Shown in pieces: positions 1 to 41,844 of a stretch of DNA of 41,844 nt (its first letter is position 1; each line of letters starts with the position of its first letter). Source of the stretch: an uncultured Syntrophobacterales bacterium (GTDB lineage Bacteria; Desulfobacterota; BSN033; WVXP01; G020346125); NCBI GenBank assembly GCA_964346935.1, contig CAYFXP010000278.1:1-41844 (forward strand). The letters run 5' to 3'. The position numbers were made by a program, and so were the translations under genes. The notes beneath the pieces are model-generated. The model ran no database searches. It was not told the origin of the DNA and was given only the letters and a program-made list of their open reading frames with translations.

Positions 1-9
1 AAGGAAGAC

Positions 10-87
10 GGGGTCGTAGTTCAGCACGGTTAGAACGCCGGCCTGTCACGCCGGAGGTCGCGAGTTCAAATCTCGTCGGCCCCGCCA
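10..87 (+). tRNA. tRNA-Asp (anticodon GTC), CCA encoded
   Basis: Folded by hand. Acceptor stem ggggtcg/cggcccc (one G-U). Anticodon stem ccggc/gccgg with loop ctGTCac. T-arm gcgag-ttcaaat-ctcgt. Discriminator g followed by cca. Confidence 0.9.
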
Positions 88-94
88 GTAAGAG

Positions 95-132
95 CAAGGA
101 GCTGGTAATTAAGACTGGCTCCTTGTTTTTTT
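95..132 (+). terminator. Rho-independent terminator after tRNA-Asp
   Basis: Stem caaggagc (95-102) pairs with gctccttg (118-125) and is followed by a T7 run (126-132). Confidence 0.6.
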
Positions 133-433
133 GTGATAGGATTTTATTGCGCACTGAGTGGTTTGTCCCTTGTCAAGCGCTGACCCCTTGTCCCTTTTAT
201 ATGGGCAGATTCGATTCAAGAGATATATTGAGTTTTACTGGTCAAAAATCATGAAAGGAGAAAGATGAAAGATGACGACTAATCTCACCAAGGATGTAAA
301 ACAATATGTTCTTGATCAAGGGATGGATCTTGTAGCCATCGCTTAGAGGTCGGAACTGGATGAACTGACACCAGAGGGCTACAATCGGCCGAAAGACCTT
401 CTGCCTGAATGCAAAACAACGATTGTTCTGGTC

Positions 434-1066
434 TTGAAATGGAATGATGTGCTGATTGACGGTTTACCTGAACTCCGGCCAATGTACAGTCGAATGATGA
501 TCATGATGAACAGTTTCTTAGATACGACAATCCTTACGATTTCACATTTTCTTCAAAAGAAGGGGTTTCTAGCGCTGCCAGTTCATATGTCTGATCCCTA
601 TGATCTGATCAATCTGAAAGGAGTGCTTTCACATAAACATGCGGCTGTTCAGGCCGGCCTGGGAGAGTTTGGATTGAGCAATCTATTGCTGACACCACAA
701 TTCGGTCCGAGACAGCGATTTGCGCAAATCCTGACAGATGCGGAACTGGTTCCGGACAAGCCTATTCATCAAAATTTGTGCGAAGAAACTATTCCCGAAT
801 GTCAATTCGCCTGCATTAAAGCTTGTCCTTATAATTACATACCAAACCCGTACAAAAACGATTCCCGGGTGATGAAGAAAACGAGAGTTCAAGGGGTCGA
901 CATCAACAAGCAGGGATGCTCATATTATCAGGTCCGTGGTCTTCTGCGCATGGGAAGAAACGGATATACCTATCGTTGCGGACTCTGTATCAGTGCATGT
1001 CCGGTAGGTTCCGAAATCCCTAAACGTGAAACCATTGCCAAGGGAATTCGACCGAGCATCAAATAA
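434..1066 (+). CDS. 4Fe-4S protein, epoxyqueuosine-reductase / reductive-dehalogenase-like. This is the uninterrupted part; the reading frame continues upstream to ATG 272 across an in-frame TAG at 344-346.
   Basis: The motif LSHKHAAVQAGLGEFGLSNLLLTPQFGPRQRF is typical of the QueG-like family. Cys clusters: CEETIPECQFACIKACP and CGLCISACP. The same frame upstream reads MTTNLTKDVKQYVLDQGMDLVAIA-TAG-RSELDELTPEGYNRPKDLLPECKTTIVLV, which looks like the family N-terminus. Confidence 0.6.
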   Translation: MKWNDVLIDGLPELRPMYSRMMIMMNSFLDTTILTISHFLQKKGFLALPVHMSDPYDLINLKGVLSHKHAAVQAGLGEFGLSNLLLTPQFGPRQRFAQILTDAELVPDKPIHQNLCEETIPECQFACIKACPYNYIPNPYKNDSRVMKKTRVQGVDINKQGCSYYQVRGLLRMGRNGYTYRCGLCISACPVGSEIPKRETIAKGIRPSIK

Positions 1067-1858
1067 CAAGGAGGAAGGTTGTGGAAGTAGAAGTTGGCAA
1101 GAAACGAGGCTAAAGGCAGGTCTCACCATTTGACATTTTCTACAACGTTAAAAAAAATTGACCCCTTTTTCTCTGAGGGGATCAATCTCTCAACCTAACA
1201 ACTAGTGCTCAGTCCCAAAAAGTGGAAAAAGGGTTAACCCTTGACAAGGGACATTTGGGATTATAAGCAGATCGGGTCAAATCGGTAAAACTGAGAAGAG
1301 ACAATGCGTTAAAATAACTTAGAATAATTAGATCTAATTTGTCCTATTTCAAGGGCTGGCCCCTCCCTCTCGATAACAATCGGTCCTCGGCCCTTCCCGG
1401 ATGGCCTTAGGGCGAACACAGCATTGGGTGTCTGATAAAAGAAGCCAGAACGGATAGAAGTTCATCGGAGGCAAATAAAGGCCTCACGTTTAAGGAGGCC
1501 GCTAGCTCGATTGATAGCTGAAGGAGTAATGGATAGGAGTAATGGATGTCTTAAACGAAAAAGGAGCTTGACAACAAGCAGCCTCATAGAAAGTTATGGC
1601 TCACCTCGCAAGTTCGGGATAGGCGTCTGACAAAAAGAGATCAGTACAGATTGAAGTTCCTTCCTGCCAATCAAAGCCTGGTTCTGAAATAATGGACCAT
1701 GGACCATAAAGATTACCCTGAGTCGATATAATATTGATATATCCTACAAAAAGCTAACTTATTACCTTTCGTACCACATTGGACAAGCTCACAGAAATAC
1801 CGTCCTCTCTTTCTATGTCGGCCTTAACTGCCCAAAAATTAAGGGAAAACGATATGTG

Positions 1859-1886
1859 TTGACTATTTTTGTCAATCCAGTAGAAT
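1859..1886 (+). promoter_or_regulatory. Candidate sigma-70 promoter (TTGACT-16-TAGAAT) for the downstream OMP gene
   Basis: TTGACT at 1859-1864, a 16-nt spacer and TAGAAT at 1881-1886, about 115 nt upstream of ATG 2002. Confidence 0.35.
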
Positions 1887-2001
1887 GGATGCTAACAGAG
1901 CCGGGTGAAAAAGATGTTCTCAAGAACAAGACGAGAGCCGCTCAGCTCATCTCAGGCGTTCCATTTCGAGTTGAGGTGGTTTTGCATAAGGAGGATTGCT
2001 T

Positions 2002-2544
2002 ATGAAGGAAAGAAGGCTGATCTGGACCGGCGTGATTATCGTGGTATTCCTTGCGCTCACGCAATTCGCTGAGGCCAAGCAGGAGTTTAAAGACCAAAGA
2101 ACCGGAAGCTTTATCTTTGGAGTTGGTCTTGGTCTTCAAGGCGATACGCCTGATGGCACATCCTTTGCCCTTGGCCTGACTGGCGATTACTACCTCACCC
2201 AAGGGTTCTCAATCGGTCCGCTGCTCCAGATGGGCATCACCGAAGATCTCTTCCAACTCGGTCTTTCCGCCCAGGCAAAATATACCTTCGACCTGGCTGA
2301 AATCCCGGAACTCAAACCCCATATCGAGGGCGGCATCGGATTTATCTATTCAGATCTAGACCGAAGGTTAAGGAGAGACGAGGACGACGTCAGTTTCATC
2401 ATTCCCGCTGGAATAGGGGCCGAGTATAGACTGACTAACTCGATATCGCTAGATACCACCTTCCTCTTCAATTTCACCAACCTTGACGTCCGGGACGAGG
2501 ATTTCTTTTTCACCTGGCTCGTTGGGTTGAAGTTTCAGTTCTAG
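2002..2544 (+). CDS. Small outer-membrane beta-barrel protein (OmpW/OmpA-beta-barrel-like)
   Basis: RBS AAGGAGG lies 7 nt upstream of ATG 2002. Signal peptide ends in AEA. The sequence has alternating amphipathic strands and a C-terminal ...GLKFQF ending in Phe. Confidence 0.65.
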   Translation: MKERRLIWTGVIIVVFLALTQFAEAKQEFKDQRTGSFIFGVGLGLQGDTPDGTSFALGLTGDYYLTQGFSIGPLLQMGITEDLFQLGLSAQAKYTFDLAEIPELKPHIEGGIGFIYSDLDRRLRRDEDDVSFIIPAGIGAEYRLTNSISLDTTFLFNFTNLDVRDEDFFFTWLVGLKFQF

Positions 2545-2685
2545 CCATTGGGGAATCTTGCCCAGACGAAAAGCGGGGGTATGCCCGGAGGGGGACTGTG
2601 TTCTTTTTTCTTGTCCCTGGTAGGTTCCAAGGTTCCTTCGTGAAACTCTTGCTTCCAAAAAGTCTAAACAGGAAGGAAGGACTGA

Positions 2686-3192
2686 TCACCGAGCGGTCAC
2701 GCCGCCAATTATTTTCCATTTCTCATCCTGCTTCATCCAAATGTGCGTAACACGAATCGAAAATTCATACTGCATCGCTCGCCCACGCCCATGCATTATA
2801 TTCAAGAAATAATATGCAATAGCAAAGTTGCCAAAGATCTTAATTTCAAGCGGTCTGATCGCCCCAAAGGTATCGAGATCCATATTAGAGTACATTCCAA
2901 TTTTTGATCTCACCAGGTCTCTATACGAAGTTTTGTTAACGGGCCCCTCGGAGTTGAAGGGCGGCTCTGCGGGGAAAGTCCAACCGACGTAGTCTTTGTG
3001 GTGCAACGCAATAAAGGCGCCTAGATCTCTTTGCCTCCATAACTTCCAATATGCTTTTTCCATTCCCCAGATCTCTTTTTGGATTGCCGACCACTCCTTC
3101 CCGGAAGCTTGAACACCCCAAAGAACTCCGACACTAAGGATAAGCAGGGCTGCTGATAGTTTGACTGAAAGCCTTATCACACTATGTTTCAT
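2686..3192 (-). CDS. Secreted NTF2-like / SnoaL/DUF4440-family protein
   Basis: Strong RBS (aaaggagg) and an N-terminal signal peptide. The pattern ...WRQRDLGAFIALHHKDYVGW...THIWMKQDEKWKIIG resembles DUF4440. Confidence 0.6.
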   Translation of the reverse strand: MKHSVIRLSVKLSAALLILSVGVLWGVQASGKEWSAIQKEIWGMEKAYWKLWRQRDLGAFIALHHKDYVGWTFPAEPPFNSEGPVNKTSYRDLVRSKIGMYSNMDLDTFGAIRPLEIKIFGNFAIAYYFLNIMHGRGRAMQYEFSIRVTHIWMKQDEKWKIIGGVTAR

Positions 3193-3359
3193 GAGAGCAC
3201 CTCCTTTGGATTTTGGTCCGGAAGAGACGAAAAATATTATAAATATAAGCGGATGACTTAATTATATCAATGTTATATCATGATTTATAATCCGCAGATG
3301 AATAAGGTCGACGAGGAACTATATCTGATTTTCATCAACTATAATCTACATACGTCCGG

Positions 3360-4637
3360 GTGATGATAATGAAATCGAAAACAGAAAAAGAAGTTCTGAG
3401 ACACATAAACAGAAGCCAAGATAGGATTATGGAATTTTTGAGGAAATTAATATCCTTTCCCAGTGTAACAGGCAATGAGCTGGAAATTCAAAAATTTATT
3501 GCCAGCAAACTCAAAGGTATGGGTCTTGAGGTTGACATGTGGGAACCGGATCATGAGGAGTTGAAACGACACCCTGCCTATGTACCTGTTGAAGGTGGAT
3601 ATACGAATAGACCGAACGTTGTTGGAACATATAAAGGGACCGGAAAGGGGAAATCCTTGCTTTTCAATGGCCATGTTGACGTCATTCCACCGGGGCCTTT
3701 GGATGTGTGGAAGCACGGACCATGGGGAGGCGATACGGAGGAGAATCGGCTCTATGGAAGGGGCGCCTCGGATATGAAGAGCGGCCTCGCTGCAATGACG
3801 ATGGCCCTTGATAGTTTAATACGTTCAAAAGTGAAACTAAAAGGGAACGTAATCCTTGAATACACGGTGGATGAGGAGCAAAGCGGAAATGGCACACTGG
3901 CGTGTGTAATGAAGGGGTACCAGGCTGATGCCGGGATCTGTTGTGAGACCAGTAGTCTTAATGTTCAGCCCGCCTGTATCGGGAGGATTTGGTTCGAAAT
4001 CTCTGTTAGAGGGAAACCGGCCGGGATCCAGAGACGATGGGAGGGTGTCAATGCAATAGAAAAGGGCTACGCGATCATGGAGGCAGTTTCAAACCTTGAA
4101 CAAATCAGGATCAATGAATTGAGACATCCCCTCTATCCTGATAATCGAAGCGCGCTCCCCTGTATGGTTGGTGTATTTGAAGCTGGGACCTTCGCGAGTG
4201 CATTCCCTGATACGTGTCTGCTGAAAGGGAGTATTGCTACTCTTCCCGGAGAAGATACAACTGAAGTGAAGCAGAGCTTTGTTGATCATGTATTGACTTT
4301 TTCAAGAAGGGATCCCTGGCTCAAGAACAACCCACCTGAAGTGAAATTTGTCGGTTATTGCGGTGATCCAGCTGAGATATCTCCGGATCATCCAATTGTT
4401 ACTACCGTGAGTGAAAAGTTTGGAGTAGTTCTCAGGAGGGAACCACAGGTCACAGGAAGGCAAGGAGCTGCTGATACGAGGTATCTGATAAAATACGGCA
4501 ACACCCCGACATTGATTTTCGGACCCGGTTTGACAGAACAGATGCATGCAACCAATGAGTGGGTGGACACGAATGATGTGGTTGCCGCAACTAAGATTAT
4601 GGCTCTGACTGTTATGGAATGGTGTGGCTATCACTAA
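3360..4637 (+). CDS. M20-family metallopeptidase/deacylase (ArgE/DapE/CPG2-like)
   Basis: Motifs LLFNGHVDVIPPG, GRGASDMKSGLAAM and DEEQSGNG are typical M20 metal and catalytic motifs. The exact start (GTG 3360, or ATG 3363/3369) is uncertain. Confidence 0.8.
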   Translation: MMIMKSKTEKEVLRHINRSQDRIMEFLRKLISFPSVTGNELEIQKFIASKLKGMGLEVDMWEPDHEELKRHPAYVPVEGGYTNRPNVVGTYKGTGKGKSLLFNGHVDVIPPGPLDVWKHGPWGGDTEENRLYGRGASDMKSGLAAMTMALDSLIRSKVKLKGNVILEYTVDEEQSGNGTLACVMKGYQADAGICCETSSLNVQPACIGRIWFEISVRGKPAGIQRRWEGVNAIEKGYAIMEAVSNLEQIRINELRHPLYPDNRSALPCMVGVFEAGTFASAFPDTCLLKGSIATLPGEDTTEVKQSFVDHVLTFSRRDPWLKNNPPEVKFVGYCGDPAEISPDHPIVTTVSEKFGVVLRREPQVTGRQGAADTRYLIKYGNTPTLIFGPGLTEQMHATNEWVDTNDVVAATKIMALTVMEWCGYH

Positions 4638-4712
4638 AAAGAGCATGTCAAATGCTTTGGGAAGAAGAGGCCTAAAGAAATACATGAAAAGGGTGGAGAG
4701 AGAGGGGACCAC

Positions 4713-5891
4713 ATGACCAACTTAGAGGTGAAATTTGCGGGTGTGAAGATGCGCAATCCATTAATATTGGCTTCGGCGACTCCGAGTTGGGATGGTCAGA
4801 GATCAAATCGAGCTTGGAAAGCAGGGGCCGGCGGCGTTGTTCCCAAGAGTTTTGCACCACCGTCAAAATGGGAGAAGCATCCTCGCTGTGGTCGAATGAA
4901 ACTCGTTAAGCATGGAAAAAATCCGATTGGAATGGTGAATATTGAATTGTATACGACAATGACGCTGCGAGATTGGTTAGAGAGGGAATTAGATAAGGCC
5001 TATGAAGATGGTAGCACAATCATAGCAAGTGTCGTAGCCCATCCAAATTCTGAAGATACCGGAAGAAATGCGAAGATAATTGAGGATACGGGGAAAGTGG
5101 TTATGGTTGAGATTAATGTTTCTTGTCCTATGCCTGCAGACCAAGACAGGGTTGGTTTCCAGATGGGCAATGATCCTAACAGCTGCTTTGATCAAGTTAA
5201 AGCGGTAAAAAAAGCAGTGACACTTCCAGTTGGTATCAAGCTGAGCCCAACCACTCACAACATGGTGCCGATGGCTCTTGCAGCTGAACGGGCGGGGGCT
5301 GATTTTCTCACCATAGGAAATTCCATCCGTTCCTTTGCCGGAGTGGATATTTCAACGGGATTGCCGAAGCTGGCTGCATATGGTGGATACAGGGGTCCAG
5401 CCATTAAACCCATTACGCAACGCCATGTGTCAGAGGTAGCCAAGGCGGTAAGAATCCCGATCTCAGCGTGCGGAGGCATCACGAGCTGGGAGGACGTTAT
5501 AGAATATATTATGTTGGGATCAACAACGGTTCAGATATGTACCAGTATCATGTGGCACGGGTATGGGCATTTTCAAAAACTCTTAAGAGGTCTTTCAAAC
5601 TATATGGAATGTGAATCCCTCGATTCTTTGGAAAGCATTCGAGGGAAAACGTTGCGACATATTGTAACAATTGATGAGCTAGCTAAAAACCCACCAATGG
5701 TTGCCCGGGTGGATTCAGAGAAATGTATAAACCTGACCAAGGGTGGGTGCAAACGTTGCGAGAAGGTGTGTTTTTACGGGGCCATTGAATTCGCCCCGGC
5801 GCTTAGACTTCACGGGGGAAAATGTGATGGATGTGGGTTGTGCATGGAGATTTGTCCTGTTAAAGCACTAGAACTGGTTAGACCAAGCTAA
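4713..5891 (+). CDS. Dihydroorotate/dihydropyrimidine dehydrogenase-family flavoprotein (PreA-like) with a C-terminal 2x[4Fe-4S] ferredoxin domain
   Basis: TIM-barrel motifs: INVSCP, GIKLSP, GGYRGPAIKP and ACGGITSWEDV. C-terminal Cys motifs: CKRCEKVC and CDGCGLCMEICP. Confidence 0.75.
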   Translation: MTNLEVKFAGVKMRNPLILASATPSWDGQRSNRAWKAGAGGVVPKSFAPPSKWEKHPRCGRMKLVKHGKNPIGMVNIELYTTMTLRDWLERELDKAYEDGSTIIASVVAHPNSEDTGRNAKIIEDTGKVVMVEINVSCPMPADQDRVGFQMGNDPNSCFDQVKAVKKAVTLPVGIKLSPTTHNMVPMALAAERAGADFLTIGNSIRSFAGVDISTGLPKLAAYGGYRGPAIKPITQRHVSEVAKAVRIPISACGGITSWEDVIEYIMLGSTTVQICTSIMWHGYGHFQKLLRGLSNYMECESLDSLESIRGKTLRHIVTIDELAKNPPMVARVDSEKCINLTKGGCKRCEKVCFYGAIEFAPALRLHGGKCDGCGLCMEICPVKALELVRPS

Positions 5892-5977
5892 AAATACTTT
5901 CATGGGTTCTATCGCGCAAAAAGCCTTTAAAATCGTTGTGAAAGAAGGTAGTTTTGGTCCAATCCAGGGGAGAAACG

Positions 5978-7456
5978 ATGATCCAGAAAAGGGCCTTTGA
6001 TAACGAAAAGTATATCAAAGAGCAGGCATCCGAAATCCTTGAAAGGGTGAACCGCTTCAACAAGCTCTACCTCGAGTTCGGCGGGAAGCTCCTCTACGAC
6101 TACCACGCCGCGCGGGTGCTGCCCGGGTATGACCCCAACGTCAAGATGCGGCTTATCCGAGAGCTTAAAGACGAGGCGGACATCCTCCTTTGCATCTATG
6201 CCGGGGACATCGAACGCAAGAAGATCCGGGCGGATTTCGGCGTCACCTACGACTCCGACGCGCTCAAGCTGATCGACGACCTCCGGAACTGGGGCATCGA
6301 TGTTCTGGGTGTCGTGATCACACGCTTCGAAGGGCAACCGGCAGCCCTTCTCTTCAGGAACAAGCTGGAGAGGCGGAATATCCCGGTCTCAACTCACCGC
6401 TACACCAAGGGCTACCCCACGGACGTGGAACTGATAGTGAGCGATGAGGGTTACGGCGCCAACGAGTACATTGAGACTGACAACCCCCTCGTCATCGTTA
6501 CCGGTCCGGGGAGCGGGAAGATGGCCACCTGCCTCTCCCAGCTCTATCACGACTACAAGAGGGAAATCAAATCCGGCTACGCCAAGTTCGAAACCTTTCC
6601 CATCTGGAACCTTCCGCTCAAGCACCCCGTGAACGTGGCATATGAGGCCGCCACCGCCGACCTCCGGGACTTTAACCTCATCGACCCCTTCCACCTCGAA
6701 GCCTATGGTGAGATGGCGATCAACTACAACCGGGACGCCGAGGTGTTCCCCATGCTCAAAAGGATCCTCGAAAAGATCACGGGGGGAGTTTCCTTCTATA
6801 AATCCCCCACGGACATGGGAGTCAACAGGGCCGGGTTCGCCATCATCGATGATGAGGTCACACAGGAGGCCGCCAGGCTGGAGATAATCCGGCGATATTT
6901 CCGGTACCGCTGCGAGTACGTCATGGGTTTCTCAGACCGGGATACTGTTCAGCGGGTCGAGCTTTTTCTCAAGGATTTCAACCTGAGCCGGGAGGCCGCA
7001 CGGGATGCCCGGGAACGAAACAAGGGCAATGAGGGAATTTACTGGGGCGCGGCCATTGAACTGAATGATGGAACGATAATTACGGGGAGCAATTTACCCC
7101 TCATGCACGCCGCGTCGAGCATGGTGATCCACGCCATCAAGCACATGGCGGGCATTCCCGAAAAGATCAAACTGCTTCCCACCTTTATCACTGACTCGGT
7201 GAAAAATCTGAAAACGGAGATCCTGAACGAAAAATCGGTGAGCCTCGACATGGAGGAAACCCTCATCGCCCTCAGCATCAGTGCGACCACGAATTCCGCC
7301 CCCCAGCTCGCCGTTGAAAGGCTCAAGGACCTTCAGAACTGCGAGGCCCATATGACCCATATCCCCACCCCGGGCGATGAGGCTGGCCTGAGGCGCCTGG
7401 GTGTCAACCTAACGAGCGACCCCAACTTCTCCTCCAAGGATCTCTTCATTTCCTGA
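5978..7456 (+). CDS. DUF1846 / UPF0371-family protein
   Basis: The N-terminus MIQKRAFDNEKYIKEQ...LYLEFGGKLLYDYHAARVLPGYDPN is characteristic of UPF0371. ATG 5978 is preferred over the TTG at 5954 because of the upstream GGGGAGA. Confidence 0.75.
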   Translation: MIQKRAFDNEKYIKEQASEILERVNRFNKLYLEFGGKLLYDYHAARVLPGYDPNVKMRLIRELKDEADILLCIYAGDIERKKIRADFGVTYDSDALKLIDDLRNWGIDVLGVVITRFEGQPAALLFRNKLERRNIPVSTHRYTKGYPTDVELIVSDEGYGANEYIETDNPLVIVTGPGSGKMATCLSQLYHDYKREIKSGYAKFETFPIWNLPLKHPVNVAYEAATADLRDFNLIDPFHLEAYGEMAINYNRDAEVFPMLKRILEKITGGVSFYKSPTDMGVNRAGFAIIDDEVTQEAARLEIIRRYFRYRCEYVMGFSDRDTVQRVELFLKDFNLSREAARDARERNKGNEGIYWGAAIELNDGTIITGSNLPLMHAASSMVIHAIKHMAGIPEKIKLLPTFITDSVKNLKTEILNEKSVSLDMEETLIALSISATTNSAPQLAVERLKDLQNCEAHMTHIPTPGDEAGLRRLGVNLTSDPNFSSKDLFIS

Positions 7457-7563
7457 TTTGTCGCGCCTTGTATCGGAGAGCCTAAATCCGGATAAGCCGT
7501 TGGATCTCAAGGGATTGAGCAATCAGATAGCATATGCTTTACTCCTTATTGCAATAGAACTGG

Positions 7564-8034
7564 ATGAGGAAAGACATGAGCTCCTGGTGGATTGACGAGC
7601 CCCTGGTACTAGGAAGCAGTAATCCGACGACCGGCCAAGTCAAGAAACTCTATGAGGAGGGGTTTAGGAGCATCATCTCGCTCCTCGATGAGGGGGAACA
7701 AAGTCCCAACTATGACATCGAGGAAGTTGAGGCGATAGGATATAAGAGGTATTCCATTCCCCTAAAGGACTTCTCGGCTCCCAGGCTGGACGATTTGAAG
7801 ACATTTTTGGAAGTCGTGGATCGGGCCGTAGGCCAGGGCAAGGTATTAGTCCATTGTTACGCCGGGATAGGAAGAACCGGCACTATGGCTGCAGCCTATT
7901 GGATCAACAAAGGCCTATCCGTGAATGAGGCTATGAGCAAGGTTCGAAAATCGAATCCGGGCGTTATGCCGACCGATGAGCAAGAAAACAGCCTCTATGA
8001 GCTGGAAATATCTATTGCTGAGCGCTCTCGTTGA
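7564..8034 (+). CDS. Dual-specificity (Cys-based) protein phosphatase
   Basis: CX5R P-loop VHCYAGIGRTGT. Alternative start at ATG 7576. Confidence 0.75.
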   Translation: MRKDMSSWWIDEPLVLGSSNPTTGQVKKLYEEGFRSIISLLDEGEQSPNYDIEEVEAIGYKRYSIPLKDFSAPRLDDLKTFLEVVDRAVGQGKVLVHCYAGIGRTGTMAAAYWINKGLSVNEAMSKVRKSNPGVMPTDEQENSLYELEISIAERSR

Positions 8035-8185
8035 TTCTCCGTCCAAAAAGTTTCGTCAGATCCACCTTTCCTTCCTCCTTAAATGGGTGAAAAAAGTTTA
8101 CGGACGTTATCAAAAATTGTTCAGGCTCAAAGGAGAGGTATCAAATTTATCGTTTAATTTCAATTATTTATGTATAGGCACGTCT

Positions 8186-8201
8186 TGGCACAAAATATGC
8201 A
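8186..8201 (+). promoter_or_regulatory. Candidate sigma-54 (-24/-12) promoter TGGCAC-N6-TGCA
   Basis: The sequence cTTGGCACaaaatATGCAa has GG (8187-88) and GC (8199-8200) at the canonical 12-nt register, with one mismatch to TTGCA. It lies about 80 nt upstream of ATG 8284. Confidence 0.45.
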
Positions 8202-8283
8202 ATTTCCCGAAATGTGTTTTATCCATCAAAACTGGTGAAAAAACACCCTACAAAGAGGCACACGAACGATGGGGAGACGTACC

Positions 8284-8517
8284 ATGATCGGAGGAGAGAA
8301 GGCTCATTCAATCGATTCAAACCCCAATGGAGAGGAAAAGGCCGTCAATATTACCAAGACTACGGATATATACTGTGGCAGACCAACCACCGGTTATCAA
8401 GTAGTCAGGGCAGGCTTGGATGTAACGTTCGCTCCGGACTTGGAAAAAGTATATGCGCTCATTGACGAGTACTACAATGGACGGGAAAATGGATTCCATC
8501 GTGAAGAAAAGGATTAG
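8284..8517 (+). CDS. Hypothetical small protein (77 aa)
   Basis: ORF with GGGGAG 7 nt upstream of ATG 8284. I recognise no family. Confidence 0.4.
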   Translation: MIGGEKAHSIDSNPNGEEKAVNITKTTDIYCGRPTTGYQVVRAGLDVTFAPDLEKVYALIDEYYNGRENGFHREEKD

Positions 8518-8587
8518 GATAGTAGAAAGGCAAGGCTAGGTGACAGAGGCATAACGCGTCGGGCAAAAAAGGTTACTGGGGGGATAT

Positions 8588-9022
8588 ATGGATTTTACCA
8601 CAAAGGCAGCAGTTGGGCTGATTGCCCTTACCACTACAGTTCTGATAATTGGAGGATGTGCTCGTCCTCGCTGGACGGGACCGGGCGCTTTCAAGAAAAA
8701 GGAATTGGCACCAGAACACGACACCATACGTCTTACCTCTTCGCCCTCCGGTGCAAAAGTCTGGGTGGACGAGAGGGTTGTTGGTATTACTCCTGTGAGC
8801 TTCGATTTGAGTTTTAAGAGGGTGAAACATTACCGAGAAGATCTGCTCGTGGATGGGGATAAGATTCTTGAAAGGAAAAGGATCGAATGTGGGATGGAGT
8901 ATATCCCTGAAACCTATCATATCAAAATACAAAAACGTGGATACGGGGCCAATTCCCTTGAACACAGAGGTGATAACCGTGATGGGCGCTACCGAGCCCA
9001 CATTGTTCTCCAGAAGGAATAA
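8588..9022 (+). CDS. PEGA-domain lipoprotein
   Basis: Lipobox LIIGGC. PEGA-like segment LTSSPSGAKVWVDERVVGITPVSFDL. Confidence 0.65.
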   Translation: MDFTTKAAVGLIALTTTVLIIGGCARPRWTGPGAFKKKELAPEHDTIRLTSSPSGAKVWVDERVVGITPVSFDLSFKRVKHYREDLLVDGDKILERKRIECGMEYIPETYHIKIQKRGYGANSLEHRGDNRDGRYRAHIVLQKE

Positions 9023-9166
9023 ACCCCCATCGCCCCACCTCACCCTCGTATAAACCGGTTAAAGGTTTTCCTGCTAAGCCATAAGCCACCCCGGTTCAAA
9101 CAATTTCAAAAAAATCTGCCCAAGATAGTGCTAGGCTTTCCCTTATGTTGGGTCGTGTTTCCGGGC

Positions 9167-9195
9167 TTGACTTGGATCCTGTATTCAACTAATAT
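9167..9195 (+). promoter_or_regulatory. Candidate sigma-70 promoter (TTGACT-17-TAATAT) for the ABC importer operon
   Basis: TTGACT at 9167-9172, a 17-nt spacer and TAATAT at 9190-9195. This leaves a leader of roughly 150 nt before ATG 9352. Confidence 0.45.
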
Positions 9196-9351
9196 CGAAC
9201 TGCTCGGATATTTCCGGATCGGCGAGGGGTGACCATCGTTTGATCTGCCCGATATACTCACGTGGATACGGCCGAGGATGGACTGGAGCAGGAAGTCCGT
9301 GGGGACATGGACTGTTAATAGAGGTATCCCCTAAAGAAAGGAGGTAATGGT

Positions 9352-10470
9352 ATGAAAACCCAAAAGACCAAGAAGGAGGGATTGACCCGAAGGGAGTTCA
9401 TGGGAAAAACGGCGGTGGGCGTAGCCGCCATGGGTGGGCTAACCATGATGCCGAATTTCTCGGCCAGCGCCGCCGAGAAACCTTTGAAGGTTGCCGTCTA
9501 TGGGGGGTTCTTTAAGAAGGTGCTCGATAAGGAGCTCTTCGCACCCTTCCAAAAGGAGACGGGCATCGCAGTCGAATCCCAGGCGGAACCCACTGGGCCG
9601 GTGATGATCCAACAAGTCCGAAGTGCAGTGAAGGCTGGCGAGGCGCCCGTGGATGTGGCGATTTTCTCCGTGACCGCGGTGTTACGCGGAATGAAGGAAG
9701 GTCTCTGGGCGTCCTATTCGGAATCGGAGATACCCAACCTCAAATATCTGGCCAAGCCGTTTTTCCGCCGAGATGCCAAGGGAAGGCTGGTCGGGATCGG
9801 GGCGTTGTCCTGGTATATCAACCTGGTGTACAACTACGACGTTATTAAGTACAAACCTGACTCTTACAGGGCCTTTTGGGACCCTAAACACAAGGATCAG
9901 CTCGGCCTGTTGAAGCTCGTGGATAACAGCTTTCTCCTGGAGATCACCTCGACGACGTTCTTTGGCGGAAAGAAGATCCTCGATACGAAGAACGGCATCT
10001 TGAAGGTCATGAAGAAGCTGAGCGAGGTAAAGCCTAATGTGAAAATGTGGTACGAAAGCGAGGCCACATTCGAACAGGCCCTCAAGACCGGGGAGGTCCC
10101 CATGGGACAACTGTATCATGATGTGACCACGGTCATGGCGAGCAAGGGTGCTCATGTGAGAAGCGTGTTCCCCAAAGAGGGCGGCGTCCTCGACCATGGA
10201 GAGTGGATGCTTCTCAGCACCAGCAAAAAGGCCAAAGAAGCCCATGTCTTCGTGAACTACTGCTGCGCTCCAAAGGTTCAGGACAGGGTGAGCTTGGCTC
10301 TCGGCACATCGCCAACAGTAAGTCCCCAGTATCTCACCCTTACCAAGAAGGACTACGGGGCCATTGCTGGCCCAGGTCCTGATGCAGCCATTACTCCGTA
10401 TTACGAGCTCTTCACCGGGGAAAAGGAGACGTGGCTCAAGGAGAAATGGAACGAGATGATTCTTAAGTGA
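9352..10470 (+). CDS. ABC transporter periplasmic substrate-binding protein (PotD/PotF-like, Tat-type signal)
   Basis: RBS AAAGGAGG and a twin-arginine-like signal TRREFMGKTAVGVAAMGG. It is the first gene of an operon that continues with an ATPase and two permeases. Confidence 0.75.
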   Translation: MKTQKTKKEGLTRREFMGKTAVGVAAMGGLTMMPNFSASAAEKPLKVAVYGGFFKKVLDKELFAPFQKETGIAVESQAEPTGPVMIQQVRSAVKAGEAPVDVAIFSVTAVLRGMKEGLWASYSESEIPNLKYLAKPFFRRDAKGRLVGIGALSWYINLVYNYDVIKYKPDSYRAFWDPKHKDQLGLLKLVDNSFLLEITSTTFFGGKKILDTKNGILKVMKKLSEVKPNVKMWYESEATFEQALKTGEVPMGQLYHDVTTVMASKGAHVRSVFPKEGGVLDHGEWMLLSTSKKAKEAHVFVNYCCAPKVQDRVSLALGTSPTVSPQYLTLTKKDYGAIAGPGPDAAITPYYELFTGEKETWLKEKWNEMILK

Positions 10471-10498
10471 TACAAGGGGAACCGAGGGGTTCAGGGAT

Positions 10499-11581
10499 AT
10501 GGGACGCGTTGAACTGAGAAACCTCTCCAAAACCTTTGCGCCCAACATCCGGGCGGTGGAAAACGTTGACCTGGCCATCGAGGAAGGGGAGTTCGTCACG
10601 CTTCTTGGCCCGAGCGGATGCGGCAAAACTCGTACCTTGCGCCTTGTTGCCGGGTTCGAGGAGCCCACCAGTGGCCAGATTTTCATCGACGGTCAGGACG
10701 TGACGGCTCTCCCTCCTTACCGCAGGAATGCCGGCATGGTCTTCCAATCCCTTGCCCTGTTCCCCCACATGGACGTCTTCGACAATATCGCCTATGGCAT
10801 GCGCATCCGGAAGCTTTCAGGCGCTGATATAGGCGAGAAGGTTATAGAGCTCCTCAACCTCGTCAAGCTCTCAGGTATGGAGAGGAGGAAGATTCAGCAG
10901 CTCAGCGGTGGACAGCAGCAACGGGTGGCCTTCGCCAGGGCGCTGGCCATGAATCCATCGGTCTTCCTCCTTGACGAGCCCTTTGCCGCCCTGGACAAGA
11001 ACCTGCGGGAGGAGATGCAGGTTGAGCTCAGGAGACTGCAGAAGCGGATACAGATAACCACAATTTTCGTGACCCACAACCAGAGGGAGGCCATGTCCAT
11101 GTCCGATCGGATTGTGGTAATGAACCAAGGACGAATCGACCAGGTGGGAAGTCCTCGGGAGATTTACCTCAATCCCGCCTCCCCATTTGTGGCCAACTTC
11201 ATCGGGACAATTAACCTAATACCGGCAACGGTACAGGGGGTGGACCATGAGGCCGTCCACCTCATGACCCCCGATGGGCGAATCTCCCTCACCGAGACGG
11301 ATCTCGAAGTGGCCGATGGAAAGGAATGTCTCATTTCAATTCGCCCTGAATCGGTTCGACTCAGCGTTGAAACGGATAAATCCGGCGAAAATAGTTTCCT
11401 CGGCACGGTTGATTTCAAACGACATGTAGGGGAACTCATCGAGTATTACATCCGTACCCGGGCTGGTCAGGAGATTATTGCGTCCTATCAGACGGGAAGA
11501 TCCGAGTTTTTTGAGGGAGACACGGTCCGGGTGATCCTAGACCGGCAAGCGTTTCGGCTGTTGGAGAAGGATACGTTGTGA
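10499..11581 (+). CDS. ABC transporter ATP-binding protein (PotA/MalK-type with a C-terminal TOBE-like domain)
   Basis: Walker A GPSGCGKT, signature LSGGQQQR, Walker B FLLDEP, H-loop VTHNQ. Confidence 0.9.
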   Translation: MGRVELRNLSKTFAPNIRAVENVDLAIEEGEFVTLLGPSGCGKTRTLRLVAGFEEPTSGQIFIDGQDVTALPPYRRNAGMVFQSLALFPHMDVFDNIAYGMRIRKLSGADIGEKVIELLNLVKLSGMERRKIQQLSGGQQQRVAFARALAMNPSVFLLDEPFAALDKNLREEMQVELRRLQKRIQITTIFVTHNQREAMSMSDRIVVMNQGRIDQVGSPREIYLNPASPFVANFIGTINLIPATVQGVDHEAVHLMTPDGRISLTETDLEVADGKECLISIRPESVRLSVETDKSGENSFLGTVDFKRHVGELIEYYIRTRAGQEIIASYQTGRSEFFEGDTVRVILDRQAFRLLEKDTL

Positions 11582-12438
11582 GGCGCCAAGGAGGGAGGCT
11601 CAAGTACATTGTGGCTTACCCTCTGGGGATGCTGATCATCTTTTTTCTCATCCCCCTGGCCATGCTTGTCGCCTTCAGCTTTTACTATCACCCTCCGGGG
11701 GGGTTCTACGAACCGGCATTCACCCTGGAGAACTATATACGCTTCTTCACCAAGCCGCTCTACCTCAAAAGGCTGGCTTTTACCGTAGAAATCTCCGCGC
11801 TTACCGCCGTCCTCTGCCTTCTTTTGGGATATCCCTTTACGTATTACCTCACACGGATCGCGTCGAAAAAGCGTTTTTATATCATCTTGGTAATCAGCAC
11901 ACTGTGGCTGTCGTACATTATCCGAAGCTATGCGTGGACCGTTATTCTTTCCAAGCACGCGGGAATCAGCAATCTGTTCGCCTGGATGGGCCTTATCGAG
12001 CAAACCCGGAGCTACACGCCTGGCCTTCTCGCCGTGATTATCGGTCTGGTTTATGTCTTCATGCCCTTCATCATTCTGACCCTCTACGGCACGCTCAAGG
12101 GCATCAGCCGAGAATACGAAGAGGCCTCGTTGAATCTGGGGGCTGGACCCTGGAAGACCTTTGTAAACGTGACGCTTCCCCTCTCAAAGGATGGCATTAT
12201 CTCCGGAGCTCTGCTCGTATTCATCCTTACGTTGGGGGCCTATGTGGTGCCTTCTATTCTGGGCAGGCCCCGGCAGTGGACAATGGCCATCATTATCGGT
12301 GATCAGGCAACCTATGAGTCAAACGTGCCCTTTGGAGCCTCCATGGCCCTTATTTTGATGGTTTTCGCAATTGTGACTATTTGGATAATCGCCAAGCTGG
12401 CCGGTACAAAGAGCCTCTCAATGGGGGCCAAGGGATGA
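11578..12438 (+). CDS. ABC transporter permease (PotB-like)
   Basis: Multi-pass membrane protein with the EAA-like loop YEEASLNLGAGPWKTF. The GTG start overlaps the upstream stop. Confidence 0.85.
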   Translation: MRRQGGRLKYIVAYPLGMLIIFFLIPLAMLVAFSFYYHPPGGFYEPAFTLENYIRFFTKPLYLKRLAFTVEISALTAVLCLLLGYPFTYYLTRIASKKRFYIILVISTLWLSYIIRSYAWTVILSKHAGISNLFAWMGLIEQTRSYTPGLLAVIIGLVYVFMPFIILTLYGTLKGISREYEEASLNLGAGPWKTFVNVTLPLSKDGIISGALLVFILTLGAYVVPSILGRPRQWTMAIIIGDQATYESNVPFGASMALILMVFAIVTIWIIAKLAGTKSLSMGAKG

Positions 12439-13223
12439 AGCTCCAAAGGACGGGCAGAGTTATCCTGGGGGCATACTTCGGATCCATCGTGATCTTCTTG
12501 ACCGTTCCCCTGCTGATTGTGATCGCCGTTTCATTCACATCGGATATCTTCATGGTTTTTCCACCGAAGGGACTCTCCCTGCAGTGGTATAGAGAGTTTC
12601 TGCAGGCGTCGGATTGGCGTGAGGCTATCAGGGACAGCCTGATCATCGCCAGCGGCACGGCCATTCTGTCGACTTCCATCGCCCTTGTGTTGGCCTTCGT
12701 CCTCAACAGATACGATATTCGTTTCGCCAATGCCATCAGAACATTGGGGCTGTTGCCCTTTCTTCTGCCGCCGGTCATCATCGGAATCGCTTTTATGGCC
12801 TTCTTCTATTCCATGGGCTACTCCGGAAACGTTCTCAACGTTATCATTGCGCACGGCATCTTTTACACCACCCTGCCTCTGATGCTGATTTCCCTGGGAT
12901 TTGAGTCGGTAAACAGGGAGCTGGAAGAGGCGGCAATGAACCTGGGGGCCACGGAATTGAGGGTATTTACCACAGTCACGCTTCCCCTGGTTCGGAACGA
13001 CATCTTTGCGGGAGTCCTCTTTTCCTTCATCCTTTCCCTCAACGAGTATTTCATTGCTTTTCTCGTGGCGGGATTCACCGTGACCACACTCCCCATAAAG
13101 ATCTTCTCTTCCCTTCGATATTCTTATTCCCCAGCCATTGCGGCAGTTTCGGTCTTCTTTATCCTCATAACAACCGTCGTTGTCGTCGTCATCGACAGGC
13201 TAACGGAGGGGATGTGGGAATAG
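12435..13223 (+). CDS. ABC transporter permease (PotC-like)
   Basis: The ATG overlaps the upstream stop (ATGA). EAA loop LEEAAMNLGATELRVF. Confidence 0.85.
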   Translation: MKLQRTGRVILGAYFGSIVIFLTVPLLIVIAVSFTSDIFMVFPPKGLSLQWYREFLQASDWREAIRDSLIIASGTAILSTSIALVLAFVLNRYDIRFANAIRTLGLLPFLLPPVIIGIAFMAFFYSMGYSGNVLNVIIAHGIFYTTLPLMLISLGFESVNRELEEAAMNLGATELRVFTTVTLPLVRNDIFAGVLFSFILSLNEYFIAFLVAGFTVTTLPIKIFSSLRYSYSPAIAAVSVFFILITTVVVVVIDRLTEGMWE

Positions 13224-13304
13224 CCGATGACACCGGAGCGGAGGGAAGGAAACCATGCCCATTTAATCATCAGCATAAACTATGTTACGGGATAGGAGGG
13301 AGAT

Positions 13305-14147
13305 GTGGGAGTCACAAGTGAATATGGAAGATTGCGAATAGTGGCATTATGTAAACCTGACTTCTATAGGTGGGTCCCTATCAACGAACCTGCGGCAAAA
13401 GCCATAAGAGAAGGACAGACCTTTGAACCTGGGGAGGCAAAAAAGCAGCATCAAGAGTTTTCGGATATGCTAACCTCAGCTGGGATAAAGGCGCTGTATG
13501 TTGAATGTAGGAAGGACCGCTGTTATCAGGTTTATACGAGGGATATTGGTGTTTCTACTACGAAGGGGGTATTGCTGGGGAGATTCAGGGAATCCCTGAG
13601 GGAAGGTGAGGAGGATTTCGCTGAGGAGGCATTTACCAAAGAAGGCATTCCTATTTTAGGCAGAGTGTTGAGGGGGTCCTTGGAGGGAGGGGATATTCAT
13701 TATGTGGATGATGAGACTATGGCTATCGGGGTTGGTGCCAGATCCACAATTGAGGGCATTAAGGAAGCCGAAAAAGCATTTAAGGGACTTGACCTCAAGG
13801 TAATTCCCGTTGAATTTCCAGAAAAATATCTCCACTTGGACTTGTTGTTTGTGGTGATCGGAGAACGCATCTGCGTGGCTTGCATTGAATCCCTGCCCAA
13901 TTCTTTTATCGAAATTTTGAGGGATAAAAGGTTTACAATACTCGAGGTGAGTGGAGAAGAAGCTATGGAATTGAAAAATAATGTGCTATCGCTTGATGGA
14001 AAAACAGTAGTATCATTTAAGGAAAATTTGAAGCTCAATGAAAAAATGGAAGCTTTAGGATTCGAAGTACTCAAGCCAGAGATAAATATCTTTACCAGGG
14101 GTGGAGGCGGCCCTCGATGTCTTACTTTTCCCTTGGAACGGGACTGA
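13305..14147 (+). CDS. Amidinotransferase-fold guanidino-group-modifying enzyme (DDAH / arginine-deiminase-like)
   Basis: The C-terminal GGGGPRCLTFPL carries the catalytic Cys typical of this superfamily. The size of about 280 aa is DDAH-like. GTG start is preceded by GGAGGGAG. Confidence 0.65.
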   Translation: MGVTSEYGRLRIVALCKPDFYRWVPINEPAAKAIREGQTFEPGEAKKQHQEFSDMLTSAGIKALYVECRKDRCYQVYTRDIGVSTTKGVLLGRFRESLREGEEDFAEEAFTKEGIPILGRVLRGSLEGGDIHYVDDETMAIGVGARSTIEGIKEAEKAFKGLDLKVIPVEFPEKYLHLDLLFVVIGERICVACIESLPNSFIEILRDKRFTILEVSGEEAMELKNNVLSLDGKTVVSFKENLKLNEKMEALGFEVLKPEINIFTRGGGGPRCLTFPLERD

Positions 14148-14194
14148 GGGACGAAGAATCCACCGAGTTGAAGCACGTCGCGAGGAGGATTAGT

Positions 14195-15322
14195 TCAGGA
14201 CCCTCGGTTTAAGATATCCTTCAACGCCCTGATAAAGCGCCGGTTTTGTTCCCTGGTGCCGATGGTGAGCCTGATGAAATGAGGGAGTTCCCAGATATTT
14301 CCCGGGCGGACGATGATGCCCCTTTCCAGCATCCTTTGAAAAACGAGCGTGGAATCGAGCCCAACGTCGATGAAGATGAAGTTGGCCTCCGTGGGGACGA
14401 ACTTCACGCCCATGCCCGAAAGCTCCCGATAGAGGTAAACTCTTTCCCGATGGACGAGGCTTATCGTCCTTTCGAGGTGTTTACGATCTTGCAGGGCCGC
14501 CAGGGCCCCGATCTGGGCAAGGGCGTTGACGTTGAAGGGTTCCTTGACCCGTCGGAGAAGATGGATCAACTCGGATTTGCCTACTCCATAGCCAATGCGA
14601 ATCCCACCCAGGCCGTAGACCTTGGAGAAGGTTCGCAGGACGATCACATTTCCTCCCCGCCGAACATATTCAATCCCATCGGGATAGCCCGGGTCGGATA
14701 CAAAGTCGCAATAGGCCTCATCGAAAACCACCACGGGTTCCGGTGGAATCCTCTTGAAAAAGGCGTCGAGCTCATCTCTGGTCACAATCGTCCCCGTAGG
14801 GTTCATGGGATTACAGATGAAGACGAGTTTTGTCTTCTCATCTATTTTCTCGGCCATATCATCGAGATCAATCCGATATTCCAGAAGACGGCTGAAACAG
14901 ACGATCCCTCCCATGATCCTGACAACAGTTTCATAGGCGTCAAAGGCGGGATGGGGGATGACACAGCGTTCCCCTTCGTTGATAAAGGCCTTTCCTATCA
15001 GGGTAACTATCTCTTCGCCTCCATTTCCGAAAATAAGGTAATCGGGCGGTACCCCGAGGGTCTCCGAGAAGGCATTCCTGAGCTCGTGGCTCTCCGCATC
15101 CGGGTAGAGATGAATTCGATCTACCGCCCTCTTAATCGCCTTCACGGCGAGAGCAGAGGGACCCAAGGGGTTTTCATTGGATGCCAGCTTGATCACGTCA
15201 TTCAAACCCAGTTCCCGCTTGATCTCCTGTATCGGCTTCCCGGGAATGTAGGGCTTAATTTCGTGAATCCCTTTCCGAGCAAGATTTTTTCCCTCACGTC
15301 TCATCATCCTGATCCTTTCCAC
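14195..15322 (-). CDS. hisC: Histidinol-phosphate aminotransferase
   Basis: Typical HisC hallmarks: IKPYIPGKP, KLASNENPLGPS, and FSKVYGLGGIRIGY containing the PLP lysine. Confidence 0.85.
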   Translation of the reverse strand: MERIRMMRREGKNLARKGIHEIKPYIPGKPIQEIKRELGLNDVIKLASNENPLGPSALAVKAIKRAVDRIHLYPDAESHELRNAFSETLGVPPDYLIFGNGGEEIVTLIGKAFINEGERCVIPHPAFDAYETVVRIMGGIVCFSRLLEYRIDLDDMAEKIDEKTKLVFICNPMNPTGTIVTRDELDAFFKRIPPEPVVVFDEAYCDFVSDPGYPDGIEYVRRGGNVIVLRTFSKVYGLGGIRIGYGVGKSELIHLLRRVKEPFNVNALAQIGALAALQDRKHLERTISLVHRERVYLYRELSGMGVKFVPTEANFIFIDVGLDSTLVFQRMLERGIIVRPGNIWELPHFIRLTIGTREQNRRFIRALKDILNRGS

Positions 15323-16005
15323 CGAATGTACCTAAACCATCTCCCCAGAGGATAACCGGGATCCCCTTTTCCCACCCCTTTTTCAAGTGGATATCCGACG
15401 GGGGGGACCTTTTGCCGCTTTGCTCACCTATGCCTGATTTTCCAATTGATTTTAGCATGTTATGGCGGCATTACTCTCTCATGATTTTCACTCTTAGTCA
15501 ACCGTCGGATTGATTATGAGGGGAACCCTTTCTTGGGAGATTCGTCAGTATGGACGTGCTCTTCAGGAACGTTGAAGGCTCCTGTATTGCCAAACCCATG
15601 TCTCAGCTCCCCGGAAAGCATGACCCAAAGCGGCGAAGCATCGTCCCTTTTACTTGTTGGGAATCTGAAGATCATTATTCCCGTAGAGTCCGTTATTCCC
15701 CTCGCGGGCTGAAATCGCGAGGAAATAGGAGATATTTCGAGAAAATCTGGGATTTGATGAAATATTCGAATCCCCTAAGTCGTATCCGGAAAAATGCAAT
15801 AAATAGCGACAAAGAGCAGTAAATACTATGAGCCCATAATTATCAAGGAAAGGAGTTTATTTTTGCGGACATCTGTGATAACAAAAGAAAAAGAGTAACC
15901 CTGTAAGAGCCGATCGGCCCAATTTGATATTTTTCGGAAGTATCTTGTTATGCCATATCCGTTTATGGTAAGAAAAACAACAAAAAGAGGGAAGGAGAAG
16001 GTTTC

Positions 16006-16797
16006 ATGAGGAATAGGGCAATAGCTTGGCTGGTTGTTTTGTCGTTTTTCATGGTTCTAGCTGGCCTAACCGGCTGTGCTAAGAACGCGTACTTCGGGGT
16101 TCGGAACAAAGCCGTCGGTGTGCCCGACGATTTTGCTCAAACCGAGGCGGCCATTGAAAAGGCGGAGAAATCTCCAGGGGCTCAGTATGCCCCTGAGAAG
16201 ATTGCCAAGGCCCAGGAGTTGGCGAGGAAGGGGGTCGAGACCTACTGGGGTTGTCGTACCAAAGAGGCAATGGCCTTATTAGCAGAGGCCCGTAATCTGG
16301 CTCAACAGGCCGAGTTGGCTCAGGCGCCCCCCAAACCTGCCCCGCCTAAACCGGTAGTGAAAGCCGCTCCATCGCCTCCGGCTGCCAAGCCCGCGGCAGC
16401 ACCCCCAGCAGCAACCCCTGCCGTGCCAAAGCCGGTGGCTGTTCCGCCTGCACCGAAGAAGATCATCATTCTAAGAGGGGTATACTTCGGGTTCGATTCG
16501 GCCAAACTCACCCCCCAAAGTCGGGCCATTCTGGATAAGCACGTGGCTGTCTTAAAGGAAGAACAACATGTCAGGGTGGAAATTGCGGGCCATAGCGATG
16601 GCACCGGCCCAGAGAATTATAATCAGGGGCTTTCGGAGAGAAGGGCGAAATCGGTGATGGAGTACCTTATTTCAAAGGGTGTCCCTCCGGAGAATCTTAC
16701 GGCAGTGGGTTATGGAGAATCTAGTCCCATTGCCTCTAACATCACGAAGGAGGGTCGTGAGGCAAACAGGAGGGTTGAGTTTAGAATCTTTGAATAG
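16006..16797 (+). CDS. OmpA/Pal-family lipoprotein with a Pro/Ala-rich linker
   Basis: Lipobox LTGC. Low-complexity linker APPKPAPPKP...VPPAPKK at about nt 16318-16461. C-terminal OmpA domain: FDSAKL...IAGHSDGTGPENYNQGLSERRAKSV...NRRVEF. Confidence 0.85.
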   Translation: MRNRAIAWLVVLSFFMVLAGLTGCAKNAYFGVRNKAVGVPDDFAQTEAAIEKAEKSPGAQYAPEKIAKAQELARKGVETYWGCRTKEAMALLAEARNLAQQAELAQAPPKPAPPKPVVKAAPSPPAAKPAAAPPAATPAVPKPVAVPPAPKKIIILRGVYFGFDSAKLTPQSRAILDKHVAVLKEEQHVRVEIAGHSDGTGPENYNQGLSERRAKSVMEYLISKGVPPENLTAVGYGESSPIASNITKEGREANRRVEFRIFE

Positions 16798-16910
16798 AAG
16801 GTATTTTTGGCTGCCGAGGGCTATGGTTCGTTTGGACGGCTGAGAAACTCTGGCCTGCGAGGGAAGGCATGATATAGAGCAGGTATCCAAACGGGCAATA
16901 TTTCATCCAG

Positions 16911-16948
16911 AAAAATCAGGGTCAATTTGACCCTGATTTTTTTTGTAA
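16911..16948 (+). terminator. Bidirectional rho-independent terminator
   Basis: aaaaatcagggtcaa / ttgaccctgatttttttt is a near-perfect hairpin flanked by an A-run and a T-run. Confidence 0.75.
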
Positions 16949-17096
16949 CCGCCTTTATGTTCTGCTATTATGGCTCGTATCTCCCTTTCTGTTCGCCAGG
17001 TCGTATCTGTGTCAAGCAGGCTGTTGGTTGGGATACGTTTCTGCTAACCAATGGGAATATAACATTTAACCAAAACGGAGAGAAGGAGGTGATAAA

Positions 17097-17330
17097 GTGG
17101 TCAAGGCCTATATCTTGGTGAGTTTAGTTCCCGGGCTAGAAGCCAATACCATACCCCAGATCAGTGTTCTCCCGGGGGTTCAGGAAACAGATTTGGTCTT
17201 CGGCCGCTGGGATGTAGTAGTACAAGTTGAAGCCAAAAGCATACCTGACCTTTCCCAGATGGTTATCAATCAGATTCGGGGGTTACAGGGTGTCCAAACC
17301 ACGGAGACGCTGATAGGGGGCGTAATCTAG
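17097..17330 (+). CDS. Stand-alone Lrp/AsnC-type ligand-binding (RAM) domain protein
   Basis: GTG start after GAAGGAGG. 77 aa reading ...YILVSLVPG...VQETDLVFGRWDVVVQVEA..., which looks like an AsnC_trans_reg fold. Confidence 0.6.
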   Translation: MVKAYILVSLVPGLEANTIPQISVLPGVQETDLVFGRWDVVVQVEAKSIPDLSQMVINQIRGLQGVQTTETLIGGVI

Positions 17331-17526
17331 GATCGATTTGAAGAAGGCGGTGCAAGTTCCCCTCCTGACGAGGAACGATAGGTCTGGATCCAGAACGTTT
17401 CCTTTCCATCCCCTCAAGTAGCTGCCCTGGAGATATCTCTCGGGGTTGCTGCCAAATGGCAAGCGATCTCCATTGAAGAATGAACAATAACGAGCTGAAC
17501 CTGCCCTTTTCACACAGAGAGTTACC

Positions 17527-19410
17527 ATGAATGTGCTCGGCGGAAAAATAATGCGGGTGGATCTTTCTGCGAGAAAAGTGAATCTCGAGAGTTACAAGAA
17601 ATACGCGGAATGGATTGGGGGACAGGGAGTCAATCAATACATTCTGTTCAGCGAGTTGCCCTTGGGTATTTCCCCCTACGACCCATCTAATATCATTGTG
17701 GTGGGGACGGGGCCACTGGTTGGCACATCGGCGCCGGGCGCGTGTCGAACCAATATAGACACGCTCAATCCCCTCACGGGCGGGATAGGCTCCAGCAACG
17801 TTGGGGGTAATTTCGGCAGGGAACTGAGATTTGCGGGCATAAACAACCTCGTCATCAAGGGGAAGGCTGACGACCTCGTCTACCTTTGCAACGAGGACGA
17901 GCGCGTTGATATTATCGACGCTCCTCACCTGCGAGGCAAGACGGTCTCCCAGACGGCCGAGCTTCTCCATAAGGAGCTCGGAGATCAGTTCAAATTGATG
18001 ATCATAGGACCTGCCGGTGAGAATCTCGCCAGGTCTGCGTGCGTCATTGTGGATGAGGCCAGGGCAGCGGGCCGGTGTGGGATCGGGGCGGTGATGGGAT
18101 CCAAGAATTTGAAGGCCATTGCGGTGAGGGAAACCGGGGCAGTTGAGGCGGCCCATCAAGGCAATTTCGATTATGTCGCAAAAGAGTGTGTAGACAGAAT
18201 CAACGCGAGCCCCTTCGCGATGGCGGCACGACGTTATGGTGTCTACCGCCAAGAGCCATGGGAGATCGAAAGCCCTTACCGGAATTTTTCCGGGGGGATC
18301 CCCAGCCCGGAAAAAAAAGAGCGAATACTGCCGGACGCATTTTTGCCATACATGGTGGCCTCAAAAACCTGCGGATCCTGTCCCATGCACTGTTGGAAGG
18401 TCTATCGGGTTATAAAAGAGGGAAAGCCCGTAGCGAGTGAGGCCTTGCAATTCAACTCCATTCACAACTTCGCCGCCAGACTGGACTTGTTCGATCCCGA
18501 AGCGATTCTCAGGGCCCATGCCCTGTGCAATGACCTTGGCTTGGACGAAGATAACGCCAGCGGAGCGATTGCCTGGGCATTCGAGTGCTATGAGAAGGGG
18601 TTGATCACGAAAAAAGAAACCGGTGGCCTCAAGCTTCGATGGGGGAATGAAGAGGCTGTTTCCGAGCTTCTCACGAGCATTGCCCACCGGCGCGGCTTTG
18701 GGGACCTGTTGGCAGAGGGGTGTCGGGGGGCATCCGAGAAGCTCCCAGGGACCGGGGATTGCTGTATTCAGGTGAAGGGACAGGAGCTGTTCGAGACTCT
18801 GTGGGCGTGCCCAGCTTGGGCACTCGGGACGGTAGTGGCGGCAAGAGGGGGGACTCATACAAGGGGGGCCGTGAGGACTGAACGGCTCAAGGACGTATCG
18901 GGATCGCTCTGCCAGCGCCTTTTCGGAATCCCCTCGGTTGGGGAAAAAGGCTCTTATGAAAACAAGGAACGCCTGGTCTTCTTCTTCGAAAAACTCCAGG
19001 CGCTGTCTAATTCCCTGGGGATGTGCTACTTCGTGCATGGGTTGTGCGGGGTGGACATGCTTCTGCCCGAGGATTACGCCCGTCTGTATTCAGCGGCCAC
19101 CGGAAAAAAAGTCGACAGCGCCCGGATGATGCGCCTCGGAGAACGGATCTTCAATCTGGAGAAGTGCTTCAATGTCCTCCATACGAAATGGACCAGGGCA
19201 GATGATATGCCGCCGAAGCGGTTCACCACACAGCCCCTCGATGGAAGGTTCAACATTGACCCGGAGGCGTGGGAAGAGATGCTCGACCGCTACTACGAGC
19301 TGCACGGTTGGGGTAAAAAGACGGGGAAACCCCTTAAGCAGACCCTCAATCGCCTCGATCTCGGCGCACTAAGGGGAAGACTGGAAGAACATGGCAAGCT
19401 GCCAAGGTAG
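17527..19410 (+). CDS. aor: Aldehyde:ferredoxin oxidoreductase (tungstopterin AOR family)
   Basis: N-terminus GGKIMRVDLS. The length (627 aa) and internal motifs (GGIGSSNVGG, GPAGENL, Cys motif CGSCPMHC) are typical of the AOR family. Confidence 0.85.
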   Translation: MNVLGGKIMRVDLSARKVNLESYKKYAEWIGGQGVNQYILFSELPLGISPYDPSNIIVVGTGPLVGTSAPGACRTNIDTLNPLTGGIGSSNVGGNFGRELRFAGINNLVIKGKADDLVYLCNEDERVDIIDAPHLRGKTVSQTAELLHKELGDQFKLMIIGPAGENLARSACVIVDEARAAGRCGIGAVMGSKNLKAIAVRETGAVEAAHQGNFDYVAKECVDRINASPFAMAARRYGVYRQEPWEIESPYRNFSGGIPSPEKKERILPDAFLPYMVASKTCGSCPMHCWKVYRVIKEGKPVASEALQFNSIHNFAARLDLFDPEAILRAHALCNDLGLDEDNASGAIAWAFECYEKGLITKKETGGLKLRWGNEEAVSELLTSIAHRRGFGDLLAEGCRGASEKLPGTGDCCIQVKGQELFETLWACPAWALGTVVAARGGTHTRGAVRTERLKDVSGSLCQRLFGIPSVGEKGSYENKERLVFFFEKLQALSNSLGMCYFVHGLCGVDMLLPEDYARLYSAATGKKVDSARMMRLGERIFNLEKCFNVLHTKWTRADDMPPKRFTTQPLDGRFNIDPEAWEEMLDRYYELHGWGKKTGKPLKQTLNRLDLGALRGRLEEHGKLPR

Positions 19411-19501
19411 AATAGTGGAATAATGGAGTACTGGAATGATGGGTTCAACGGGTACATATTACCGTGATAGAGGTTAGAGGACCGTCCACGTGCGGGGGAC
19501 T

Positions 19502-19539
19502 TGAGGCTTAAGGCCGAGAATCCTTTGCCTTGAGCCTCA
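19502..19539 (+). terminator. 13-bp hairpin downstream of aor (possible terminator or processing site, no T-tract)
   Basis: tgaggcttaaggc (19502-14) pairs with gccttgagcctca (19527-39) with one U-G pair. Confidence 0.3.
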
Positions 19540-19761
19540 GCGAAGCATTCCTCAAACGGAGTGCTCCTTGGGCAAGAATATTGCTTTTTCGTTTTGATAC
19601 CTACTATTCCGACATTCCATCATTCCATCTGGATAGCACAAATCGATCGTGACAAGAAAAGTTATGATTTCAATATAGCGGAGAAATTCCGCTATATGCG
19701 CCCTGATAGCATGAGGTTTGAAGAGTCCAAAAATTTCATACTTTAGAAGGAGTGATAATCC

Positions 19762-20220
19762 ATGGAAAAAAGGGAAGGCCCTCTTAAGAGGCATGGGGCA
19801 AAAATAGCTATGGGAATTATGTTTTGTATTTTGGTTTTCTTGGCTGGAATGATGTTCTCCATAAACAATAGGCTCACAGACTTTCAGGCAAGCATGGAGA
19901 AAAGAATATCCAGGTTGGAGGAGAGGCAAGATTCCATTGAGGAGAGCTTGGGAATCCTTAAGGACATCCAGCCCGAACTTGAAGGAGCCCATAGGCACTG
20001 GGAAGCCTTCAAGGAGAAGATGACCGTCCTTCAAGGCGCGGTGGAGAAATTGGTCGATGAATTCTCAGAGTCATTGAGCGAAGAACAGAAGGAGAAAATG
20101 GAGAAGGCCCTCAATAAGCTCGTTCGCTTGTGGGAGGTATTTTGTGAGCTTTTAGAGGAGTTGGGGGCTGAGAATAGGGGGACGAAGGGAGGAGGGCAGG
20201 GTGAAAGAAGCAAAGAGTAA
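19762..20220 (+). CDS. Hypothetical membrane-anchored coiled-coil protein
   Basis: RBS GAAGGAG. One TM segment (IAMGIMFCILVFLAGMMF) followed by heptad-like E/K/L-rich sequence. Confidence 0.55.
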   Translation: MEKREGPLKRHGAKIAMGIMFCILVFLAGMMFSINNRLTDFQASMEKRISRLEERQDSIEESLGILKDIQPELEGAHRHWEAFKEKMTVLQGAVEKLVDEFSESLSEEQKEKMEKALNKLVRLWEVFCELLEELGAENRGTKGGGQGERSKE

Positions 20221-20331
20221 GAAGAACAGGCAAAATCGTACCCGACATGCCTTGTCAAAGGAGTTTCTCTTCGATACCATGGAGGAAGTCATACGGATTT
20301 TCAATGAGAGAGGGGTTCCATTAAGGAGGTC

Positions 20332-21612
20332 ATGGGCATGGATGAAGGCTTGAGAGAGCGCTTGATGATCGACTCCTCCGTCTTGGAGGAGTTGAATCGG
20401 TTCCTTCTAAAGCCGGACAATTACGCAGTCAATGCGGTGCTTGGGGTAGTGAAAAAATACGGAACTCCCGAGGAGATCAACGAGAAAGCGCGGGAGTCCC
20501 GGAAACTCCTCCATCTTTTCGGGCGGCTCCGTCAACTGAACTCTCCCTACTTAAAAGATCTGGAATGGCTAGTGGCAGAACGTGACCGTGGCGCTTTCAT
20601 CTCCATCGCCGATTTTCGCCGTAAAGTGGTTGGAGCTCGGGTTGAGGAGATGACCTTTGATGAAGAGCATGCCGTCACCCTGGAGATCAGTGCCTTTCAA
20701 TACTTTCCATGGCTTATTGCTGAGGCCAAACACGCCATCGAGCACCAGGAGGTCATCCCCGGTCGATACATCAGGGTCCGCAAAATGAAGGAACAGGAGG
20801 CCGATCAGGGGGATATCCTTGCCGTTGCCGCCGCGATGCAGATCGTTGGGGCCACTTACGTGGAAACCCTGGATACGAGGGGCACCGATGGATCCAACGT
20901 GCACCTGGGTGGGGCGGAGACCATCACAGGCTATTTCGGGGGGATTGGTCAACCCAATGAGCATGCGCTGAGATGGGTCGATGAATTCCTCTACTACTAC
21001 ACTGAATACGGTATCAGTCAGGTGCTGAACGTCAATCCCGGTACCGTACTTCTCGGTTACATCCTCCATAAGCTCGGAATTGATATGGAGTTTAAGATCT
21101 CGGTCTTCATGGGCAACGACAACCCTTACGCCCTGCTCTGGACCCTGATGGCCGCTCGGCTTTTCTCGCGGGAGGACGGCTCCACCCCCGTGGTTGGCTT
21201 CAACTTGAGCAACTCCGTTGACTCCCAGACCCTGAAGCTGAGCGGCGAGATTCGTAGGGAGCTGGGCCTTGAGGATCAGGTGCGGATTGAACACCACATC
21301 ACCGAAACCTGGAAGAGCATCGTCCGGCAGCCCTATGATCGGAGGGATGAATTGCTCGAGGTGGCCCCCAGCGTGCCCAATATCTCGGCCAAGCACGAAG
21401 GGGGAGATACTGATATTGAGCCAACGCGTAAACATCCCTCGGACATCCTCGATTATTTTCGAGACAAGGAGGATATCCTCACATCCGGCGACATGCCGCA
21501 CCTAGAGCAGAATTTCCTTGACAAGCATTCGGCAGTAAACCGGACTGCGCGGGCTCTAACGGAAAGGGGCCTGGGCTTTGTGGCGGCTTGGAACCTTCAT
21601 GCTAGGGATTAG
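20332..21612 (+). CDS. Conserved-looking hypothetical protein (426 aa), family not recognised
   Basis: Long ORF with AAGGAGG upstream (ATG 20332 or 20338) and protein-like composition. The 310-aa ORF on the opposite strand looks like a shadow ORF. Confidence 0.6.
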   Translation: MGMDEGLRERLMIDSSVLEELNRFLLKPDNYAVNAVLGVVKKYGTPEEINEKARESRKLLHLFGRLRQLNSPYLKDLEWLVAERDRGAFISIADFRRKVVGARVEEMTFDEEHAVTLEISAFQYFPWLIAEAKHAIEHQEVIPGRYIRVRKMKEQEADQGDILAVAAAMQIVGATYVETLDTRGTDGSNVHLGGAETITGYFGGIGQPNEHALRWVDEFLYYYTEYGISQVLNVNPGTVLLGYILHKLGIDMEFKISVFMGNDNPYALLWTLMAARLFSREDGSTPVVGFNLSNSVDSQTLKLSGEIRRELGLEDQVRIEHHITETWKSIVRQPYDRRDELLEVAPSVPNISAKHEGGDTDIEPTRKHPSDILDYFRDKEDILTSGDMPHLEQNFLDKHSAVNRTARALTERGLGFVAAWNLHARD

Positions 21613-21758
21613 TATTTCGCCTGGTAAATCATCATGATGAGAAGGATGTGGCTTAGGTCGTTCGCGACCAACTTCAATGAGGAAAGCTCAAGGAGGCCTC
21701 CCAACCGGGAGATGGAGGGAAAGGGGGGAGAAGGAATTTCTGAAAGGAGGGTAAGGAT

Positions 21759-22085
21759 ATGAAAGCTGATTCCAAAAAACTCATTGACATGGTTAATAAG
21801 GGCATGACCGCCGCGGAAATTAGGAAAGCGTTGGGCATTAAACCAAAGGCTCCGTTGAGGAGGATGTATTACGATGCTTTAGTTAAGGCTGGGAAGATTA
21901 GAGATATTGTGAGCGAAAGGCGAGTCAGGAAGGGACTACGTAAGAGAAGGACATTGACCATTGGTAAGAGAGGAACCATTCTTCTCAGTAAACCATTACT
22001 CGTAAATCAGCTTGGGTTTAAAGAAGGCGACAAGTTTAGCGTTACCAAGAGAAGAGATAGGATTGTCCTAAAGAGAACCGGATAA
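21759..22085 (+). CDS. Small basic protein with a C-terminal SpoVT/AbrB-like domain
   Basis: RBS AAAGGAGGG. C-terminal LLSKPLLVNQLGFKEGDKFSVTKRRDRIVLKR resembles the AbrB swapped-hairpin motif. Confidence 0.5.
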   Translation: MKADSKKLIDMVNKGMTAAEIRKALGIKPKAPLRRMYYDALVKAGKIRDIVSERRVRKGLRKRRTLTIGKRGTILLSKPLLVNQLGFKEGDKFSVTKRRDRIVLKRTG

Positions 22086-22225
22086 GAAAGAAGGTTTTGG
22101 ATCAATATTCCCTTGAAACGAGGGCTGTTGAGCCCAGGATTGGCATTATATTTGCTAATTTTTCAGTCGTCTTGGGGTAGTGAACCAGCATTTGTTTTTC
22201 TCGGTAATTCTCGAAGGAGGTTTAC

Positions 22226-22636
22226 ATGATGGGAAAGGATGATATCAAATCCGGCGAGTTGGAAGCCTTTCTGGGCAAGAATACCACGTTTGAGGGCAAG
22301 ATGATCTTTGAGGGAATAGCAAGGTTGGATGGCAAGTATCACGGGGAGATTTTCTCCGGGGATGCCCTGATTATCGGTGAGACAGCGACTGTCAACGCAG
22401 AGATCAAGGTCGGTACCCTCATCGTCGACGGAGAGGTGAGCGGAAACGTCTCCGCTGCTTCGAAAATAGAAATCCATTCCACTGGCAAGCTCCATGGAAA
22501 TATCATAGCCCCAACCCTGGTGATCGAAGAGGGTGGGTTTTTCGAGGGGAGCTGTAATATGGAGAAAGCAGCGCAGACAGCAGCAGAGCCGGAGGAAGAT
22601 AGCAAGAAGATCGTTGATTTCCGGGAAAATGTCTAG
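22226..22636 (+). CDS. Bactofilin-family cytoskeletal protein
   Basis: RBS GAAGGAGG. Repetitive beta-helix pattern ...FEGKMIFEGIARLDGKYHGEI...VNAEIKVGTLIVDGEVSGNV...IEIHSTGKLHGNIIAPTLVIEEGGFFEGSC. Confidence 0.8.
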   Translation: MMGKDDIKSGELEAFLGKNTTFEGKMIFEGIARLDGKYHGEIFSGDALIIGETATVNAEIKVGTLIVDGEVSGNVSAASKIEIHSTGKLHGNIIAPTLVIEEGGFFEGSCNMEKAAQTAAEPEEDSKKIVDFRENV

Positions 22637-22814
22637 TATGCCCGCCAGGCCCAGTTACCCCCTGAGCTTAGACTTCGACAGTTCTAGCTAGTCCAAAGAA
22701 ATCTCAACCGAGGGTCTATTTTCCGCTACCTATAGCTCGCTTAGATGGGTTGCCCTGCCCCTTCCTTCCTGCGACCATCCCGGCAAAAGCTGGTAGATAG
22801 CCGTCAAAATATAT

Positions 22815-22839
22815 CCCCCTCGATTCCAACATGAGGGGG
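22815..22839 (+). terminator. GC-rich hairpin just upstream of the consensus promoter (possible insulator or terminator)
   Basis: ccccctc (22815-21) pairs with gaggggg (22833-39), followed by cATTTGATTG. Confidence 0.3.
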
Positions 22840-22846
22840 CATTTGA

Positions 22847-22875
22847 TTGACAGACGACCCCCTTTCCCCTATAAT
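22847..22875 (+). promoter_or_regulatory. Perfect consensus sigma-70 promoter TTGACA-17 nt-TATAAT
   Basis: TTGACA at 22847-52, a spacer of exactly 17 nt and TATAAT at 22870-75. The predicted TSS is around 22882. Confidence 0.6.
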
Positions 22876-22890
22876 CGCGCTATTCAAAAA

Positions 22891-22959
22891 ATGGCAAATA
22901 TTGACCGCTGTCCGCCGTCTGCGGTCGGCCGCGTTTGGCATTTGGATTTTGGAATTTGA
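22891..22959 (+). CDS. Mini-ORF 1 (22 aa: MANIDRCPPSAVGRVWHLDFGI). Candidate precursor or leader/arrest peptide.
   Basis: The ATG lies about 9 nt after the predicted TSS, and the stop is 6 nt before the DUF885 ATG. Both termini are homologous to mini-ORF 2. No Shine-Dalgarno sequence. Confidence 0.4.
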   Translation: MANIDRCPPSAVGRVWHLDFGI

Positions 22960-22965
22960 CATTAC

Positions 22966-24579
22966 ATGACAAGGCCTCTCCATGCAATAGCCAGCGATTA
23001 CCTTAACTACATGGGAAGGCATTTTCCCCAGCAGTGCCTCAGTGATGAGTTCTATTTCCTTCCCCGCTCCGAAGCCGCCGTTCAATATTCAGGCAATTTA
23101 GACGATCTCACCCCGGAGGGAATTCAGGGTCATATTCGATATGTACGAAACCTGTTAGGTGAAATTCCGCCCGGAACAGGAGATGACCTGGAGGGAGAAA
23201 TAGATGGTCTCTTCCTCAAGCAGAGCATGGAAAGCTTTATCAGGGAATACGCTGATGCAGAGGGCTGGCGAAATGACCCCACCATCTATATTAAAATACC
23301 CCTCTTTGCAACGGATGGGGTTCTTTCCCAGCAAGATAGTGCAGAAGAAGTGAAGTTAAATCTCTCGACCCTTTTTGCCCAAATCCCCCGCTTTCTCGAT
23401 TTGGCTGCCAAAAATCTCCGTACTCCCTCTGAGATTTCTCTCCAGGTGGCGCTGAATATGGTTCAGGACGCTTTACAATTCCACATGCGCGATATCAGGG
23501 CCTATATTGAGGAAAGGGTCGCAGGGAACGGGGAGCTTCTTGAGAGAAATCAAAGGGTAGAGGAAGCATGGAACGGATATAAAAGGGAGTTGGTTCAACT
23601 GCCGTCTCGGAAGTCGTTCGCCATCGGCGGAAACGGGCTCAAGAAAATCATTGATATCAGCCTGGGTTACCCCAAATCCCTTGAAGAAATCCGAGAGATC
23701 GCCCAATATGCTCATCGGGAGACTCAAGAGAAGATCCGTGAACGTGCCAGGGAGATCGATAGCCGCAAGAGCTGGAAACACATCATATATGAGGATTTTC
23801 CCTCAGTATCTTCCCCTGAAGAAGTGATGCAACTGTATCGGCGGGAGGTTGAGAACCTCCGGCGATTCTTTTACGCACATGACATCATTCCCTTTCCTCC
23901 TGGGGAGGAGGTTGCGGTCCTCCAAACCCCATCTTACCTGCAATCCCTCAGGGCCACAGCTTCGTACAGAGCCCCTTCAACCGGTAACACCAAAAGTCCT
24001 GGTATATTCTACATTACCCCGGGAAAGATGGATTTACGGTTGATCTCCGGCCATTCTCCCTATCTCTGCGCCCATGAGACGTATCCCGGTCACCACATTT
24101 TGGATCATCTTCGGATTCATCATGCGAAATCGATTCGCCGTCAGATCGAATCACCTCTCTTTTACGAGGGATGGGCGTCTTACGCCGAGCAACTATTGGA
24201 TGAGCTGGGATACGTCCAGGATCCACGGAAACAGCTTGTCCTGTTAAAACGCCAGCTATGGCGTAATCTGAGGGCTATGCTGGATATAGAGCTTCAGACT
24301 GGCAGCATGCCCGTAGCCCAAGCAGCCGCGAAGATCGAAAAGCTTGGATTTTCCCCACGGAGGGCCCAACGTCAGGTTCGCCGTTTTGCCCTCACCCCCG
24401 GGTATCAACTGTGCTATTTCATGGGAAATCACGAGATCATCGGGTTGCGGCAACGATTTTCTCCCGATTTGGCGCTAAAAACCTTTCATGATGTTCTTTT
24501 GGACGGAGGCCAGATCCCTTTTCATCTTGCTGAGAGAAGACTAGAAGCCAGGTTAAGAATGTCAAATGACAATTATTGA
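22966..24579 (+). CDS. DUF885-family protein (putative metallopeptidase-like, HExxPGHH motif)
   Basis: 537 aa. Motif CAHETYPGHH at nt 24073-24096, followed by ...FYEGWASYAE..., typical of DUF885. Confidence 0.7.
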   Translation: MTRPLHAIASDYLNYMGRHFPQQCLSDEFYFLPRSEAAVQYSGNLDDLTPEGIQGHIRYVRNLLGEIPPGTGDDLEGEIDGLFLKQSMESFIREYADAEGWRNDPTIYIKIPLFATDGVLSQQDSAEEVKLNLSTLFAQIPRFLDLAAKNLRTPSEISLQVALNMVQDALQFHMRDIRAYIEERVAGNGELLERNQRVEEAWNGYKRELVQLPSRKSFAIGGNGLKKIIDISLGYPKSLEEIREIAQYAHRETQEKIRERAREIDSRKSWKHIIYEDFPSVSSPEEVMQLYRREVENLRRFFYAHDIIPFPPGEEVAVLQTPSYLQSLRATASYRAPSTGNTKSPGIFYITPGKMDLRLISGHSPYLCAHETYPGHHILDHLRIHHAKSIRRQIESPLFYEGWASYAEQLLDELGYVQDPRKQLVLLKRQLWRNLRAMLDIELQTGSMPVAQAAAKIEKLGFSPRRAQRQVRRFALTPGYQLCYFMGNHEIIGLRQRFSPDLALKTFHDVLLDGGQIPFHLAERRLEARLRMSNDNY

Positions 24580-24664
24580 CCGCTCTTCCCCGACTCGACT
24601 GAGCTCGTTGTGGCCGTTTGCAGGGGTCTTCCTTTACATTTGGCATTTGCATTTTGATATTTGA
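24566..24664 (+). CDS. Mini-ORF 2 (32 aa: MTIIDRSSPTRLSSLWPFAGVFLYIWHLHFDI). Paralogue of mini-ORF 1.
   Basis: Overlaps the last 14 nt of the DUF885 gene in another frame. It shares M-x-x-I-D-R-(C/S)-x-P-(S/T) and (V/I)-W-H-L-x-F-x-I-stop with mini-ORF 1. Confidence 0.4.
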   Translation: MTIIDRSSPTRLSSLWPFAGVFLYIWHLHFDI

Positions 24665-24676
24665 AATTCCCGCAGG

Positions 24677-24698
24677 GTTTTGGCATTTGAAATTCCCC
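24677..24698 (+). repeat. Partial third copy of the TTTGGCATTTG...AAATTCCC unit
   Basis: GTTTTGGCATTTGAAATTCCCC equals the 3' end of mini-ORF 2 (TTTGGCATTTG[CATTTTGATATTTG]AAATTCCC) with the bracketed 14 nt missing. Confidence 0.6.
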
Positions 24699-24729
24699 AG
24701 TGAAATATCTGCTCCCTGAGGAAAGATGA

Positions 24730-26121
24730 ATGAGAACGGTTAACGGGTATCATGTGGAATGGAATCTGGGCTGTCCGGGTGGGTGGGAATACCAGAGGAT
24801 GGCCCAGGAACGTGGAAGGCTTTGTTGGGACAGGGTCAAGAAAGCCTCAGGAACAGAGATCGAACTGACCTTCGACCACCCTTTTTTAAACCCGGTTCCA
24901 CGTTTTTTGGATATGTTATTGCGAGCCCACGAGACTAGGTTCCCTGGGGAGAGACCATTCGTTCTCATTGTAGCGGAGAAAGAAACCCTGGATAAGGTGA
25001 CGGAGAATATTAATATCGTGGAGTACCTGAACCGGATGGAGAGGGTAAGGGCCGCACTAACGTGCCCTGAGGAGGTGGAAAAGAGGGAAGATCATGTTAC
25101 CTACAGGGGGCAGAAGGTAACCGTGGCCTTTCTGGATATTACGAACGATGTTCTTTTGAGAATAGGAACAAAGCATAATATTGAACCCCTATTGACCGCG
25201 ATCAGGAAGGGGATTGTGGTAAATCCCAGGGGAATGGAACCTATTGGTGCCAAGGGGATCTTCGAGATTGTGACAGGAGAGTTACGCCCCCTTCTCTCAC
25301 CTTCCACCGTAAACCATACCCCTTGGACTCGCCTATTTTATCCACGAACGACCACGGGACCGAATGGGGAATTGATCCCTGATTTGGTGAAATGGGTGGG
25401 AGACCATTGGCGGGAAGTCATACTCAAACCCGTTTATGGTTATTCTGGTAAGGGCGTATTTGTAGGAGCTCAGAGAGAATCCAAGGATGAAGATATTCAG
25501 AAGGCCCTGGAGGTGGAGCCTTATATTGTTCAGTCTTTTATACCGAAAGGGCTTTGGGCGGAGGAGTATCCATGGCTGGATATCCAGAGGGAAGAGATAA
25601 TTCTGAAGCAATGGCAAACAGACTTCCGTTGCTATATCAACGATACAGGGCTAATCGGTTTTTTGGCCCGTTTCGGGAAGATACCCACTAACGTGGGTGC
25701 AGGAGGTGGTGGTCAGAGCGTGGCTATTCTCAAGGCGGGAACCTCGGTTAGAGAAGCGGCGCACCGAATTAACGAAGCAATTATTGGATTGGGGTATTCC
25801 AGGGCCATGGAGATTCAGCGAGAGGTGGACAAAAAGGGGTTAGAATTGGGGCATACCTACCTTAAGGGTCCAACGCCCACCACCCTGAGACCACGGATTA
25901 TTACCCAAAACCACCTAACGTTTTTGCAGGAATACAGCGTCAACCTCTGGGGCGATTTATTAAAACTTGAGAAAATGTGGCAGGAGGGTAGATTGGACCA
26001 TGTGGTTCGGCTGGGTAAGGGCGAGGCGGAGATTGCTCGGATGCAGCCATGGGGAGGTTCACCAGCATTAATCGCCTCGGATGGTCTCTTTAGCTTCGGG
26101 GCCCATCTCCGGGGTGGGTAA
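24730..26121 (+). CDS. ATP-grasp-fold amidoligase-like protein, paralogue A (glutathionylspermidine-synthase / circularly-permuted-ATP-grasp-like)
   Basis: RBS GAGGA. Motifs: VVNPRGMEPIGAKG, HTPWTR, ILKPVYGYSGKGVFVG and WQTDFRCYI...ARFGKIPTNVGAGGGGQSVAIL (ATP-grasp C-terminal-like). The exact family was not verified. Confidence 0.6.
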   Translation: MRTVNGYHVEWNLGCPGGWEYQRMAQERGRLCWDRVKKASGTEIELTFDHPFLNPVPRFLDMLLRAHETRFPGERPFVLIVAEKETLDKVTENINIVEYLNRMERVRAALTCPEEVEKREDHVTYRGQKVTVAFLDITNDVLLRIGTKHNIEPLLTAIRKGIVVNPRGMEPIGAKGIFEIVTGELRPLLSPSTVNHTPWTRLFYPRTTTGPNGELIPDLVKWVGDHWREVILKPVYGYSGKGVFVGAQRESKDEDIQKALEVEPYIVQSFIPKGLWAEEYPWLDIQREEIILKQWQTDFRCYINDTGLIGFLARFGKIPTNVGAGGGGQSVAILKAGTSVREAAHRINEAIIGLGYSRAMEIQREVDKKGLELGHTYLKGPTPTTLRPRIITQNHLTFLQEYSVNLWGDLLKLEKMWQEGRLDHVVRLGKGEAEIARMQPWGGSPALIASDGLFSFGAHLRGG

Positions 26122-26214
26122 GAGTGGATACGATCACCAAAGAAGTCATTCAGGAGAAAAAGAGCCGACCGGGTATCGTTCACCAATTATCAACTAATTT
26201 CAAGGGATTAAGGA

Positions 26215-27609
26215 ATGAGAACGGTTAAGGGATATCATGGCGAGTGGAACATGGGTAGCCCCGGGGGGTGGGACTATCAGCGTATTGCGCAGCTCTTGGG
26301 GAAAATGGCGTGGGATTTGGTTTTGGAGAACATTGAGGTTGGAGTTGATATCGATCTCCAACACCCCCAGATAAATGCAGTGCCTGGGTTTGCGCGGATG
26401 ATGATACGAGCTCACGAGAGGTGCCATGGGATGAATCCGGTGCACGCGGTACTGCTGGCAGAAACGGAGACCCTTGACGTCGTGCTCGAGAACAAGAACT
26501 TCGTGGATTACTTGAATACGCTCGAAGGCGTAAAAGCTTCCCTGGCCGGGCCGAGTCACCTCTCACTAAGGAACGGGAAGGTATACTGCAGGGGAGAGGA
26601 AGCTACGGTTATTTTCATGGACTTCAACGCGGATAACCTGGGCAAGATCGCCGAGAAAGAGGACGTGAAACCCATCAAGGAGGCCGTCAGGCAGGGGATC
26701 CTGGTGAATCCCCGCGGAATGGAACCCCTCGGTGCCAAAGGGCTATTTGAGGTAATCAGTGAGCGGTACCGGGACGAGTTGAGCGAGGATATGCTAAAAC
26801 ATACGCCATGGACCCGACAATTTTATCCCAGAAGCACTACCGGTCCAAAGGGAGAGCCCATTGAAAACCTGGTTTCCTGGACTGAAGAGCACTGGGAAGA
26901 TGTAGTCCTTAAACCCGCACATGGGTACTCGGGCCACGGTATATTCGGAGGGTACAAAAAAGGGAATCCCAAGGACCACATTAAAACGGCCTTGCATGCA
27001 GGCGACTACATTCTCCAGCAACTCATTCCCTTGGGGCTTTGGTCGGAACAGAGCGTTTGGGCCATCCCGGAAGAGGAGTGCCTGGTTCTTAAGGAGTGGC
27101 AGACCGATTTCCGCTGTTTCATAACGGATGAGGGGCTTCAGGGGTTTCTGGCTCGCTTTGGTGGCATTCCCACCAACGTGGGCTCAGGCGGGGGGGTCCA
27201 ACCTATTGCTCTCTTAAGGAGCAATATGACTCCGCGGGCTGCAGTGGATAAGATTAACGAAGCTCTGTTTAAGTTGGGCTATGGGGCTTTTGCAGAGATC
27301 CAGAATGAGGTCAACCGAAAGGCGATTGAAATGGGCTTCACGTATCTTCTGGGCCCGATAATGATCACGCTCAGGCCCAGATTATTGACCGTTGATCACT
27401 TCGAAGACCTGAGACAATATGCTCGTAATCTATGGCACGATGCGATTAAACTGGAGGAACACTGGCGCAGGGGGCAACTAGACGACGTTCTCCGGGTGGC
27501 GGAAGAGGAGAGGAAGTTGGCCCTCGAGCAACCCTGGCGAGGGAGTCCCGCCCTTATGGTTTCCGACGGCCTTTTCAGCTTCGGCGCGGACTTGATGATT
27601 GGGGAATAG
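26215..27609 (+). CDS. ATP-grasp-fold amidoligase-like protein, paralogue B
   Basis: Colinear with paralogue A along the whole length. 30 of the first 60 residues are identical, counted by eye. Same motifs: LVNPRGMEPLGAKG, HTPWTR, VLKPAHGYSGHGIFGG and WQTDFRCFI...ARFGGIPTNVGSGGGVQPIALL. Confidence 0.6.
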   Translation: MRTVKGYHGEWNMGSPGGWDYQRIAQLLGKMAWDLVLENIEVGVDIDLQHPQINAVPGFARMMIRAHERCHGMNPVHAVLLAETETLDVVLENKNFVDYLNTLEGVKASLAGPSHLSLRNGKVYCRGEEATVIFMDFNADNLGKIAEKEDVKPIKEAVRQGILVNPRGMEPLGAKGLFEVISERYRDELSEDMLKHTPWTRQFYPRSTTGPKGEPIENLVSWTEEHWEDVVLKPAHGYSGHGIFGGYKKGNPKDHIKTALHAGDYILQQLIPLGLWSEQSVWAIPEEECLVLKEWQTDFRCFITDEGLQGFLARFGGIPTNVGSGGGVQPIALLRSNMTPRAAVDKINEALFKLGYGAFAEIQNEVNRKAIEMGFTYLLGPIMITLRPRLLTVDHFEDLRQYARNLWHDAIKLEEHWRRGQLDDVLRVAEEERKLALEQPWRGSPALMVSDGLFSFGADLMIGE

Positions 27610-27612
27610 GAA

Positions 27613-28389
27613 ATGGAAAAGGTAGATCGTGACTGGTGGAAGACGCTTTTCGATGAAACGTACCTGATCACCGATGCCCGCACGGTATGCGATGAAGGAT
27701 TGACCTGCGGAGAAGTGGATTTTATGGAGCGGGCCCTTAAGTTGAAGAGATGCTGGCCCATCCTTGATCTCTGCGGGGGGCAAGGACGACATTCCCTGGA
27801 ACTTTCCCGCCGGGGTTTTCAGAATGTGACTGTCCTGGATTACTCCAAGGTTCTCATCGCCCTCGGGAGGGAAATGGCCCGGAAGGAGGGCCTTAATACC
27901 CTGTTTATGCGGAGGGATGCCCGGAAGACAGGCCTTCCCGGTCAGAGGTTCAAGGTTATCATCGTCATGGCCAGCTCCTTCGGCTATTTCGCCGATGAAG
28001 GTGAGAATGAGAAGATCCTTCGAGAGGCGTTTCGGTTACTCAAACCGAAGGGATCTCTCTTCTTGGACCTGCCCCATCGGGAGTACGTATTGAAGAATTT
28101 CAGCCCTCAATCCTGGCATGAAGCCAATGAGGAGATCGTGGTCTGCCGGAAAAGGAGCTTGGATGAAGATATTGTGTACGGTCGGGAGATGGTTATCTCC
28201 AAAATGAGGGGTATGATCCGGGATTCAACATACTGCACCCGCCTCTATAGCCCAGAGAAGATCACAAAAATGCTGAGCTCAGCGGGTTTTGCTTCCGTTG
28301 TGATTCAAAAGGACTTCGTTTCCCATGGGGAAGAAGGGGACTATGGGCTCATGACAAATCGTATGATCGTGATTGCTGACAAGAAGTAA
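27613..28389 (+). CDS. Class I SAM-dependent methyltransferase
   Basis: The start is 3 nt after the upstream stop. Motif I ILDLCGGQGRHSLEL, with post-I LDYS and LLKPKGSLFL. Confidence 0.8.
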   Translation: MEKVDRDWWKTLFDETYLITDARTVCDEGLTCGEVDFMERALKLKRCWPILDLCGGQGRHSLELSRRGFQNVTVLDYSKVLIALGREMARKEGLNTLFMRRDARKTGLPGQRFKVIIVMASSFGYFADEGENEKILREAFRLLKPKGSLFLDLPHREYVLKNFSPQSWHEANEEIVVCRKRSLDEDIVYGREMVISKMRGMIRDSTYCTRLYSPEKITKMLSSAGFASVVIQKDFVSHGEEGDYGLMTNRMIVIADKK

Positions 28390-28451
28390 CATGTTCCCTA
28401 GCGAAATCGGTCCACCTTCGTAGTTCCCACGATTCCAATGAGATAGATAAA

Positions 28452-29285
28452 ATGGCCACCCGTATCCAAATAGTATCCCATGAGGAGGTCGAGGAGGGAT
28501 TCTTAACCCGGATTCGAACGTGGGCCAGCGAGGTCTTGGAGAGGGCAGGGTTCCTGTCTCCGTCTAATCCTCTGTGCATAACGATTTGGGGGACCGTAAA
28601 GAAGCTGCAGGCCTTTTACCGCGAGGAAAAGGAGGCCCTCGGTGTTGTTACAGGAGAGGAAATGGATTTCTTGGCCACCCACGATGCGTGGAGGGGCTAT
28701 CCTAGGATTCACATCTGTCAAGAAAGGCTGAAGGGAATCCCCGACGTCATCGTTCAGGGCGTTGTTCATCACGAGATCAGCCATGCCCTGTACCATGGCA
28801 CCCCTGAATACTACACCTTCCGATTCTCAAGCAGGCTCCAGGAGGTGGGACGTTCCCATGGTCTGGACCTACCCCTCCTGCAGCAATTCGTCTACTTGCT
28901 GTCCGTGGCTATCAAAGATCGGGAGGTAGTCCAATGGCTTGCCACAATAGGACTTGGTTTCAGCCAGGTGGCCCTTCTTGAGCACCTCATGTATGATATT
29001 GAAGAGGAGCGGCGGATCTGGGAGGTATTTCGCGGCTCTCCTCCCCTGAGGAAGATAGCCTTCGCATCTTTCCTCAAGACCCTGCTGCCCATTGAGGCCA
29101 TGATTTCGGCCGGAATCGAGGATGGCGAAGCCCTCAGGAATCAATGGGATAAAGCCTACGGATGGCTTTCCCAAAACGAGCGGAAAGATCTCTTCCGATT
29201 GGCGCAATGGATCATGAATCACGAAGGGGAGACATTTCAAGGGCGATTGGAACAGGCAGTTCTTCGGCTTATCAGCGGCTGTTGA
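28452..29285 (+). CDS. Hypothetical protein with a zincin-type HExxH motif (putative metallopeptidase)
   Basis: GVVHHEISHALYH, with HEISH at nt 28770-28784. I recognise no family. It is the last gene of the operon and is convergent with the GMC gene. Confidence 0.5.
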   Translation: MATRIQIVSHEEVEEGFLTRIRTWASEVLERAGFLSPSNPLCITIWGTVKKLQAFYREEKEALGVVTGEEMDFLATHDAWRGYPRIHICQERLKGIPDVIVQGVVHHEISHALYHGTPEYYTFRFSSRLQEVGRSHGLDLPLLQQFVYLLSVAIKDREVVQWLATIGLGFSQVALLEHLMYDIEEERRIWEVFRGSPPLRKIAFASFLKTLLPIEAMISAGIEDGEALRNQWDKAYGWLSQNERKDLFRLAQWIMNHEGETFQGRLEQAVLRLISGC

Positions 29286-29307
29286 GAGGTGGGTATCAGG
29301 CCCCTTT

Positions 29308-30759
29308 TCATCGCAGTATGGCATCCATAGCCTTTTCCGCAACGGCCGCAACAGTCAAGGCAGGGCCTACAACTGTGGCACTGGGAAGGACGCTTGCATC
29401 AATAACGTGGAGGTCGGGATTATTCTTAACCTCCAGGATTATGGGATCCACCACTGATCCCATCTTGCAGCCCCCGATAGGGTGTGCGGTGTAAAGCCTT
29501 CCCGTTAGGTCATAGTCGGTAACACCGACGTCCGCTTCCATCTCCCTGAACGTATCCTTTAACTTCTCATAGACTGGGGAAATTGTGTAGCTGCTGGACT
29601 TCCGGACCGCCACATTACCCTTAGAATCCAAGTCGATGCTTATATTCCCCTGATCCATGGAGATAACGGCTAGCATGAGAAGCCGGCCTCCATAGTTTTT
29701 CAGTGTCTGCTTATACTCCTTCCCCCAGAACTGCGGTGGCTCCGTAAGTGATTCGAAGGTCCCCTTATACTTAACCGCCGGTCCGATGGGAGGTACGTGC
29801 ATATCCACGATAATAAAGTCCCCGCGGGTCTCCCGGCAAATTCTGCTCATTGGCCTTCCCACGTGGGTACTAACATCCGTTCCCTCTGGCAGGATTCCCC
29901 CGACGGGAATATCGCCATTTCCGGATATCCCCTGTCCCAGATCCTTATCTGGAAACGAATTGAGGAATGGTTTCGAACGCATCAATAGGGCTGGCGACTC
30001 GGGGCATCCCGCTGCAATTACTACCTTCTTTGCCCAGATGGAATTGTCCGGCCAACCTGTGATGAGATGATAATCGCGATTAACTGACGTGGTGCGGCGA
30101 TAGTAAACCTTGTAACCCTTAAAGGCCTTTGTGACAAAAAGAGCCTTGCAGCGTTCTGCAAAGATTGCCCCAGCTCTTTCAGCCTCGAGAATGTATGATC
30201 GAGCCATATCCATCTTCGCGCCGAATGTGCACCCCATGGTACACCACCCGCATTCTTTGCAGTCCACACTTCCCACTGCTAAATTTCTCAAAACCAAATC
30301 GCTGAGGCCCAAATTCATGCATACTTCGTCCATAACCCATGCCCGTGGGGGTGTGGAATCAGGCTCATGCACATTGAGATTAAACTCCACCCTCCCATAA
30401 CAACCGGTCAAGTTCTCTGGATGATAATCGTATGGCCATTTGTCAAAAACCGGATGATTTTTCCAGACATCCTCTGGTATTCGTTCCAGAATCCCGCAAT
30501 AGACAAGGCTTGTTCCTCCGATGCCCATACCTTGGGTAATTACTACAGGGCTCAGTTCAATTAAATAACTGGACGGATAATCACGGTAAAGTCGCGCGAT
30601 ATATTTTGGATCTTGGGTCCGCTCGAAATCATCGGTTGACCACCTCTCTCCCATCTCCAAGACCACGACTTCTTTGCCAGATTGCGCAAACCTGAGCGCA
30701 GCAATGGAACCTCCAAATCCAGACCCAATTATTACCACATCAGCGCATTTAGATTTCAT
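29308..30759 (-). CDS. GMC-family FAD-dependent oxidoreductase (large subunit)
   Basis: Rossmann motif DVVIIGSGFGGS. C-terminal GMC active-site region AHPIGGCKMG...LHVIDASVLP. ATG 30759 was chosen because it sits just downstream of the small-subunit stop and after GAGGGGGG; the longer ORF from 30855 would overlap that gene. Confidence 0.8.
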   Translation of the reverse strand: MKSKCADVVIIGSGFGGSIAALRFAQSGKEVVVLEMGERWSTDDFERTQDPKYIARLYRDYPSSYLIELSPVVITQGMGIGGTSLVYCGILERIPEDVWKNHPVFDKWPYDYHPENLTGCYGRVEFNLNVHEPDSTPPRAWVMDEVCMNLGLSDLVLRNLAVGSVDCKECGWCTMGCTFGAKMDMARSYILEAERAGAIFAERCKALFVTKAFKGYKVYYRRTTSVNRDYHLITGWPDNSIWAKKVVIAAGCPESPALLMRSKPFLNSFPDKDLGQGISGNGDIPVGGILPEGTDVSTHVGRPMSRICRETRGDFIIVDMHVPPIGPAVKYKGTFESLTEPPQFWGKEYKQTLKNYGGRLLMLAVISMDQGNISIDLDSKGNVAVRKSSSYTISPVYEKLKDTFREMEADVGVTDYDLTGRLYTAHPIGGCKMGSVVDPIILEVKNNPDLHVIDASVLPSATVVGPALTVAAVAEKAMDAILR

Positions 30760-30766
30760 ACGCAGA

Positions 30767-31336
30767 TCACCCCCCCTCATTTTCCAGGGGTTTTTCCCAC
30801 CATTCGTAGGGGAATCCCACGTAATCAGTTCCAACCCTGTTGATGACCCCCCCAAAGAAGGCTATTTTGGCCACGTTGATGGTCATCCGATAGGCAGGGG
30901 AGAGAATTCCCCAAGGGCCACCGCGAACCTCTCGGTCCAGAAGGGCCTCCTCCCGATCCTCGCAATCCAGATCGATAAACCTCTTTCGGTATCGGAGGTA
31001 GCAAAAACAATCAATGTCCCAGGTAATGGAGGGAATAAAAGGCCTCACTTCGTAAAATGGATCCTTTATGAGTTCCCAGGCACCGGCCTTGACAGCTCCT
31101 GGCTTCCATTTCCATTCGCCGTCTTCCAATTCGAGGGTAGGAGGTACCACGGTATCGGCAATGCATTCCATGGTTTTCTGTTGATGTTGAGTAAGACAGT
31201 CTGAGGTACCCAATGATTGAGGAGTCTCAGGTACCGTACCGATTCCTATAGCTGTACCTCCGGCGATGATTCCGCCCCTTCCAGCCTTCTTTAAGAAATC
31301 CCTTCTCGTGATCTTACTCGTCAGTTTATCTGGCAT
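30767..31336 (-). CDS. Tat-signal small subunit (gluconate 2-dehydrogenase subunit 3-like)
   Basis: Twin-arginine signal TRRDFLKKAGRGGIIAGG, RBS GGAGGG, located immediately upstream of the GMC gene. Confidence 0.65.
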   Translation of the reverse strand: MPDKLTSKITRRDFLKKAGRGGIIAGGTAIGIGTVPETPQSLGTSDCLTQHQQKTMECIADTVVPPTLELEDGEWKWKPGAVKAGAWELIKDPFYEVRPFIPSITWDIDCFCYLRYRKRFIDLDCEDREEALLDREVRGGPWGILSPAYRMTINVAKIAFFGGVINRVGTDYVGFPYEWWEKPLENEGG

Positions 31337-31602
31337 TTCTTACCCTCCGATTTCATATGATGTCGGTACGAGACCAACCTCAGACTCTACTCCCACAGGG
31401 GGATGTTCCACCCCTTGAAAAGCTAACAGTATGAGCAACACCATCGTAGCATACTTCGGAATTCTGTCAAATGAGGTTCCCGTGACTTAAGTTCCCTCTG
31501 AATGAGAACTGGGGGGCCATTGGTTTTGGATTTTCAGGGAACTCCCCTTTGACAGGACGGGTCTAATTCAGTTGGGAGAAGCTTGGCCATGCTTTTTCCT
31601 TA

Positions 31603-31631
31603 TTGTAAACACTACCCTGCTTTGCTACTAT
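31603..31631 (+). promoter_or_regulatory. Weak candidate sigma-70 promoter (TTGTAA-17-TACTAT)
   Basis: The hexamers and spacing were read directly from the sequence. It lies about 75 nt upstream of ATG 31708. Confidence 0.25.
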
Positions 31632-31707
31632 AGGCCCATGAGCACTTAACGTCGTTTTCAGTTGAGAAGGACGATCCTTACACCTACAGACATTGGAGGT
31701 TCCAGTT

Positions 31708-32481
31708 ATGTTTGATCCGTCCATATACATCCCTCCAAACAAGAGCCTTGTCTTGGATGGGGTCACAAAGCGATTCGGGTCGGTTACCGCTGTGGATAGG
31801 GTAAGCTTCATGACCGAATACCGTGAGTTTCTGGCCGTTGTAGGACCCACGGGATGCGGGAAGACCACGCTGTTACGGCTGATTGCCGGCCTGGAAAGAG
31901 CTAACGAGGGTCACATCTATATCCATGGCCAATGTGTGGACCGCGAAAGGCCAGGGAACCGAAGGGTTCGCATGGTCTTCCAGGACAATGCCCTCTGGCC
32001 TCATATGCGGGTTTTTGACAGGGACAGATACAGCAACCTGAGTTTTTCAATGAAGATTCGAAAACATTTTCGTAGAACAATAGAGGAAAGGGTCAACGCC
32101 ATCGCTGGCCGGCTCGGCATTGGGAAAAACCTCTACCGCCGAAAGCCCGACCAGTTATCAGAGGGTCAGAAACAGATGGTTGGAATTGGAAGGGCCATGA
32201 CCATTGAGCCAACAATCTTCCTGATGGATGAGCCGCTGTCCAATGTGGACCCCCAGAATAGGCTTGCCCTCCGGAGGGAGTTGAAGGACTACCACATAGA
32301 GACTGGAGCCACGACTATCTATGTGACCCACAACTTACCGGAGGCATTCGCGTTGGCGGATAGGGTGGCTATGATGCAGGAGGGGAGTGTCATCCAGCTC
32401 GATTCTCCGTCTAAGATCCGCAGCAATCCGACCAATCAGTTTGTGAAGGACTTTCTCCGGTGTTCGGAGATGTCAAGTTGA
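31708..32481 (+). CDS. Stand-alone ABC transporter ATP-binding protein
   Basis: GGAGG lies 8 nt upstream of ATG 31708. Walker A GPTGCGKT, signature variant LSEGQKQ, Walker B FLMDEP, H-loop VTHN. No adjacent permease or binding protein. Confidence 0.8.
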   Translation: MFDPSIYIPPNKSLVLDGVTKRFGSVTAVDRVSFMTEYREFLAVVGPTGCGKTTLLRLIAGLERANEGHIYIHGQCVDRERPGNRRVRMVFQDNALWPHMRVFDRDRYSNLSFSMKIRKHFRRTIEERVNAIAGRLGIGKNLYRRKPDQLSEGQKQMVGIGRAMTIEPTIFLMDEPLSNVDPQNRLALRRELKDYHIETGATTIYVTHNLPEAFALADRVAMMQEGSVIQLDSPSKIRSNPTNQFVKDFLRCSEMSS

Positions 32482-32595
32482 CGGAATCCCAATCACCACA
32501 TTTCAGCGGAAATTTGTAACGGAATTCTTTGCCCTCAGCCGAATGCTTCCAACTTCATAATGCCCAAAAGCTTAGCCCTTCATAAAAAAAAGATT

Positions 32596-33265
32596 GGAAA
32601 CGAGATGGGCCTTTCCCTGATTGGTTGAAGGAGCTGAAAAAACAATCATATTCGATCTCGGGGCGAGGGGCCTGTACTTCTCGGGAATATGGAAAGGCTC
32701 AAAATTGACCCTCAGTTGATAGATATGGTAGTTTTCTCCCATATTCACGGCGACCATATCGGCGGACTATCCCACTTTTTGGAGGAAAACTCCAGCGTTA
32801 CGGTCTATATTGTCGCCATCTTTTCGAAAAGGGGGTTAAAGAGGAGGTCGAGAGGGCCGGGGAGAGATTTGTGGAGGTTGGGGGCCAATAGAAGTTTGTA
32901 AATATGGTGATTCGGCGGAGGAACTTGGGGGCTGGCTAAAAGAGCAGTCCCTTGTAGTAAAAACAGCAAAAGGATTGGTAGTAATTACAGGTTGTGCTCA
33001 TCCGGGGATTGTGAATATCGTCAAGAAACCAAAAGGAATGCTTAAAACAGACATCTCCCTGGTAATAGGGGGGTTTCATTTAGGCGGGATGAGTTCCCAG
33101 CGAATGGAGGAAATCGTCAACGAAATGAAAAGAGAACGAGTTAAGAAAGTAGCTCCTTCCCACTGTACGGGTGATCTCGCAAGAAAGCTGATTTAAGAAA
33201 CTTACGGGAAAAACTTTATCCTCGCAGGCGTGGGAAAAAGGATAAACATAAAGGATGCCTTCTAA
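32596..33265 (+). pseudogene. MBL-fold metallo-hydrolase pseudogene (multiple frameshifts, degraded N-terminus)
   Basis: Family-typical pieces are spread over all three + frames: GLSL..VEGAEKTIIFDLG, IDMVVFSHIHGDHIGGL, FEKGVKEEVERAG, LVVITGCAHPGIVNIV...VIGGFHL...APSHCTGD, then ...NFILAGVGKRINI. I infer at least 4-5 frame changes, several of them at homopolymer runs. Confidence 0.7.
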
Positions 33266-33310
33266 TTCCCCACGGTTCGCCAAGAAAATTTGGGAGGAGA
33301 GATAATTCGA

Positions 33311-34462
33311 ATGAAATGGAATCCCTTTGTCTTCCTTGCCATAGGGCTTTTCTCTTGGTCAAACATTCATGCCGGACCCCTCAAGCCCGCCCATTTCCCC
33401 TCCCTCGTTTCATCTCTCACGGTAAAAACGTCTCTGGAGTTTTGCGAGGAACGAGTCCCGGTGGATATTCAGGAGGTCCGGGAACGGCTCGAAAAAGAGC
33501 TGCTGCTTTCTCTGTGGGATCGTCCCCAGGTGATTCTCTGGTTGAAGCGCTCCCGCCGCTATTTGCCCTATATTGAAGAGATGCTAAAAAGGGGTGGGAT
33601 GCCAGAGGATCTCAAGCACGTTGCCATTGCGGAGAGCGCCCTCCGACCTCACGCGGGCTCGAGAAAGGGGGCGATAGGATTCTGGCAATTCACGGAGTAC
33701 ACCGGCCGGAAATATGGTCTTGTTATCAACGAACGGGTCGATGAGAGACGGAATATCTTCGCCTCCACCCAGGCGATGATCCGGTACTTTAAGACCCTCT
33801 ACCAGGCTTTTGGATCATGGACTCTGGCCGTTGCCGCATATAACATGGGTGAAGGGGGGCTTATGGCGGAAATCCTGGAACAGGGAACCAATAAGTATTA
33901 CCAACTGTACCTCCCGCTTGAAACCCAGCGGTATATCTTCAGGATTCTTTCTGTAAAGCTGATTTTCTCCGACCCGGAAAGATATGGCTTTGAGCTCTCC
34001 GAAGATGATTACTACCCCCCTCTACAATTCGATCGGATTCGGGTGGACTGTTCTCAGGATACTCCGATCCGGATTATTGCCCAGGCAGCGGAAACCCATT
34101 TTAAGACCATCAAGGACTTGAATCCGGAAATTCGAGGGCACTACCTGCCCCAGGGAAGCCGTGAGATTTTGATACCCAAGGCAACCTCAAAGGGTTTCCA
34201 CGCCCGATACGAGGATTTCCTCAGGCAATGGTTAGCGGAGCAGAAGGAGCGGATCTATGTAGTTAAGAAAGGGGATAACCTTTCCTCCATCGCCGAGCAA
34301 TTCAATGTCCCCGTGCTGGCCATCATCTTTTGGAATCGCATCGACCCAAACGAACCCATCCACCCAGGCGATGAAATCATCCTTTATCGTAAGGCCCCGA
34401 AACCAGCCGGAATCGACGAAGATGAGGATGAAACCGAAGCTAATTCTTCCAGGAATGACTAG
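33311..34462 (+). CDS. Lytic transglycosylase (SLT domain) with a C-terminal LysM domain (MltD-like)
   Basis: Signal peptide. SLT catalytic region AIAESALRPHAGSRKGAIGFWQF...AYNMGEGG. LysM: YVVKKGDNLSSIAEQFNV. Confidence 0.8.
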   Translation: MKWNPFVFLAIGLFSWSNIHAGPLKPAHFPSLVSSLTVKTSLEFCEERVPVDIQEVRERLEKELLLSLWDRPQVILWLKRSRRYLPYIEEMLKRGGMPEDLKHVAIAESALRPHAGSRKGAIGFWQFTEYTGRKYGLVINERVDERRNIFASTQAMIRYFKTLYQAFGSWTLAVAAYNMGEGGLMAEILEQGTNKYYQLYLPLETQRYIFRILSVKLIFSDPERYGFELSEDDYYPPLQFDRIRVDCSQDTPIRIIAQAAETHFKTIKDLNPEIRGHYLPQGSREILIPKATSKGFHARYEDFLRQWLAEQKERIYVVKKGDNLSSIAEQFNVPVLAIIFWNRIDPNEPIHPGDEIILYRKAPKPAGIDEDEDETEANSSRND

Positions 34463-34743
34463 CCCCTAGCACGCTCTTCGCATATAAAAAGCCATCAATG
34501 ACCTCTCCTTGGGGTGAGTCGTATAAGCACATTCTGTCGTAACACGTCGGCCAGCCCTGCCTTACGCAATGTATTGTCCTGCGCAAAACCCCAGAAATCT
34601 CTATTAGATTTAAAAAACGTGGAGATAGTCAGCTCATTACGTTTCCGCCTTGAGATTCAAGAATATTAACCGTAGTTTCCGGACTTTCAGACCATGTGTT
34701 TCCGTAATCCCTTGATGATCTTTCCTTTTTCGCCCTTTACTGC

Positions 34744-34912
34744 AGAATATCATCGTTCCTCCCCTCCGACGCTCCCGCAGTGACCCTTTCGGGGTTCGCA
34801 GGCGGGGAATACTTACCCCTTCCGGCCTCTAAAGGGCCGGCTTTCCCCTCCCTGCTCACCCTCGAAGGGTACCCCACTGCTCCCGCGAGTCGCTCATGAA
34901 CGATGGTATTCT
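34744..34912 (+). other. GC-rich structured element of about 170 nt bounded by 15-nt inverted repeats (candidate ncRNA or MITE-like element)
   Basis: agaatatcatcgttc (34744-58) pairs with gaacgatggtattct (34898-912); the single mismatch would be U-G on the + strand. Internal hairpins: ccggcc-tctaaag-ggccgg, accct-cga-agggt, and gcagg(c)gggg with cccct(c)cctgc. No ORF of 60 aa or more in any frame. Confidence 0.35.
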
Positions 34913-35039
34913 CCTTAGACTCCTGAAACTCCGAAATATTAATTGTTGTATTTAAAATAAAAGTGCATTATATTTGTGCCGGTAAAGGTGAACTATTTTC
35001 AAACCGAAGGAACGGAAGGCCTTCTTGACCGGGCTTCCA

Positions 35040-35206
35040 GCGCGCAAGGAGTTACGAGATGCTCACGGCCTTCATTGAAGGAGGGCAAGTTGGTCGACCT
35101 GATCGTTGTTGACGATGATCCGTTGGAGGACATTGGCCTCCTACTCAGTGCGGAGGCCATTCGCCTGGTGATGCAGGGCGGAAAATTGGTCAAGGGAGAG
35201 TGGTGA
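35040..35206 (+). pseudogene. C-terminal remnant of an amidohydrolase-family gene
   Basis: ...LKEGKLVDLIVVDDDPLEDIGLLLSAEAIRLVMQGGKLVKGEW-stop matches the usual amidohydrolase C-terminus (GK.ADL.V.D.DPL.D...). No matching upstream coding sequence is present. Confidence 0.5.
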
Positions 35207-35232
35207 GGGCTTTCAAACAAAGGAGGTGAACC

Positions 35233-36792
35233 ATGAAAAACAGTAAAATGTGTATTGGAACGGTTGTTTTTGTTTCCGTGTTGGTGGCGGGGCTGGGCCT
35301 CTGCCTGGCTCCGTCCGACGCCCAGGCCGAGATCAAGGAGCTCAAGATCGGCATCGGCATAGATGCCGACACCTTGAACCCGCAGGAACAGACCACGTCT
35401 CTTCCCATCAACATGTGCGAGTTGATTTACGACACCCTCTTCTACCAGACTCCGGATGCGAAGCTGGAGCCGCGCCTGGCAACCAAGTATGAGGTCTCCG
35501 AGGACGGCTTGACCTACACCATCCACCTGAGAAAGGGTGTCAAGTTCAGCGACGGCACGCCGTTCGACGCCAAGGCGCTCAAGCTGACCTTTGACCGGGC
35601 CCTCGACCCGGATATGAAGGTTCCGCTTCGTTTCCAGATCGTCATGATCGAGGAGGTGGCGATCGTCGATGACTACACCATCCGGGTCAAGCTCAAATAT
35701 CCCTTTGCCCCGTTCGGCCCGACGCTGTCGACGGCCGTCGTGACCCCCATCTCGCCAGCGGCCATCGAAAAATACGGGGAGGATGTGCGCAGGAAGCCGG
35801 TGGGTGCCGGCCCCTACGTCCTCAAGAAGTGGGTCGCAGGCGATCGCATCGTCCTGGTCCGCAACGAGAACTACTACGGCCCTAAGCCGACGGTAGGCAC
35901 GCTGACGTACAAGATCGTGCCCGAGACGGCTACCCGGGAGGCGATGCTCAGGGCCGGCCAGATCGACATCTGCTATAAGCCGCTGCCCTCTGACGTGGCC
36001 GCGCTTGAGGCGGACCCGAAGATCACGGTCGACATGCCCCTGGACACGAGGACCATCTTCATGGGGCTCAACTGCAAGAAGGGCGTGACCAAGAATAAGT
36101 TGGTGCGTCAGGCCTTCAACTACGCGGTGGACAAGAAGGCGATCGTTAAGAAGGTCCTCTTCGATACGGCCTTACCCATGGATGGGCCGGTTTCGCCAGT
36201 TCTATTCGGCTACCACAAGATGGCACACCAGTACGAGTACAACCCCGAAAAGGCCAAGGAACTCCTGAAGGAGGCCAACTTCGATTTCGACCAGACGGTT
36301 CACATGCGCACGCCTCACGGGCGATACCTCTTCGATAAACAGGTCTCCGAGGCCATCCAGGCCTACCTCCAGGCTATTGGGGTCAAGGCTGAGCTCAGGA
36401 CCTATGACTGGCCGACGTATGTTGCGGGCCTGCTCAAGCCAATTGAGGAGACCGAGCTGGAACTCTTCCTGCTGGGCTGGGGGCCGATGGTGCTGGACGC
36501 CGACGTGACCCTGTACGGCCAGTTCCACTCCAGCGTCAACCCGCCTAAGGGGTTGGGCGCGGCCCATTACAGCAGTCCCGAGTACGACAAGGCGATCGAG
36601 GCGACTCGGTTGGAGCAGGACCCCAAGAAGCGGCTGGAGCTCTTCAAGAAGGCCTCAGAGATCGTCTGGGACGACTGCCCCTGGATATGGCTCCACGTAG
36701 AGAAGTTCGTTATCGCTTACTCGAGCAAGATCAAGGGCATGGTCGTCACCAGCACCGAGAAGTTCTATCCGACCTACGTGACAATGGAGTAG
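35233..36792 (+). CDS. ABC transporter substrate-binding protein, family 5 (peptide/nickel, DppA/OppA-like)
   Basis: RBS AAAGGAGG and a signal peptide ending in AQA. Typical SBP_bac_5 stretches: LEPRLATKYEVSEDGLTYTIHLRKGVKFSDGTPF and GAGPYVLKKW. Confidence 0.85.
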   Translation: MKNSKMCIGTVVFVSVLVAGLGLCLAPSDAQAEIKELKIGIGIDADTLNPQEQTTSLPINMCELIYDTLFYQTPDAKLEPRLATKYEVSEDGLTYTIHLRKGVKFSDGTPFDAKALKLTFDRALDPDMKVPLRFQIVMIEEVAIVDDYTIRVKLKYPFAPFGPTLSTAVVTPISPAAIEKYGEDVRRKPVGAGPYVLKKWVAGDRIVLVRNENYYGPKPTVGTLTYKIVPETATREAMLRAGQIDICYKPLPSDVAALEADPKITVDMPLDTRTIFMGLNCKKGVTKNKLVRQAFNYAVDKKAIVKKVLFDTALPMDGPVSPVLFGYHKMAHQYEYNPEKAKELLKEANFDFDQTVHMRTPHGRYLFDKQVSEAIQAYLQAIGVKAELRTYDWPTYVAGLLKPIEETELELFLLGWGPMVLDADVTLYGQFHSSVNPPKGLGAAHYSSPEYDKAIEATRLEQDPKKRLELFKKASEIVWDDCPWIWLHVEKFVIAYSSKIKGMVVTSTEKFYPTYVTME

Positions 36793-36803
36793 GGTGAAAG
36801 AAA

Positions 36804-36841
36804 CCCAGGGCGGAGCCGTCCGACACGGGTCCGCCTCTGGG
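36804..36841 (+). other. Intercistronic GC-rich hairpin between the SBP and permease genes
   Basis: cccag-g-gcgga ... tccgc-ct-ctggg. The position is typical of mRNA-stabilising or attenuating hairpins in ABC operons. Confidence 0.4.
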
Positions 36842-36951
36842 CCCTCCTGATGGAATTCAAGGTCAGAGATCTAGCCGGTGGTGATGGAGGCCTCCCATTG
36901 GGGCACGGGGGTTCACGCCGGCCCAGAGACAAACGGATAGCTGGATGAGCT

Positions 36952-37872
36952 ATGCTGCACTATGTGGTCAAACGCCTGCTTTCAACCATTCCGGTCCTTC
37001 TGGGAATATCGCTTCTCCTCTTTTTCATGCTTCGGATGCTCCCCGGCGACCCGGCCCAGGTACTGGCAGGGCAGATGGCCACCCCGGAGGAGATAGAGAA
37101 CATCCGCCACCAGCTCGGGCTCGATCGGCCGATCCACGTTCAGTATGCCTTCTTCCTGGGCCGCCTGGCCTTGTTCGACCTGGGCCGGTCGGCACGGACC
37201 CAGAACCCGGTGACGGAGGAGATCTGGGCCCGTCTTCCGAACACGATTCTGCTGGCGGTGGTGGCTATTACCCTTGCGTGTCTGTTCGGCATTCCGGCCG
37301 GGATCATTTCGGCTGTGCGCCCCTATACGTGGACTGACTACGTGGTTACCTCTTCGGCCCTTTTCGGCATCTCCATGCCCGTCTTCTGGCTCGGTTTGAT
37401 GCTGGTTGTTATCTTCGCGGTCATGCTCAATTGGCTCCCTGCCGGCGGCACCGGCAGTTGGAAACACGTGATCCTTCCCTCGCTTACCCTGGCCGCTTTT
37501 ACCGTGGCATTCATCGCCCGGATGACCCGGGCGAGCATGATCGAGGTTCTCTCCCAGGATTACACGACCACGGCCCGCTCCAAGGGGCTGAAGGAGCAGG
37601 TGGTCATCATCAAGCATGCCCTGAAAAACGCCCTCATTCCCATCATCACCGTGGTCGGCCTTCAGTTCGGGCTGCTTCTGGGCGGCGCAGTTTTGACCGA
37701 GACGGTCTTTGCCTGGCCGGGCTTGGGCCGGCTCATCGTGGACTCAATCCTGGCCCGGGACTACCCCGTAATCCAGGGGACGATCCTTGTCTTCGGGCTC
37801 CTGTACATCATGGTCAATCTGATGGTCGACCTTGTCTACGCCTACGTGGACCCGAGGATTCGGTATGAATGA
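36952..37872 (+). CDS. Peptide ABC transporter permease (DppB/OppB-like)
   Basis: N-terminus MLHYVVKRLLSTIPVLLGISLLLF. The rest reads as a multi-pass membrane protein with the usual BPD_transp_1 organisation. Confidence 0.85.
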   Translation: MLHYVVKRLLSTIPVLLGISLLLFFMLRMLPGDPAQVLAGQMATPEEIENIRHQLGLDRPIHVQYAFFLGRLALFDLGRSARTQNPVTEEIWARLPNTILLAVVAITLACLFGIPAGIISAVRPYTWTDYVVTSSALFGISMPVFWLGLMLVVIFAVMLNWLPAGGTGSWKHVILPSLTLAAFTVAFIARMTRASMIEVLSQDYTTTARSKGLKEQVVIIKHALKNALIPIITVVGLQFGLLLGGAVLTETVFAWPGLGRLIVDSILARDYPVIQGTILVFGLLYIMVNLMVDLVYAYVDPRIRYE

Positions 37873-38755
37873 CACGACCCAACCCCCCGTGGATCGACCG
37901 CCGGATCGGCTGGCCGAGGGCAAGCTTAGGCGAGGCTGGGCCAAGCTCAGGCGCAACAAGGCGGCCCTCTTCGGCGGCATACTGATCCTGATCTACCTTG
38001 CCACCGCGCTTCTCGCGCCGATGCTCTTTCCGGGCAATCCCTCGGCTCCGAACCTCATTAGATCGCTGGAGCGCCCTTCCCTGGAGCATCCGCTGGGCAC
38101 CGACGAGCTAGGCCGCTCGATCCTGGGCCGGATTATTTACGGCTCCCGGGTGTCGCTCCTGATCGCCGTGGGGGTTGTCTCGGTCGGGCTTCTCGTCGGC
38201 GTACCGTTGGGTCTCGTTTCCGGCTACTACGGCGGCAAGGTCGACTTCGGCATCCAGCGCGTGACCGACACAATGCTCGCCTTCCCCGGCTTTTTGCTCG
38301 CCCTGGCCTTGGTTGCCGTCTTGGGGGTGGGTCTCAAGAACACGGTTATCTCCGTTGGTATCAGCATGATTCCCATCTACATCCGCCTGGTACGGGGCTC
38401 CGCCCTCTCGGTCAAGGAGCAGGTCTACGTCGAGGCAGCCAAGGCGGTGGGCACTCGTGACGTAGTCATCCTGTTCAGGCATATTCTGCCCAACGTCATG
38501 GTCCCCATCACGGTCCAGACGAGCCTGGGCATGGGCACGGCCATCCTCTTCGCAGCCGGCCTGGGCTTTCTGGGCGTTGGCGTCCAGCCGCCCACGCCGG
38601 AGTGGGGTGCGATGCTTGGCTCCGGCCGGGTTTACCTCTTCAATTCCCCCCACGTGGCCACCTTTCCCGGGATCGCCATCTTCCTGGCAGTGCTCGGCTT
38701 CAACCTTTCAGGGGATGGCCTGCGCGATGTCCTCGACCCGAGGTTCAGGCTATGA
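37865..38755 (+). CDS. Peptide ABC transporter permease (DppC/OppC-like)
   Basis: The start overlaps the upstream stop (ATGAATGA). Motifs: HPLGTDELGRSIL and YVEAAKAVGT. Confidence 0.85.
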   Translation: MNDTTQPPVDRPPDRLAEGKLRRGWAKLRRNKAALFGGILILIYLATALLAPMLFPGNPSAPNLIRSLERPSLEHPLGTDELGRSILGRIIYGSRVSLLIAVGVVSVGLLVGVPLGLVSGYYGGKVDFGIQRVTDTMLAFPGFLLALALVAVLGVGLKNTVISVGISMIPIYIRLVRGSALSVKEQVYVEAAKAVGTRDVVILFRHILPNVMVPITVQTSLGMGTAILFAAGLGFLGVGVQPPTPEWGAMLGSGRVYLFNSPHVATFPGIAIFLAVLGFNLSGDGLRDVLDPRFRL

Positions 38756-39732
38756 AGCATGGATCCCTCCTCTCTATCCGGGGTTTGCGAACACGCTTCC
38801 ACACCTACGATGGAGTGGTAACTGCGGTGGACCGGGTCGATCTGGACGTGTACCGGGGGGAGACCCTGGGGGTTGTGGGGGAGAGCGGCTGCGGAAAGAG
38901 CGTGACGGCCCTGTCCATCCTCAGGTTACTTCGTTCCCCTCCGGCGGAGATCCAGGGAACCATCCTGTTCGGAGGCACCAACCTCCTGCGTGTGAGCCCG
39001 GATAAGATACGCCGGATTCGCGGGAATGCGATCTCCATGATTTTTCAGGAGCCCATGACCTCTCTAAACCCCGTTCTGACCGTCGGGGAGCAGGTCTCCG
39101 AGGCCATCAGGCTTCATCAGGGGGTTACGCGTCAGGAAGCCTTGAAGAGATCCGTGGAGATGCTCGAGATGGTTCAGATCCCCGCTCCCGATGTCAGGGC
39201 CCAGGAATATCCCCACAAGCTGAGCGGGGGTATGCGGCAACGGGCCATGATCGCCATGGCCTTATCGTGCCATCCCCAGCTGCTCCTGGCGGATGAACCA
39301 ACCACTGCCCTGGATGTGACCATCCAGGCCCAGATCGTCGATCTCATGCAGCGCCTCAAGGAGGAGTTCGAGACCTCCATCGTGTTGATCACCCACAATT
39401 TGGGTCTCATTGCGGAGATGGCCAAGCGAGTCGTTGTAATGTATACGGGCAAGGTGGTGGAGGAGGCAGCGGTAGAGGACCTTTTTCGGGAACCCCTTCA
39501 TCCCTATACCCGAGGGCTCTTGGGGTCCATTCCCTGGATGGGCCGGAAGCTCGAGACCGGTCGAAGACAGCTCCAGGAGATCCCAGGGATTGTGCCCAGC
39601 CTCCTGGAGATGCCCCATGGATGTCGATTTCATCCCCGGTGTAATCAAGCCATGGATGTCTGCCGGAAGGAGGAGCCCCCCCTGGTGTGCCCGAACGATG
39701 ACCGCAGGGTTCTGTGCTGGCTGTGGGTCTAA
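38752..39732 (+). CDS. Peptide ABC transporter ATP-binding protein (DppD/OppD-like)
   Basis: The ATG overlaps the upstream stop (ATGA). Walker A GESGCGKS, signature LSGGMRQR, Walker B LLADEP. C-terminal oligo_HPY-like motifs: HPYTRGLL and GCRFHPRC. Confidence 0.9.
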
Positions 39733-40703
39733 TGGAGGAAAGCGTGGGCCTGTTGGAAGTACGCGACTTGACGAAACACTTTCCCGTTCACAAGGGCATC
39801 CTTTCCAGGACGTTGGGGTGGGTCCGTGCAGTGGACGGGGTGAGCTTCAAGCTGGAGGAGGGGGAAACCCTCGGATTGGTAGGGGAAAGCGGGTGTGGAA
39901 AGACCACGGTGGGGCGCTGCCTCCTGCGATTAATCGAGCCCACGGCCGGGAAACTCCGATTTGAGGGTCAGGACCTCCTGGGGATGGATCGGGAAGCCCT
40001 CCGAAGGGTTCGGGCGCGGCTCCAGATCATCTTCCAGGACCCGTACTCATCGCTGAACCCACGCATGACCGTAGAGGAGATCATTGCCGAGCCCCTCAGA
40101 AACCATACCCGGGCATCAAGAGGAGAAGTTCGTGATCGAGTATCCTTCCTGGCTGAGAAGGTGGGGCTGCATCCTGAGCAGGCCCGGAGGTATCCTCATG
40201 AATTCAGCGGAGGGCAGAGACAGCGAATCGGCATCGCGCGCGCCCTGGCCCTGAATCCCCATGCGATCATCTGCGATGAGCCCGTTTCCGCCCTTGACGT
40301 CTCCATCCAGGCCCAGGTGATCAACCTGCTGGTCCAACTCCAGGAGGAAATGGGGCTTTCCTATCTGTTCATCGCTCACGACCTGAGCGTGGTGGAGCAC
40401 ATCAGCGATCGGGTGGCCGTCATGTATTTGGGACGGATTGTTGAACTGGCCACGGATCGGGAAATCTATCAGAATCCACAGCACCCTTATACTAAAGCGC
40501 TGCTCTCGGCCGTTCCCGTCCCGGATCCGGGAGTTCGCGGACGGAGAATCATCCTGGAGGGGGACGTGCCCAGCCCTCTGAACCCGCCCTCCGGCTGTGC
40601 CTTTCATACCCGGTGCCGCGAGCGTGAAGAAGCGTGCATGCATCAGGAGCCGATTTTCCGAGATCTGGGGGATGGTCATCGGGTTGCCTGCCATCTCAGG
40701 TAA
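39732..40703 (+). CDS. Peptide ABC transporter ATP-binding protein (DppF/OppF-like)
   Basis: TAATG overlap with the upstream gene. Walker A GESGCGKT, signature FSGGQRQR, Walker B ICDEP. C-terminal motifs: HPYTKALL and GCAFHTRC. Confidence 0.9.
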
Positions 40704-40709
40704 GCGGAC

Positions 40710-40737
40710 CATCCCCCTGGGGATGCTTGTTCTTTGT
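40710..40737 (+). terminator. Candidate terminator after the peptide ABC operon
   Basis: catccc-cctg-gggatg hairpin followed by the T-rich stretch cttgttctttgt. Confidence 0.35.
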
Positions 40738-40749
40738 ACCCCCAGAAAT

Positions 40750-41844
40750 CTAAGCTCCTCCCAATTTCTTTCGTTCCTCTGCCCGTAGTTCTCGCCTCAG
40801 GAGTTTCCCCACCTTGGATTTGGGAAGCATATCGCGAAACTCTATGTACTGGGGGACCTTGTAGGGGGCCAACCTCTCCCGGCACCATCGTATGAGGTCA
40901 TAAGCGCTAACGCCTCTCACATCCTCCTTGAGGACTACAAAGGCCTTCAACCTTTCCCCCACCTTTTCATCCGGGATCCCAACAACGCAGGAAGCTATCA
41001 CCGCGTGGTGTTCCTGCAGTGCTGCTTCGATCTCCGAAGCCGCGACTCGATAGCCCTTGTGCTTGACCGTGTCAACGGATCTATCCCGGTAAAAAAGCCA
41101 TCCGTCCTTATCTATGGACACCACGTCTCCGGTGCGGTACCAAAGTCTTCCATCGATCTCGACGAAACACCTGGCGGTCTCCTCCGAATTATTCCAGCAG
41201 GCCCTTACCATATGCTCTGATGAGACGAGCAATTCGCCTGGCTGGCCGGGAGGAACGGGCTTGAGCGTTTCGGAATCCACGAGCTTGACCTTCTGAAGGG
41301 GCGTAATTTTGCCGCCGCTTCCCACTGGGGCTTCTTCGCCCATCGGCGTTAAGGATACTCGACCGCAGGTCTCCGTTGTACCATATCCCTGATACAAGGG
41401 TTTTCCGAACCTCTTGAGCCACCTCTCGGCCACCTCGATGGGCAAAACATCGCCAGCGCAGAAGCAATACTCAAGGGAGCTCAAGTCGTAGTAGTCCACC
41501 CTGTCATGCTCCAAGATCATGCGATACATTGCGGGAACGCCAAAGAGAGTAGACGCCCGATGTCTTTGAACGTGGTCGAAGAGGCCGTCCAAGTTAACCC
41601 TGGGCAGCAGTATCAAGGTATCTCCGGAAAGGAGTGCCCCAAGCCCCATTGCCTGGCCGAGGATATGGAAGAGCGGCCCTCCCTGAATCACTGTGTCCTT
41701 CCCCTTGGGGATATAGCTTTCGCTCATCGATCGCTGCTCGGCAACGCTTTCCAGAAAGACGATGTTTGAATAGGGCACTCCCTTAGGGAGACCTGTAGTG
41801 CCACCCGTGTAGAGGATCTCGAACATCTCTTCGCTTTTCGTCCC
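40750..41844 (-). CDS. AMP-dependent synthetase/ligase (acyl-CoA synthetase family), 5' end beyond the window edge
   Basis: The AMP-binding motif YTGGTTGLPKG sits at the very start of the visible ORF, although it normally lies about 150-200 aa into the protein. Other motifs: GYGTTE, YRTGD, and a C-terminal ...GKLLRRELR. Confidence 0.85.
   Translation of the reverse strand, partial: GTKSEEMFEILYTGGTTGLPKGVPYSNIVFLESVAEQRSMSESYIPKGKDTVIQGGPLFHILGQAMGLGALLSGDTLILLPRVNLDGLFDHVQRHRASTLFGVPAMYRMILEHDRVDYYDLSSLEYCFCAGDVLPIEVAERWLKRFGKPLYQGYGTTETCGRVSLTPMGEEAPVGSGGKITPLQKVKLVDSETLKPVPPGQPGELLVSSEHMVRACWNNSEETARCFVEIDGRLWYRTGDVVSIDKDGWLFYRDRSVDTVKHKGYRVAASEIEAALQEHHAVIASCVVGIPDEKVGERLKAFVVLKEDVRGVSAYDLIRWCRERLAPYKVPQYIEFRDMLPKSKVGKLLRRELRAEERKKLGGA

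Follow-up and report, generated by a model that had tools for sequence, protein, structure and literature searches.

A DUF885, ligase and methyltransferase gene trio of anaerobes that may act on a small metabolite, with repeat-derived mini-ORFs in a Syntrophobacterales operon

The question raised by this locus is whether a compact operon, found in 41,844 nucleotides of DNA from an uncultured Syntrophobacterales bacterium (the window, meaning this whole stretch), modifies a ribosomal peptide or a small metabolite. A preliminary description had favored a RiPP or peptide-tagging system, in which two mini-ORFs with a common WHLxFxI ending would supply the precursor or tag peptides for two peptidases, two ligases and a methyltransferase. 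The promoter and the five large genes, all closely spaced on the + strand, are as follows:

22847..22875, + strand: sigma-70-type promoter, TTGACA-17 nt-TATAAT, the sole 12/12 match within 22000-31500
22966..24579, + strand: DUF885 zinc-hydrolase-like protein, 537 aa (Pfam PF05960, E 1.7e-54), first gene of the trio
24730..26121, + strand: ligase A, 463 aa, a divergent, circularly permuted ATP-grasp-type carboxylate-amine ligase by its motifs and predicted fold
26215..27609, + strand: ligase B, 464 aa, a paralogue of A (50% identical, all invariant columns in common)
27613..28389, + strand: NmbA-like class I SAM-dependent methyltransferase (Methyltransf_25, E 7e-17), third gene of the trio
28452..29285, + strand: orphan protein with an HHExxHxxxH motif (HHEISH), 277 aa, a same-strand neighbor

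The perfect promoter was found again, and four relatives (L006, L084, L005 and L087) keep its -35, its -10 and the following CGCGCTAT. The gaps of 3 nt between the ligase B and methyltransferase genes and of 6 nt between mini-ORF 1 and the DUF885 gene were likewise reproduced. The genes are a single compact operon, described as strongly promoted, in which, as had been proposed, the predicted promoter is followed by genes for a protein of a metallopeptidase clan, for ligases of the ATP-grasp type and for a SAM methyltransferase.

The conservation of this gene set was analyzed through the ligase, of which 412 relatives were found when one genome per species was considered; 81 homologous loci were fetched in this way and their neighborhoods were analyzed. 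The ligase family was present in 79 of them, DUF885 in 63 and the methyltransferase in 60, and the next commonest neighbor family in 12. The full order DUF885-ligase-methyltransferase was observed in 54 of the 81 loci, the genes often being separated by 0-20 nt or overlapping. Complete trios were detected in Thermodesulfobacteriota, Omnitrophota, Planctomycetota/Brocadiales and Elusimicrobiota, and a Bathyarchaeia MAG (L036) carried only the ligase and the methyltransferase; the core enzymes thus recur in five phyla of anaerobes, the fifth without DUF885. The same-strand immediate neighbors were heterogeneous (71 Pfam families, each in at most 2 of 42 proteins), and the flanking genes of the trio varied between loci, giving no independent hint of the substrate. 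No description of this enzyme combination was found, and the trio, strongly co-conserved between phyla, appears to be undescribed so far.

The expectation that all five large genes would travel together was not borne out, as only DUF885, the ligase and the methyltransferase recur together. The HExxH protein matched nothing in Pfam, NCBIfam or the PDB, and its 430 homologues, all without an assigned name, keep the motif invariant. Its AF2 model (pLDDT 86.6) gave as best Foldseek match the YbeY-like AQ_1354, at an E value of only 0.09. This gene was absent from all 81 loci fetched via the ligase; L085 and L087 are the only loci in which it comes after the trio, and in L086 it lies apart from it. 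It is a lineage-specific neighbor outside the conserved module. Ligase A is also lineage-specific, an additional paralogue: the tandem of A and B was only present in the window, L006, L058, L009, L011 and L087. In most Desulfobacterota loci it is the paralogue ligase B that fills the ligase slot of the trio (DUF885-ligase B-methyltransferase in 21 loci), and in six ligase B loci, most of them with full flanks, neither DUF885 nor the methyltransferase was found nearby.

The two mini-ORFs do exist as open frames ahead of the first and second large genes, ending in WHLDFGI* (to 22959) and WHLHFDI* (to 24664), respectively. Each one is contained in a larger repeat element:

22886..22963, no strand assigned: heptamer-repeat element 1, in the 5' leader, containing mini-ORF 1 (22891-22959)
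24556..24699, no strand assigned: heptamer-repeat element 2, in the DUF885 3' end and the DUF885-ligase spacer, containing mini-ORF 2 (24566-24664)

Element 1 is built from a reverse-type arm AAAATGGCAAATATTGA, a core rich in GC (CCGCTGTCCGCCGTCTGCGGTCGGCCGCG) and the forward array TTTGGCA TTTGGAT TTTGGAA TTTGACA. Element 2 has the same parts, namely a reverse-type arm (AATGTCAAATGACAATTATTGA), which forms the last codons of DUF885, a GC-rich core and a forward array TTTGGCA TTTGCAT TTTGATA TTTGAAA, with a further TTTGGCATTTGAAATT. The homology claimed for the two peptides was traced to the DNA: positions 22889-22920 and 24564-24595 are 81% similar, positions 22934-22963 and 24639-24668 are 87% similar, and the WHLxFxI ending common to both results from translating a tandem heptamer array, (TTTGNNA)n. 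Five matches to (TTTGNNA)x3 were observed, versus 0.13 expected by chance. Such arrays are found on either strand and form inverted pairs flanking GC-rich cores. They lie in the intergenic DNA of many related genomes, including regions of unrelated gene context; L058 and L085 carry them on both strands.

Furthermore, the length and the frame of the arrays differ even in the nearest relative, L087. Mini-ORF 1 is intact only in this near-identical locus and absent in L006, L084, L005 and L085, the first two of which keep the promoter with no such mini-ORF. In L087, element 2 is shorter by about 80 nt (an indel) and mini-ORF 2 lacks the WHLxFxI* end; in L005, whose ligase is 86% identical, about 20 nt separate DUF885 from the ligase and element 2 is absent. 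Among ORFs of 18-90 aa within 700 nt of the trio in the 81 loci, none was conserved across clades. In a Syntrophobacterales-type clade, small ORFs for an FmdB-like zinc ribbon and for a small membrane protein are conserved, both clade-specific and in variable orientation. A heptamer-repeat intergenic element has colonized the leader and the DUF885-ligase spacer, and the two mini-ORFs are copies of it. We place high confidence in two points, that these frames are artefacts of repeat DNA and that the conserved core consists of the three genes of the module.

These results bear directly on the proposed RiPP or peptide-tagging role, which needed the mini-ORFs as conserved precursor genes and is unsupported because they are not. 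Their loss or disruption at homologous loci is an outcome that the preliminary description had itself named as counter-evidence. Both frames are open just upstream of large genes, mini-ORF 1 survives in L087, and a daptide RiPP methyltransferase model weakly matches the window methyltransferase (32.6 bits, cut-off 175). However, the shared motif is a DNA array of 7-nt period, many loci leave no space between DUF885 and the ligase, and neither the HExxH protein nor the second ligase belongs to the conserved module. The sole in-transcript ATG of mini-ORF 1 is some 8 nt away from the start predicted for the transcript, and no Shine-Dalgarno sequence was seen for it by eye. In addition, the nearest characterized relatives of the ligase and of the methyltransferase act on small molecules. 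This role is hence considered extremely improbable.

The heptamer elements might instead be functional cis-regulatory RNA or DNA, such as hairpins that make mRNA stability or translation differ between DUF885 and the ligases, or length-variable tuning tracts, and not neutral insertions. Their two positions are shared by the window and L087, arrays recur in operon spacers of L058, L085, L014/L015 and Syntrophobacterales-type loci, the inverted arms pair in predicted folds, and the DUF885 start codon directly follows an array with no obvious ribosome-binding site. Nevertheless, fold energies were no better than those of shuffled sequence (z -0.43 for element 1, whose fold pairs its two arms, and +0.53 and -1.03), the same arrays appear at unrelated intergenic sites, and many trio loci are entirely devoid of them. 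An Rfam search of element 1 gave no match. A regulatory function is conceivable but, on balance, doubtful.

As the mini-ORFs are only translated repeat DNA, a small-metabolite pathway looks likelier than a peptide-modification system. The profile searches suggested earlier succeeded for DUF885 and the methyltransferase, which match Pfam, and not for the ligases, which stayed below all Pfam and NCBIfam cut-offs. The DUF885 protein scored 186.8 bits against PF05960 (cut-off 32.4) with the motif HETYPGHH, and it has relatives in the PDB (3o0y, 3u24 and 3iuk). Conservation of AHEtyPGHH and of EGW..Y.E reaches 95% or more in 52 trio-linked DUF885 homologues. No hydrophobic signal-like segment was seen at its N-terminus by eye. 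DUF885 belongs to the Peptidase_MA clan, with HExxH...E intact, and this membership would agree no less well with peptides or proteins as substrates.

The tandem arrangement and the paralogy of the two ligases were borne out, and the label "ATP-grasp" rests on motifs and predicted fold because no profile reached its cut-off. The AF2 model of ligase A (pLDDT 85.4) gave homoglutathione and glutathione synthetases as top Foldseek matches (E 1e-5 to 1e-4, TM 0.36-0.44), followed by E. coli GshB, synapsin and YgiC/YjfC. The modest TM values count against a small-molecule reading. The invariant residues, in A numbering, include E10-x-N12...P16GG, K233-P, D298-x-R300 and R314...N321-x-G-x-GGG, and the catalytic motifs are conserved in the homologues, including both window copies. 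We read the invariant KP..G..G, DxR, R...N.G.GGG and N-terminal ExN...PGG as compatible with a permuted GshB/RimK-type active site. The only PDB profile match was 3n6x, a "putative glutathionylspermidine synthase", at E 0.54. Distant sequence relatives showed sub-threshold CP_ATPgrasp_2 matches, and the window ligases themselves had no CP_ATPgrasp match in the Pfam search. Ligase identity between phyla is very high, about 50-55%, which could hint at a macromolecular partner.

The best PDB match of the methyltransferase was 9ri2 (CtNmbA), with an E value of 1.2e-22; the two are 30% identical along 226 residues that take in the cap region, and the second-best match reached only E 9e-10. The homologues of the methyltransferase retain the SAM-binding motif. 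NmbA is the bacillithiol N-methyltransferase, an enzyme that methylates bacillithiol on the amino group of its cysteine, and its authors defined homologues by 35% identity (PMC12719100), a threshold above the 30% found here. The window methyltransferase is probably N-directed.

Taken together, we give an even chance to the operon core being a self-contained module whose substrate is a small metabolite derived from amino acids rather than a ribosomal peptide. In the substrate class and order of steps that we infer, the ligase would join a carboxylate to an amine with ATP, yielding a dipeptide-like or glutathione-like amide, and the methyltransferase would then methylate a free amino group of this product. 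DUF885 may cleave an amide bond of the same scaffold, either supplying the amine or carboxylate substrate or turning the product over; glutathionylspermidine synthetase/amidase, where an amidase domain accompanies a synthetase, would be a precedent. The two most plausible product classes are perhaps a low-molecular-weight thiol and a methylated osmolyte.

The same enzymes could also work on a protein terminus, with DUF885 as an exopeptidase that trims the protein, the ligase re-adding amino acids and the methyltransferase capping the end. Comparable activities exist, since RimK adds amino acids to ribosomal protein S6 and tubulin tyrosine ligase counteracts carboxypeptidases. The clan and intact motif of DUF885, the weak ligase matches to RimK, MptN and GshB profiles, and the unusual conservation of the ligase between phyla would agree with such a cycle; the structural class of NmbA includes peptide N-terminal methyltransferases such as CypM, and a universal protein target would need no further dedicated genes. 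Nevertheless, the RimK score was 17 bits against a cut-off of 143, the top structural matches of the ligase are small-molecule ligases, the top methyltransferase match is a small-molecule enzyme, and no linked candidate target gene was found in the 81 loci. This cycle is regarded as unlikely. Even less likely, by a clear step, is a carrier-assisted amino-acid chemistry. Here the ligase would load an amino acid onto the terminus of a small carrier peptide whose gene lies elsewhere, the load would be modified by the methyltransferase, and DUF885 would release the product and regenerate the carrier. Systems of the LysW/LysX/LysK and "pearlin" types follow the logic of ligase, tailoring enzyme and metallohydrolase, which the trio matches, and the trio is compact and mobile; on the other hand, no conserved gene for a small carrier was found close to it in any clade, the conserved small ORFs being clade-specific, and the ligase belongs to neither the LysX nor the RimK family.

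Several known systems resemble parts of this locus. STRR, the short tandem heptamer repeats of cyanobacteria, and intergenic repeats of the REP/BIME type share with the elements described here tandem 7-nt units, intergenic position in both orientations, inverted arrays often around a GC-rich core, and apparently many sites per genome, also within operons; the unit TTTGNNA and the host phyla differ. ATP-grasp RiPP systems such as the graspetides, as well as RimK-type C-terminal ligation, are comparable in that a single operon unites ATP-grasp chemistry with a peptidase and a methyltransferase, whereas the trio lacks a conserved precursor or target gene and family membership, and its structural neighbors are small-molecule ligases. 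The NAGGN osmolyte cluster, which makes a modified dipeptide compatible solute with the ATP-grasp dipeptide ligase Ngg, AsnO and an M42 peptidase of unclear role, is also a small cluster with an ATP-grasp ligase and a metallopeptidase. Its enzyme families are different and its tailoring is acetylation and amidation, not methylation.

Among ligases, the CP_ATPgrasp_1 and CP_ATPgrasp_2 families have a different domain order, ligase residues 52-335 aligning to about 180-470 of the distant relatives that show sub-threshold CP_ATPgrasp_2 matches. In glutathionylspermidine synthetase/amidase (GspSA) and its homologues YgiC and YjfC, the latter two being among the Foldseek matches, a ligase likewise goes together with a hydrolase that targets the same type of amide linkage, although the GspSA hydrolase is a CHAP-type cysteine amidase domain and here it is the separate zinc enzyme DUF885. 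Glutathione synthetases (GshB, eukaryotic GS and homoglutathione synthetase) provide the top structural matches (3kal, 5oes and 1gsa); eukaryotic GS is similar in length to the ligase, the ATP-grasp being permuted in both, and we presume the ligase loop motifs to be GshB-like. However, the ligase is only about 14% identical to them, it scores far under the cut-offs of the GSH-S_ATP and NCBIfam glutathione synthase models, and no glutamate-cysteine ligase was found in the immediate trio neighbors.

Finally, the N-methyl-bacillithiol pathway (BshA, BshB and BshC, plus NmbA) differs in that the trio module has no BshA, BshB or BshC homologue, its hydrolase is DUF885 and not of the LmbE type, its ligase is of the ATP-grasp and not the BshC type, and its host phyla are outside those listed for N-methyl-bacillithiol. 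Nevertheless, CtNmbA is the closest relative of the methyltransferase among solved structures, and the logic of the pathway is comparable: a metal-dependent amide hydrolase, an amino-acid ligase and N-methylation of the added residue.

A compact and mobile module of three enzymes with intact active sites was found, consisting of a DUF885 zinc-hydrolase-like gene, an ATP-grasp-type ligase and an NmbA-like methyltransferase (MT), in that order (the trio). A ligase scan using one genome per species yielded 412 relatives; the 80 best-scoring loci among these, with flanks of 7 kb, were analyzed by tblastn and all-against-all ORF clustering. Among the 81 homologous loci of the ligase-based set (designated by L numbers), the ligase was present in 79, DUF885 in 63 and the MT in 60, while the next commonest family reached 12. 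The full order DUF885-ligase-MT was observed in 54 of the 81 loci, the exceptions being mostly contig ends, and the three genes were often overlapping or a few bases apart. The complete trio was detected in Thermodesulfobacteriota, Omnitrophota, Planctomycetota/Brocadiales and Elusimicrobiota, and L036, a Bathyarchaeia MAG, carried the ligase and the MT with no match to DUF885. Judged by their MAG labels, many carriers came from marine or hydrothermal sediment.

In the window, with a G+C content of about 50% and closest relatives among MAGs labelled Thermodesulfobacteriota or Syntrophobacterales, the trio was part of the following same-strand unit.

Features of the operon in the window
22847-22875, + strand: promoter TTGACA-17-TATAAT, the sole 12/12 match in 22000-31500
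22966-24579, + strand: DUF885 gene, full-length Pfam match (E 1.7e-54)
24730-26121, + strand: ligase A, 463 aa, paralogue of B
26215-27609, + strand: ligase B, 464 aa, paralogue of A
27613-28389, + strand: methyltransferase gene, matches to Methyltransf_25, Methyltransf_31 and Methyltransf_11
28452-29285, + strand: HExxH protein, 277 aa, HHEISH motif, no family match

The consensus promoter reported in the preliminary description was thus confirmed in all 12 positions, and the gaps quoted there (3 nt between ligase B and the MT, 6 nt between mini-ORF 1 and DUF885) were correct. The promoter and the downstream CGCGCTAT(T/C)C were near-identical in five genomes (window 22845-22885; L006:4460-4500; L084:5190-5230; L087:2445-2485; L005:~593-650), and the leaders beyond them were entirely different. 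A sigma-54 promoter at TTGGCATTTGCA was rejected by inspection, the GG-to-GC spacing being unlike TGGCAC-N5-TTGC. No obvious ribosome-binding site was seen by inspection at the DUF885 start codon in the window genome.

The nearest relative, L087, was syntenic throughout, from a bactofilin gene to a GMC oxidoreductase. This 515-aa GMC-type FAD oxidoreductase is convergent with the operon (29308-31336 region, - strand), and about 90 nt at its start are shared with the gene of a 189-aa protein that matches DUF5987 weakly and contains a twin-arginine-like motif, RRDFLKK; the pair is common to the window and L087. Upstream of the operon, a 426-aa protein with no Pfam or NCBIfam match (20332-21612) is followed by an AbrB/MazE-like protein of 108 aa (21759-22085), and this pair was also found upstream of the L084 trio, with 83% and 73% identity.

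The preliminary description had suggested checking the five-gene set for conservation in other genomes, and co-conservation was found for the trio (54/81 loci) but for neither of the other two members. The second ligase was restricted to the window's relatives, since the tandem of A and B was confined to L006, L058, L009, L011 and L087. Most Desulfobacterota loci had the B type only, and the other phyla had a third ligase type, equidistant from A and B. An alternative order (ligase A, divergent DUF885, third-type ligase, MT) was present at L012:7001-11420 and L013:2678-8410, and alternative arrangements were also seen in L007 and L041 (both CP070746.1), L039 and L044. Solitary ligases existed in some genomes, of A or B type and far from any DUF885 or MT gene, sometimes with two loci per genome.

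The HExxH protein was found in none of the 81 ligase loci. Its gene followed the trio only in L085 and L087 and was separate from it in L086; hence, it was considered a neighbor and not a member of the module. A bactofilin gene was near the HExxH gene in the window, L085, L086 and L087. No Pfam, NCBIfam or PDB sequence match was obtained for this protein, whose family comprised 430 members, all unnamed and none in Pfam, with H106-H107-E108-x-x-H111-x-x-x-H115 invariant. The best Foldseek match of its confident model (pLDDT 86.6) in the PDB was a YbeY-like metal hydrolase domain, which aligned with the N-terminal domain at only E 0.09, so that its reading as a second peptidase is tentative.

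The genes flanking the trio were unrelated between loci, and no recurrent cross-phylum neighbor was detected by ORF clustering of the 81 loci or when 42 adjacent proteins were compared with Pfam. GTP cyclohydrolase I genes (FolE at L003:2999-3807 and in three other Omnitrophota loci, FolE2 at L002:855-4616) and queuosine- or folate-related genes adjoined the trio in some loci. In Omnitrophota a shared 82-aa gene and FolE were convergent with the MT, which is probably clade synteny, and GTP cyclohydrolase I neighbors were discarded as a functional clue because they were limited to Omnitrophota. One Syntrophobacterales-type clade (L066, L067, L073, L076, L081 and L082) had four further genes near the trio. 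Two of these encode a TlpA-like thioredoxin and a rhodanese-domain protein similar to CoA-disulfide reductase, and the other two an FmdB-like zinc-ribbon protein and a small, 60-68-aa membrane protein. The thioredoxin-like and CoA-disulfide-reductase-like neighbors were likewise set aside as a functional clue, being present in one clade only, and the thiol/redox context that they provide is a weak, clade-limited hint.

The two mini-ORFs ending in WHLxFxI, which had been proposed as homologous peptide genes, were found to be translated repeat DNA and not substrate genes, as indicated by the DNA similarity of the heptamers, the loci of relatives and a search for small ORFs. They lie inside two heptamer-repeat elements, element 1 in the leader and element 2 in the DUF885-ligase spacer. 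The DNA similarity was 81% between 22889-22920 and 24564-24595 and 87% between 22934-22963 and 24639-24668, and a third partial copy was located at 24665-24694. The tandem heptamers of the 3′ block were, in one of the copies, TTTGGCA TTTGGAT TTTGGAA TTTGACA and, in the second, TTTGGCA TTTGCAT TTTGATA TTTGAAA. A period of 7 was assigned to 22934-22958 by Tandem Repeats Finder, and (TTTGNNA)x3 gave five matches in the window vs 0.13 expected. The ending W-H-L-x-F-x-I-stop is one reading frame of four TTTGNNA-type heptamers, so the shared terminus reflects similarity at the DNA level.

In each element a GC-rich core separated an arm in reverse orientation (AAATGNCAAWTATTGA) from a forward array, and copies differed by large indels. 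The reverse arm of element 2 encodes the final codons of DUF885, whose C-terminal tail differed in each close relative (RMSNDNY-stop, ...NDKFQMSNIKY-stop and others), the reverse heptamers supplying the last codons (window 24556-24579; L087:4150-4195; L058:1445-1520; L005:2535-2560). Repeat DNA has therefore been recruited into the DUF885 coding sequence.

In the relatives, the WHLxFxI ORFs were absent or disrupted in L005, L006, L084, L085 and L087. The spacer between DUF885 and the ligase was only about 20 nt in L005 (ligase 86% identical), and L006 and L084 kept the promoter and CGCGCTAT but had different leaders without any ORF of the mini-ORF 1 type. L085 carried forward as well as reverse arrays and lacked a WHL ORF. 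In L087, element 1 showed four substitutions relative to the window with mini-ORF 1 still open, whereas element 2 was about 80 nt shorter, with a core resembling that of element 1, and mini-ORF 2 terminated in ...IWHLNLIECLLPEEK-stop, not WHLHFDI-stop.

Arrays on both strands were observed in L008, L011, L014, L015, L038, L047, L058 and L066; most of them were located between unrelated genes, those of L058 in the DUF885-ligase spacer, and in the Syntrophobacterales-type loci arrays also occurred in the ligase-to-MT spacer. The inverted arrays of L008, L011, L038, L047 and L066 were intergenic and adjoined unrelated genes.

Repeat arrays in the homologous loci
L008:3790-3840; L011:850-1030; L015:6740-6960; L066:11210-11340: inverted TTTGNNA arrays around GC-rich cores
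L038:84-111, 5395-5415; L047:600-640, 830-860: inverted TTTGNNA arrays around GC-rich cores
L005:700-745, 860-885; L009:6770-6990: AAGGRTTC / GAACCCT-type arrays

The last of these are further short-period arrays that form inverted pairs within the operon's own leaders and spacers, examples being an 8-nt unit (AAGGRTTC and its complement) and GAACCCT-type units; hence, more than one repeat family is present. The heptamer elements look like a repeat family spread through the genomes of these Thermodesulfobacteriota and of L038 (labelled Omnitrophota). They resemble STRR/REP-like elements in having tandem 7-nt units, in their non-coding location and in occurring in both orientations at multiple unrelated sites. 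A riboswitch or other known RNA was discarded for the leader, since Rfam (E <= 1) returned only a spurious lncRNA match outside the element. Predicted RNA folds paired the inverted arms, but the fold energies were not better than those of shuffled sequence, and a stable RNA structure was rejected. The elements may affect mRNA stability or translation.

No small-ORF family (18-90 aa, up to 700 nt from the trio) was conserved across clades in the 81 loci. The small-ORF "families" recovered were translations of the promoter (e.g., PLSPIIALF) or of heptamer arrays, read from one strand or the other, and clade-specific small genes. The RiPP or peptide-tagging operon with the mini-ORFs as precursors, put forward in the preliminary description from the joint presence of ligase, methyltransferase, peptidase and short peptide genes, is accordingly without a conserved precursor gene in these loci, and the ligases gave no Pfam or NCBIfam match to the macrocyclizing MdnB/MdnC-like ATP-grasp enzymes expected of a graspetide pathway. 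This model was essentially refuted. A scheme with a carrier peptide is improbable, no linked peptide or carrier gene being found for the trio in the 81 loci. Short "conserved" ORFs beside biosynthetic genes in these genomes can thus be artefacts of heptamer repeats, and these repeats alter the C-terminal end of DUF885 too.

The ligases did not reach the cut-off of any Pfam or NCBIfam family, and none of their 1359 homologues in the protein collection had a Pfam domain, the names given by the sources being "hypothetical protein" throughout. The sub-threshold matches were to GSH-S_ATP and ATPgrasp_YheCD in Pfam and to glutathione synthase, MptN and RimK in NCBIfam, with scores of 17.2 bits vs a cut-off of 143.4 for RimK (TIGR00768), and of 16.3 vs 23 (PF02955), 17.2 vs 272 (NF003573) and 12.3 vs 299 (TIGR01380) for glutathione synthetase. 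CP_ATPgrasp_2 (PF14403) was not matched by the window ligases at E <= 0.01. When 1.8 billion representative proteins were searched with a profile, 58 reached E <= 1e-30, and a second tier of proteins of ~450-480 aa aligned with a domain offset; these distant relatives were the source of the sub-threshold matches to CP_ATPgrasp_2 (20-31 bits, cut-off 32). In the PDB, the single sequence found no match and the profile only 3n6x (E 0.54).

The AF2 model of the ligase (pLDDT 85.4, pTM 0.87) gave 18 Foldseek matches in the PDB at E <= 1e-3, all of them ATP-grasp enzymes. Soybean homoglutathione synthetase and potato glutathione synthetase led (E 1e-5 to 1e-4, probability 1.0, TM only 0.36-0.44), followed by E. 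coli GshB, synapsin and YgiC/YjfC, and the top 50 consisted of glutathione synthetases, GshB, synapsin, Ddl, YgiC/YjfC and PPIP5K. The invariant columns K233-P...S239-G-x-G, D298-F-R300, R314...N321-V-G-x-G-G-G and the N-terminal E10-W-N12...P16-G-G were all retained in A and B. On the pattern of GshB and RimK sequences, we take K233/S239-G-x-G to be the ATP-binding lysine and loop, D298-x-R300 the DxR strand, R314...N321 the R...N..GG loop and E10-x-N12...P16 the Mg-binding ExN..P(G) strand. Since this last strand is normally C-terminal in GshB/RimK-type enzymes and is N-terminal here, the ligase would be a circularly permuted ATP-grasp enzyme. Model and conserved columns together place the ligases in the ATP-grasp superfamily of carboxylate-amine ligases, with residue roles that we infer.

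The DUF885 protein matched PF05960 (clan Peptidase_MA) with 186.8 bits vs 32.4 over profile positions 13-531 of 532, and across 52 homologues linked to a trio the conservation of AHEtyPGHH and EGW..Y.E was 95% or higher. Its sequence therefore identifies it as a PF05960 member that keeps the HExxH motif and the downstream Glu. The N-terminus was not signal-peptide-like by inspection. The solved relatives 3o0y, 3u24 and 3iuk have no assigned function, and none is given for DUF885 in the searchable literature.

The MT was recognized as a class I SAM-dependent methyltransferase by Methyltransf_25 (62.4 bits vs 27), Methyltransf_11 (43.9 vs 21.2) and Methyltransf_31, and the SAM-binding motif iLDlcGG.GRH was conserved. 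The best PDB match was 9ri2 (E 1.2e-22, 226 aligned residues), 40 bits ahead of the next (E 9e-10), and the alignment of MT residues 6-235 with NmbA 14-242 included the N-terminal cap region; the 30% identity to CtNmbA lies below the 35% homologue threshold of the NmbA authors. 9ri2 is the NmbA of Chlorobaculum tepidum, which has been shown to methylate bacillithiol on the amino group of its cysteine (PMC12719100). Most structural neighbors of NmbA are N-directed methyltransferases, with small molecules and peptide N-termini as substrates, and the MT is probably N-directed as well. Peptide N-termini being among these substrates, a cycle at a protein terminus, with trimming, re-ligation and capping, can be envisaged, but it was judged unlikely.

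The enzyme types of the trio are familiar and their combination is not. Searches of the literature on NmbA or bacillithiol with ATP-grasp, and on permuted ATP-grasp with a methyltransferase and a peptidase, returned no account of the trio, and the database names were all "hypothetical protein", in agreement with the novelty claimed beforehand. The module would combine an enzyme that forms amide bonds (ATP-grasp) with one that hydrolyzes them (zincin) and a SAM-dependent methylation step. Because the nearest ligase structures and the nearest relative of the MT are small-molecule, low-molecular-weight-thiol enzymes, we infer, with about even confidence, that the trio acts on a small metabolite derived from amino acids. 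No firm choice was made between a thiol and a methylated osmolyte. A rather improbable, more specific proposal is that the trio serves the biosynthesis and turnover of a new N-methylated low-molecular-weight thiol in anaerobes, or of a comparable metabolite that is abundant and has a redox or osmotic role. The glutathione-synthetase-like ligase would attach an amino-acid moiety, and the NmbA-like enzyme would methylate the amine of that moiety, as in N-methyl-bacillithiol. The lineages concerned would be Planctomycetota/Brocadiales, Omnitrophota, many Thermodesulfobacteriota and Elusimicrobiota, for which no such thiol is documented or predicted. Hiras et al. (2018, PMC6282198) state that low-molecular-weight thiols are neither documented nor predicted in major lineages, Planctomycetes among them, and a new metabolite, if real, could fill this recognized gap.

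With the peptide-gene artefact removed, what remains is a robust, widespread and experimentally tractable pathway. Should the trio make a new metabolite, three "hypothetical" families would together acquire a function, including the first biochemical role for DUF885, and the module, being small, self-contained and strongly promoted, is directly testable by heterologous expression. A precedent for a ligase paired with a hydrolase of the same bond is glutathionylspermidine synthetase/amidase.
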